Source of the DNA: Octopus sinensis
Lineage: Eukaryota
Direction: 5' to 3'
Length of the DNA stretch: 64,000 nt
Assembly: GCF_006345805.1 (NCBI RefSeq)
Contig: NC_043005.1
Coordinates: 36,270,001-36,334,000 of the forward strand
Positions 1 through 64,000 of the stretch are shown here, piece by piece. Under the pieces are notes generated by a model, which worked only from the letters and a program-made list of their open reading frames with translations, did not search any database and was not told where the DNA came from. The stretch's first letter is position 1. Every line of letters starts with the position of its first letter. The translations under genes were made by a program, and so were the position numbers.

Positions 1-640
1 CCAGTGGGGATAGACCAATCTTGTCTCCTTCATCAGTATAATCCATAAAGGCGTCTCATATCAGGAAAGCATTATCCCTCACTCTTAAATCATGTGAAGC
101 ATGCAATTAAAGCCCTCATCGCTTCAAATATTGCACCACGCTATCACCGAAGATCTCTCCTGAAAAGCATATCATTAATATAGCTAGGACTGTCCAAACG
201 ACGAGCCCTTCTTTTCAGAGCCAGAATATACTTCAACTTCCATCAATTATTGACATTCTACAAAGCTCAGACAACCTACAATGAGGGTATTGCCCTCACA
301 CCTTAGACAATGTTGTTGCTTCTCATACGCACATCCTAGACCACATCCAGAGAGGAGCCATTTGACTGACTGGTATAAAGTCATTTACAAACGTGATCCA
401 ACTAACCTTTGGCCCACAGGTAACCTGTCTCTTTCCTCTGCTTTTTCTACGTAATCATACTGACCTCTACTTCTCAGGATTGGCTGTGTTTATGCGTCCA
501 CTGATCAGGAATTCCTGATACGCTTATCTTCCCTCCTCTCATCATCCTTTTGCTAAATCTTTCCAGGCCGCACACTAATCAATACGTCTAGTCCTTCTCA
601 TTTTATCCCCGACATAGAATTCCTTTCCTGTCCATATATT
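1..640 (+). mobile_element. Decayed CR1/Jockey-group LINE, C-terminal part of RT ORF
   Basis: Broken frames read QLLTFYKAQ..PTM.YC.H (244-300) and THILDHIQRGAI (327-362), typical of the post-RT region of CR1/L2/Jockey-group LINEs; many stops and frameshifts. Confidence 0.6.
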
Positions 641-1107
641 ACGCACACGCTTTGACTTGTAATGGTTCACAAGAAACATTAGGAACCGCAGTTTCAAGTC
701 TAGGAGAGCCAGCCAAGGCCATGGGGTACATCCACTTTCTCCAAACCCAACCAATTAAAACCAAATCACTTTGTTTTCATAATGTTTTCAGAACCATTTT
801 CTCTCAATTAAAACTTCCCTACACATTCCATATTTTTCACATTTCTACGCTTCTCTTATCTTTCGCAACTTAATCTCGCAAACACCCACCACCGCGATTT
901 TACGATCGTGAGTGCAAATAGCCTAACCATTAGGCTATGTAATGCACTTTTCTCAATGTCATCCCTACATCGTTCTAATTTATTTAAACAGTGTGATATA
1001 ACGGGAATGTTAACTTGTTATACATTTGGCATGTAGATACAAACTGCGAATGAATAAACTGCATACATTAGCTATTTTTAGTCCATTTTAATAAAATATA
1101 AATATAC

Positions 1108-1266
1108 TGGGCGTGGCTGTGTGGTAAGAAGCTTTCTTGCCAACTACATAGTTCCGGGTTTAGTCCCACTGCGTGGCACCTTGATTTAGTGAATTGTACT
1201 ATAGCTTCGGGCCAATCAAAACCTTGTGAGTAAGATTTGGTCGGCGGAAACCGAAAGAAGCCCGTC

Positions 1267-1268
<2 letters not shown>
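1108..1268 (+). mobile_element. tRNA-derived SINE, family A (5' half)
   Basis: Head GGCGTGGCTGTGTGGTAAGAAG with A-box/B-box-like motifs (GGGTTTAGTCCC); same sequence recurs at ~18125, 28385, 31055-31403, 42075-42443. Confidence 0.8.
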
Positions 1269-1307
<39 letters not shown>

Positions 1308-1309
<2 letters not shown>

Positions 1310-2540
1310 CGAGGGGGTACCCAAAAGAAACCGGAATTTTGCAATATCATTTTATCCACTTAGTTTTACATGTTTACACATTTACCACTTTCAAAATATT
1401 TTCCATTTGAAGCAATGCATCGGTCCAGAAGCAGTCCTGGAAGTCTTTCTTTTTAACGTCTCCATCGTTTTTTCTTCACCCCTTCCACATCTGCAAAATG
1501 TTTTACTTTAAGGTTTTTTTTTTCATGCGGGGAACAAAAAAATAAAAAATTGCAGGGAGCAAGATCGGGTGAATAGGGAATACGGGAGTGGAGTCATGTA
1601 ATTTTGGGTCAAAAATTATCTCACACTCGTGGTGTTGTGCGCAGGCGCATTGTCGTGATGAAGCCACCACTCACCACTTTGCCACAGGCCGGGGAGTTTT
1701 CGTTTCACCGCGTCTTGCAAATGCTTCAGAACTGCGAAGTAAAACATCTGGTTAACAGTTTGACCAGGAGGAACAAATTCTGTGTGGACAGTTCCTTCCG
1801 CATCGATGAAACAAATCAGCATCGTCTTGACATTGGACTTCACTTGACGCGTCTTTTGGAGGCGTGTTGATATCGAATCCTTCCACTGACTTGATAGCTG
1901 CTTCATTTCCGGGTTGTATCCGTAGCACTAGCTTTCGTTACCAGTGATGGCCTTCGAAAACCGGTTCGAATCAATTTCCAACTGTTCATTCAGTTCACGA
2001 CACGCATGCAGTCGTGATTGCTTTTGATCTTCCGTGAGCAAGCGAGACAGAAATTTTGTTGCAATTCTTTTTATTCGCAATTCCTCGCTCAAAATTCGTT
2101 GGGAGGAGCTCGAGGACACACCAGTCATGCCAACAAGTTCGTCAATTGCTCTGCGATGGTCCTCCAATATCACGTCATGAATTTTCAAGATGATTTCATT
2201 TATTCAGGAGGTCGACGGTCGCCCTGAAGATGATAGTCTTCAAACGATAAGTGACCATTCCTAAAGCTTGAAAACCAATCGTAAACTTGTGTTTTGCTCA
2301 TGGCAGCGTCCTTGTAAACTGTTTGAGGTATGACAACTGTTTCGGCCGTCGTTTTCCCCAACAGAAAACAGAATTTCACGGAAGCTTGCTGTACCTTCAT
2401 TTCAGCCAACGCAAAAATCGACGAATATGGGAGAAGCTCTGCAAAACAAAGATGTACCATGTGACACGACCTCATGGAACGACGCCGGTCGGCAGACTGA
2501 TGCCTGAGGTTCGCATCAAGTGGTTTCTAGCAGCGGAAGC
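1308..2540 (-). mobile_element. Mariner (Tc1/mariner) transposon, frameshifted transposase, one TIR visible
   Basis: Minus-strand ORF pieces 2475-2200 (VKFCFLLGKT..VYDWF), 2188-1928 (ITGNES, degenerate ITGDE), 1906-1616 (WLHHDNAPAH) and PYSPDLAPC at ~1577-1551; TA followed by CGAGGGGGTACCCAAAAGAAACCGGAAT TIR at 1308; no matching TIR found on the right. Confidence 0.9.
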
Positions 2541-2549
2541 CTAATCAAC

Positions 2550-3050
2550 AACGGTCAATGAGAGCTCTAACAAAGAGGAATGTATCTGTCCTCATGCCTT
2601 TCAGCCTTGTCCACCTAAACAACCTCTTTCGCCACAGCCACCAGGGAAAGGAAAACTCCTTTGCTTGCCAGAAACTGAACGATTGCGTGCAGAACGGTTT
2701 CATCACTCTACACGCACCCCACCCCGGGCGAGCCCGTCTGACAGCACGACTGTGCCTGTAGAGTTTATATCGAACTGGTAGCGATCCTCTGTATCACTGC
2801 AAGGCCAAGGACATCTGGAAATTATCCATGATAGTTCTCGACTGGGAAGTCCTCCGGAATAGATTAGCCAGTGTGTTTTCGTCGGCGTCCTGAGTCTCCC
2901 CACCCACTGAACGTCATCGCACTTCCCCACCACTAATCTTTTATAAAGTTCCAAACCGGCATATCCACCGATTCCATTGCTCGACTGGTAGAGGGCTGTG
3001 AGTGCCTGACAACATTCTAGTTGTTACGTGCCCAGTCTCGGTCTTTTCGT
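2550..3050 (-). mobile_element. Tx1/L1-clade LINE fragment
   Basis: ELYKRLVVGKCDD and LALQ*YRGSLPVRYKLYRH are homologous to LEFYRGLVEGKGDD / LALQCYRG of the Tx1-like copy at 36800-38640. Confidence 0.65.
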
Positions 3051-3169
3051 CACCCAGGACTAATAGAACTGCAAGAATTCTTTATAGAATTCTTTAAGCA
3101 TCACCAGTAAACAATTAGTTCGCTGACTAGACAGCTGACACTTTCTACATTAGAAACTGTGCAAAAAGT

Positions 3170-3691
3170 AGGGACTAGAGAGAGGCAAGACGTAGTATGA
3201 ACACAAACCACAGAGTGGCAAAGTTGGAGACTAGCAAAATCCTCTGGAACTTCCCAATCCAAACAGATCAAGTGCTAGAGCATAACAGATTGGACCCAGT
3301 GGTGGTGGACAAGATGCACCACGTATGCTATATAGTTGAATTTTGCATGTCCCTTTGGCCCACGAATAATCAAAAAGGAAGGTGAAAAGATAGATAAATA
3401 CAACCCTCTTATGAACGAAATAGACTGGCTATGGAAAACGAAGGTGAAGATAGTGCCAATTATTGTTGGGTTCTTGGGAACAGTATCAGAAGGCATCAAG
3501 GGAAATATAAAGGAAATTGGAATAGTGTGCCCAGTGGAACTGTTACAAAAGGTTTGCCTCCTTGGCACAACTAGAATAATCTGTATCAGATAGCTGAAAA
3601 TAATGGATAGCATCGTGCCGTAGGCTGCAGATAGGAAGCCCGCTACGCATGTAAGACCCCAGGAGATCCAACAAAACCTGTGATAAAGAGA
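3170..3691 (+). mobile_element. Dong/R4-type RLE LINE, family F, 3' fragment
   Basis: ILWNFPIQTD..NRLD.VVVD, EKIDKY, VPIIVGFLG, LQKVCLLGT (RLE C-terminus); 3' end runs directly into (AAT)n. Confidence 0.85.

Positions 3692-3780
<89 letters not shown>
3692..3780 (+). repeat. (AAT)n microsatellite
   Basis: Pure AAT tandem repeat between two elements. Confidence 0.98.
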
Positions 3781-3782
<2 letters not shown>

Positions 3783-4336
3783 GCCCTGATGCAGTACCAG
3801 GCAGTGGCTCTCATGGCTTCTGATCTTAACTGATTGGAAGTGTTATCATGTACATTGTTTTGTCTTGGTTTAAAAGATGGGCTACAGCAAATATTTTGCT
3901 CAATACCACAGATTTGCTTGTCAGTTGTTTGACCTTAACCAGTTGAGCATGTCACTTAGTGGCTGACGATATGTGCATCTCTGATCACGAGCAGAAGTAG
4001 TGGGGGAGCATCAGAGCCATGTGTTGAGAGGGATTCTTTAGGGTTTGGATAATTCACCTCTGGAAACATGGGTGATTCGTTCAACATCCTTAAACAATCC
4101 TTATTCAAGGACCTTTTGAGCGGGATGGGTTACTCTACCAGAAGAAAATTCTAACTGGGCCCCACCTGCAAGGTCATGTGCTGTTTATCTTGATATGAGA
4201 TCACCATGTCGCGCTCATATGGTTGTGATGCATGTGCCTAGTGTACCCTTATCAGACGGGTAGTCATGATGGGTATACTGGGCTTCATATATTTTACCCC
4301 AGTGTCACTTTGATGGCATGCACTGCTCTCTCACTC
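3781..4336 (+). mobile_element. ~556-bp non-coding interspersed element embedded in (AAT)n, full-length copy 1
   Basis: Starts ATGCCCTGATGCAGTACCAGGCAG, ends CTGCTCTCTCACTC; flanked both sides by (AAT)n; three further copies in the window; no recognisable ORF. Confidence 0.85.
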
Positions 4337-4394
<58 letters not shown>

Positions 4395-4409
4395 GTAGTA
4401 ATAATAATA

Positions 4410-4884
4410 GTCTTGGTATAAAAGATGGGCTACAGCAAATATTCTGCTCAATACCACAGATTTGCTTGTCAGTTGTTTGACCTTAACCAGTTGAGCATGT
4501 CCCTTAGTGGCTGACGATATGTGCATCTCTGATCACGAGCAGAAGTAGTGGGGGAGCATCATAGCCATGTGTTGAGAGGGATTCTTTGGGGTTTGAATAG
4601 TTCACCTCTGGAAACATGGGTGGTTCTTTCAACATCCTTAAACAACCCTTATTCAGGGACCGTTTGAGCAGGATGGGCTACTCAAAATGAAGAAAATTCT
4701 AACTGGGCCCCACCTGCAAGGTCATGTGCTGTTTATCTTGATATGAGATCACCATGTCGCGCACATATGGTTGTGATGCATGTGCCTGGTGTACCTTTAT
4801 CAGACGGGTAGTCATGATGGGTATATTGGGCTTCGTATATTTTACCCCAGTGTCACTTTGATGGCATGAACTGCTCTCTCACTC
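4410..4884 (+). mobile_element. 556-bp element copy 2 (5'-truncated)
   Basis: Very similar to 3862-4336 with the same 3' end; (AAT)n on both sides (4337-4409 and 4885-4941). Confidence 0.85.
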
Positions 4885-4941
<57 letters not shown>

Positions 4942-4942
<1 letters not shown>

Positions 4943-5078
4943 CTTTCTACTAAAGGCACAAGGTCTGAAATTTGGTGGAAGGGGACAAGTCGATTACATC
5001 GACCCCAGTGCTTCACTGGTACTTAATTTATCAACCCCCGAAAGGATAAAAAGCAAAGTCGACCTCGGCGGAATTTGA
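4942..5078 (-). mobile_element. SINE family B, 3' part
   Basis: AAGTCGATTACATCGACCCCAGTG..GGTACTTAATTTATC..CCCGAAAGGAT..GCAAAGTCGACCTCGGCGGAATTTG core shared with many copies. Confidence 0.8.
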
Positions 5079-5572
5079 TGATACAGTATCAGTATCATGG
5101 CTTCTGATCTTAACTAATTGGAAATATTAACATGTATACATTTGTGTAAAAAGACGAGCCTCAAAGTTGCTTGTCAGTTGCCTGACCTTAACCAATTGAG
5201 TGTGCGTCTTAGTGGCTGACAATATGTGCATCGCTGTGGGGGTAGGGCATCGTAGCCATGTGAGGAATTCTTCGGGGTTTGAATAATTCACCTCTGGAAA
5301 CGTTAGTGTTTCCTTCATCATACTTAAATAATCCTTGTTCAGGGACCTTTTGAGCGGGAAGGGTTACTCGACTTGAAAAAAAAATTCTAACTGGGCTCCA
5401 CCTGCAAAGTCAGGCGCTCTTTATCTTGGTATGAAATCATGATGTCGTGCATATATGGTTGTGATGCATGTGCCTGGTGTACCCTTATCAGACAGGTACT
5501 TATGATGGGTATACTGGGCTTCGTATATTTGTACCCCAGTGTCACATCTCTGATGGCGCTCCTCTATCATTC
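5079..5572 (+). mobile_element. 556-bp element copy 3 (diverged, small deletions)
   Basis: Collinear similarity to copy 1 (CATGGCTTCTGATCTTAACT..., CACCTCTGGAAAC, ACCCTTATCAGAC); followed by a compound trinucleotide tract. Confidence 0.8.
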
Positions 5573-5574
5573 AT

Positions 5575-5594
5575 TGCTGCTGCTGCTGCTGCTG

Positions 5595-5633
<39 letters not shown>

Positions 5634-5698
5634 TAATAATAATAATAATAATAATCATAGAATTATTAATAATAATATTATTATTATTGTTGTTGTAC

Positions 5699-5764
<66 letters not shown>
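5575..5764. repeat. Compound (GCT)(ACT)(AAT)(ATT) microsatellite
   Basis: Direct inspection. Confidence 0.95.
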
Positions 5765-6367
5765 GCATTAAAAGTAACTTATCTAGCTACTATTAATTCT
5801 TTTTACTGTTACATATTTGCAATGTGCAGATCCTCTTAAATATTTCCATTTTTAGCTATCGTATATACTTGAACAAGATGGAATGTGGATGATAGAAACA
5901 CTTTTAGCACTTCAAGAGCGAAAATAATATTTAACAAAACCAATTGTATATATCTTTCCCATTCTGTTGACTTTCTTATCATTAAATTCTCTCTCATTGC
6001 TATACAAAATAAATTGCCTTCATCTCTTACTCTTAGAAAAACCAATTTTCCTAAATTCTTTCGATTTCTTACGGTTCTTTTATATTGTGCTACTTCCCCT
6101 TAAGCATTTTTTCTTTGTTATTTTCCTTCTGTCATTGAATAACGTGAAGGCGATTACCCTAGTGGTGAAGGTGTTTGATACATTTATAAGGTCGTGCGTT
6201 CAATTTCTAAATAGGATAACACATTATGCCCCTCAGCAAAGCATACCTTACTCTAGTCTACTTAGCAGTAAATGTGTACTGATTAAATACTGGTGCACAT
6301 CTCTCTCTCTCTCTTTGCTGATTGCACGGAAAGAGACACGGAAGCCATCTTCACGAGGAATGTGCTG

Positions 6368-6800
6368 AATTTGTCTCTTCCAGTATAAGAAACCTCAAAC
6401 GCTACCCATATCAGTAAACCATTATCAACCCCAACCTTTATTCATGAGTAACACTCATTTAAAGCTCATATATTTGAGGTGATAACACATTACTCTCATG
6501 TTTACCACCTAGGATCTCTTCTGTCGAGAGTACGCCATTAACGTGGCTAGGACCGCATTTCGAGACCAGAGGGCACTTCAGCACGAAACAATTCTTTTCT
6601 CCCTTTCTTCTTCTTTCTAAATTTCAAGGCCAGAGAGCACTTCGGTACCAGACAATTTCTTTTCTCCCTTTCCTCTTCTTGCTAAAATTGTCTCTTTGAG
6701 CGTAAGGAAACCCAAACGCTACCCATATCAATAAACCATATTCATCCCCAGCTTTTACTCATGAGTAACACTCATTTAAAGCTCAAACATTTCGTGTGAT
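6368..6800 (-). repeat. ~320-bp tandem direct repeat (probable Penelope-like pseudo-LTR); second unit resumes at 10125-10267
   Basis: 6368-6490 resembles 6686-6800; 6479-6612 resembles 10125-10267 (CTCTTCTGTCGAGAGTACGCCATTAACGTGGCTAGGA identical); lies downstream of the minus-strand PLE ORF at 10870-11400. Confidence 0.65.
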
Positions 6801-6862
6801 ATACCCTCCAGCCTTCATCAGGTGTCTTGGAGAAATTTCGTACTTGGGTTCTCATTCCTAGC
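6797..6862 (-). mobile_element. Truncated inverted copy of the hammerhead mini-element
   Basis: Reverse complement reads AGGAATGAGAACCCAAGTACGAAATTTCTCCAAGACACCTGATGAAGGCTGGAGGGTATATC, matching 9966-10027. Confidence 0.8.
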
Positions 6863-6904
<42 letters not shown>

Positions 6905-6922
6905 GTAATAATAATAGTAATG

Positions 6923-6994
<72 letters not shown>

Positions 6995-7041
6995 CTAGCT
7001 TACAAAATAATAATAAAATAATAATAAATAATAATAATAAT

Positions 7042-8260
7042 AAAACTAGCTTACAAAACAACCACAATTGGACTGGCCAAATATAACTAGCTTACAAAAC
7101 AACCACAATTGGACTGGCCAAATATCTCGAAATATCGAATGACTGGATGCTAAAGCTCGTGGAAAGTCACGAGAGACGAAAGAAGCTTCATTCTATCATA
7201 AAGGAAAGCAAACAATTTGCTATTGATCTCGTGCAGGATACCCAAACTGAACAACCCGAGGGAAGTACGGCAACTATTGTTGCAAAGAAGGTGAAAATGA
7301 TGGCAATGAAAAAAGCGCACGAGCAATTGGCTGATAGGTGGGAGGAGAAACCTCTGCACGGCAAATATGTGACCCGCAGCAAACAAGCTAATGTTGACCA
7401 GAAGCAAACCCATCAGTGGCTACGGAGCTCAGGGCTAAAAGCAGAGAGCGAAGGTTTCATCCTGGCTGCTCAAGATCAAAGCCTATTAACCCGGAACTAC
7501 CAGGCCAATGTGATGAAAAATGGAGCGGACCAAAAATGCCGATTCTGCAACGACATGATTGAAACAGTGGACCACCTAATCTCTGGATGTAAAGTCTTAG
7601 CACCAGTGGAGTATAAATTAAGACATGACAGAGTTGGCCAATATCTCCACTGGCTAATAAGTCGGCATTACAATATCAAAACTGCCGACAAGTGGTATAA
7701 TCACCACCCTGAGGCTGTAACTGAAGGAGAAAATGTAGCCATTCTGTGGGACTTTCCAATACATACAGACCGAACCATCAAGGCCAATAAACCAGATATT
7801 GTTGTGAAAGACCAAAACAATAAATTTTGCTTATTGATCGACATGAGCATCCCCTGTGATCATAATATCTCAGCGAAAGAGTTTGACAAGCTCAGAAAAT
7901 ATAAAGACCTACTCATTGAAATTGAGAAAATGTGGCATCTCAAGGCGGTTACAATACCAGTGATCGTAGGAGCACTAGGAATGATCAAGAAGGGAACCGA
8001 AAATTATATGAGAATGATCCCTGGCTTACCATCCCTGCAAGAAGTGCAAAAGATTGTCTTAACTGGTACATCACACGTATTGAGAAGAGCATTGTCGATG
8101 TGAGAACTGTTGCTGCTCATGTATTTTAATTTAACTTAAAAAAAAAAAATGAACGAACTATTGAGTTTGGTTTAATGGCCTACCAATGTATACTATGAGT
8201 TTCTTTGCCCTAGGAGTCGGGAAGACACTCGGCAAGAAATGGAAGCAAATTTGAAAGAAG
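7042..8260 (+). mobile_element. Dong/R4-type RLE LINE, family A, 5'-truncated
   Basis: Open frame 7147-8103 plus a short 3' UTR; both ends in (AAT)n. Confidence 0.92.
7147..8103 (+). CDS. C-terminal part of RLE non-LTR retrotransposon protein (CCHC zinc knuckle + PD-(D/E)xK endonuclease)
   Basis: W.EKPLHG, WLRSSGLKAESEG..AAQDQ, CRFC..HLISGC, RHD, LWDF, KPDIVV, IDM, KLRKY, PVIVGALG; frame open back to the truncation point (LAYKTTTIGLAKYL). Confidence 0.9.
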   Translation: MLKLVESHERRKKLHSIIKESKQFAIDLVQDTQTEQPEGSTATIVAKKVKMMAMKKAHEQLADRWEEKPLHGKYVTRSKQANVDQKQTHQWLRSSGLKAESEGFILAAQDQSLLTRNYQANVMKNGADQKCRFCNDMIETVDHLISGCKVLAPVEYKLRHDRVGQYLHWLISRHYNIKTADKWYNHHPEAVTEGENVAILWDFPIHTDRTIKANKPDIVVKDQNNKFCLLIDMSIPCDHNISAKEFDKLRKYKDLLIEIEKMWHLKAVTIPVIVGALGMIKKGTENYMRMIPGLPSLQEVQKIVLTGTSHVLRRALSM

Positions 8261-8286
8261 AAAAAAAAAAAATAATAATAATAATA

Positions 8287-9860
8287 ACAGTTCATGGATT
8301 TACCAAAGAAATAGATATGAAATTTGGATTAGAGAAATGCGCCAAAGTAACCCTGAAAAGAGGAAAACTAATTAAGAGTAGCAACATCACACTAGATAAA
8401 ACCAATGAAATAAAAGAATTAGACCAAAGCCAAACTTATAAATACTTAGGAATCCATGAACTAGATATGACACAACACACACAAATGAAAGAGAAAATAA
8501 AAAAAGAATATTATAGACGGGTTAGATCAATACTAAAAACAGAGCTCAATGCTAAAACCAAGATACTAGGTATTAACGCTTTAGTTATAAGTTACAGCTA
8601 CAATATCCTTAACTGGACACTAAATGAACTGACCAAAATAGATAGGAAAACAAGAAAAATAATGACAGGATCTAGGATGCATCACCCAAAATCTGACATA
8701 GAAAGACTATATATACAATGTATAGAAGGTGGTAGAGGCCTTATACAGCTGGAAAACTACTATAAAATAACCACCATAGGACTGCAAAAATATCTACTTC
8801 AGAAGGAAGGAAAACTGATACAAATAGCGGCAAAACACGAGCAAAACAAAAAACTGTTCTCAGTATTTAAGGAAGCTGACAAATACAAACAAGAAATCAT
8901 ACCACCTAATAAATATGAAGAAGATGAAGAAACAACAAAAGCTATAAAACAAATGAAATCCAAACTAAAAATAGAACAGCAAAGAACCATGATAAAACGA
9001 TGGCAAGAAAAGCCCCTTCATGGTAAATACTGCACTAAACTAAACGCAAAAGAAATAGACAAAGAAAAATCCCAGCAATGGTTGAGAAGCTCAGGACTTA
9101 AAGCAGAGACAGAGGGATTTTTAATTGCAGCACAAGACCAAAGCCTCCCCACCAGAAATTACCAAAAACATGTAATGAAAAGAAATATAACAAGTAACTG
9201 CAGAATATGTGGAGGTGGACAAGAAACAATAAATCATATTATCTCTGGCCGCCCAGTCCTGGCTAAGAAGGAATATATTCACAGACATGACAGAGTTGGA
9301 ACCTACATACACTGGAAGCTATGCCAACATTATGGAATAACAACAGAAAAAAGATGGTATAGGCACACACCAGAAAAGGTTACAGAAAACGAGAAAGCAA
9401 CCATACTCTGGGATATGCCGATACACACAGATAGAGAAATTAAGGCCAACAGACCAGATATAGTTGTCAGAGATCATGAAGGAAAAAAATGCTTTCTAAT
9501 TGATGTATCAATACCGGCAGATGACAACGTGCCTCTAAAAGAAATGGAGAAACTCTCAAAATACAAAGACCTGGAAATAGAGGTAACCAGAATGTGGAAT
9601 GTAAAAACAGAAACAATTCCTATCATAGTAGGTGCATTAGGCATGATAAAAAAATATTCAGACAAATACATAACAAAAACACCAAGACTTACAAACACAT
9701 ATAACACAGAAAATTGCACTACTAGGCACTGCACACATCCTACGCAGAACACTTTTCATACAATAACCATCAGAGCATCACAACAAATCACAGCACATAT
9801 CCAAGGCACACAGAGCTACGCTCGGTAGTGAAGTGAAAGCACGCTATAAAAATAAAACTA

Positions 9861-9863
<3 letters not shown>
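8287..9863 (+). mobile_element. Dong/R4-type RLE LINE, family B, 5'-truncated (RT thumb to RLE)
   Basis: MKFGLEKC, YKYLG, GGRGL, CRIC..H (last Cys changed to Arg), RHD, RPDIVV, EKLSKY; one frameshift near 9703 displaces the QKIALLGTAHILR end; flanked by (AAT)n. Confidence 0.92.
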
Positions 9864-9928
<65 letters not shown>

Positions 9929-9950
9929 CAACAGCAACAACAACAACAAC

Positions 9951-10126
9951 ATCGAAAACTACCTTAGGATTGAGAGGCCAGGTTCGAAATTTCCCCAAGA
10001 CACCTGATGAATGCTGGTGGGTGTATCAGCCGAAACGTTGTGTTAACAAGATGAGGACAACTAGCCGTCAAATGTAAATAACTTAAACAATGTACATAAT
10101 TCATCATCTCTTAAATATAGAACTGT
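9951..10126 (+). mobile_element. ~175-bp hammerhead-containing mini-element (Penelope-like pLTR type)
   Basis: Follows (AAT)n(AAC)n; homologous to 35060-35236 (-), 35302-35432 (+) and 6797-6862 (-). Confidence 0.8.
9999..10044 (+). ncRNA. Minimal type I hammerhead ribozyme motif
   Basis: GACAC-CTGATGA-AT-GCTG(GTGGGTGTAT)CAGC-C-GAAA-CG-TT-GTGTT: stem I GACAC/GTGTT, intact catalytic core, palindromic ACGT in place of stem III. Confidence 0.7.
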
Positions 10127-10736
10127 GATAACATATTGTTCTTATGTTTGGGGCTCTCTATAACCTGGACTCTCTTCTGTCGAGAGTACGCCATTAACGT
10201 GGCTAGGATCGCATTTCGAGGCTAGAAATCACTTCAGTACGAAACAATTTTTTCTCCCTTTCTTCTTTGTAAATGCCACATCCATGTTGTGTTAAGAGAA
10301 AAAGAAAAAAGAAGCAACTGCTGGAGTAAGAGAAGCCGAAAAGGTATCTATGTCTACTCCAGACTACATAGACACCTGAAACAGTTAACGAAAGCATGGC
10401 ATAAGCTTACAACCCATATCAGCTCGCGTGTAACTTCAGGATGTGATGTCCATTACACTTCATTAAGGATGCATTTTTTTGAGACATTAGCGAATTGTTT
10501 AATTATTAATATTTTGTCACTTATTAAGAACTTGACTCAAGTCTTGTACACCTGCGCAAACGCTATTTCTAAAATGACATGAAGCCGAAATATTTATCGT
10601 TTAAAGTGAGATTAATCCAACTGCAGTTATATAGTGTCTCTTCTTTCTAGATATGTTCTTTAAGTGGGTTCACAGAAGAATGTAGTAGCTTCAAATACCG
10701 CAAGGAATTATGACTCCTATGTTATAGAACTGCTCT

Positions 10737-10757
10737 AAGAGAGCAGGGAAGAAAGAA

Positions 10758-10790
<33 letters not shown>

Positions 10791-10824
10791 GAGTAAGATA
10801 GAAGAGGAGAGAGAGTAAGATAGC

Positions 10825-10855
<31 letters not shown>

Positions 10856-10866
10856 CAAGAGAGAGA
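10737..10866. repeat. (GA)n-rich microsatellite
   Basis: Direct inspection. Confidence 0.9.
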
Positions 10867-10869
10867 TAA

Positions 10870-11400
10870 ATCCTTAATTTGTTGATCCTGTTTAGCCAAT
10901 ATAATTATCATTACATTGTGGGCATGTGAAGCAGTTGGTAAAACATTTGTTTTGCAAATAGCGTTTGAATTTGATCTTGAATTCTTTCCCATTCTTGAAG
11001 CTTTTGGTTGCTCCCCGTTTAACTATTTCACACGTCCCACAACACAAGTCTGTACAGTTTGTACATGCATAGTTTCTTCTTTCTATGTGAAATTCACCTT
11101 TGTTAGGAGTATTCTAAGACATGGAGGTTGTCTCCGATTGTTGATGATTTTCGATTTTTAAAATAGTTTGTCGGAGATTTGATGATTGGTATAAAATTGG
11201 AAGGAGGGTCGAACCGAATATAAGATATTACAATTTCTAGAATCATGGGTGACTACAAATAAAATATTCATAGCTGTGTTTTTGTTTTCACTCACATTAC
11301 GAATATTTCTCTGTAAGACAGAAACTGGAATTTATTTTAATTTGGTTTTGGCATGATTTATTAGATTATTACCATACAGTGCCAACAGCTTTACTTAGAA
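10870..11400 (-). mobile_element. Penelope-like element ORF remnant (linker zinc finger + GIY-YIG start)
   Basis: Minus strand reads ILFVVTHDSRN, KIINNRRQPPCLRILLTK, CTDLCCGTCEI..FKNGKEFKIK, TCPQCNDNYIG*TG. Confidence 0.75.
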
Positions 11401-11632
11401 TAAAAAAGTAGCGCATCAAAAGTATGGGAGAAACCGTTGATAAATATCAGCAATCGTGTAAGTATATGGACATCTACAGAACTGAAGCACTCGAGCAATC
11501 AGATACAATTGTAACGTCTTAATTGAAAATATTATCATCCACATTATACACACACGCACGCACACATGTATGTATGTATGTATGTATGTATGTATGTATG
11601 TATGTATGTATGTATGTATGTATGTATGTATG

Positions 11633-11688
<56 letters not shown>

Positions 11689-11789
11689 TATTAGCGACAA
11701 AAACAATATCAATATTAAAAGGTAATATTTATCCCCAATTACCACCGAATTAGAAGAGAGGATAAATGATGTATACATACATACATACA

Positions 11790-11825
<36 letters not shown>

Positions 11826-11845
11826 CATGCATATATACATATATA

Positions 11846-12100
11846 CAGAAGTAACTCACTTTACGAGGACCCGCTTTCTGAAAACTCGGTTTTACGAGTT
11901 TTATTTTATAATAAACATAAAAAGGTTAAACTACCATTTTGTGTGTGTGGTAATGTCGCAACATGTGGCAACACTGGTTCTGATGCGTCTATATACGTGA
12001 GTAAGATGACAGCATAAGAGTTCATTGCTACTGAGGGAAATTATTGCTCTGTTTCACGATTTTTCGTTTTACGAGCGATCACAGGGAACAAATTAACAAA
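11846..12100. mobile_element. Possible Tigger/pogo-like MITE remnant
   Basis: Starts TACAGAAGTAACTCACTTTACGAG with repeated TTTTACGAG subterminal motifs; second TIR not clear. Confidence 0.3.
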
Positions 12101-12489
12101 TGATGTTGAACAACCTTAATCGATTTTCGAAACTTATTCGATTTTCCTAAGAGAATCCAAAATACACATACACACACATGCACATACACACAAACAGACA
12201 CGCGCGCATACACACACACACGTGTATGTATGGCGGTGTCTGTGAAAAATTGAGAGATATAATTTCCGATAAAAATTTGCAGTTTTATTTTGATTAAAAT
12301 ACACGCTACTCCCGAGCAAAATCTCTCACTACACTTTACCTAGCAATTAGCGTCTGTGACTGTCACTCACTTCCACTACATTTGTCGTTTTAGCTTCCCT
12401 CTACCAGCGTGAACGAAGAGTGAAACACATTACGCTTTATTATATGTAAGATGAAGCTATTTTTGTTTCTGATGTATGTATGTATATAT

Positions 12490-12718
12490 TTCTTTACTAC
12501 CCACAAGGGGCTAAACACAGAGGGTAAAAACAAGGACAGACAAACGGATTAAGTCGATTACATCGACCGCAGTGCGTAACTGGTACTTAATTTATTGACC
12601 CCGAAAGGATGAAAGGCAAAGTCGACCTCAGCGGAATTTGATCTCACAACGTAGTAACGGCAGACGAAATACCGCTAAGCATTTCGCCCGGCATGCTAAC
12701 GTTTCTGCCAGCTCGCCC
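12490..12718 (-). mobile_element. SINE family B, full-length
   Basis: Head GGCGAGCTGGCAGAAACGTTAGCA on the minus strand; core GCCTTTCATCCTTTCGGGGTC; inserted in (TATG)n. Confidence 0.88.
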
Positions 12719-12782
12719 TATGTATGTATGTATGTATGTATGTATGTATGTATGTATGTATGTATGTATGTATGTATGTATG

Positions 12783-12813
<31 letters not shown>

Positions 12814-13214
12814 GTATGTATGTACGTACGTACGTACGTACGGACTGACGGACGGACGGACGGAGTGATGGATGGATAATGAGTAGATGGATGGATAGAT
12901 GAATGGAAGGATGTATATCATAAGCTGCTATTAGGTTAAACATGGAGAGCCCGGACCAGAAACGTATCTAAGTTTATGTTTCTAGCGAAATTGTCGAATG
13001 GAGCTACTTTAAAGTGGTATTGTTAGGAGAAAGATATTTCACGATCGAATCTCTGGGGGTATCACCTTTAGGCAACAATCAGAAGAAACGTGAAAAAAAT
13101 CCGCGCATGCACATGCTTCAAAGTGATTACTGTCTAGATAGACAAAAATATCAGCATATCAGAGACTGTACTTGTTGTTTAACCCTAGGTTTTACCAGGT
13201 AGAATAGGCATGTT

Positions 13215-13453
13215 CCTTCTCGAGCCATGCCAGGCTCATAAGGGTTTCCCGGTTTCAGTGGCGTAGAAATTTCCCATCTGGACGGGACGCCAGTCCGTCG
13301 CAGGATTACTCCTTTTTGCCAGCTGGATGGACTGGAGCAAGGTGAAATGAAGTGTTTTGCTCAAGAACACAACGCATCACCCGATCCAGGAATCGAAACC
13401 ACAACCTTACGATCATAAGTTCAACACCCTAACCACTAAGCCATGCGCCTCCA
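13215..13453 (-). mobile_element. tRNA-derived SINE, family C1
   Basis: Minus-strand head GGAGGCGCATGGCTTAGTGGTTAGGG...GTTTCGATTCC (A and B boxes), then CTTGAGCAAAACACTT. Confidence 0.8.
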
Positions 13454-13879
13454 TAGGGTAGGCATGGGATCATTAACATTCTAATCGTTGCCTTCCCATT
13501 TTTATTCGGAGTTACTACAAGAAACATCCACGTTATTCGATATGTCTATCTTTTAATTTTAAGGCAGTTATTTGACTGTTATTTCTGGCTAACTGAGAGA
13601 CTGCTTTGACACCAGGAAACCATAAAAAAATTTTCTAGGCATAATTACATGAAAACATAAAATTGCGTTTTCGTTACGTTCTCGCTTCGGCTTCGATTTT
13701 ATCATAGTTCTGTAGGTCTGCAAAAATAATCTATTTAAGAAAATGAAAGCGGTTTACCATTCAATCTCATATTTACCGTTCACTGCCAGTTTTTCTTTCG
13801 CTAAAAAGGAACCGTATTTAAAATTCCGCTGCCATTATTATACTCCGTCTTTAATTTCTTAACAAAAACTAAGGGTGAC

Positions 13880-13941
<62 letters not shown>

Positions 13942-14299
13942 TGAGAGAGGGAATGAAAGAGACAGAAAGAGAGGGAGAGGATACCGTTTGATTTTTATTT
14001 CTTTACGTCAATCACATATATCTTTATTCGTTATTCTCTAACTTCATTTCATTTTCAACTCATTTATTTTACTTATTTATAACGATGTCATTCATTTTCT
14101 CATTCATTCTGCCTTCATTTCGTTTTCTTTTCCTTCACGCTTTTGTTTCTTCATTCTTACCATTTATATTTATTTTCTTCGAGTGATTTCATCATAAAAA
14201 GCAAATGCGTGCACACGCGCGTTCACGTACATGTACGTGTGTGTATGTACACACATTCTACGTATCTACATACATTCTGCATATCTACACACATTCTCT

Positions 14300-17600
<3,301 letters not shown>

Positions 17601-18124
17601 TGCTATATCATTATATTCATGTAAGTTATCATCAATGCATAAATGTGTCCGTATGGAAACGTTTGTGTCAGCATTCATTGATATTTATAGTTATAAATAT
17701 TAATACGTAACAGCGAAAAATAATAAAATGAAGTCACTAGAGAGCACATGAATTAATTAACTATATATTAGAACCCATGTTTAGCTTGGCTCTCAAACAA
17801 TTTTGAAACAATCACTGCCAAAATGAATATGCAAATGAAACAATTGAAAGAGACCATTGTTGATCAATATGGATCGGAATCAGCTTCAATCAGTTTTGGG
17901 AGTCACCGCACAAATGGTATCATTTCAATTCTTGTTAGCAATCTATTGTGAATTATTGTGAATTATGAAAACATTAATTTTATTCTTTTATAACATGCTT
18001 TATTCTAACATGCAATGATTGTGCTTTACCAAATATCTTGTTGCCCGGGTCAGTTGGGAAAGAACGGAAAGGATTTCTATAGGCGTAAAATTAGGAGTTT
18101 TTAAAAATTAAAATAATGTATAAG

Positions 18125-18680
18125 CTCAGGTAGGACTGTGTGGTTATGAAGCTCGCCTTGCAACCGCGTGGTTTTGCGTTCAGTCCAACTGCGCGGCACC
18201 TTGGATCGGCACCTTGCTTTATGAGTGGAGTTGCTAAACGGAAACTGTGTGGAAACCCGTCGTATATACATGTGTGTGGGTAGGTATATATATATATGTA
18301 TGTGTCACCGTCGTGTGAATGATGTGTGTGTGTGTGTCTGCGTTTGCATGCACACGCACGCGCGTTTGCGCACGCGATTGTGTGTGTCTGTGTTTGTTCC
18401 ATACCTAATTTTTTACTACCCAGAAAGGGGCTAAACAGAGAGAGGACAAACAAGGACAGGCAAACGGATTAAGTCGAATACATCGACCCCAGTGCTTAAC
18501 TGGTACTTAATTTATTGACCCCGAAAGGATGAAAGGCAAAGTCGACCTCGGCGAAATTTGAACTCAGAACGTACCGCTAAGCATTTCGCCCGACGTGCTA
18601 ACTTGTCTGCCAGATCGTCGTTCCATACCACCGCTTGACAACTGGTCTTGATTTGTTTATCTCTCCGTAACTTTCGGGAA
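18125..18680 (+). mobile_element. SINE family A interrupted by a SINE B
   Basis: Degenerate A head at 18125-18265, internal TG/TA tract, tail resumes at 18630 (CCGCTTGACAAC). Confidence 0.7.
18406..18620 (-). mobile_element. SINE family B with TSD TTCCATACC
   Basis: B core; TTCCATACC at 18397-18405 and 18621-18629. Confidence 0.85.
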
Positions 18681-18949
18681 ATTCATAGGAGATCATACTG
18701 TTATGCTAACCTTCTCTTTACTGCTGTATAGGAAAAATAACCCTGTTTTTCTGTCGGTGAATTTTCAAACAGAAAACACACCCTTACATGGATTATAGAA
18801 CATGAGAAAATATCTGGGTTTCGAATCTCTGTTAAGACGTAGATTTCAAGATGCAATACCCTCGAATGAATTTTGATTTAATATTTGAAATCCAAGTCAC
18901 GAAGGAAAAAAAACAATTCTGATGATTGTAATGCAGAGTAGATTAAATA

Positions 18950-19410
18950 GTTTGGTGGTGATGCCGAAAGAAATACTTAATTCTCAACAGAATAACAACT
19001 ATCAAGCGATATTTGAAGTACTGACAGAAATCTGATCTTTTTCTTAGTTCTTGGTAATTAAGATAGAATATGATAATTAAGAACGAAGAAGTACTTCATA
19101 TCTATCTACAAATAACGTATGAAGAAACCACAGAAATTATGAGAAGTAAATATCGAAAATTAAAGAAGTCAAATACTTTTCTCTGAGTGTTGATTCAACT
19201 GAAAACGTATCTGACATTGTTCAAATGACTGTAGTTCTTCGTTGTGTTTGAAAACAAATCATAACCTTGTGCAAGCTTTTATTTCTTTTCTTTCCTCCTC
19301 AAGTCACACCCGACAAGCTCTTGCCACTACTGTCTTGGAATTCTTTGAGCAAATTCGAACTGAAGTAGCGGAATGAGGAGAGGGTCTTATGACAACGCGT
19401 CAAACATATG
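18950..19410 (+). mobile_element. hAT transposase remnant (ZMYM/DUF4371-like)
   Basis: TSYLS, IKEVKYFSLSVDSTENVSDIVQMTVVLRCV and SYDNASN motifs in broken frames. Confidence 0.75.
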
Positions 19411-19978
19411 ATGTCACAAAAGATTTCAGCCATATTCTCAATATCATCCATGTCTATTATGCTGTACTGCGAGTATGAGTAGAAGAGGTTTGCAATAAAT
19501 AGGAGCGGGACATGTTCGTATGCCAATGCATACATATGTGTTTCTGTTTTTGCGGAGTGGTGTATGAGGTGTGAATGTGGGTTGTTTTCAGTTCGGTGGA
19601 AGAAGGGTACCAATTTTTGTCACTCCTGATCATCTAGACAGAAGACAAACGAATTTATGGGGAGGGAAAGTTGACACCAATGATTACAGTACATGACAAG
19701 TATTTTCATTTTTATTTCATTTCAGGGATGAAAGGCAAAGTTTACCTTGGTGGAAATTGAACACAGAAAATAAAGAGTGATAACTAAATATCAGAACTCA
19801 TTTTGCCCGACGCTCTAAACAATGCTTCCAGACTACAAAAAAAAAACAACAACAATAATAATTCTGATGTTGGTGATAATGATAATATGATTATGATAAT
19901 GACATTTTTCCTTTTCCTCTCTGTCTTAACCCTTTCCCCTATCACATGACTTTGCAAATGAACAATCTGGTGACTATC

Positions 19979-20067
19979 TTAATGGCCTACCAATGTATAT
20001 AGTGAGTTTCTCGGCCCTCGGTGCCAGGAAGATACTCGGTAAGAAATAGAAGTAAAATTGAAAGAAG

Positions 20068-20068
<1 letters not shown>
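19979..20068 (+). mobile_element. Family A Dong/R4 3' UTR only
   Basis: TTAATGGCCTACCAATGTATA...AAATTGAAAGAAG matches 8172-8260; followed by (AAT)n. Confidence 0.8.
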
Positions 20069-20141
<73 letters not shown>

Positions 20142-20157
20142 TAAAATAAATAAATAA

Positions 20158-20637
20158 ATGCCCTGATACAGTACCAGGCAGTGGCTCACATGGCTTCTGA
20201 TCTTAACTGATTGGACGTATTAACATGTACATACTTTGTCTTGGTTTAAACGATGGGTTATAGCATATATTCTGCCCAATATCGCAGATTTGTTTGTCAG
20301 TTGCTTGACCTTAATCAGTTTACCATATCCCTTAGTGTATCTCTGATTATGAGTAGGATCTCTGGCGAAGCATCATAGCCATGTGTTAAGACGGATTTTT
20401 TGAGGTTTGGATAATTCATCTCTGGAAACATAGGTGTTTCCTTTATTTTGAATGAGATGGGCTACTCGACAGAAAAATTTCACAAGTTGTTTATCTTGAA
20501 AAGGGATAACCATGTCACACACATATAGTCATGGTGCATGTGCCTTGTGTACCCTTATCAGACGAATAGTCATGATGGGTATATTGGGTTTCGTATATCC
20601 CAGCGTCAGTTTGATGGCATGCGCTGCTCTCTCATTC
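20158..20637 (+). mobile_element. 556-bp element copy 4 (diverged, internal deletions)
   Basis: Same 5' start (ATGCCCTGATACAGTACCAGGCAG) after AAT/AAAT repeats and same 3' end (CTGCTCTCTCATTC) before AAT. Confidence 0.85.
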
Positions 20638-20829
20638 AGTAATAATAATAATTCTACCTACAATAAGACATGAAATTTTGAGGGAGAACGCCAGTCGATT
20701 ACATCGACCCCAGTGCTAAACTAGTATTTATTTTATCGATCCGGAAGGATAACTACAGTATACTAGTACAAAACGAGTATAAGTGCAGGCATGACTGTCA
20801 AGGTAAATGTTTGTATTGAGATGTAAGTG

Positions 20830-21012
20830 GTGTCAGTGAAAGAGAATGAAAATTACAGGATATAGTGGGATTCTCCATAAAAATTGATTACGCTATTAAA
20901 GCAAGGAGGTCAGATATGATATTAGAGAACGAACTAAACAAAGTAAGTTTATAGACTTTGCAATTCCCTGTGATAGCAAAGTCGCTACCAAAGAAATTGA
21001 ATCCTTAGAAAA
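20830..21012 (+). mobile_element. RLE LINE endonuclease fragment
   Basis: ENENYRI.W, ARRSDMIL, FIDFAIPCDSKV..KE. Confidence 0.65.
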
Positions 21013-21299
21013 ATTGATTACGCTATTACTTGTCAGCAAACGTCAAATTTACATTCCTGCCAATTGAATTAGCGTGTACTAGATGAATGATTGATGATGA
21101 TGATGATGATGATGATATTAATAATGATTTCATTTATATGCCAGAGGGGCGAAGGATGAGGGAGACAATGCAAAGACAGACATAAAGTGTGGAGGTTTAC
21201 ATATGTTGAAATGATTAAAAAATGAAAAATAGTATACACGGTATACACTGAAAAAGATGAGATATATGCATAGTATTCAAATATTTCAAAAGATAGTAA

Positions 21300-23920
21300 C
21301 AATAATAATTAAAAGAATTAAAAAGGAAACTTGAAGAATAGTCGCAAATTTGAAAAATTGATAAATTGTGGTGATGATACAAAAGGACTGAATGTTGCAA
21401 TAAAAGAACAGAAGCAGCGCATGCTTACCAAAATATCAACGCTAACTAGGTCTGAACAAACCGGCATAGCCGATTGTTTAGAATCGACCAAAACAGATTT
21501 TATCAAGAAATTAATGGTGATACAGAGTGCGAAAAATTAATCCTTGATACTGATGAATGTCGACAGTTTTGGGGTAAGATATAAATAAGCAAGAACAACA
21601 CGATTCTGGAGCTGCATGACTCTGCAGTCTGACGAAAACAGCGCCTTATCCCTAGCAAAGAGCTATCCCCTTTACCAAAGGCAGTATCAGAAATATGAGC
21701 AAAAAAGGAGCAATTGGAAAGTAGCTGAACCTGATGGTATGCAGGCATTTTGGATGAAAAAGTTCAGTAGGTGCCATAAATTGATTGCAGAGAAATTTAA
21801 TGCATTGATTGGAGGAGAAGAAATCTCGGGCTGGTTGACCAAAGGACAAAACCGTTTTGTGTTTGAAGGATGTATCAAAACGAAATGCCGACAATTACAG
21901 ACCAGTGTCTTGCCTCATATTAAAGTGGAACTTACTTTCAGGGGGGACTGTAGAAGAAATGTACAAAGTTCTTGATGATAACGACATCTCATCGATGGAG
22001 CAAAAGGGTTATAGTAGGAGATGCAGAGGTACCAAAGATCAATTATTAATAGAAAAAATGGTAAAGCAAGATTGTAAGCGAAGGAAGACAAATTTGGGAA
22101 TGGCCTGGATCGACTACCGCAAAGCTTACGATTTGATTCAATATTCGTAGATCATTGAGTGCTTAGAATTGTTTGGAAATGCTAGAAATGTGACATGTTT
22201 TCTGAAGAGAAGTATAGTGGGGTGGAAAACTAGATTGTCATTGTGCGGACAAAGTTTGAGTATCCTGGGCATCAGGAGAGGAATTTTCAAGGAGATAGCT
22301 TATCTCCATTGCTATTTTTCTCTGTATGATTCCTCTGCATTTGTTGCTGAGGAAATTGAACCTGGGTAATCAGTTAAAGGGAAAATCTCAAAGAACCAAC
22401 CACCTCCACTTCATGGATGATTTGAAGCTGTATGGTAAAACTGAGGCACAAGTGAGTTCTTTGGTGAACACGGTCCACTGTTTTAGTGCTGATATTAAGA
22501 TGTAATTCGGACTCAAGAAGTGTGATACAATGTACGTGAAAAGAGGTAAGGTACAGTTCCTGGTAGGGATAGAATTACCTAAAGGAGAAGTAATTAAATA
22601 AATTGAAAAGGGAGGTTATAAAAAACTTGGCATACTAGAGTTCAACGAAATCATGGAGAAGGAAATGAAAGAACAGCTGGCGATAGAATATTTCCAAAGA
22701 CTAAGATTGGTGTTGTGCTCAAAATTGACTGGATGGAATAAAACCCAAGCAGATAATATTTGGGTGATAGCAACACTTCGGTATGGACCTGAAATCATAA
22801 ACTGCCAAAAGAAAGAACTGATGAGCATGGATATGATTCGAAGACAAGGAAAATATTGAAAGGGCACTTAGTACTCCAAGAGTGACACTGATAGGTTGTA
22901 CTTGTCCAGAAGAAAGGCTGGGAGACTTTTGATCAGTTGCCAGGATTGTGTCGAAGCTGAGGAAAACAGCTTAGAGTGGTATCTAAAAAATGCCGTGAAG
23001 CCATTAATGAACCATGTGCAGAAGACCGACCAATAATTATGTAAAGAAAGTAAATCTATAAGAGAAGAATACAAACAAAGAAACAGCATGGATGGGAAAG
23101 AAATGTATTGGTCAGTTTGTAAGATATACGAATCCCAAGACAGATACCAAGAACCGGTGGTTATGAATGCGGAGGAGTGATCTAAAGATTGAGACAAAAG
23201 AACTTATATGCACGGCACAAGAACAAGCGTTAAGGACGAACTATGTGAAGTGCAGAATTGACAACACAACTGAGAGCGACAAATGCAGAATGTATGGTGA
23301 GAGAGGTGAAACGATATGATCATAGTGTTAGCGTATGCCCGTAACTGGCATAGCGCTATTACAAAAGACAACATGATAATGTAGCAAGAATGATCCATTC
23401 GGAGTTGTGTTGGAATCACCGCTTAAAAAGAGCAAAGACGTGGTATGACCAAATCTCAGAAAGAGTTACCAAGAATGGAGAATATAAAATCTTGCGAGAT
23501 GCAATGATTTAGTGTGACCATCAGGTCAGATATCACGAACCTGACATTGTTGTGGCGAAAAAAAAAAGAAAACACTTGCATAATAGCATATCCCGGTGAC
23601 AACAGGATCAAAGGGAAAGAAGAAAAACTGAATATCCATGACAATTCGAAGTGGGAAATACTCAGGTTGTGGGCAATGAAGAAGGTGGACGTGATACCAG
23701 TAGCAATTGGCGCGCTTGGGAGTATCAGTACTCAACAACCAAGATGGCTCAAAAGATGGGTACAAATGTAAAGATAGAACACGTACAAAAATCATCATTG
23801 CTTGGAACTGCAAGAGTTCTCCGCAGGTTTGTTGAAGCATGACCAGTAAACGTGTGTTACCTTAGTCTACGGGATGTGGACAGCTGACACTTTCCCTCAT
23901 TCCCAGCAAAATAATCTGTG
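21300..23920 (+). mobile_element. Dong/R4-type RLE LINE, family C, long decayed copy with complete RT
   Basis: [86 protein letters not shown]; many stops; ends at (AAT)n. Confidence 0.88.
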
Positions 23921-23939
23921 AATAATAATAATAATAATG

Positions 23940-24023
<84 letters not shown>

Positions 24024-24033
24024 TTAATAATAA

Positions 24034-25169
24034 TGGATGTTAAAACTTGTCTCAAAACATGAAAACAAGAAAGCATCATACTCAGTAACAAAACAGGCAA
24101 AGGAATATCTAAGTAAATTCCGAATACAACAAATTTCGGAATTAGAGATAGACATACAAGAAACAGGTACAGAAAAAGCTAAGCGCATGAAAACCCGTGC
24201 TAAATCTGCGGCCTTAGATATTCTGAATGATAAATGGCAAGAAAAACCTCTCTATGGCAAATACCCAAAGAGAGCAAATAATGCAGATGTTGACAAGGCC
24301 CTGACTCATCAATGGCTAATGGCCTCTGGCTTAAAATCTGAAACAGAGGGGTTTATCATAGCAGCTCAAGATCAATGCCTACCAACAAGAAACTACCAGG
24401 CCAACATATTAAAGATCAGAAGCAGTCCAACGTGTCGTGTATGCAAGCAACAAAATGAAACCATTGACCATGTGGTCTCCAAGTGCAGTCTTCTAGCGCC
24501 TACAGAGTATCTCAACAGGCACGATAGAGCTGCCCAATATATTCACTGGGTAATCTGTAAAAACCTGGATTTGCCCCATGAAAAAAACTGGTGGGAACAC
24601 AAACCACCCCCAGTGCTTGAAAATGACCACATCTCACTCCTCTGGAACTTCACCATTCAAACTGACAGAAAGATAGATGCAAATAGGCCAGACATCATAT
24701 TGAAAGACTTCAAACAAAGAACATGCCTCCTCATTGATATGACTGTCCCAATCGATATAAACGTATCTGTCAAGACCTACCAAAAACTGAGCAAATATAA
24801 AGATCTTGAAATAGAAATCAGCAAAATGTGGAAGCTGAAGACTAAAACAATACCTGTTGTCATAGGTGCCCTGGGAATGATAGCAAAAGGGGCTGATAGC
24901 TACTTAACTCAGATACCAGGAAACCCAAAAATGGCAGAAATTCAAAAGATAGTGCTCATGGGAACTGCTCATATCCTACGCAAAATACTTTCTATGTAAT
25001 CTCAAGGTTTAAAACAAACATAATTTTCATTAGTACAACACCCCCACCCACCAAATATATGGCACACTAGGCATAACAACAACATGAACTTCCAACCCTG
25101 TTGTCTCCTGAGGTCTCTGGGTGAGACTAGGAGCCAACTTGTACAAATATAAAGCAAAAGTCAAACATA

Positions 25170-25170
<1 letters not shown>
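24034..25170 (+). mobile_element. Dong/R4-type RLE LINE, family D, 5'-truncated
   Basis: Uninterrupted 320-aa frame plus 3' UTR; (AAT)n on both sides. Confidence 0.92.
24037..24999 (+). CDS. C-terminal part of RLE retrotransposon protein (CCHC + RLE)
   Basis: WQEKPLYG, AAQDQ, CRVC..HVVSKC, RHD, RPDIIL, IDM, QKLSKY, PVVIGALG; clearly paralogous to, but distinct from, 7147-8103. Confidence 0.9.
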   Translation: MLKLVSKHENKKASYSVTKQAKEYLSKFRIQQISELEIDIQETGTEKAKRMKTRAKSAALDILNDKWQEKPLYGKYPKRANNADVDKALTHQWLMASGLKSETEGFIIAAQDQCLPTRNYQANILKIRSSPTCRVCKQQNETIDHVVSKCSLLAPTEYLNRHDRAAQYIHWVICKNLDLPHEKNWWEHKPPPVLENDHISLLWNFTIQTDRKIDANRPDIILKDFKQRTCLLIDMTVPIDINVSVKTYQKLSKYKDLEIEISKMWKLKTKTIPVVIGALGMIAKGADSYLTQIPGNPKMAEIQKIVLMGTAHILRKILSM

Positions 25171-25210
<40 letters not shown>

Positions 25211-25570
25211 TGTGACAAAGAACTAGAAAAGATTGAAAAGTACAGACTACTAAAAGACAAAATTGAAAGAAAGTGGACTATAAGGAGAGTGTCTGTCATC
25301 CCAATAGTTGTAGTGGCACTCAAAGCACTGACGACCAAATTCGAGAAATATATCAGAGAAATTGGAACTGACATGAGAGCATAACAATCCTCAAAAACTG
25401 CTCCGCTGGGACAGCTACGATTTTGAGATTGGTACTTGGATACTGGATGTCTTCCACGATAATTAATAACCAATTATCGCGGAAAGAGGCCCTGTGAGAC
25501 CTTTGACAACAGGCTGCTGTCCACACCCCCAGAATCAATCAGAGCAAACAAGACCGAGCGTTCTGAGAAG
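25211..25570 (+). mobile_element. Dong/R4-type RLE LINE, family E, short 3' fragment
   Basis: KELEKIEKYRLLKDKIERKW..VIPIVV.AL, QKLLRWD/LGTATILR region; between AAT tracts. Confidence 0.75.
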
Positions 25571-25577
25571 TATGATG

Positions 25578-25631
<54 letters not shown>

Positions 25632-25670
25632 GCAACAACAACAACAACAACAACAACAATAATAATAATA

Positions 25671-27508
25671 AAACATTCCATGAATAAATGGCAACCAATG
25701 TTAGAGCCTCCAGACAAAAGAGGGACTCATAAAAACCAAAGCCATCTCCATTAGAAGAGGAATATTCCATGAAGACACGCTCTCTCTTCTCCTTTTTCTG
25801 CTTAGCACTGACACCTTTATCTGACATGCTAAATAGAACTGGATGTGGATACAACTGTTACGGCAAAAAATATTAATTATCTCTTGTATATGGATAACCT
25901 AAAACTGTACGCTACAAATGATAAACAGCTGGAAACATTACAACAGACGGTACATGGAGTTACCAAAGAAATAAACAGGAAAATTTGGCTTAGAAATATG
26001 TGCCAAAGCAACCTTGGCAAAAGGAAAACTAGTTAAGAGTAACACCATCACACTAGATAAAACAAATGAAATAAGAGAATTAGACCAAAGCCAGACATAC
26101 AAATACTTAGGAATCAATGAACTAGATACAATACAATACACACAGATGAAAGAGAAGAAAGGAATACTATAGACGAGTTAGATTAATATTTAAAACAAAG
26201 CTCAATGCAAAAACAAAACAAGATAATAGGTATCAACACTCTAGCAGTCCCACTTATAAGTTACAGGTACAATATTCGTAACTTCACTGTAAAAGAACTA
26301 ATAAAAATGACAGGAAAACAAGAAAGATAATGACAGAATTTAGGATGCATCATCCAAAATATGGCATAGAAAAGTTATATAAACAACGTATTGATGATGG
26401 TAGATGCCTTATACAGCTAAAAAGACTACTCTACTATAAAATAACCATCATAGGACTGCAAAAATACCTACTTCGGAAGCAAGAACAATTAATATAAATA
26501 GCCACAAAACACAAGCGAAGCAAGAAAAACTGTTTTCAGTCTTTAAGGAAGCTACAAAATACAAAAAAGAAGTCATAGTACCTGACAATTATGGAGAAAA
26601 AGAAGAAACAACAAAAACTGTAAAATAGCTGAAATCCAAACTAAAACTGAAACAGCCACGTATCATGATAAAACGATGGCAAGAAAAGCCCCTTCATAGC
26701 AAATATTGGGCTACGCTAAACAGAAAAGGAATAGACAAAGCAAAATCCCAAGAATGGTTGAGAAGCTCAGGACTCAAAGCAGAGACTGAAAGATTTTTAA
26801 TTGCAGCATAAGATCAAAGTCTCCTCACCAGAAATCACCAAAAGCACATAATGAAAATAAATGAAACAAGTAACTGTGGAATATGTGATGATGGAGAAGA
26901 AATAATGAACCTTACTGTCTCTGGTTGTCCAGTCCTGGCTAAGAAGGAATATATACACAGACATGACAGAATTGGGACCTATATACACTGGAAGCTATGC
27001 CAACCCTATGAAATGACAACAGAAAAAAGATGGTATAGGCACGTCCCAGAAAAGGTCACAGAAAATGAGAAAGCAACCATACTCTGGGATATACCAATAT
27101 ACATAGATAGGAAAATCAAGGCTAATAGACTGGATATAGTTGTCAGAGATCACCAAGAAAAAGTGGCCTTCTAATTGATATATCAATGCCTACAGGTGAC
27201 AACATTTCTCAAAATACAAAGATCTGGAGACAGAGGTAAGTGGAGCCTAAAAGCAGAAACAATTCGTATAATAGGAGTCATATTAGGTATGTTAGGAAAA
27301 CATTCAGACAAACACATAAACAAAACACTAGGACTTACAAGAGTATATTGCATACAGAAAATAGCACTACTATACACCGCATACATCCTACATAAAACAC
27401 TTTCAATACAGTGAAAATAAGAACATCACAACAAGCTACAGTACATACCCAAGGTAAGCAGAGCTGCGCTTGGTAATGCAGTGAAAGCATACGATAAAAA
27501 TAAAACTA

Positions 27509-27511
<3 letters not shown>
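25671..27511 (+). mobile_element. Dong/R4-type RLE LINE, family B, second (older) copy
   Basis: Collinear with 8287-9863 and extends further 5' (RGIFHED.LS, YLLYMDNLKLYA); same 3' end AAATAAAACTACTG before (AAT)n. Confidence 0.9.
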
Positions 27512-27542
<31 letters not shown>

Positions 27543-27566
27543 TAATAATAATAATAATAATAATAA

Positions 27567-27625
<59 letters not shown>

Positions 27626-27769
27626 TTTCTTTTATTGGTCACAAGAGTCCGAGATACTGAGGAAACAGAAAAAAGGTGGAATAAAATACGCAAAAGAATG
27701 AAATTTTCATCGATGTAAACACATAACAAGACATAAAACATATAATGATAATGATAATATTGATAGTTT

Positions 27770-27985
27770 GAAAATCTTTTTCAAAAGTCTAGCAATTTCG
27801 GGGGCGGGGATAAGTCGATTACATGCATCCCACTGCTCAACTATTACTTATTTTATCGACCCCGAAAGGATAAGAGGCAATGTCAACTTCGACGGAATTT
27901 GAATTCAGAACGAAAGCAAGGACGAAATGCCGGTAAGAATTTAAGAATTTTGGACGGTACCTTAACAATTTTGCCAACTTGCCGA
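27770..27985 (-). mobile_element. SINE family B, degenerate
   Basis: AAGTCGATTAC..TTATCGACCCCGAAAGGAT core. Confidence 0.7.
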
Positions 27986-28110
27986 AAAAAAATGCCCGGA
28001 GTTTTATCGTGGCTACCGAATAATTGTCACAAATTATATTTACAGATAAATTCCTCTATTTACATATTATCGAGGTCTCTTTCATTTTTTTGTTGTCTTA
28101 CCATTTCTAT

Positions 28111-28385
<275 letters not shown>

Positions 28386-28982
28386 GGCGCAGGTGTGTCT
28401 GTGTGGTAAGAAGCTATAGGCGCAGGCGTGGCTGTGTGGTAAGAAGATTAGGTTATTATTTAAATATTCAACCGGTTTGACAGATTTCTTTGATTTTCAA
28501 AAGTTGAGATAGAAAGATATGGAGCTATGCTGCATAAAATACAGAATAGACAACACAGCAGGGCTCTCATTGTTTACATTTTCGAAATTGTTCTATTTAT
28601 TTCGAAACATGTCAAAAATGGAGCCTTTGCTTTACTGTTGTTTTTTCCAGCCACAAGTCGCATTGTGCGCACGCACTCTCTCTCATTGACGATTCGTGAC
28701 GCTCCTCACTCTCTCCCCCTCTCTCACATATGAGTTTCACCGTGTTTTATTGTGTCTTCTCCATGTTGGTGGGGAAAATGCAAACAACCATGCTTAAAAA
28801 ACGAAATCAATTGACATGTCCCCCCTAACTGGGGAACGAAACAGGAAAATAAACTAACCACTCGACAGCAAATAACTTTTCTACGATAGTATAGATGTGA
28901 AAGGTGAAAATATACTATTGAGTGCTTTTTCTTTATAAAATTTACGGTGTAAGGTCAAGCGCGGCTTACCAGGCTGACGGCC

Positions 28983-29034
<52 letters not shown>

Positions 29035-29483
29035 TAATAATGATAATAATAATGATAATAATAATGATGATGATGATGAAGATAATAGTAATGCTGATGC
29101 TGATGTTGATGATGATGGGAATGAGGATGAAGATGAGGAAGAGAAGAAGAAGAGGAGCAGTTTCTAGATAGTTTAATGAAATCCACGTGCTGATCAGATA
29201 TATTTTGCTATCAATACAAAGATGAGCGGTAGAGATGGTCGTCCTAGAGTCGGTGTGAACTCATAAAAAAAGGTGTTCTAACTAAAAGCAAGGCATTATA
29301 TTCAGTATTCTAGGAACACTCCCATTCACAGCTTTCACAGAGAGTTAATAATGGCGTGCAGAAGCATGCTGGAATGGAAAAATTGCTTTAGCTGGTGAAT
29401 GGAAATCACTGTCATGTGAAAAATGTGTTCATCATGCTGTATATATATATATATATATATGCTAAGAACGAAATAATGCTACT

Positions 29484-29514
<31 letters not shown>

Positions 29515-29567
29515 ATGATAATAATAATAATAATATAATAATAATAATAAAATAATAATAATAATAA

Positions 29568-29620
<53 letters not shown>

Positions 29621-29649
29621 CAATAATAATATAATAATAATAATAGAAA

Positions 29650-30360
29650 TACTTTTATTTTGTTTGCGACATGAACATCGGAGGAAGGAATACATAACAA
29701 GGACAGTTTACAATTTGTTGAGAGGTTTACATGAAAAAAACAACAAGTGTCAGAGAGGGAGAAAAAAGGGAGTAATATAAAAAGTATACTTAGTATACAA
29801 AATGTGTGCGCACATGAATCCTGCAGCGCTCCTGATACAGGAGCAGCTCCAGCTATGATCGATCAAAGAATCCCAAAGATCTAGGATTTTCCAGACCTCC
29901 CCACCAAAGCACAAGCCCTCAGTCGTCTGTCGTTCTCCAATCTACAGGTACATACTTAGAGTAGGGCCATTCACCCTAACCATTTTTGCTACAGTCACTC
30001 ATCTTTTCACAACTTCACGAAGTAACATTCCCTGTCTACTTTCATTTTCCTTTCCTTTAAAAGGTCGATGAAGGCCTGACCGAAGAGGAAGGTGTCTTTC
30101 CTCGATCATTTCAATCTCGTACACCACAAAACCTCCTTCGACATAGCCGCTTGACAGGGGAACACCACCTGCCTTGTCTTTTTAAAAGTGGGTGGTCAGT
30201 GGATCGTAATGGTAGACTTGGCTGATAATCAGATTCGTCCTATGTGTGACAAGAGCTGTTCGACATAACCCCACATGTCAGCAATACTCAGACACTGCAA
30301 ATGTGCTTGCAGTACGATTTCGTCGCTGTACAGTATATCTCGAACGGCATTCGTCCTACT
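29650..30360 (-). mobile_element. Tx1/L1-clade LINE 3' fragment
   Basis: Reverse complement parallels 38050-38400 (TATGTCGAACAGCT, GACACCTTCCTCTTC, GTGACTGTAGCAAAAATGG); AATAAAA near the 3' end. Confidence 0.6.
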
Positions 30361-31054
30361 CGCAATAAAAGCTTTTTATGATTAATAACTGTTATCAGCT
30401 CTGTTAAGATTTTAGCTAAACAAATAAGTATAGACGTAAGCAAGTTCTAAGATACAAACCCCGCCACCAATAATCGTTCTCTCTGAGTATTTCTTCACCT
30501 TGAATATTTGTGCATGTGTTGTACAAATTATATTTAATTTGGGCAAAATATTTTCTTATTGTAATCTGAATTTAATCATAAATAATAAAACAGTTTAGTA
30601 AATTTATAGATTGAGAACCGAAAGAAAAGCTGCTGTAGATAAAAGAATACACATTACAGCATTAGACGTTCAATAATAAAGACTCTACATAACAATATCG
30701 GAACTTCGTTACAATATCCGCCTAAAATGCAACGTTCCTTTGTCAGAGCTTGTATGTATCTCTGAGCGTGCGGAGGGAATTTAGTCTACACTGAAGCATT
30801 AAAAACGAGCGAGTTCAAGAGTGAATTTGAATTTATAGACGGAATCACACACACACACAAACTCACTGCTCGTAACTCCTATACATACTTAGACACAGAC
30901 ATGTACGCAAATGCATGCGCGTGCGCACATACACCATCTTTTTCTCTCTCTTTCGTTCAATCTCTCTTTCTCTCTGTCACACACACGCACACACCTATAC
31001 AAACGTCCTCTCTCCCTCTCTCTCTGTATACATATATTTATGCTTCAGTTATTT

Positions 31055-31403
31055 TATGCGGCCATGCTGGAGCACCACCTTTTTAGTCGAACAAATCGAC
31101 ACCAGGAAATTTTTCTTTGTAAGCCTAGTACTTATTCCATCGGTATCTTTTGCCGAAGTTACACACCAACAGCGGTTGTCAAACGATGGTGTGGGGACAA
31201 ACAAACACACACACACACACACACACATACATATACATATATACGACGGGCTCTTTTCAGTTTCTGTCTTCCAAATCCACTCACAAGGATTTGGTCGGCC
31301 CAAGGCAATAGCAGAAGACATATGCCCAAGGTGCTACGCAGTGGTACTGAACCCGGAATCATGTGGTTGGGAAGCAAGCTTCTTATCACACAGCCACGCC
31401 TGC
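31055..31403 (-). mobile_element. SINE family A, full-length
   Basis: Head GGCAGGCGTGGCTGTGTG..GGGTTCAGTACC, internal TG tract, tail GGTGCTCCAGCATGGCCGCA. Confidence 0.85.
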
Positions 31404-31422
31404 CCCTATATACATACATATA

Positions 31423-31728
31423 TCACGTGATCACGTGACTGACCAGAACATCAGATGTTACTACACATCGCTGGTCACAATGCGCTTCGCATTGTTTTAG
31501 CCTTCGAATGACGCCACCCCGCTGGCTTAGCGAGCAGGCCAACAGAAGAAAGAGTAAAAGAAAGAGTGGTGAAAGAGTACAGCAGGGGATCACCCCACCC
31601 CTGCCGGAGCCTCGTGGAGCTTTTAGATGTTTTCGCTCAATAAACACACACAACGCCTGGTCTAGGAATCGAAACCGCGATTCTACGACCACGAGCCCGC
31701 TGCCCTAACCACTGGGCCATTGCGCCTC

Positions 31729-31730
<2 letters not shown>
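31423..31730 (-). mobile_element. tRNA-derived SINE, family C2
   Basis: Head GGAGGCGCAATGGCCCAGTGGTTAGGG..GTTTCGATTCC; body differs from C1; ends in CACGTGAT repeats. Confidence 0.8.
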
Positions 31731-31781
<51 letters not shown>

Positions 31782-31798
31782 GTATGTGTGTGTGTGTG

Positions 31799-31844
<46 letters not shown>

Positions 31845-32504
31845 CACACACGCATAATACAAATATATGCAGGTGTGTGCTTTGTGTGTGGGCGTGTGTT
31901 TATGTATTTATATCTGCAAGTAGATATTCCATCGCGATAACGTTTTAATCCCAGCAGACTTGAATGCCTCTCTTAATGATAGGGTACAGTGAATAAGAAA
32001 CTTGACTGGAGTCCCGCCTGTTATGTCTTACTACATCTATTCTGTAGACTTTATTATCGTTTCCATACCCATGGGACCAGCTTCTAATTGAAAATAATCG
32101 ATTGTATAGGGTAGATCAAACAGCTATCTCTTCGACTGGCAACTTCCATTGAAAGAAAAGGAAAAGGAAAGAATCGTCAGATCCTAATACCTGTTCGCAC
32201 TTGCGTTATTTATGTCAGATAACATAAGGTGTCATTGCTTACGAGACAAAGTCTGTCGGGGGAGGGGAGATATCTTCTTTCCAAAAAGTAACCTACTAAA
32301 CACTGCTGTTAGTATTGGAGATTATATTATCGTAAAATGTCTTCAGTAACGAGGAATAACTGGCCTTAGACAAGTGTATAGATCCTCCTCCTACTACTAC
32401 TCGCCCTACCACACCTCCCCCTCCTCTTCCTCACCTCCTCCTTCTTTTCTTCTTCCCTCCTGTTCATCATTACTATTATATTTATTATTAATATTACTAT
32501 TATA

Positions 32505-32880
32505 AGGCGGCGAGCTGGCAGAAACGTTAGCACGCCGGGCGTATCTCGTCTGCCGTTACGTTCTGAGTTCAAATTCCGCCGAGGTCGACTTTGCCTTTCA
32601 TCCTTTCGGAATCGATAAATTAAGTACCAGTTACGCACTGGGGTCGATATAATCGACTTAATCTGTTTGTCTGTCCTTGTTTGTCCTGTCTGTGTTTAGA
32701 CCCCTTGTGGGTAGTAAAGAAATAGGTATTTCGTCTAAGTCCAAATTCCCCCGGTGTCGAGTTTGCCTTTCACCCTTTCGTGGTGGATAAATCAAATACC
32801 AGTGAAACACTGGGGTCGATGTAATCAACTTATCCCCTCTCCTAAAATGTCAGGCCTTGTACCTGTAGAAGAAAGGATTA
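32505..32880 (+). mobile_element. SINE family B, head plus two body units
   Basis: Full B copy to ~32725, then AATAGGTATTTCGTCT junction and a second body. Confidence 0.85.
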
Positions 32881-32892
32881 ATGTTATTAAGA

Positions 32893-33102
32893 AGGCGGTG
32901 AGCTGGCAGAATCGTTAACACGCCGGGCGATATTCTCAGCGGAAATTCGCCCGTCGCTCTGTTCTAAATTCAAATCTGCCGAGGTTGACTTGCCTTTCAT
33001 CCTTTCGGTGTCGATAAAATAAGTACTAGTTGAGCATTGGGGTCGAAATAATCGAGCTATCCCCTTCTCCGAAATCGTTGGCCTTGCGCCAGAATTTGAA
33101 AG
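32893..33102 (+). mobile_element. SINE family B
   Basis: GGCGGTGAGCTGGCAGAATCGTTA head and core. Confidence 0.8.
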
Positions 33103-33124
33103 CATTATTATTGTTGTTGTTATT

Positions 33125-33530
33125 TTCCTTTTTAACTCAGGTTGTGTTGAAACTCTTGGAGCCCTGCATGCGTAGCGGGCTTTCTAACTGTAGCTTACAG
33201 TGCTTTTCTCTTTGTTCTTTTCAGCAATGTAATACTTTTCTGTTTGATTCTGGTCATGTAAAGGAGGTAAATGTTTTGTAACAGCTCTACTAGACACTCT
33301 ATTCTGATGTTATTTATATTCATTTTGATGCCCTCGAACACTATCCCTAAGGACTGCACAATAATTAGCACTATCTTTACCTTCTTCATTTTCTATAGTT
33401 GGGCTATTTCGTATTTAACAGGATTGTATATGTCTATTTTTTCCCTTCCTTCTTGACTATTCATGAATGAAAAGGGTACGCACAATTAATTATACAGCAC
33501 TTATGGTTCAACTTGTTCACCATCAATAGC
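33125..33530 (-). mobile_element. Dong/R4 family F 3' fragment, minus strand
   Basis: MKKVKIVLIIV.SLG..ELLQ; 3' UTR AAGCCCGCTACGCATG matches 3636-3651; 3' end abuts ATT/GTT repeats, i.e. AAT on its sense strand. Confidence 0.8.
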
Positions 33531-33544
33531 ATGCTGATGAGAAT

Positions 33545-33930
33545 TCAACGCAGATGGGTAGGACTTTTTTGTTCGAATGAAAAATGACCACATTCCGAAA
33601 ATTCTTCGGTATGGCCAACAAGTGGAGGGATATCGTGGCAAAGGAAGAGCTGTTCCTACGTATAAGGATAAGTTGAAGCAATCACCAAAATCTCTACAGC
33701 TTAACGTAACATATTGGCAAAGTCGTCGCCTAAATCAATCTGTATGGCGTAAAAAGATCACGATGCATCCTAACAATTTGTGTTAAATAGAACTACAGCA
33801 CGCAACAGACACACGTGCCCCCACTCCCACTCCAAGCAACATCAAAATAGTCAGTGTTCCCATTGTGACGTCATATCAAAATCCATGCCTGGACTCAAAT
33901 TACATTCACGGATCCATCGCAAATAGATGT
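33545..33930 (+). mobile_element. RTE-clade LINE 3' fragment
   Basis: RWVG..RMKNDHIPK.L.YG...G.R..G....YKD.LK..WR followed by a C.HC..GL..H..IH finger. Confidence 0.7.
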
Positions 33931-34328
33931 AGCTTCGTAGTGCTGTTTCTCTTTCTATTACTCTCTTTAACTTTAAGTCTTCTCCAAACACTGATACGTT
34001 GAAACCAACGGGAGCGACCATTATTAGTATACTTATTATGTACTTTTAATCTGCATGTTTGTCACAATCACTTGCCAAGACACATCCAGCATCCTAGGGC
34101 AGGTGAAGGATAAGAGATGTTACAGTATGACAGAAAGCTTGGGGAGGGGAAGTGGCAGGGGCAGTTGCGACATACCTTCATGTAATACAACACAGACATT
34201 TAAATTGATAGGGGCTTTCTAAGGATGTAGGCAGTACTTGTCAGCACAATCTTTTGGATTTCTCTGAGACATGGTTCTCCTGGGATGCTATCCAGATGTT
34301 TCTGACATCATTTTTATCATACCTATTA

Positions 34329-34722
34329 GGCGGCGAGCTGGCAGAAATGTTAGCACGCTGGGCAAAATGCTTAGAGGTATTTCGTCTGCCGTTACGTTGT
34401 GAGTTCAAATTCCGCCGAGGTTGACTTTGCCTTTCATCCTTTCGGGGTCGATAAATTAAGTACCAGTTACGCACTGGGGTCGATATAATCGACTTAATAC
34501 CTATGTCTGTCCTTGTTTGTCCCCTCTATGTTTATCCCCCTGTGGGTAATAAAGAAATAGGTATTTCGTCTGTTGCTATGTTCTGCGTTCAAATTCCGGC
34601 AAGGTCGACTTTTCCTTTCACTCTTTCGGGGTCAATATATTAAGAACCAGTTGAGTACTGGGGTTAGTGTAATCGACTCATCCCCTGTACCCAAATCACT
34701 GCTCTTGTTTCAAAATTTGAAA
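34329..34722 (+). mobile_element. SINE family B, head plus two body units
   Basis: Same AATAGGTATTTCGTCT junction at ~34556. Confidence 0.85.
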
Positions 34723-35059
34723 TCATTATCATCATCATCATCATCAAAAGAACGCAATTTGTTACAGAACACTCACTGACCTTGTTTATTGAACTGAACA
34801 ATATTTCTACAGTGTTTCTATTTTCTTGACAAAAATAAGGAAAAAGGTAAAAATTCAAATATTCAACTGAACTATCATGCAGTCCTTTAAAGACAAAAAG
34901 ATGTCATCAAGTTTTACATCTGGTTAAAAACAAAAAAAGTAATGAAAAAGAAATAAGGCAAAAAGAATGTACTTAGTCAAATAGTTATTTTGCTCACCGC
35001 TTTGGAGTGTCATGCTTGTAACTCGCAGTTATATTTTTCAACATAAAATTTCAGATAAT

Positions 35060-35232
35060 ACAGTTCTATATTTAAGGGATGAGGAATTATGTACATTATT
35101 TACATTTGATGGATATTTGTTCTCATCTTGTTTGTTGTTAACACGACGTTTCGGCTGATATACCCTCCAGGCTTCATCAGGTGTCTTGGGGGAATTTCGA
35201 ACCTGGGTTCTCATTGCTAAGGTATTTTCCGA

Positions 35233-35236
<4 letters not shown>
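35060..35236 (-). mobile_element. Hammerhead mini-element, full-length inverted copy
   Basis: Reverse complement matches 9951-10126. Confidence 0.85.
35140..35185 (-). ncRNA. Minimal hammerhead ribozyme motif with GUC cleavage triplet
   Basis: GACAC-CTGATGA-A-GCCTG(GAGGGTATAT)CAGCC-GAAA-CG-TC-GTGTT; one mismatch in stem II relative to the GGCTG/CAGCC consensus. Confidence 0.7.
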
Positions 35237-35293
<57 letters not shown>

Positions 35294-35301
35294 ACAATAA
35301 T

Positions 35302-35432
35302 ATCGAAAACTACCTGAGGAATGAGAACCCAGGTTCGAAATTTCCTCAAGACACTTGATGAAGCTGGAGGGTATATCAGCCGAAACGTTGTGTCAACAAC
35401 AAACAAGATAAGGACAAATATCCGTCAACTGT
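35302..35432 (+). mobile_element. Hammerhead mini-element, 3'-truncated copy
   Basis: Core mutated to TTGATGA; stem I GACAC/GTGTC perfect; inverted relative to 35060-35236 across an (ATT)n spacer. Confidence 0.8.
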
Positions 35433-36616
35433 ATATGAAATTTCAGTGGACTCAGAATATTTTCTCAGAATGTCATTTGTCAGAAAATGCTTACAAAGTT
35501 CTGTCGAAGCAGCGTTAATGTACCTAACATCATGCCAATATCCATTAAATCTTTTGTTTAAGCTTTCTGTGGCGCAACTTGCATAAAGCGAGTGATACTT
35601 ATTGCATTCAGCTGCGTACACAAAATGTTAATCGTTAAAAGGCTATGAATTCAACATAAATCATAAGGTGTCTGTTAGAATTCGTGATGGAGTTAGCCTA
35701 GCTCAAACTGTTACATAGGACATACTTCTCTTGCGACTGTTTTTAGGGCTACAAGATTCAGAAAATCCATCGGGGTTTTGATTACAACCAGAGGCACCAA
35801 TTGATATTTTTTTTTATATTCGTGTTGCTTCTAAAGGCAAAAATAGGCGGATGAGGAAATTCTTCTTTGAAACGAAGATATTTTTGTGAAAGATGTTGAT
35901 GACTGCTGTGCAACACTGCCTGCGAAATTTCAGTGCCAGTTAATTTCTAAATAAATTCGACCAGAAGTGTTACTTTGACTGCTATAATTAGGCTAAAAGT
36001 TTTACACGCATAGTTAATTTTAATTGTATTATTTGGGATTTACTTCAATCATGATTCACTATAACCACGTTCAGTATCCTTTGCATGTTTCCAGTAATCC
36101 TCTTTATTGGCACAAATCCGTTTTATTCTAAAAAATTGTGACTTTTGATTTGACTTAATTGTATGGTGTGAAAATAAATGTGGGATGACGTGGGTTTGCA
36201 AAATATCTGACACTATGCGACCCTCTGAAAATTTAACTTTTGCGTCCGAAATGTTGACACTAGATTTTAGTAATCTGTACGAGATGTTTATGAAGGATTA
36301 AAACCATAATTTTGTACCAAGCTGCTACAGAAATTGATAAATTCAGTTTCACTACCCTATCATCCTTCCAAGTTAAAAAAAGACGTCATCAATAAACTGT
36401 AACAAGAATATCGGTTCATGACCGTGCAGTAATTTGAATGCCTCCATTAAATGTAGCTCAAAATTCGTCATACAGACGTTAGCAAAATAAACTGTCGTGA
36501 GGGAATCCATCCATTAATTTATCCATTGATCCATCCATCCATACATGTTGTTGTTGTTGTTGTTATTATCATTATTATTATTATTATCATTATTATTATT
36601 ATTATTATTATTATTA

Positions 36617-36790
36617 AAGCTTTGAACTGGTAGGATCTTTAGCATGCCGGGCAAGATGCTTAGCGGTAATTCGTGCGTTCTCATGTTCAAATTTTGCTGA
36701 GGTCGACTTTACCTTTCATCCTTCCATGGTCGATATAATAGGTACCAGTTGAAAACTGGGGTCAAAGTAATTGACTCACCTCCTCCCCGA
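36617..36790 (+). mobile_element. SINE family B, degenerate
   Basis: GAGGTCGACTTTACCTTTCATCCTT core. Confidence 0.7.
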
Positions 36791-36799
36791 TCTGGAGGG

Positions 36800-38640
36800 A
36801 GCTGTGAAAGCAGATAACTTCAGCCGAAATTCAGGACTTGTCGGCTGCTCGAGGCGCAAGTCACCCGATTTAGATTGTCTGCCCTACTAGCTTTACGTAA
36901 ATATACCAGACTTGTTCGTTCTCCGATCTCCTCGACGCGCTCTACTGCAACTGGAAGCAGAATAGGAGTATTTCCAGTTCTGTGAAAGAAAGACAACAAC
37001 AAGAGGGATACATTAGATAACTTCAGGCTCTGCTTAATACAGAGCTTAAGATTTTGGATGTGTTAGCAAAGAGGTTTGCGCTTATCATCGGGGATTGGTA
37101 GGGGAAGCGGAAATCTGCGCAATCTCGACCAGGTCCATACACGACAACCTCCACCTCATGCGATATATCATGGAAAGTGTAGGGTGTAAATCTGGCTTCG
37201 GTGGGGTGCAGATCAATTTATATCAATCGAAAGCATTTGTTAGGGTCAACCATCGGTATTTGGAGGCTGTCCTCAAAGCGGCTGATTTCGGCTCCCTCTT
37301 CAGAGGCTGGATCTCTGCAATGCACAACGGCATCTGCTCGGTGGTCAAAGTTAATGACCACCTCTCGGAACCGTTTCAGATCTTCCCATAAGTCCGTCAA
37401 GGATGCCCTCTCTCCTCCCTTCTGCACGTATCGACACTTTGGTGTGCCTGACAGTTGTGCCTTGCTCCAGTTCGCGCCTCGCCAAGCTGGAGTGCTTTTT
37501 CTTCAAATTCTTGTGGAGAGGACTGGTTCTAGTAGTGAGGCGGTCTATCTGCTGCCAATACCCTCTACACGGAGGGCAGGGCATGCCGTGGCTAATGATG
37601 CGCTTAGGCTGTCACATCTCCTGATATTCTGCCTAAAAGGTGAACAGGTGTGGTCACCGTTTGTCAAACAGGCCTTTCCATAGCCCGTCTCCTTGACTGA
37701 GCTGCAGTCCTGGATCAAGAAGAGACCGAGATAGGGTGACTGGCATCGGGAATATTGCCAGGCATTCACTGCCCTCTACCAGTCTGGCAATGTGATCAGT
37801 GGAACATCCAATCTTGAGTTCTATAGAGGGTTAGTGGAGGGAAAGGGTGATGACGCACTCGGAGAGGCGCTAGGTGTCAACGAAGTCGAACTGACCAGTC
37901 TGTTCAGAAGGATTTTCGAGCTGGGGATGATGGATAACTTCCAGAAATCTCTAGCTTTGCAGTGCTACCGGGGAAGGGGGCACTGCCGGTTCGAGATAAA
38001 ATCTACAAGCACGGAAGTGCTGTCAGACGTACCAACCCGAGATGCGCGCAGAGCGACGAAATCATTCTGCACGCACGCGTCCAGTGTCTGTGCATTACTG
38101 ACTTGTAGAGTTATGTTGAACAGCTTTTATCACGTGTAGGACGGAAGAGCAGGCAATTTTCCTCTGTCTGACAGCAGTAGCGAAAGAAGTTGTATGGTGG
38201 ACCAGGTTGAAAGGACTGAAGATAGACACTTTTCTCTTCAGCCATTCCCTCATCAACTTTTCCAAATTTCACTTAGAAGGGAATATGCGGGTGGAGAACA
38301 AAATGCTGTTCCTCAGTACATTTGCTAAAAGGTGAGTGAATGTAGCGAAAACGGCCCGTGTGAGTGGGCCTACTGTAATAATGCGCCCGTAGGTTAGTGA
38401 ATTTGAGAGGGAGAAGGGTGTCCTTCTCGGATGCTCTCGAAGCGTCGAGTGGTTCAGCATTGGTGGGGTACCTGAGCCAACCCCAGGTGGTTACCCCCAA
38501 GTGGGGAACTTTCATTGTTGCATTCTTCTTGTTTGGTATCATTGTTATGGTTTTAATTGTGTACTTGTTTTGCATAAAATCCCCACTGTTCACATCTACC
38601 GTAATGTCCTCTATATGTCGGCCCTGGTGACCAATAAAGG
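36800..38640 (+). mobile_element. Tx1/L1-clade LINE, decayed RT and 3' end
   Basis: NFR, RSIHDNLHLMR, INLYQSKAF.RVNH.YL, SVRQGCPLS, FFKFLW.G, GGQGMP; AATAAA at 38632 then (AAT)n. Confidence 0.8.
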
Positions 38641-38641
38641 A

Positions 38642-38734
<93 letters not shown>

Positions 38735-38749
38735 TATTACTATTATTAC

Positions 38750-38799
<50 letters not shown>

Positions 38800-38830
38800 T
38801 ATTATTATTAGTAGTAGTAGTAGTAGTAGT
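38641..38830. repeat. (AAT)n directly abutting (ATT)n, then (AGT)n
   Basis: Direct inspection. Confidence 0.95.
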
Positions 38831-39254
38831 TGTAGTAGATGTAGTAAACGTCTGCCAATTTCTGATAGTGATACACATTATCAATCAACTTCGTCTAAGC
38901 TTTCACAAACGTCTCCAGTTAAAACCAAAATCAACAAACAGGAATGTCAAAGCATCTCAAGAAGTAAATAATATCTCTTGTTATTTAAAATTTTTTTCCC
39001 ACTTCCAAGCAGATACAAGCAGAGTAATAGCGATGCATGCAGTGATAGCGTACCATAACATGTTAACAAGCCGGGGGAGATATTGAATACGTTATTTGAA
39101 CCTCCACGGTACGCAACCAACCCGGAAATGAAAACTGGAAGATATTATTAAAGGAACATGACATCTAGTGAGGTGTGTATAAAGAATGTGTATAAATGTG
39201 TGAATGAGTGTGTGTATGTATGTGGAAAATGTTCATTTTGTTTTCTTCTATTTG

Positions 39255-39665
39255 TTTTAGTCATTGGACTGCGGCCATGCTAGGGTACCACAAAGCGACT
39301 ACAGTTCGTATTTTTATTTGAGTCTGGTACTGATTCTATCGCTTACATTCACCAAACCGCCAAGTTATAGGGACGTAGAAAACGAAAACCGGTTGTTAGT
39401 CAGCAGTAAAGTGAGTGACAAACATAGATCTAAAATACAAACACACACGTCCATACACGCACACACACGTGCACACATACACACACACACACGCACACAC
39501 ACACATGCAAACACCCACCCACACACACGACACACACACTATAGATTTCCACACAGTTTCCATCTTCCCTTATTCAGTGACAAGGCATTGTGCATTGGTG
39601 CCGAGCCGTGAAACTGAACCAGAAACCTTGTGGTTGCAAATCAAGTTTCTTAACCATACAGACAT
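39255..39665 (-). mobile_element. SINE family A, degenerate
   Basis: GACTGCGGCCATGCT tail and ACTGAACC..AACC head remnants. Confidence 0.6.
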
Positions 39666-41329
39666 GTCTATTAGTCATTTTACCGACGCGCCTTTGAAAG
39701 GTAATGTGACTCTCTTCAAATCCAAGGCGATATAAGTGACTGATAAAAACTTGTGTTTCATCACAAGGTTTTGGTGGAAGAAACAACGACTGAATCCACA
39801 TGATTCATCACTAAACTATACCAGCACGTTACAAAGAAGGCATTGCCGAAGAATGAGTTGGCAAGAGATATTGTTATATTGGTCACAACATCGTTAACAG
39901 ACAACTACAACTTTAATTAGACATTACAAGCAAGGGTCCTGGCTTGTTTGGGTTTATAACAAACTGAAAGTGATATGCCAGTAATTATGAAATATGTTAG
40001 CCACCCTCTACTCTTTTGACATTAATCTCTTCCGAATTTTGTTTCTGATTACAGAAAGTTATGTCTAATGCTTAAAGGAATATTGAAGATAAAACAAAAT
40101 ATTAAAGCTTTTATTTTAAAGATCTTCTTTAAACAATATTTCCAGCTTCAAAGTTAAAACGCCCAGGTTATATTCTTAGCTTACTTTTGATTAGTCAGTA
40201 TATCGATTGACCATCAGAAAATGATGCATTTCAAAGTTCAAAGCAACGAAAATAATAATTTTCTGTGGATGTTGTATTTTACCGAACTTCTAAACGTCTG
40301 GTTTTGACAAGATGGAAAAAATCTTCGGAAGCCGACTGTATATTCCTTTCCAGAGTTCTTGCTGCTGTTGTTGCTTATCCCAAGGCCTGTCCTGGTTTTG
40401 TTGATCTGTAATCAAAGCCGTTCCAGCCGTGAACATTTGATTCCATCTATTTATGTTTTTATCTAGACATGGTGTATCAATGAACTACATTATCCTATGC
40501 ATATTTTCCTATTTATAAGAACCAAGGGTGTGATATGAATGACATGTAGCTGTTTTTTCCTACCAGGTCGAGTGACCCAGTGCATGCTTTAGCTTTGGTT
40601 CATTTTTGGCAGCTATTGTACCGATCAACAAATTCAGTATTAACTTCCCCAAATTTGTGCATTTCTCTCTTCATTCTTCGCGCTGTGTGCTTCACACTAA
40701 ATCACACTGTGTCAACACAGCGATTTAAACACTGAACAAACTGAGTTAATAAATAAGAGAAAAAAGAATCGATTGGAAGTTAAAAACGTAATGCTATGAA
40801 GGAATAGGTGTTAATAAGAATTAATATATTTCATGCAAGCTAGTTTGAGTTGGAGGCCAAAGGGGGGAAAATGTATAAAAAAAAAGACTATGATAAATAT
40901 ATAGACAAATAAATAACGCGAAGTTATTAAATAAAATGTTGAAGATATTTATTCATGTATCAAAAATTTTAAAACCAAAGGTAATTGACATCCCAGTGAG
41001 TTAAGATGTTATTTTGCATATGTCATTAATTTAAAAAAATTCTAATTATAGGGCAATTGAAGAACAAACTTTAATTGACATGTAGCAGTTTTAAACGTGT
41101 TTTAATTAGAAAAATAATATGTGGAAAGGAATGAACCGAACCGAAGCGAAATCACCGTTTGAGCAAATAAATAACGAAATTGCGAGAAAACTGTATATTC
41201 AAGGAAAGTGAGCGATTTGATATTAAAAGAAAATATAAAAATCAAAGAGTTAAATGGCCCCCACACCCGCAATTATCGAAAAATTCTCTTGATGCCTCAA
41301 ATGAACAAAAACATTTGGTATGTGTATAG

Positions 41330-41540
41330 GACGGCGAGGCGGCAAAATCAATAGCACCACAGACAAAATGCTTGGTGGCATTACGTCCTTCTTTTCGTTT
41401 CAAGTTCGAATTCCGTCGAGGTTGACTTTGTCTTTCATCTATTTGGGGTCGATAAAATAAGCTCTATTTGAACAATGGAGACGATGTGATTGACTTAAGT
41501 CCATTCCCCAAATTGCTGGCTTTGTGCCAAAAATTGAAAA
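41330..41540 (+). mobile_element. SINE family B, degenerate
   Basis: GACGGCGAGGCGGCAAAATC head; GGGGTCGATAAAATAAG core. Confidence 0.7.
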
Positions 41541-41641
41541 AATCTGTAGTATGTACACACGCATACACATATATATCTGTGTGTGTGTGAGTATAGTTAG
41601 GTAGGTACGAATATTTGTGTTTGTGTATGTATATAAATATA

Positions 41642-41865
41642 TGCAATAATCTCTCGATTATCGCTGGTTGTTACCTATCAAAATCCCCCGCGATAGGTGA
41701 AAATCCACGAAGTAGAAACAGTACTGTACTGTATATTTTTTAATTATCATTATAATTTGTCTATATTTATTTTATTATAAATGCAAAACAACACCATAAA
41801 GGAATCGACGTAAATTTAAATAATAAGCCCACTGGTGAACCGCGATACGGCGACGGATTACTGTA
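41642..41865. mobile_element. Tigger/pogo-like MITE
   Basis: Imperfect TIRs: TGCAATAATCTCTCGATTATCGC versus right-end reverse complement TACAGTAATCCGTCGCCGTATCGC. Confidence 0.55.
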
Positions 41866-42074
41866 AATGAAGTATTTAACATTATTAATAAAATTTATCT
41901 AACAACAAATTAATCATTGATAGTGGGAATCCCTACAATGTATGTAGGTGTGTGTATACATATACATGCATGCACATACATATATACATACACACATACA
42001 TATATGTAATGTATGTATGTATCTATCTATTTATCTATCAATCTATCAAGCTATTTATCTCTCTATATATCGTT

Positions 42075-42443
42075 TACTCTTTTACTTGTTTCAGTCATTT
42101 GACTATGGCCATGCTGGAGCACCGCCTTTAGTCGAGCAAATCCACCACAGGACTTATTCTTTGTAAGCCCAGTACTTATTCTATCGGGGACGTAAACACA
42201 CCAGCATCGGTTGTCAAGCGATGTTGGGGGGGACAAACACAGACACAAACGTAAACACACACACATCCATATATATATATACATGTATACGACGGGCTTC
42301 TTACAGTTTCCGTCTACCAAATTCATTCAAAAGAATTTGGTCGACCCGAGGCTATAGTAGAAGACACATGCCCAAGGTTCCACGCAGTGGGACTGAACCC
42401 GGAAACTGTGGTTGGTAAGTAAGCTACTTACCACACAGCCACT
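42075..42443 (-). mobile_element. SINE family A, full-length
   Basis: Head GTGGCTGTGTGGTAAGTAGC..GGGTTCAGTCCC; tail GACTGAAACAAGTAAAAGAGTAAA. Confidence 0.85.
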
Positions 42444-42729
42444 TCTACTGAGAGAAAATTGTGCTGCATTTTTGTGAATGAACAGGTTGAAGTTTCGAGC
42501 AACGAAATTGTGATATCTTCTAACAGATAAACGTCTAGGTGAAGCTAACTGTCTTTGTGTGTTTCTGAATGGCTAACCTGCAATCGCATTAGTTTCAATA
42601 CAATCTCTGATCAAAACACTTAATATGCAAATACTCCTTTATATAACACATACATGCGCGCGCGCATTCAATCACACACGCTCACACACATATGTCTCTC
42701 TATTTGCCATTTATGTGGAAATTCATGAT

Positions 42730-43470
42730 GAGCATTATCTCAAAGAATATTGACAACTATCTAAACAAGAAGGAAATACTCGTACTTCTAGTGGAGGGTG
42801 TAGACGCAAGAACATAAAGACTAAGAGCATAAGTTGATAAGAGATAAGACTGCCTTGATCGACTGCAAGAAGTGACGCAAACATTTGGCCATGGCATGGG
42901 TAGATTACAAGAAAGCCGATGACACGGTTCCACACTCGTAGATTATTGAGTATCATGCATTGGTTCATATTGTGAAGTGCATACAAGATTTAATGGCAAC
43001 CCGGAGAAATGACCTCACAGCATATGGTGAGACGCTAAGAGAGGTAAATAATAAAAGAGAAATTTTCAAAGGGGACACCTTATCTCCTCTCTTATTTGTA
43101 ATTTGACTGTATAGAGTGTTCTAAGAAAAATGTGTGTTTGATGTACTCTAGGCAATGTGAAAATAAACATCTAGTTTAAACATGTGCGATTTCTGCACAC
43201 GAATTCACACACGCTTCCAAAACTTGTTTATGGATGACGTAAAACTTCCTTCAAAATGTGGGAGAGAAATTGATTGTTTGCTGCCAACATTTCAGTGACT
43301 ATCAAGGACGTTGGGATGGAATTGGATATCAAAAAGTGTAGCGCAATGGTACTAAAAAGAAGAAAAGTTAGTTAAAGCCACGGAATCAATCTGGAAAGTG
43401 GTGAAATAAATGACGTTGGAGAAGAAAATTTTAAGTATTTGGATGTTATTGAAAGATATCTGGGATCAAG
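42730..43470 (+). mobile_element. Dong/R4-type RT fragment, heavily decayed
   Basis: LAMAWVDYKKA.D.VPHS, IFKGDTLSPLLF, LFMDDVKL, FKYL. Confidence 0.75.
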
Positions 43471-44533
43471 AAGAAAGGGGGATTCAGTACCAGCGAAGGA
43501 CATATCTACAGCTTTGGAACACATAAACAATCAGCTTTAAAACGTTTAATATTTACACATTCTATGACTATCTATCATTTCCCCTTTCCCTCTGAGTATT
43601 CGAAAATGTGAACATCCTCTCTATTCAAAGAACACTACAGTTTTCTCTGTTCCGACAGATAAAAGATCATCTCCAGTAAATATTAAAATCTTCATATCTA
43701 CAATTTTCTGCGAAAAAAATTTTACCTCTCTTTTCTTTTGGTTCCTTTTCCCCTGAATATTCGAAAATGTAAACATCCTTTTTATTGAAAAAAAAAACCA
43801 CACAAAAAAAAAAGAACAATATTTTTCTCTGAACGGACATCCAAACGAACACCTCAAAAGATTTAGAAACTTTAATATCTGCAATTTTGTGTGAACATTT
43901 TGTCTTCCCTTCTCTGACCTCTAGGGATAATCAAGGAACGCCACCATCCAAGATCTTCCGGAACACTAAGGGCAAGCACCCTTTCCAATTACTGTTTTCC
44001 GACTGACAGGCCTGTACTTGGGGCGGTATATTACACTTTTGCCACTTTTTCAACTTTCAACCCACATTTCCATAAATTCACTCGAGGACTGCACCTTCTC
44101 TCTATCTTTACCGGAAGATAAGATAATGATGTTAATCATTAATTATTTATTAATTGTGAAGGAAACTTTGGGCAAGTTGCCAACCATGCAAATCTTCCCG
44201 TCAGCTATGGTGATGGTGGTGAATTTGTTGCAGTAAATGATGATAATGATGCTAATAATGATGATGATGATGATGTTGATGATGATGATAATGTTGAGGA
44301 TGATTTTGTGGAGGGGAAAAAGAAGAAGAGGAGGAGGAGGGGGAGATGTTAGAGACACCGCAGCAGAGCTGCAGGAAAAGAGTGTCTTAAGACTTGATAG
44401 CCAGGGAATAAAAAAACCTAGGCATGTGTTTGCGTAAATGCTCATGGAGTGTAAGTATGTGTTTGATGGTGTATGTGAATATACATATATATACATATAC
44501 ACACACGTACATACATATATGTGTACATATATG

Positions 44534-44592
<59 letters not shown>

Positions 44593-45111
44593 CTATCTAT
44601 CTACCTATTTTTCTATATATGTACAAACACAAACACACACATATATACATACGGATGTGTATGTGTCTGTTACGTAAGTATGGAGTGTGTTCATTAGTTT
44701 GTATGTACATGCTATATAGACTTGGTTATCGATTAAGTTAGTGTATTGGTCTTGAAGTTAGGAAGTTAGTTGTTTACAGACGAAAGGTGGGCTGATGTCG
44801 AAAGCAAACAAATAAACCGAAATGTTATTGGCAAACTCAGTTGGAGAATGAGGCGGAGGGGGCGAAGGAAGAGTAGATGAGATTTAAAGAAAAATTTGCA
44901 AATCAGGACACAGACCCGCTGGTAAACAGCGCATGTATATCTACGAGTAGGAAATAGCTACGCATGAATGTATGTATGTATGTATGTATGTATGTATGTA
45001 TGTATGTATGTATGTATGTATGTATGTATGTATGTATGTAGGTATGTATGTATGTATGTATAGATATTTACATATACGCAGACACACATATGCATACATA
45101 TATGTGTATAT

Positions 45112-45326
45112 TACAAAATATGACCGCGTGTGTACCGTTGGCGATTTTTTTCCTCCGTCTTCTCTTCTTTGGATCCTTCCTTTTCCTATGTTTCTGACGA
45201 AGAGCTCCGCTCGAAAGGTTAAAACCTCCTTCTTTCCCTCTTTCCTCAGCGTCCAATAATACTACACTTGTTCCACGTCCTCGCTTTGTTGTGTTTTCTC
45301 TTTTTGTTTTCATGTTTGGCTAAACT
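45112..45326 (+). mobile_element. Second hammerhead-bearing short element (PLE pLTR-like)
   Basis: Unique block between TA-rich tracts containing GTTT-CTGACGA-A-GAGC(TCC)GCTC-GAAA-GG-TT-AAAAC at 45190-45225. Confidence 0.6.
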
Positions 45327-45427
45327 ATATATATATATACATCTACATATAACATATACATATATGTATATGTATATTTGTATAAGTGTGTGTGCGTGTG
45401 TGTATGTATGTATATATTGATTGATAA

Positions 45428-45475
<48 letters not shown>

Positions 45476-45478
<3 letters not shown>

Positions 45479-45661
45479 GGAGTAAACACATAAATGTGAA
45501 ATAAAGTAGAAAAAAGAGTACTCAAATACCAGGGGGAGAGTAATATACTTTATTTAAAAGCAGCAGAAATTCAACAAGACCTGTTACTCGGAGCTTCACG
45601 TTCCCGTTCGTCGGACAAAAACTGTTCGACGAGCGTGAACATGAAACTCCGAGTAACAGGT
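45476..45661. mobile_element. Third hammerhead-like element with terminal fold-back
   Basis: Inverted arms 45579-45617 and 45623-45661; consensus CTGT-CCGACGA-ACG(GGAA)CGT-GAAA-CTCCGAG-TA-ACAG. Confidence 0.5.
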
Positions 45662-47126
45662 TTCGAGCAGATAACTTACAGGAATGTAGACAAACCAACA
45701 CCGATTGTTACGCGGTTAGGAGACGGAGAACAAATATATATATATACACAAAGATCGATAGAATAAGCCCTGACTTTAAAAAAATCAATACCGGGCATGA
45801 TTTCTTGGACTATGTATGCATATATGTGCGCGCACGCGTGTGCTTGTGTATTTAATAGGTTGATTCGGCTCCATGCAGCTTAAAGTTTTGTAGGGTCGTC
45901 ACAAAAACCTAGCTCCTCAAGAATAGGTGACCTATTGAAGCGTTGGAGCAAGTTCAAGATGTCTTCAGAAGATATGGTAACTATTAGTCAAGGCTGACCA
46001 CATGATGTTGTTGACATTGGTGATGGGAAAATCAGGGGCATCAAATAGAAACCCCGATCTGTATTTCTTGGACCGCATGGTCGGACAGGTTGTAGGTGCC
46101 ACCTCGCTGCCTAGCTAATGGGGTAATAACCTTAAGCGACACCAGTTACCTTTACATGTTGTACAGTATCTGAGTGTACGTATCTGGTGCGTATGTGTGT
46201 TGTTACTCTTCTGTATGCGCGCCCTCATTGTTCGATCTCCCAATATCCTGTAGCTATTCTTGAACTTACACCATCGCTTCGAAATCACTATCATACTTCT
46301 TGTAAAAGAATAAGAAATATGAACACGTTGAAAAAGTTGAGTATTCCTTCAGTATAATCTTAAATAATTTTTTCCTTATAACTCTAAGTAAAAAGCAAGC
46401 ATTAATAAATGCACATAAACATATGTACGTGTGTACGTATGTGTGCATACATACGTTCATACATACATATGCGTGTGTGTATATGTGTGTGTGTATACAT
46501 ACATATATGGATATATATACAATATATGTGCATCTTTGTGTCCATAAATACAATATGTTGGACCTGAATATAGGCTTATAAATACACACGCGTCCCCCCC
46601 ACACATATATATATATTACATGAATGAATATATACTTCAGCATATATACACGTGTATGCATGTATATAACTTCATGCAGATTTGATGGTCTTCAGTACGT
46701 TGTTTAAGTGAACTCTAAGTCGGTCTATCCTCTGAAATCTCTTTTTTTCTTGTTTCTCTTCATACCATACAGGTTTTTCTTATATACCTACGCATACACC
46801 TCCAACCACACAAACATGCACACACCACACTCATATACGCACGCATACACACACGCATGCGCACACATACGGACACAAACACACGCACGTCCACGCACAT
46901 AGAAAGATACAGTCACACTAGCTTATATTCATACATAGGCATGTCTATGTATGCATGTATATATGGAAGTGCGCATATGCGTATGACTGTGAATTCACGT
47001 ATGTACTCACCTTCATTTCTACCTGCCTGCGTCTATCATTTCAAATGTTTGTCTGACATATTCAACACACAGTAACACAACTGCACCTGCACATACACAC
47101 GTTCACATACACAGGTATATATAATA

Positions 47127-47199
<73 letters not shown>

Positions 47200-47292
47200 T
47201 ATATATATATACATATATATACACACATATATATATACATATATACATACATATATATATATACATACATACACACACACAGATATATTTAT

Positions 47293-47356
<64 letters not shown>

Positions 47357-47869
47357 AATATATCTGTGTGTGTGTGTATATATGTATATATATATATATG
47401 TATGTATATATGTATATATATATATCAGAGGATGACATACCTAAGAATAACAAAATTTCACATACAAACATAAACGTAATTACATATATATATAAATATA
47501 TAATATATATGTACACATACATATTCATGAATGTGTGTGTGTGTGTGAATGTGTGTGTTTGTGTGTGTGTGTGTGTATGTGTGTGTGTGTGCGTGTGCAT
47601 TCAGATGCACACAGCTATATATACATTGGTAGGGCTGATATATGTAGGTACGAGTGACGAAGACTGGTAAACAAGGTTAGAACTAAAAAAAGACCATACA
47701 TAAACAAGGTTATTAGCAAAGACAAAGCGATTAAGCAGTGTTGTTGCTATTCTCACATTCACAGACACAAGCAAAAAGATGTATAGATATAGTAGCTATA
47801 TAGTAGATACATTCTAGATATATATATATACTCGCATGTGTGGTGAACAAATGCGACAGAAGCCCGTTA

Positions 47870-47909
47870 TCTATCTGTCTGTCAGTCTACCTGCCTGTCT
47901 GTGTCTCTC

Positions 47910-47944
<35 letters not shown>

Positions 47945-47954
47945 CATCTATCTT

Positions 47955-48025
<71 letters not shown>

Positions 48026-48056
48026 CATCTATCTTCTGTCTGTCTGTCTGTCTGTC

Positions 48057-48095
<39 letters not shown>

Positions 48096-48097
48096 TC

Positions 48098-48158
<61 letters not shown>

Positions 48159-48219
48159 ATCCATCTATCTTTCTGTCTGTCTATCCATCTTCTTCTGTCT
48201 GTCTGTCTGTCTGTCTGTC

Positions 48220-48298
<79 letters not shown>

Positions 48299-48335
48299 CA
48301 TCTATCTTTCTGTCTTGTCTATCCATCTATCTTTC

Positions 48336-48413
<78 letters not shown>

Positions 48414-48461
48414 CCCTATCTATCTATCCATCTATTTTCTGTCTGTCTGTCTGTCTGTCTT

Positions 48462-48543
<82 letters not shown>

Positions 48544-48553
48544 CATCTATCTT

Positions 48554-48596
<43 letters not shown>

Positions 48597-48658
48597 TCTA
48601 TCTATCTATTCTATCTATCTATTATTTATCTGTGTCTGTCTGTCTGTCTATCTATCTA

Positions 48659-48712
<54 letters not shown>

Positions 48713-48760
48713 TATCCGTCTGTCTGTCTGCCTTTCTGTCTGTTTGTCTGTCTATCCATC
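47870..48760. repeat. Compound (CTAT)n/(CTGT)n tetranucleotide array
   Basis: Direct inspection; produces the 250-320 aa LSIY/LSVC pseudo-ORFs. Confidence 0.95.
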
Positions 48761-48761
48761 A

Positions 48762-48799
<38 letters not shown>

Positions 48800-48801
<2 letters not shown>

Positions 48802-49011
48802 AATTAAGGACTGAACACGAAAAGTGGACAGTCAACATGCTAATATAGACGTCAAATCACCATTCACCCACAAAAGATTATGTTCTCAGATCAAACTCAG
48901 CTGAGTTTGTGCTGATTTGATCTGAGAACATAATCTTTTGTGGTGAATGGCGATTTGACGTCTATATCTAGCATGTTGACTGTCCACTTTTCGTGTTCAG
49001 TCCTTAATTGG
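48800..49011. repeat. Near-perfect ~210-bp palindrome (fold-back)
   Basis: CCAATTAAGGACTGAACACGAAAAGTGGACAG... and its reverse complement ending CAGTCCTTAATTGG; TA tracts outside. Confidence 0.92.
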
Positions 49012-49525
49012 TATATATAAATATTTTAATCTTCGGATTCTTTTTTAATATGCTAGATCACTGGTCCTAATTGATAAATATCAATTTCTACCCTTAATTA
49101 ATTTTATATATATATATATATATATAAACATGTGAAATTAATTCATAATATTGTATATTTGTATATAAAGATTTTATATGGCCACAGCATGGCCACAGCT
49201 CATAAGCTGAAACTAGAATCAATCAATCAATCAATCAAAATCATATATATATGTTTTTATGCATTTATTCATGTATGTATGTGTGTGCGTGCGTGGTGTG
49301 TGTGTGTGTGTGTGTGTGTGTGTATCTATAATAGCTCTTGGCAATTTATTTTCCTTCTTTGGACTTTTCCCTTTCTTCTTACCGAGCGCCAAGCTAATAT
49401 ATTCCTTGTGCACGTCTTGTTGTCTGTTAATTTTATTATTCGCTCATTTGAATTGTGTGTGTGTGTGTGTGTATACCCACACATACACACACGAACACAC
49501 AGACACACAGACACACAGACACAGT

Positions 49526-49570
<45 letters not shown>

Positions 49571-49606
49571 TTACATATAAAGTAAAAGCAGTTCCAGTAT
49601 CATAAA

Positions 49607-50126
49607 TATTGTTAAATACATACACTAATGTATATGCTTTGTGCATTTTCCACTGGCTGCAATGGAGCAGCAGAGTATACAACTCTCATGTCGCCGGTGT
49701 TGAAACACCTTAGAGCCGTGGACCGGCGAGATAACTCCCCCTCATTCCCATTTCGAAGTGATGGTCATCGATGTTTCGTCATTTTTGTGGCTTATCAAGA
49801 TGAGACATCTAGCCAGTCCAACGACTTATATTGTTCATGGCTTGTAAAAATCATGAGCTGGTATGCCCGGAAATTGCTTACTTAAGAGAAAATTGAGCAT
49901 ATAAGTCGTTGGACTGGCCAGGTGACTCGCCTTTAACCCAAGCCACAAAAATGGTGAAACATCGATGTCCATCACTCCCAAATGGGATTGAGAGTGAGTT
50001 ATTCCGCCTGTCCACGACTTTAAGGTGTTTTAACACCGGTGATATGAGAGTTATATACTCCTCTACGCCATTGCAGCCGCCGGAAAATACACAAAACATA
50101 TGCATTTGTAAACGTATTTAATAATA
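49607..50126. repeat. Diverged inverted repeat, ~230-bp arms
   Basis: Arms 49607-49837 and 49894-50126 (e.g. GCCAGTCCAACGACTTATAT / ATATAAGTCGTTGGACTGGC). Confidence 0.88.
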
Positions 50127-50129
50127 ATA

Positions 50130-50191
<62 letters not shown>

Positions 50192-50584
50192 TGTATGTGT
50201 GTGTGTGTGTATACATGATATATATACATATTATATAAACATATATATATATGTACATATATAAAATCCAAATAATAAGACAAACAAATAGTTTCACTCA
50301 TGTTTAATGATCAGTTGTTTCTTTACCAACACTGTTTTCAACACCAGTTTACGTAAGAGTCTAAAGTGAATATTTATGTAATATTTGCGATTTAATACAT
50401 TAGCGTGGCACTTCAGACGACTCGCATCAAGCGCTTACTCTCACATTGTGCCATGCACGTATATATATATATATATATATATATGCCAAAAATTTAACTA
50501 AATCACAACAGACGGAAAATTCGTAGCTAATTCCTCATCAGTCAACGTCCAAAAGGTCATTACAATTTCATACCTTCCGGGTTC

Positions 50585-51120
<536 letters not shown>

Positions 51121-51434
51121 TGGGGCAGTGAATAGCAACAGTGAAGTCACAGAAAATATGCCGACCATGCTTTTTTAGGGATATGTTATATCCTCTTCTT
51201 CAGTGGGGTGTTAGGGATATGCTACATTCTCTTCAATAATGGAGTTTGATTTCAAAGGAGATTTGGCTGCTATTCTTTGCAGGCTGCCCTCGTACTTGCT
51301 CCATCAATATTGCAGTTAGTTTTGGCGGTGTGGGTCGTGGCTATGTGACGCTGTAGTGGTTTGTATGGGAAATATTTGAAATGTTTATGCATGCTACGAA
51401 AGAAAAATATCCCATATTTTATGCACTCATTTCT

Positions 51435-52397
51435 TAATTCTTTATTGCCCACAGGGGGCTAAACATAGAGGGTTCAAACAAGGACTGACAAAGGGATTAA
51501 GTCGATTACATCGACCCCAGTGTGTAACTAGTACCTAATTTATCGACCCCGAATAGATGGAAGGCAAAGTCGACCTCAGTGGAATTTGAACTCAGAAAGT
51601 AATGGCAGGCGAAATATCTATTTCTTTACTACCCACAAGGGGCTAAACACAGAGGGGCGAACAAGGACAGACAAACGGATTAAGTCGATTATATCGACCC
51701 CAGTGCGTAACTGGTACTTATTTAATCGACCCCGAAATGATGAAAGGCAAAGTCGACCTCGGTGGAATTTGTACTCAGAACGTAACAGCAGGCGAAATAT
51801 TTATTTCTTTACTACCCACAAGGGGCTAAATTAAGACATGACAAACAAGGACAGACAAACGGATTAAGTCGATTATATCGATCCCAGTGAGTAACTGGTA
51901 CTTATTTAATCGATCCCGAAGTGATGAAAGGCAAAGTCGACCTCAGTGGAATTTGTACTCAGAACGTAACGGCAGGTGAAATACCTATTTCTTTACTACC
52001 TACAAGGGGCTAAATTAGGACAGGTCAAGCAAGGACAGACAATCGGATTAAGTCGATTATATCGACCCCAGTGCGTAACTGGTATTTATTTAATCGACCC
52101 CGAAAGGATGAAAGGCAAAGTCGACCTCGGCGGAATTTGAACTCAACGTAGAGGCAGACGAAATACCTATTTCTTTACTACCCACAAGGGGCTAAACACA
52201 AAGGGGCAAACAAGGACAGACAAACGGATTAAGTCGATTACATCGACCCCAGTGCGTAACTGGTACTTAATTTATTGACCCCGAAAGGATGAAAGGCAAA
52301 GTCGACCTCGGCGGAATTTGAACTCAGAACGTAGCGTCAGACGAAATACCGCTAAGCATGTCGCCCGGTGTGCTAACGTTTCTGCCAGCTCGCCGCC
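51435..52397 (-). mobile_element. SINE family B concatemer: one head plus five ~183-bp body units, 16-bp TSD
   Basis: Units begin at ~51438, 51621, 51804, 51988, 52170; TTATGCACTCATTTCT at 51419-51434 and 52398-52413. Confidence 0.92.
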
Positions 52398-52977
52398 TTA
52401 TGCACTCATTTCTGTGACGCTACTAAACTTACACTGTTGACAATGAAGTCTCCCAGTGGCTACTGATTAACCGCTTGCGTTTCAGTGATCAATATCCTTG
52501 ATAATGATGGACATCTTGCGTTTGATGCTGAAAAGTATTATTAACAAAGATAAATATAAGAGGAATTTTGCTGCAGTCTGTAGATGGTGTCGATTCTGGT
52601 AATGGAGGTGAAGAGGCGGTGTTTGTGGTGGTGGTGGTAGTGATGATGATGATGATGGTATAGTTCCAACGATCGTAGGTACTGGTGGTGCTAATGAAGG
52701 TGACAGTGAGGTGACGACAAAGAAAAACTCATCTCCATTGGGTGTCTTTGAAGGCAACACGATTTGTTAAAATTACTGAATGCCAGCTTTAAGACTGCAA
52801 TTGAGATGGAACTTGTCCTCCAGTTTTAGAACCACCTAACGACACACATCTACACACATACACACACAAACACGTAAATGTTCAGGTATGTGTGTGTCAG
52901 GTAAAGCCTGTAAATATGTGAGTTTAGTAAGTACCAGACGCGAAACTGTCGGTCTTTGAGTGGCTTGTATATACATC

Positions 52978-53028
<51 letters not shown>

Positions 53029-53132
53029 GTGTGTGTGTGTGTGTGTGCGTGTGTGTGTGTGTGTGGTGCATGTATGTATATATATATATGTATATGTATA
53101 TTGACACACATACATGCATACATATACATATT

Positions 53133-53208
<76 letters not shown>

Positions 53209-53388
53209 CATACATAAACATCATACACATGTGTGTGTCTGTGTGTGTGGTGTGTGTAAGAAACCTTGATCATGTTTTCTTAGGTGTAACGGCATGCTAA
53301 GATTATGTGAGACAACATCGCGTACAAAGAACATCCATCATATATATCTACATACATACTATGTATATGTGAATACTCACACACACGC

Positions 53389-53429
<41 letters not shown>

Positions 53430-53781
53430 TAAGAAATTACTTATATGTGCATGTGGATATGTGCGTATGTTTGTGAGCACGTGTACTTATTAGCATCATT
53501 CATTATCATTAAAAATGCAGACCGAAATCCGTATTCCAACTTCTAAATTGTTCACTAACAGTTTGTTAAGTGTTAACTCTATCAAATATAGAACTCGCAT
53601 TTTAAAGACTTCAAAATTCCAAAAGGTGCTTTTATAACGTTCTACTCTGTTTCCCTATCTGTCTATCTACCATGTTATCAATCAGTCTGGCTATACCTAC
53701 CTACTTACATACACACATACATACATACATACATACATACATACATACATACATACATACATACGTACATACATACATACA

Positions 53782-54000
53782 TGATGGCTGCCCCCTCGTT
53801 ATCGAGTATGGCCATTGCACGAAGCTTAACTGTTATTGGTGCTGTGATCGAATGTGACTTTTTAGCCCATCTAAAATTCTACAATGTCTTGTACAGAATT
53901 GGCAAATAAAACCTTTACCGGTAATAGCCAGCTGTAGTTGCAACTGGGCTTCATGTACCTTTGCATGTCGTTTAAGTCCTGCCGAATTACACTCTCTTCA
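53782..54000 (-). mobile_element. Possible RTE-like LINE 3' end
   Basis: Non-microsatellite block in (CATA)n; minus strand ends CAATGGCCATACTCGATAACGAGGGG, reminiscent of RTE 3' tails. Confidence 0.35.
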
Positions 54001-54054
54001 ACAACATACAAACATACATACATACATACATACATACATACATACATACATACA

Positions 54055-54088
<34 letters not shown>

Positions 54089-54475
54089 CAATCATAGATG
54101 CATACATGTGTACACTTATATATACACATATATTTATATACATATATATACCCGTGTGCGTGTGGATGAGTGGGTGTGTGATGTACGTATACGTTAAAGA
54201 GATGAACATTCATATACGTATATATTCACGCACAGGTGCACATACCCGAATGTACATGTTTCCACACACATACACCTCTCATTCACATGTTTCTATGTAT
54301 GTATACATGTGTGTGTAGGTGTGCATATATGTATTTATGTATGTATGTGTGCACACACACACACACACATATATATATACATACATATACATATATACCT
54401 ATGTGTGTGTATGCGTATACATGTATGTGTGTATATGTATATATATGAAAACGTGTATGTATGTGTGTGTATGTA

Positions 54476-54506
<31 letters not shown>

Positions 54507-54880
54507 GCAAGCACACACATATGTAAGTAGAAAATGATGCACATCCTACGTTTGCATGCACACGCTTATTCGCAAGTACCTTTGTCTGCTATACTAAATA
54601 TATGGGTGTATGTTTGTATATGTGCTCACAACCACCCACTTGCACACGCACACACACACACACGCACACACACACACATTCACACACCGTCCACACACAG
54701 AGCAGAGAGACATTCTAGGTATTTTCTGTTGCAATGCACGCATGCATGACCGAATTCAGATTAGCAAAAAATGTTAAAAATATAAACAGATGACACATAT
54801 AGACCAAAACAGGACTTCGTGTAGAATGTGTAGTTAGGAGCTGTGAAGATCAGGTTACATAAGAGATAGCTAGCTAGAGA

Positions 54881-54922
<42 letters not shown>

Positions 54923-55017
54923 ACGTATGTGAGAGCAGCAAGTTACAGCAGGGGAATAAGGATGAAGCTTGCTGGATAACTCAGCTACCATTTAGATAGA
55001 AGCTATGCACTCTGACA

Positions 55018-55070
<53 letters not shown>

Positions 55071-56362
55071 CTCTCTCTATCTATCTAATCTATCAATCTA
55101 TCTATCCATCTATCTATGTGTGCGTATGTGTTCTTTTTTTAAGTATATATGTCGAAATATTTATATACATGTATATGTATTTCACATACACATGTATATA
55201 TAAATAGATACAGTATATATAAACATATACATACACTCACACAGATACTCAGACCCACAAATACATACGCATAACATTTATATTTGCAAATATTACGCTA
55301 AAATTTAAACCCTAAGCATATCTTCTTCGCTCAACTCGAAATCAGAGTTCTTAATGAAATGACATTTTATTTCCACTCGTATAAACTTATGCACCTTCTC
55401 TGCTTCTCTCTCCATCCCTCTCTCTCTCTCACACACATTCTCTCTATCTCTTTCCCTCTCTCATACACTTATGTACATACAATGCACAGATCTACCTCCT
55501 GGTTCTCTTTCGCTTTACTCGATATACAAGCTGAACTATACGCTTGTTAGTTTTCTCTTCAACTCAACCCCCACTCAATATAAACCAACGCTATAATCCC
55601 ACTTGAAGGCGTACTTCTTGCAAGCGCAACAGCTATTTTGATGTTATTCCCGTTTCTGTCATCGAGTTCTAAAATTTCTGTCTAATCATTGCATCTCTGT
55701 TTAATAAAACTACACGTCAGCTCCAACTGCACAATCCCCTCAGTGTGAAATTCATGCCAGCTCTCATTGGTAGCGCTTGACCTCAGACTGATATACGAAC
55801 ACTAGCTGAATTATATATACAATATTTTAAGGGACGTACGTCCTCATAATTCGCACAGGTCAGTTTAGTAATTCTCCAGTCGTATCTGGGGATGTGCGCA
55901 AACATACAGAAGCGCCATTTTAGATTACCTTTGCAATATTATTAATCATTCAAATTCCAGAAGAGTCAGGATTGGTTTCAAGGAACATATACAGGTTCTT
56001 ACGACTTAGAAATTGCAGCTGCAAATTCCGGTTTCTATATAATCTAGTTTTGCTGTAGTCAAATTTCCTTAATCCGGATTGTTCTTTTATTGTAGACACA
56101 TGCAACTACCATATTTTTGTAAGAACAGCAAACATTGCATGCCGTACTGCTCTTAGCTATTATCAAACACTTTAGCCTTTTCTGTTCAATAGTTACAGAT
56201 GTTCCTCCTCTTTCTCTAAGCAATTTATAAAACAGCTTGGTAGATGCACAGGCACACGCACACGCACACATATACACACAAGGGTGCGCATGTGCACGCA
56301 ACTTATACGAAGAAAGCAGTGTCATCACTGCAAATTTAAGCTTACTACTATCTTATGAAGTT

Positions 56363-56480
56363 TGAAGGTGCATGACCCACTGGTTAGGACGCTGAGCTCA
56401 GGATCCTCAGGACAGCAGTTCGATTCTTAGACCGGGTGACTCTTCATTTCACATTGTCCTTGTACACCCAGCTGAAAATA
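56363..56480 (+). mobile_element. SINE family C1, degenerate
   Basis: GGTGCATGACCCACTGGTTAGG..GTTCGATTC head; TTCATTTCACATTG body. Confidence 0.55.
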
Positions 56481-57224
56481 AGTGCCAGTAACATTCGAGG
56501 TTAAACGCGAAACAGACAGGCGTTTCCTTCACAGAGTGTGTGGCGAAATTCTTCTGCTCTGAGACTAAACGCCTTCAATTTGGATAACCACCGACCTCAT
56601 GCGGCTAACAACTTTCCCATGCATGTGTATATATATATATATATATGCGCGCGTGTGTATGTGTATGGGCGTACAGGAAGGTAATACCACAAGGCATACT
56701 ACTTTTTCTGCTCCATCACCGTCAACGCCACACCCACACACGCACGCACAAAACACACACACATACACACCTATGATGTACGTATGCATATATGTGTACA
56801 TATATACATTCATGTACACATATATGCATATATGTGTACATGAAGATAGATAAAAGCAGTTAAAGAGGAAGAAATAACATAAGGAGAATGAGAGGGAGAA
56901 AAGAATGAATGTTATGGGTAATTTAAACCTGAAGAACAGATGTTTGTTACGAAAAACAGGCTTTTCTAGCTTACATATTTTCTTGCCATCGCATCCCCCT
57001 CCCCCCCGCTTCAACTTCGCCTCTCCTCCTGTTTTTATTTTTCTTCTTCTTGTCCTGTTCTATGTGCAAGGGCAGGTTAGTATGATTACAGCACAGAAGT
57101 AGGATTAGAACTTAGAAATTAAGTTAACTCTGAAATAACTGATATGTGGCTGCTATTCCTTATAAAGATCTTTGAGCAAATCGAACCCATTTGTTATAAA
57201 TGAGACACTATGTATCGTTTGACT

Positions 57225-57550
57225 CAACTCCAGTAGATTACTGGTACTTAATGTATCGAATCTGTAGAGAAGGAATGCATAAATCAACCTCGACTGAATA
57301 TACCAATTACATCGACCCCAGCATTCAGTTGCGATTTATTTTATCGACTTCTAAAGTATGAAAGACGAAGTTGACCTCAGCGGAATTTGAACTCAAAACG
57401 TGAAGTATTTTGCCCGACGTGGTATTAAGTTTGTCTTTCAAATTTCTCCGATATCGACTTTACCTTTCATCCCTCGGGATTGATAAAATAAGTACCAGTT
57501 GAGCAGCTGGGTCTATATAATAGACTTACCCTTCCCCCGAAATTGTTGGC
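57225..57550. mobile_element. Cluster of SINE B fragments in both orientations
   Basis: ATCGACCCCAG..GGAATTTGAACTC (-) followed by CGACTTTACCTTTCATCC (+). Confidence 0.6.
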
Positions 57551-58526
57551 TGGTTGGTTCGTTTCCAGCCAGGCTTTAACTCATATAAAAAGAAGGGAGA
57601 GAGAGAAAGGGATAAAGGGATCAAAAGAAAGCTACAAAGAGAGAAGGGGGGGCAGATAGGAGGAGAGAGGGTGAAAAGAGAGAAAGAGGGAAGAAATGAG
57701 CGAGTGAGTTAACATTGAGTGGTGAGGATGAGTGTCATAACTTTGTGAAAACTACACATTTTTTAATTGAAATTTTGCAGAAATTTGTTTTCGATGGAAT
57801 AGATTGCGATTATGTTGATAAAATTTATAAAAATAAAAACAAATATTTACTACAAATACACAAATGAGAAATTAATTTTATATTAAATAATAAATCTTTT
57901 TTCTTTTGAAAATTATTCATGTCACTATTTTGCTTTTTGTATAAGCATCAAGGAATTTGATAAAAAGTTAGATTATAATTATTGTATGTATACCATATTT
58001 TCTGACATTCTGATATTATCCATGGTAACAAAAGTATAATTCTGAAGTTACCCGTCATAGGATGCGTAATCCTCTAAAAGTTAATATAAAATTATTGTAT
58101 TATGCTACATGTCTTGATATTACTCATTGCTGGCAAAAATATTCTTCAAAAGTTACTCGTCGTGACACGCAACACTCCAGTAAATTTATAATCGCTAATT
58201 TCAAATAAGTTTAATTCTTGCCTCAAAAGAGGTTTACAATGAAAATAATTCAGTTTACTTTGTCATACTGAAGGCAACTATCAAGTTAATAACATTTGGA
58301 ACAAGAGGCTTTGTTTCAATGGAGCATAACGACACTTGTCAGACAGAATGTTCATATTGACTGTTATTGGAGAAATGAAAACATGATGCAGATACGTCAG
58401 TGAGATCTTAGTCTTCTCATATATAGGAATACACACACACACACACACACACTTATATATATATATATATACATATTTATATACATGCATACATATATAT
58501 ATACATATACATATATATACATATAC

Positions 58527-58559
<33 letters not shown>

Positions 58560-59719
58560 CATATATACATATATATATATACACATATAAATATACATAT
58601 ATACATATATATATACATATACATACACACACACATATATATACGTATATATACATATGTATACCTTGCGCAAAGATGACACGCAGATTCGTTCTATATT
58701 TTTCTGTGTAGGTGAGCTTAGCAAACCAACATGCTTAGCGCGGAAGAATCAGTAGTCAGAACAGTTGAAAATAACAAACAATACCGTTGAGTATAACTAA
58801 AATACAAGAACTTTAATTAAGAGGCCAATAACATTTATGGAATAAACAAACAGTTCCTTAGCGAGTTCTTTCATTTATCTCTGAAATGTGTAGACTTCTT
58901 TTGGTGAGCTCTTCTTTTATTCACCAGTCTAATGATTTATTTTCTATCTTTCTTTCATTTATTTTTTCTTTTTTCCGACTGGATTCTTTTTACTTCCGAA
59001 TTTACGGTACCATTCCGCTTACTTTACGTTGCCAAGTTCACACTATTTTCGCAGTCAGTTCAAAACCGTCCACTGTTTCCATTAACCTCCGAAACCAACT
59101 TCACATTCCATACCAAATCCTGTGTCAACTGTTCCATACGAAATTACCCGGCACCATCGCTCGCATGGCATCGACTACTACACAACACCGTTCAAATCGG
59201 CTTCCAGCACATCACACATCAACGTCGCACATCACCTTTGAGTCCCAACTAACTCGCCACGTGGGAAATAGTAGTCTTCATACTTCGTCCACATTGTAAA
59301 AGCGTGCCAAAATCATACTGCATACACTTTAAACAGTCACGTGACGACAAAGAATAATAATAATAATTTTTTTTTTCATATTCACTTGCAAAAGCAGAGA
59401 GCGGTGTTTTAATTCGAGTCGTACGAATGGGAAATCATCTGGATATAAATTATTTTATTCGTAACAATATATATATATATATATATATATATTTCTGAGA
59501 TGTGTTGGTCTATAAGTGATTTCATCCGAGACAGTGTCTTGAAACAAAAGAAATTAAAGCGTGGGTGATACATATTAGCGATTCATAAAAACTTGTTAAC
59601 TTTACTTAAACATTACTTTACTTAAAACAAAATTGTCAACGTTACTTAAACATTTATTATGTGGTTTCAAAATAACAGCAGCAAGAGGGGTGGCAGTAGC
59701 AGTAGTAATAGTAGTAATC

Positions 59720-59760
<41 letters not shown>

Positions 59761-59902
59761 GTGATACAGTAAACTTAGTACATGTATGTGTGACTATGTG
59801 AGTGCGCGCGTGTATATGCATGTATCCCCCAGTCTCCCTACCTATTTATCTATCTTTTTCTATCTATCTATCTATCTATCTATTTATCTATCTATCTATC
59901 TG

Positions 59903-59982
<80 letters not shown>

Positions 59983-61019
59983 AGAGAGAGGTGGTATAGA
60001 AATTAATATAATGAATCTTCCAGAAAAAGTGTTCATTATTGAAGTATGATTCACAAATTTATCGAGATTCATCACCATGGAGAGACACTTTCACATTGAG
60101 TATCAGCTGCGAAACAATCCCATGAAGATCAAGGGTACCATTCCACACCCCTTCACTAACAGACTTTAAAAGAAGCTAAAGAGAAACTGCCTTTATTTGC
60201 ATGACCAATTGCTATATTTAGTAAAGGATGCGTGGATGCTACAGCATCCACATTTAGCCATGATAATATCAATTCTATATTTAGAAAAGTGGATAGTAGA
60301 AACTATAGACTGCTAGACGGCTGAATTTATTCTTCCGGGATCGATAAAATACGTATTAGGATCGATCAAATCAATTGCATCACTTCTGTTAAAATACGAG
60401 GAGTTGTGCCAATGTTAGGCGTCAATATTACTTCCATATTATCAAAATCTATAGGCTCAGCCTTATTGTATTCAATGTCGGTTTCTTTTTTTATTTTACA
60501 TTCAGTATATGTCCAAGTATTATCTCTTCTATAGAAGTCAAGTTTGGAATCCACGTGGCGATCTTAACCATATTCTCTGTTCATCCTGTCTTCTATATTC
60601 AGTATCCACTGAAGGATGAACACTTCTGTATGCCTTTAATACAGTTTGTATCAACTCTTCTGCTTATTGCCTCTGTTCCGACGTCATAAACTGAGACATT
60701 CTCTTCTAGAAGTCATTAGTTCTTGATTCTGCTATACTTTACAAAGCCAATCATATCCCACTGAGAGAAGGAAGGAAGGAAGAAAGGAAGAGAGGGGGCA
60801 TGAATTTCAACTAAACGCCATTTTCAATTGGCCTGCTACGAGCAGAGCTAGAATGACTGACCTTGCCGTGACTCAAATATAAGTGCGACATGGTAGCTTG
60901 TACCACGCTTTTATTAATTGTTTTAGGATCCCGTATATGTAATTTCAAGCGGACGTAGACACTCTCTCGACACTCCCGTCCTGGACTCAGTGGAACACTG
61001 AGTATGCTACTGCTAGTAG

Positions 61020-61190
61020 AAGAAAGAGCTGCACCAGTACCTAAGGCTGGTGTTCATTTCCATCTAAGTAAACTACAGCAACAAGAAATAATGTGCACTG
61101 CTAAAGGTAACAAAACATCGCCCAGTTTAGAAATTGAACCTACGATCTTATGGTTGTGAGCTTAATACTCTAATTACTAGGCCACGCAAC
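61020..61190 (-). mobile_element. SINE family C1, degenerate
   Basis: Minus-strand GCGTGGCCTAGTAATTAGAG..GGTTCAATTTC head. Confidence 0.55.
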
Positions 61191-61309
61191 TTTATTCATT
61201 TCTCTTCTATAAAGCTGTGATCACTTTTAGAACTTGTGTAACAACCCTAACTAACTGTATTCCATGTTGATCCTTTATATCTAAAACACAACTCAATTTT
61301 TTTTTTATC

Positions 61310-61520
61310 GGGCAGGGTGGAAAGAAAATCGTTAGCACGGCGGGCATTTTGTCCACTTTTGCGGCATTTCATCCTCTTTTGCGTTCTGAGCTCAAATTTC
61401 TCCGAGGTCACTTTTCCTTTCATTCTTTCGGGGGCTATAAAATGAATGCCAGTTCGAGCACTGGATGTATTCGATGTAGCCCATCACCCGAAATTGCTAG
61501 CCTTGGCCCAAAATTTGAAA
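61310..61520 (+). mobile_element. SINE family B, degenerate
   Basis: AATCGTTAGCACG..CCTTTCATTCTTTCGGGG. Confidence 0.6.
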
Positions 61521-62081
61521 TCAATATTTTTTTCTTTCATTAAGTTATGTCCAGTATCAGAAATTACACAACAACTCTAACTATATTTCGTATTGGTCAT
61601 CCACATTTATTAGAAATTTATTACATATTCATTCTATAAATAAGCATTGTCTCTACTCTACAGCTGAATTCAAATTTAGAATCATAAAGCAGGCAAAATG
61701 TCTGCTTCACTATTTTAAAACTGCCAATGAAAACCTAGGTCTGCCATGATCCCTTGTACTCTCAAAGCCGAAGCTTAACATGGTTTTCATGTATAAGTAA
61801 CCGACGTCACAGTATTCCCTCTGAACGAGATGCCGGTCCGTTGTAGACTCAACTTTCAAGCGATTTATTTGTAAATAGACGTAACATCAGGCCAGAGTAA
61901 TTTAGTTGCGGATACTTATCTCATGTAGATGATTAGGTGCAACAGTTCTACTCTATTATAAGCAAATATTATAACCTTTGTTTTCGCTTATTGAGACGTT
62001 TCGAAATCTGTCATTATTTTTGTTGTTGTCGTTGCTATTGTTACTGTCGTTGTTATTGTCGTTGTTATTGATTGTATATAA

Positions 62082-62300
62082 TGCAGCGAGATGGCAGAAT
62101 CATTAACGGATGGACAAAATGATTAGCGGTATTTCTTCCAGTTTTGCGTTGTGGGTTCAGATTCCTCCTAGCTCGACTTTGTCTTTCATCCTTCCGTGGT
62201 CGATAAAATAAGTACCAGCTGAGCACTGGAGTCGATGTAATTGACTAGCTTCCTTCTTCCACCCCTAAATTTTTTGTCTTACGCTTATGATAGAAACAAT
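62082..62300 (+). mobile_element. SINE family B
   Basis: GCAGCGAGATGGCAGAATC head and core. Confidence 0.7.
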
Positions 62301-62339
62301 TATTCTAAATGTGACCAACAAGCAGTTGCTCATAATATC

Positions 62340-62552
62340 GGTTTTAAATTTTAGCACAAGGGGGGCATCTTCGAGTGAAGGTGGGTAAGTCTATTACATC
62401 AATCCCAGTGCTCAAATGCTACTTATTTTATCGACCCCGAAAGGATGAAAGGCATAGCGGACTTCGGCGGAATTTGAACTCAGAACGTAAAGACGGACGA
62501 AATGCCGCCAAGCATTTTCCCGGGTATGCTAACGATTCTGTCAGATTTCCGG
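62340..62552 (-). mobile_element. SINE family B
   Basis: ATCGACCCCGAAAGGATGAAAGGC..GGAATTTGAACTCAGAACG. Confidence 0.75.
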
Positions 62553-62572
62553 CTTTCAGTTTTATCATAATA

Positions 62573-62971
62573 TTAGCAATATCACCGGGCGTTGCTCGGG
62601 TTTGTTTCGACCCTTTAGAATTGGAATTTTTGAAAAGTAAAAGTTTTGCATTATGTAGCTTGTTATTCTCTTTAAGTGAACATTTTTCTGGTTGAAATAC
62701 ACCGAAAAATGGCGACACAGCTGTCAAAAAAAAATCGTAAAAAATAGGGATCTTCATAGAAAAAAAGCACCTTTTTGATGCATATGATTTTTGGTGTTAA
62801 CATGGTCCGATTTGAATTTATTCTTCTACGGAAGGAAGAGCAAACCTTCTTCTATTATACTGTCAATTTTGGTCAAGTTGCGCCGCAGGGTCTCGAAGGA
62901 GATAGTGTTAGTTGAAGGCTACCAAACCAACCTGCCATACACAGACAACCTCAGCGTTATATATATAGAGA
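62573..62971 (-). mobile_element. Non-autonomous Helitron-like element
   Basis: Minus strand starts TC (TCTCTATATATATAACG), ends with GC hairpin CCCGAGCAACGCCCGG then CTAA (CTRR), and is inserted between A and T. Confidence 0.7.
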
Positions 62972-63483
62972 TCATGTTAAAATTTGTTTCTAGACTTTAA
63001 TATAGAAATAAGAGACAGAGACTGAGACTGAGAAATTGTCTAGAAACAGCTATCACTTTCTACTACACACCTTGTCTGCAGTGCCCATAAAAACCCACTA
63101 GTAAGCATTGCAACTAATCTGAGCTTGTATGATAAACTCATCACTATATATCGTATACTAATCTCCTGATCAGTCTCTACGACAATGTACAAAATACACG
63201 GCTTCTTGAAAACGTACAATGTAATACTTGAAAGGATCCTGATTTACTATATAATATGGTTAGAGTATTATACATACATGCATACATATAAACATACATG
63301 AATATATAAACACATATTTCTATACTCTGATACAGACGTATTTACATACATACATACATGTATACATACATACATACATACATACATACATACATGCATG
63401 CATGCATGCATACATAATACATACATAGATACATACATACATACATGCATGTATGCATATACACACACAGACATATGCATACA

Positions 63484-63516
<33 letters not shown>

Positions 63517-63552
63517 CGGAGTAAATGCGCTAAGCAGTGTTTACGTATAATC

Positions 63553-63772
63553 ACAATTTACGTTAGTTGAAATATTTTTGTCACATATTCCAACTACTAA
63601 AAGCAAATACACTGCAGTTATCGTGGAAAAAAAATTCTCTCCTATGGTAAGAAGGTGCGTTTTCACACCTTTTTTTACCATAAAAGAAAAGCTGTTCTCC
63701 ACGGTGACTGCAGTATATTTGCTTTGAGTAGTTGAAATATGTGACAAACATATTTCAAGTAACGTAAATTGT
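63553..63772. repeat. Imperfect ~220-bp palindrome (MITE or fold-back)
   Basis: ACAATTTACGTTAGTTGAAATAT... versus ...ATATTTCAAGTAACGTAAATTGT; arms meet near 63660. Confidence 0.88.
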
Positions 63773-64000
63773 AATATATATATATATATATATATATAAA
63801 GGAGTGAGTGAAGAGCCGAACGGAATTAACACTCATGGAGATGTATCTATTAATTTATGAACATTACCTCCTCGTGTTATTTAAAGTTTCGTGGACGGGG
63901 AAATATATCATGGCCAGCTCGCCGGACATATGAAGACGTAGATAAATGAGGACATACGTAAATAAAGAGGTACGTGAGTGTATACGGAGACAAGAAGTGT

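What the first reader, a model, noticed from the sequence alone, without database searches (positions are those of the whole stretch)
3781..4336. Candidate non-autonomous partner of microsatellite-targeting RLE LINEs (556-bp non-coding element)
Seen: four copies (3781-4336, 4410-4884, 5079-5572, 20158-20637), all on the strand reading (AAT)n. Three end directly in AAT repeats, two share an identical 5' start, one is 5'-truncated with an intact 3' end, and there is no ORF, TIR or tRNA B box. About 75 nt before the 3' end it folds as GTGTACCC-TT-ATCA-GAC(GGGTA)GTC-A-TGAT-GGGTATAC (4241-4278), resembling the hairpin in the 3' UTRs of the neighbouring LINEs (e.g. ACCTTA-GTCTAC(GGGAT)GTGGAC in family C). 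Established: Dong-type elements target TAA repeats by target-primed reverse transcription, 5' truncation is a TPRT hallmark, and non-autonomous partners of RLE LINEs are few (R2 SIDEs are the best known). Inference: this is a SINE/SIDE-like passenger that recruits Dong/R4 protein by structural mimicry and so inherits (AAT)n targeting.
Basis: partly seen in the sequence, partly recalled or inferred. Interest (0 to 1): 0.85.

Follow-up and report, generated by a model that had tools for sequence, protein, structure and literature searches.

The report
Microsatellite-targeting SINE riding Dong retrotransposons
A 556-base non-coding repeat, with over 12,000 copies sitting inside (AAT)n microsatellites, is likely copied and pasted by the enzymes of neighbouring Dong retrotransposons, possibly recognised through a similarly shaped RNA hairpin, since no sequence shared with them was found.

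Summary
The element is real and is a large family: one 3' 23-mer has 12,832 exact hits in G000, suggesting about 19,000 copies. Of 30 copies taken in genome order, 29 end at one fixed 3' base followed by (AAT)n, and 14 are 5'-truncated. Between AAT arrays it lies on the AAT-reading strand in 199 of 203 cases, like the Dong/R4-type LINEs (107 of 109), and shows similar 5' junctions. Four Dong families with intact ORFs are present. It is not a LINE 3' UTR: no sequence is shared with 94 Dong segments. About 11 Dong families share a covarying 3' hairpin. The element's hairpin is the best match within it, but only weakly (8.8 bits, E 0.08). No tRNA head or ribozyme was found. Verdict: a non-autonomous retroposon, very likely Dong-mobilised; hairpin mimicry is plausible but unproven. 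The kind is known (Entamoeba EhSINE/R4 pairs, R2 SIDEs). This variant differs in microsatellite targeting, copy number and lack of shared sequence. Repbase and Dfam could not be checked.

The parts
3781..4336 (+). Full-length young copy of the 556-bp non-coding retroposon
   Evidence: best genomic matches 96-99% over the whole length with the same two ends
4241..4278 (+). 3' hairpin (outer stem, 3x1 internal loop, inner stem, 5-nt loop), ending 58 nt before the 3' end; candidate Dong recognition element
   Evidence: fold; best hit of Dong-only model R1 in the element, 8.8 bits, E 0.076
3692..3780 (+). (AAT)n array upstream of copy 1 (target; also the tail of the Dong copy before it)
4337..4409 (+). 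(AAT)n array between copies 1 and 2
4410..4884 (+). 5'-truncated copy (element positions 82-556), followed by (AAT)n 4885-4941
5079..5572 (+). Old diverged copy (76%)
20158..20637 (+). Old copy with both ends and internal deletions, downstream of a Dong 3' UTR fragment and an AAT array
3883..4052 (+). Element positions 103-272, shared (about 74-89%) with the interior of a separate MITE-like family
3139..3691 (+). Degenerate 3' end of a Dong/R4-type LINE (family A here); 3' motif at 3611-3649
7039..8270 (+). 5'-truncated Dong-type LINE (family B here) with a 41-bp 5' tandem duplication; 3' motif at 8201-8239
8290..9863 (+). 5'-truncated Dong-type LINE (family C here); 3' motif at 9793-9831
23853..23891 (+).
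24034..25170 (+). 5'-truncated Dong-type LINE (family E here); 3' motif at 25100-25138

Best explanation
The element is a high-copy, non-coding repeat with a fixed 3' end and 5' truncations, inserted in (AAT)n arrays, that is likely retrotransposed in trans by the reverse transcriptase/restriction-like endonuclease of the genome's Dong (R4-clade) LINEs. Inferred steps: (1) an RNA with a fixed 5' start is made from many source copies, by an unidentified internal promoter or processing step; (2) Dong protein binds it, possibly through the 3' hairpin that resembles the stem/3x1-loop/stem motif of Dong 3' UTRs; (3) the endonuclease nicks the ATT-reading strand of an (AAT)n array and primes reverse transcription at the fixed 3' end; (4) synthesis stops early in about half of the copies; (5) top-strand joining after AAT-A or AAT-AA sometimes restarts and leaves short 5' tandem duplications. 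Shown: the anatomy, polarity, target, orientation, junction types and presence of intact Dong ORFs. Inferred: Dong as the enzyme (about 0.8). Weakly supported: the hairpin as the binding signal (about 0.5).
For: 3' 23-mer 12,832 hits versus 5' 23-mer 6,440. In 30 genome-order copies anchored on the hairpin: 29 end at element position 550 or later, 29 are followed by AAT, 24 have 4 or more AAT directly upstream, and 14 start after position 10. Orientation between AAT arrays: element 199 plus versus 4 minus, Dong 107 versus 2, among 421 distinct segments. Truncated copies begin with A or AA after the last whole AAT in 33 of 53 element and 40 of 57 Dong junctions, against A contents of 24% and 39%. 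5' tandem duplications were flagged in 19 of 178 element segments (2 are GAT-repeat artefacts) and 6 of 88 Dong segments (1 artefact), versus 1 of 150 and 0 of 85 internal controls. Four Dong families (B, C, E, G) have open frames of about 1190-1350 aa. A close public relative (about 65% identical) matches only R2 structures in the PDB. Element copies are young (median 3% from column majority), and young copies of families C and B lie beside them (medians 96.5% and 94% to one intact copy). Dong is reported to target TAA repeats (PMC3812793, passages). Dong 3' motifs from 11 families align without internal gaps and covary (74.6% of cells paired versus 54.5% shuffled and 35-42% slid). A model built from them alone picks the element's hairpin as the best of 11 hits in the element, in the expected register and place. 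Common transitions at predicted-paired sites keep pairing in 18 of 21 cases versus 104 of 177 rare ones (p 0.017).
Against: No Dong family shares sequence with the element, so the usual SINE-LINE proof is missing. The hairpin score is weak: 8.8 bits ranks 13th of 14 hits in the window, among chance hits. With a reduced model only 2 of 10 element hairpins were reported (9.7 and 8.0 bits; chance hits 7.3-9.4). A loose descriptor matched 126 of 300 shuffles somewhere, and 47 of 300 in the last 130 nt. In the model's register the element lacks the G that is invariant in all 19 Dong motifs. The hairpin is no better conserved than the rest of the element, and its common variants are one-sided wobble changes, not compensatory pairs. 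The structure test is partly circular, because the structure came from the same copies. 5' duplications were also flagged in 14 of 96 'other' segments. A tRNA-type SINE also sits between these arrays, in the opposite orientation, so Dong is not the only machinery associated with them. No ribozyme was found, although Bombyx Dong has one (PMC3774820). No activity was assayed.
Confidence: 0.78

Rival explanations
1. Dong mobilises it, but recognition is relaxed: the RNA's 3' (AAU)n tail pairs with the nicked target and the hairpin resemblance is incidental.
For: Weak model scores, a loose descriptor often matched by chance, and no extra conservation of the hairpin.
Against: The Dong families themselves keep a covarying 3' motif, which suggests stringent recognition. 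The element's best-matching site is on the right strand at the right distance (57 nt from the end; about 27-70 nt in Dong). Held-out true families C, J and F scored below the reporting threshold and H scored 9.9 bits, so a low score does not exclude function. Arrays hold few sense-strand residents other than Dong and this element.
Confidence: 0.3
2. The 3' end is a true descendant of an extinct or unsampled Dong family (most likely of the D/I group), as EhSINE1 is of EhLINE1. The resemblance is then homology, not convergence.
For: The 5' arm and loop of the hairpin resemble families D and I by eye. Old element copies exist (73-80%). Only four families were seen full length.
Against: No blastn or nhmmer similarity to 94 Dong segments, 192 kb. 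The genome-wide pattern of a Dong C-terminus followed by the hairpin gave 21 hits; of 18 inspected, 16 were a Dong 3' end, a microsatellite and a truncated element, and 2 were one-off fusions from different families. The best-supported loose ends on the last 132 nt in four runs were all element-internal or AAT (434 weaker rows not shown).
Confidence: 0.3
3. It is mobilised by a different LINE clade that also uses AAT/ATT arrays, and only shares a neighbourhood with Dong.
For: A tRNA-type SINE of unknown partner is also flanked by these arrays. Non-Dong LINEs were not catalogued.
Against: That SINE lies in the opposite orientation. No second coding family recurred among the segments between arrays. 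Junction phase and 5' duplications match Dong.
Confidence: 0.12
4. It is the long 3' UTR of a coding LINE, a DNA transposon or a satellite rather than an independent retroposon.
For: Positions 103-272 are shared with a MITE-like family, and one locus holds a tandem run of ten 3' fragments (L013).
Against: About half of the copies start at one fixed base directly after an AAT array. All 30 5'-anchored loci continue as the element. No TIR. 3'-biased polarity.
Confidence: 0.03

Closest known systems
EhSINE1/EhSINE2, EdSINE1 and R4-N1_ED of Entamoeba (partners of R4-clade EhLINE/EhRLE)
   Same: Non-coding, 500-600 bp, head of unknown origin, paired with an RLE LINE of the R4 clade (PMC2996970 passages; PMC3747384 table passage).
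   Different: EhSINE1 shares about 70 bp of 3' sequence with EhLINE1, and those elements lack targeted insertion (PMC1635306, abstract start only). This element shares no detectable sequence with any Dong seen, is microsatellite-specific, is in a large animal-type genome and has over 12,000 copies.
R2 SIDEs of Drosophila
   Same: Non-autonomous passengers of a site-specific RLE element that inherit its target (PMC3414825, abstract).
   Different: SIDEs are internal deletions that keep the 5' HDV-like ribozyme and sequence identity to the partner's 3' end. Neither was found here.
Dong (R4 clade) non-LTR retrotransposons
   Same: TAA/AAT target, orientation, fixed 3' end before AAT, 5' truncation, junction phase, 5' duplications and a similarly placed 3' hairpin.
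   Different: No ORF, no sequence similarity, and no ribozyme detected (Bombyx Dong has a confirmed one: PMC3774820 passages).
Described octopus SINEs (tRNA-derived; tRNA-Core and tRNA-Deu classes)
   Same: Short, abundant, non-coding retroposons (PMC8967140 passages; PMC4758252 passages).
   Different: Those are tRNA-headed. This element has no tRNA-like head.

Membership tests
Non-autonomous non-LTR retroposon (TPRT passenger) | Dispersed high-copy, non-coding | tested here: met
Non-autonomous non-LTR retroposon (TPRT passenger) | Fixed 3' end with simple-repeat tail and variable 5' truncation | tested here: met
   29 of 30 fixed 3' ends; 14 of 30 truncated; versus 47
Non-autonomous non-LTR retroposon (TPRT passenger) | Target-site duplications | not testable with these tools
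   Both flanks are (AAT)n, so a duplication cannot be told from the target; no empty sites were compared
Dong/R4 partner | Same target, orientation and junction signature as Dong | tested here: met
Dong/R4 partner | 3' sequence shared with an autonomous partner | tested here: not met
   four full-length families and about eight partial ones examined, catalogue incomplete
Dong/R4 partner | 3' structure shared with the partner | tested here: inconclusive
Dong/R4 partner | Mobilisation in trans by Dong protein | not testable with these tools
   needs a TPRT or cell assay
SIDE (short internally deleted element) | 5' and 3' ends derived from an autonomous element | tested here: not met
   no similarity to the 5' or 3' ends of families C, E, G or the available part of B
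SIDE (short internally deleted element) | 5' HDV-like ribozyme | tested here: inconclusive
   No Rfam hit and none from two descriptor scans, but the scans had no positive control and also found none in the local Dong 5' ends
Classical SINE (tRNA, 7SL or 5S head, Pol III) | Small-RNA-derived head with A and B boxes | tested here: not met
   no A box within one mismatch, two one-mismatch B-like 9-mers at positions 118 and 299 (box patterns recalled)
MITE / DNA transposon | Terminal inverted repeats, symmetric ends | tested here: not met
Dong (R4 clade), for the neighbouring LINEs | Single ORF with RT, CCHC knuckle and RLE motif; TAA target | tested here: met
   clade name rests on anatomy and target, no tree with named Dong elements was built

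The most novel reading that the evidence does not exclude
A SINE-like parasite of foreign origin that has converged on the Dong/R4 3' recognition fold without any sequence from a LINE. It uses several divergent Dong families, makes a precise 5' end without a Pol III head or known ribozyme, and so inherits (AAT)n targeting. The covarying stem/3x1-loop/stem motif found in 11 Dong families would then be the R4-clade template signal.
Probability: 0.3. Interest if true: 0.75.

Novelty: new variant of a known kind. Interest (0 to 1): 0.52.

Why it matters
Site-specific RLE retrotransposons are studied as models of TPRT and as gene-insertion tools, and how they choose a template is well known only for R2. 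This genome offers several intact Dong families, a covarying candidate 3' signal shared across them, and a very successful passenger with no shared sequence. That makes the question 'structure or tail?' directly testable for the R4 clade. The family is also about 0.3% of the genome (roughly 19,000 copies of 400-550 bp in 2.72 Gb; inferred). Ten literature searches showed no paper describing a non-autonomous Dong partner. The library lacks most subscription papers, and Repbase and Dfam were not available, so the family may already be catalogued.

Tried and rejected
Short DNA queries of the 5' and 3' ends returned nothing because the search skips very common words; this is not evidence of absence. 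Rfam on the element and on three Dong loci gave only low-complexity hits. HDV-like and hammerhead descriptors found nothing, without a positive control. Consensus folding of 122 copies gave an implausibly weak structure and was set aside for averaged single-copy folds. 100-nt windows show no strong local folding signal (best z about -2, at the 3' end and at 301-400), although the whole element has z -4.4. Searches with the two old window copies retrieved only ordinary young copies, so no old subfamily was available for covariation. Expression: no RNA holder listed; two runs only guessed to be RNA hold the 3' part as contigs, which shows nothing about transcription. Two direct Dong-element fusions (L097, L105) were not used to name the partner, since they come from different families and may be deletions. 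The script stopped after 18 of the 20 fetched loci (21 hits). Earlier findings of the scan: none returned. No supplements were read.

Full report
Observation. The element has no ORF, TIR, tRNA or Rfam match. The host G000 is a 2.72-Gb genome. That it is an octopod cephalopod is my recollection from the look of the neighbouring tRNA-type SINE; no call tested it.

Family. A 23-mer in the 3' hairpin has 12,832 exact hits and a 23-mer at the 5' end has 6,440, with zero for the reversed controls. The 3' 23-mer is exact in 112 of 168 copies not chosen by it, giving about 19,000 copies, likely a floor. In the first 30 hairpin hits on contig C1, 29 end at element position 550 or later and are followed by AAT, 16 start within the first 10 bases, and 14 are 5'-truncated at positions 53-368. 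In the first 30 5'-anchored hits, 24 run to the 3' end in one piece, 2 more reach it after a duplication or deletion, and 4 do not; two of the 30 belong to one insertion. Copies differ from the column majority by a median of 3%, with a young wave near 2% and older ones up to 16%. No haplotype dominates among 122 full-length copies, which suggests many source copies. Runs of four other coded organisms hold the family along nearly its whole length.

Partner. The AAT arrays are crowded with RLE-type LINEs. About 12 families were told apart by their 3' UTRs, and four (B, C, E, G) have copies with open frames of about 1190-1350 aa. Public relatives carry an RT domain, and one about 65% identical to family G matches only R2 structures. 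With the TAA target reported for Dong (PMC3812793, passages) I call them Dong/R4; no tree was built. Among 421 distinct segments between AAT arrays, the element is on the AAT strand 199 times against 4, and Dong 107 times against 2. The loci were chosen on these elements, so abundances are biased but orientation is not. Truncated copies of both begin with A or AA after the last whole AAT (33 of 53 and 40 of 57). Both show short tandem duplications of the 5' terminus (19 of 178 and 6 of 88 flagged, 3 of them repeat artefacts; controls 1 of 150 and 0 of 85; 14 of 96 unclassified segments were also flagged). The Dong copy at window 7039-7125 has one. A tRNA-type SINE also lies between arrays but on the opposite strand.

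Shared sequence. None was found. blastn and nhmmer against 94 Dong segments (192 kb, including full-length C, E, G and most of B) gave nothing below E 1. A genome-wide pattern for a Dong C-terminus followed within 220 bases by the hairpin gave 21 hits. Of 18 inspected, 16 were a Dong end, a microsatellite and a truncated element, and 2 were single fusions; this pattern misses families with other C-terminal codons, such as B. Laying four runs on the last 132 bases showed only element-internal or AAT loose ends among the best supported. The same method on the whole element did reveal a separate family of at least 765 copies that shares positions 103-272, so it can detect sharers of that abundance.

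Shared structure. Nineteen 3' motifs from 11 Dong families align without internal gaps as outer stem, YNA, G-started 6-bp stem, 5-nt loop, one base, outer stem. Of the cells, 74.6% pair against 54.5% in shuffles and 35-42% when slid, and 11 of 15 pairs change on both sides. I named the structure by eye from these sequences, which favours it. A model from these alone ranks the element's hairpin first of 11 hits in the element (8.8 bits, E 0.076, rough) but 13th of 14 in the window. With families C, H, J and K left out, K scored 22.4, H 9.9, and six C, three J and one F motifs were not reported; 2 of 10 element hairpins scored 9.7 and 8.0, and chance hits 7.3-9.4. A loose descriptor matched 126 of 300 shuffles. 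The match is therefore compatible with function but not proof. The element lacks the invariant G in the model's register, though an alternative register with a 3-bp inner stem keeps it. The whole RNA folds better than all 100 shuffles (z -4.4). Common transitions keep predicted pairs more often than rare ones (18 of 21 versus 104 of 177, p 0.017, partly circular). The hairpin is not more conserved than the rest.

5' end. Full-length copies start at one place, and restarts after 5' duplications mostly begin at the same bases, which points to a defined RNA end. Bombyx Dong uses an HDV-like ribozyme (PMC3774820, passages and section 16). Neither Rfam nor two uncontrolled descriptor scans found one in the element or in the local Dong 5' ends. 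How the RNA is started is unexplained, and expression was not shown.

Mechanism. Most likely the RNA is taken up in trans by Dong protein, which nicks (AAT)n arrays and primes at the fixed 3' end (0.78). Whether recognition is by the hairpin (convergent, or inherited from a lost family) or by the AAU tail is open.

Comparison. It works like EhSINE1 with EhLINE1 (PMC2996970, passages; PMC3747384, passages) and like R2 SIDEs (PMC3414825, abstract). It fails their defining test of shared sequence and is not a Pol III SINE. PMC8967140 (12 of 13 passages) reports Dong-R4 expansions and tRNA-type SINEs in octopuses without such a partner in the passages seen. PMC11481361 has no mention of Dong (term search). 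PMC7245038 (passages) and PMC4758252 (passages) gave background only. Ten searches found no description; Repbase and Dfam were not available.

Verdict. A real, abundant, microsatellite-specific non-autonomous retroposon and a new variant of a known kind. Interest 0.52; 0.75 if structure-only recruitment is confirmed.

Noticed in passing
window 3611-3649, 8201-8239, 9793-9831, 23853-23891, 25100-25138, 34068-34106 (-): A covarying 3' UTR motif (stem, YNA/1-nt internal loop, stem, 5-nt loop) shared by 11 otherwise unalignable Dong families; candidate R4-clade template signal.
   Followed up: partly
L170-L199 (e.g. L175:1150-1600): A MITE-like family of about 450-470 bp with long inverted arms (at least 765 hits) carries element positions 103-272 in its interior at about 74-89% identity; it is not AAT-flanked. 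Direction of capture is unresolved.
   Followed up: partly
window 4943-5078 and many loci (e.g. L147, L150): A tRNA-type SINE (Nin/Deu-like label recalled) often has ATT/AAT arrays on both sides, in the orientation opposite to Dong; its partner is unknown.
   Followed up: no
L013, element positions 454-556: A tandem run of ten 103-bp 3' fragments that contain the hairpin, separated by AAT arrays, behind a full-length copy.
   Followed up: no
window 7039-7125; L022, L030, L042, L047, L115, L127, L155: Short tandem duplications of the 5' terminus, often repeated several times and separated by 1-2 extra bases, at both element and Dong insertions.
   Followed up: partly
L072, L232, L250 5' ends: No HDV-like ribozyme was detected at the 5' ends of Dong families G, E and C, unlike Bombyx Dong; C and G share a short complementary motif pair near the 5' end.
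   Followed up: partly
window 51434-52401: A tandem array of about 183-bp units derived from the tRNA-type SINE body.
   Followed up: no
L097, L105, L042: Direct fusions of Dong 3' or ORF sequence to a truncated element without an AAT spacer; template switch or deletion.
   Followed up: no
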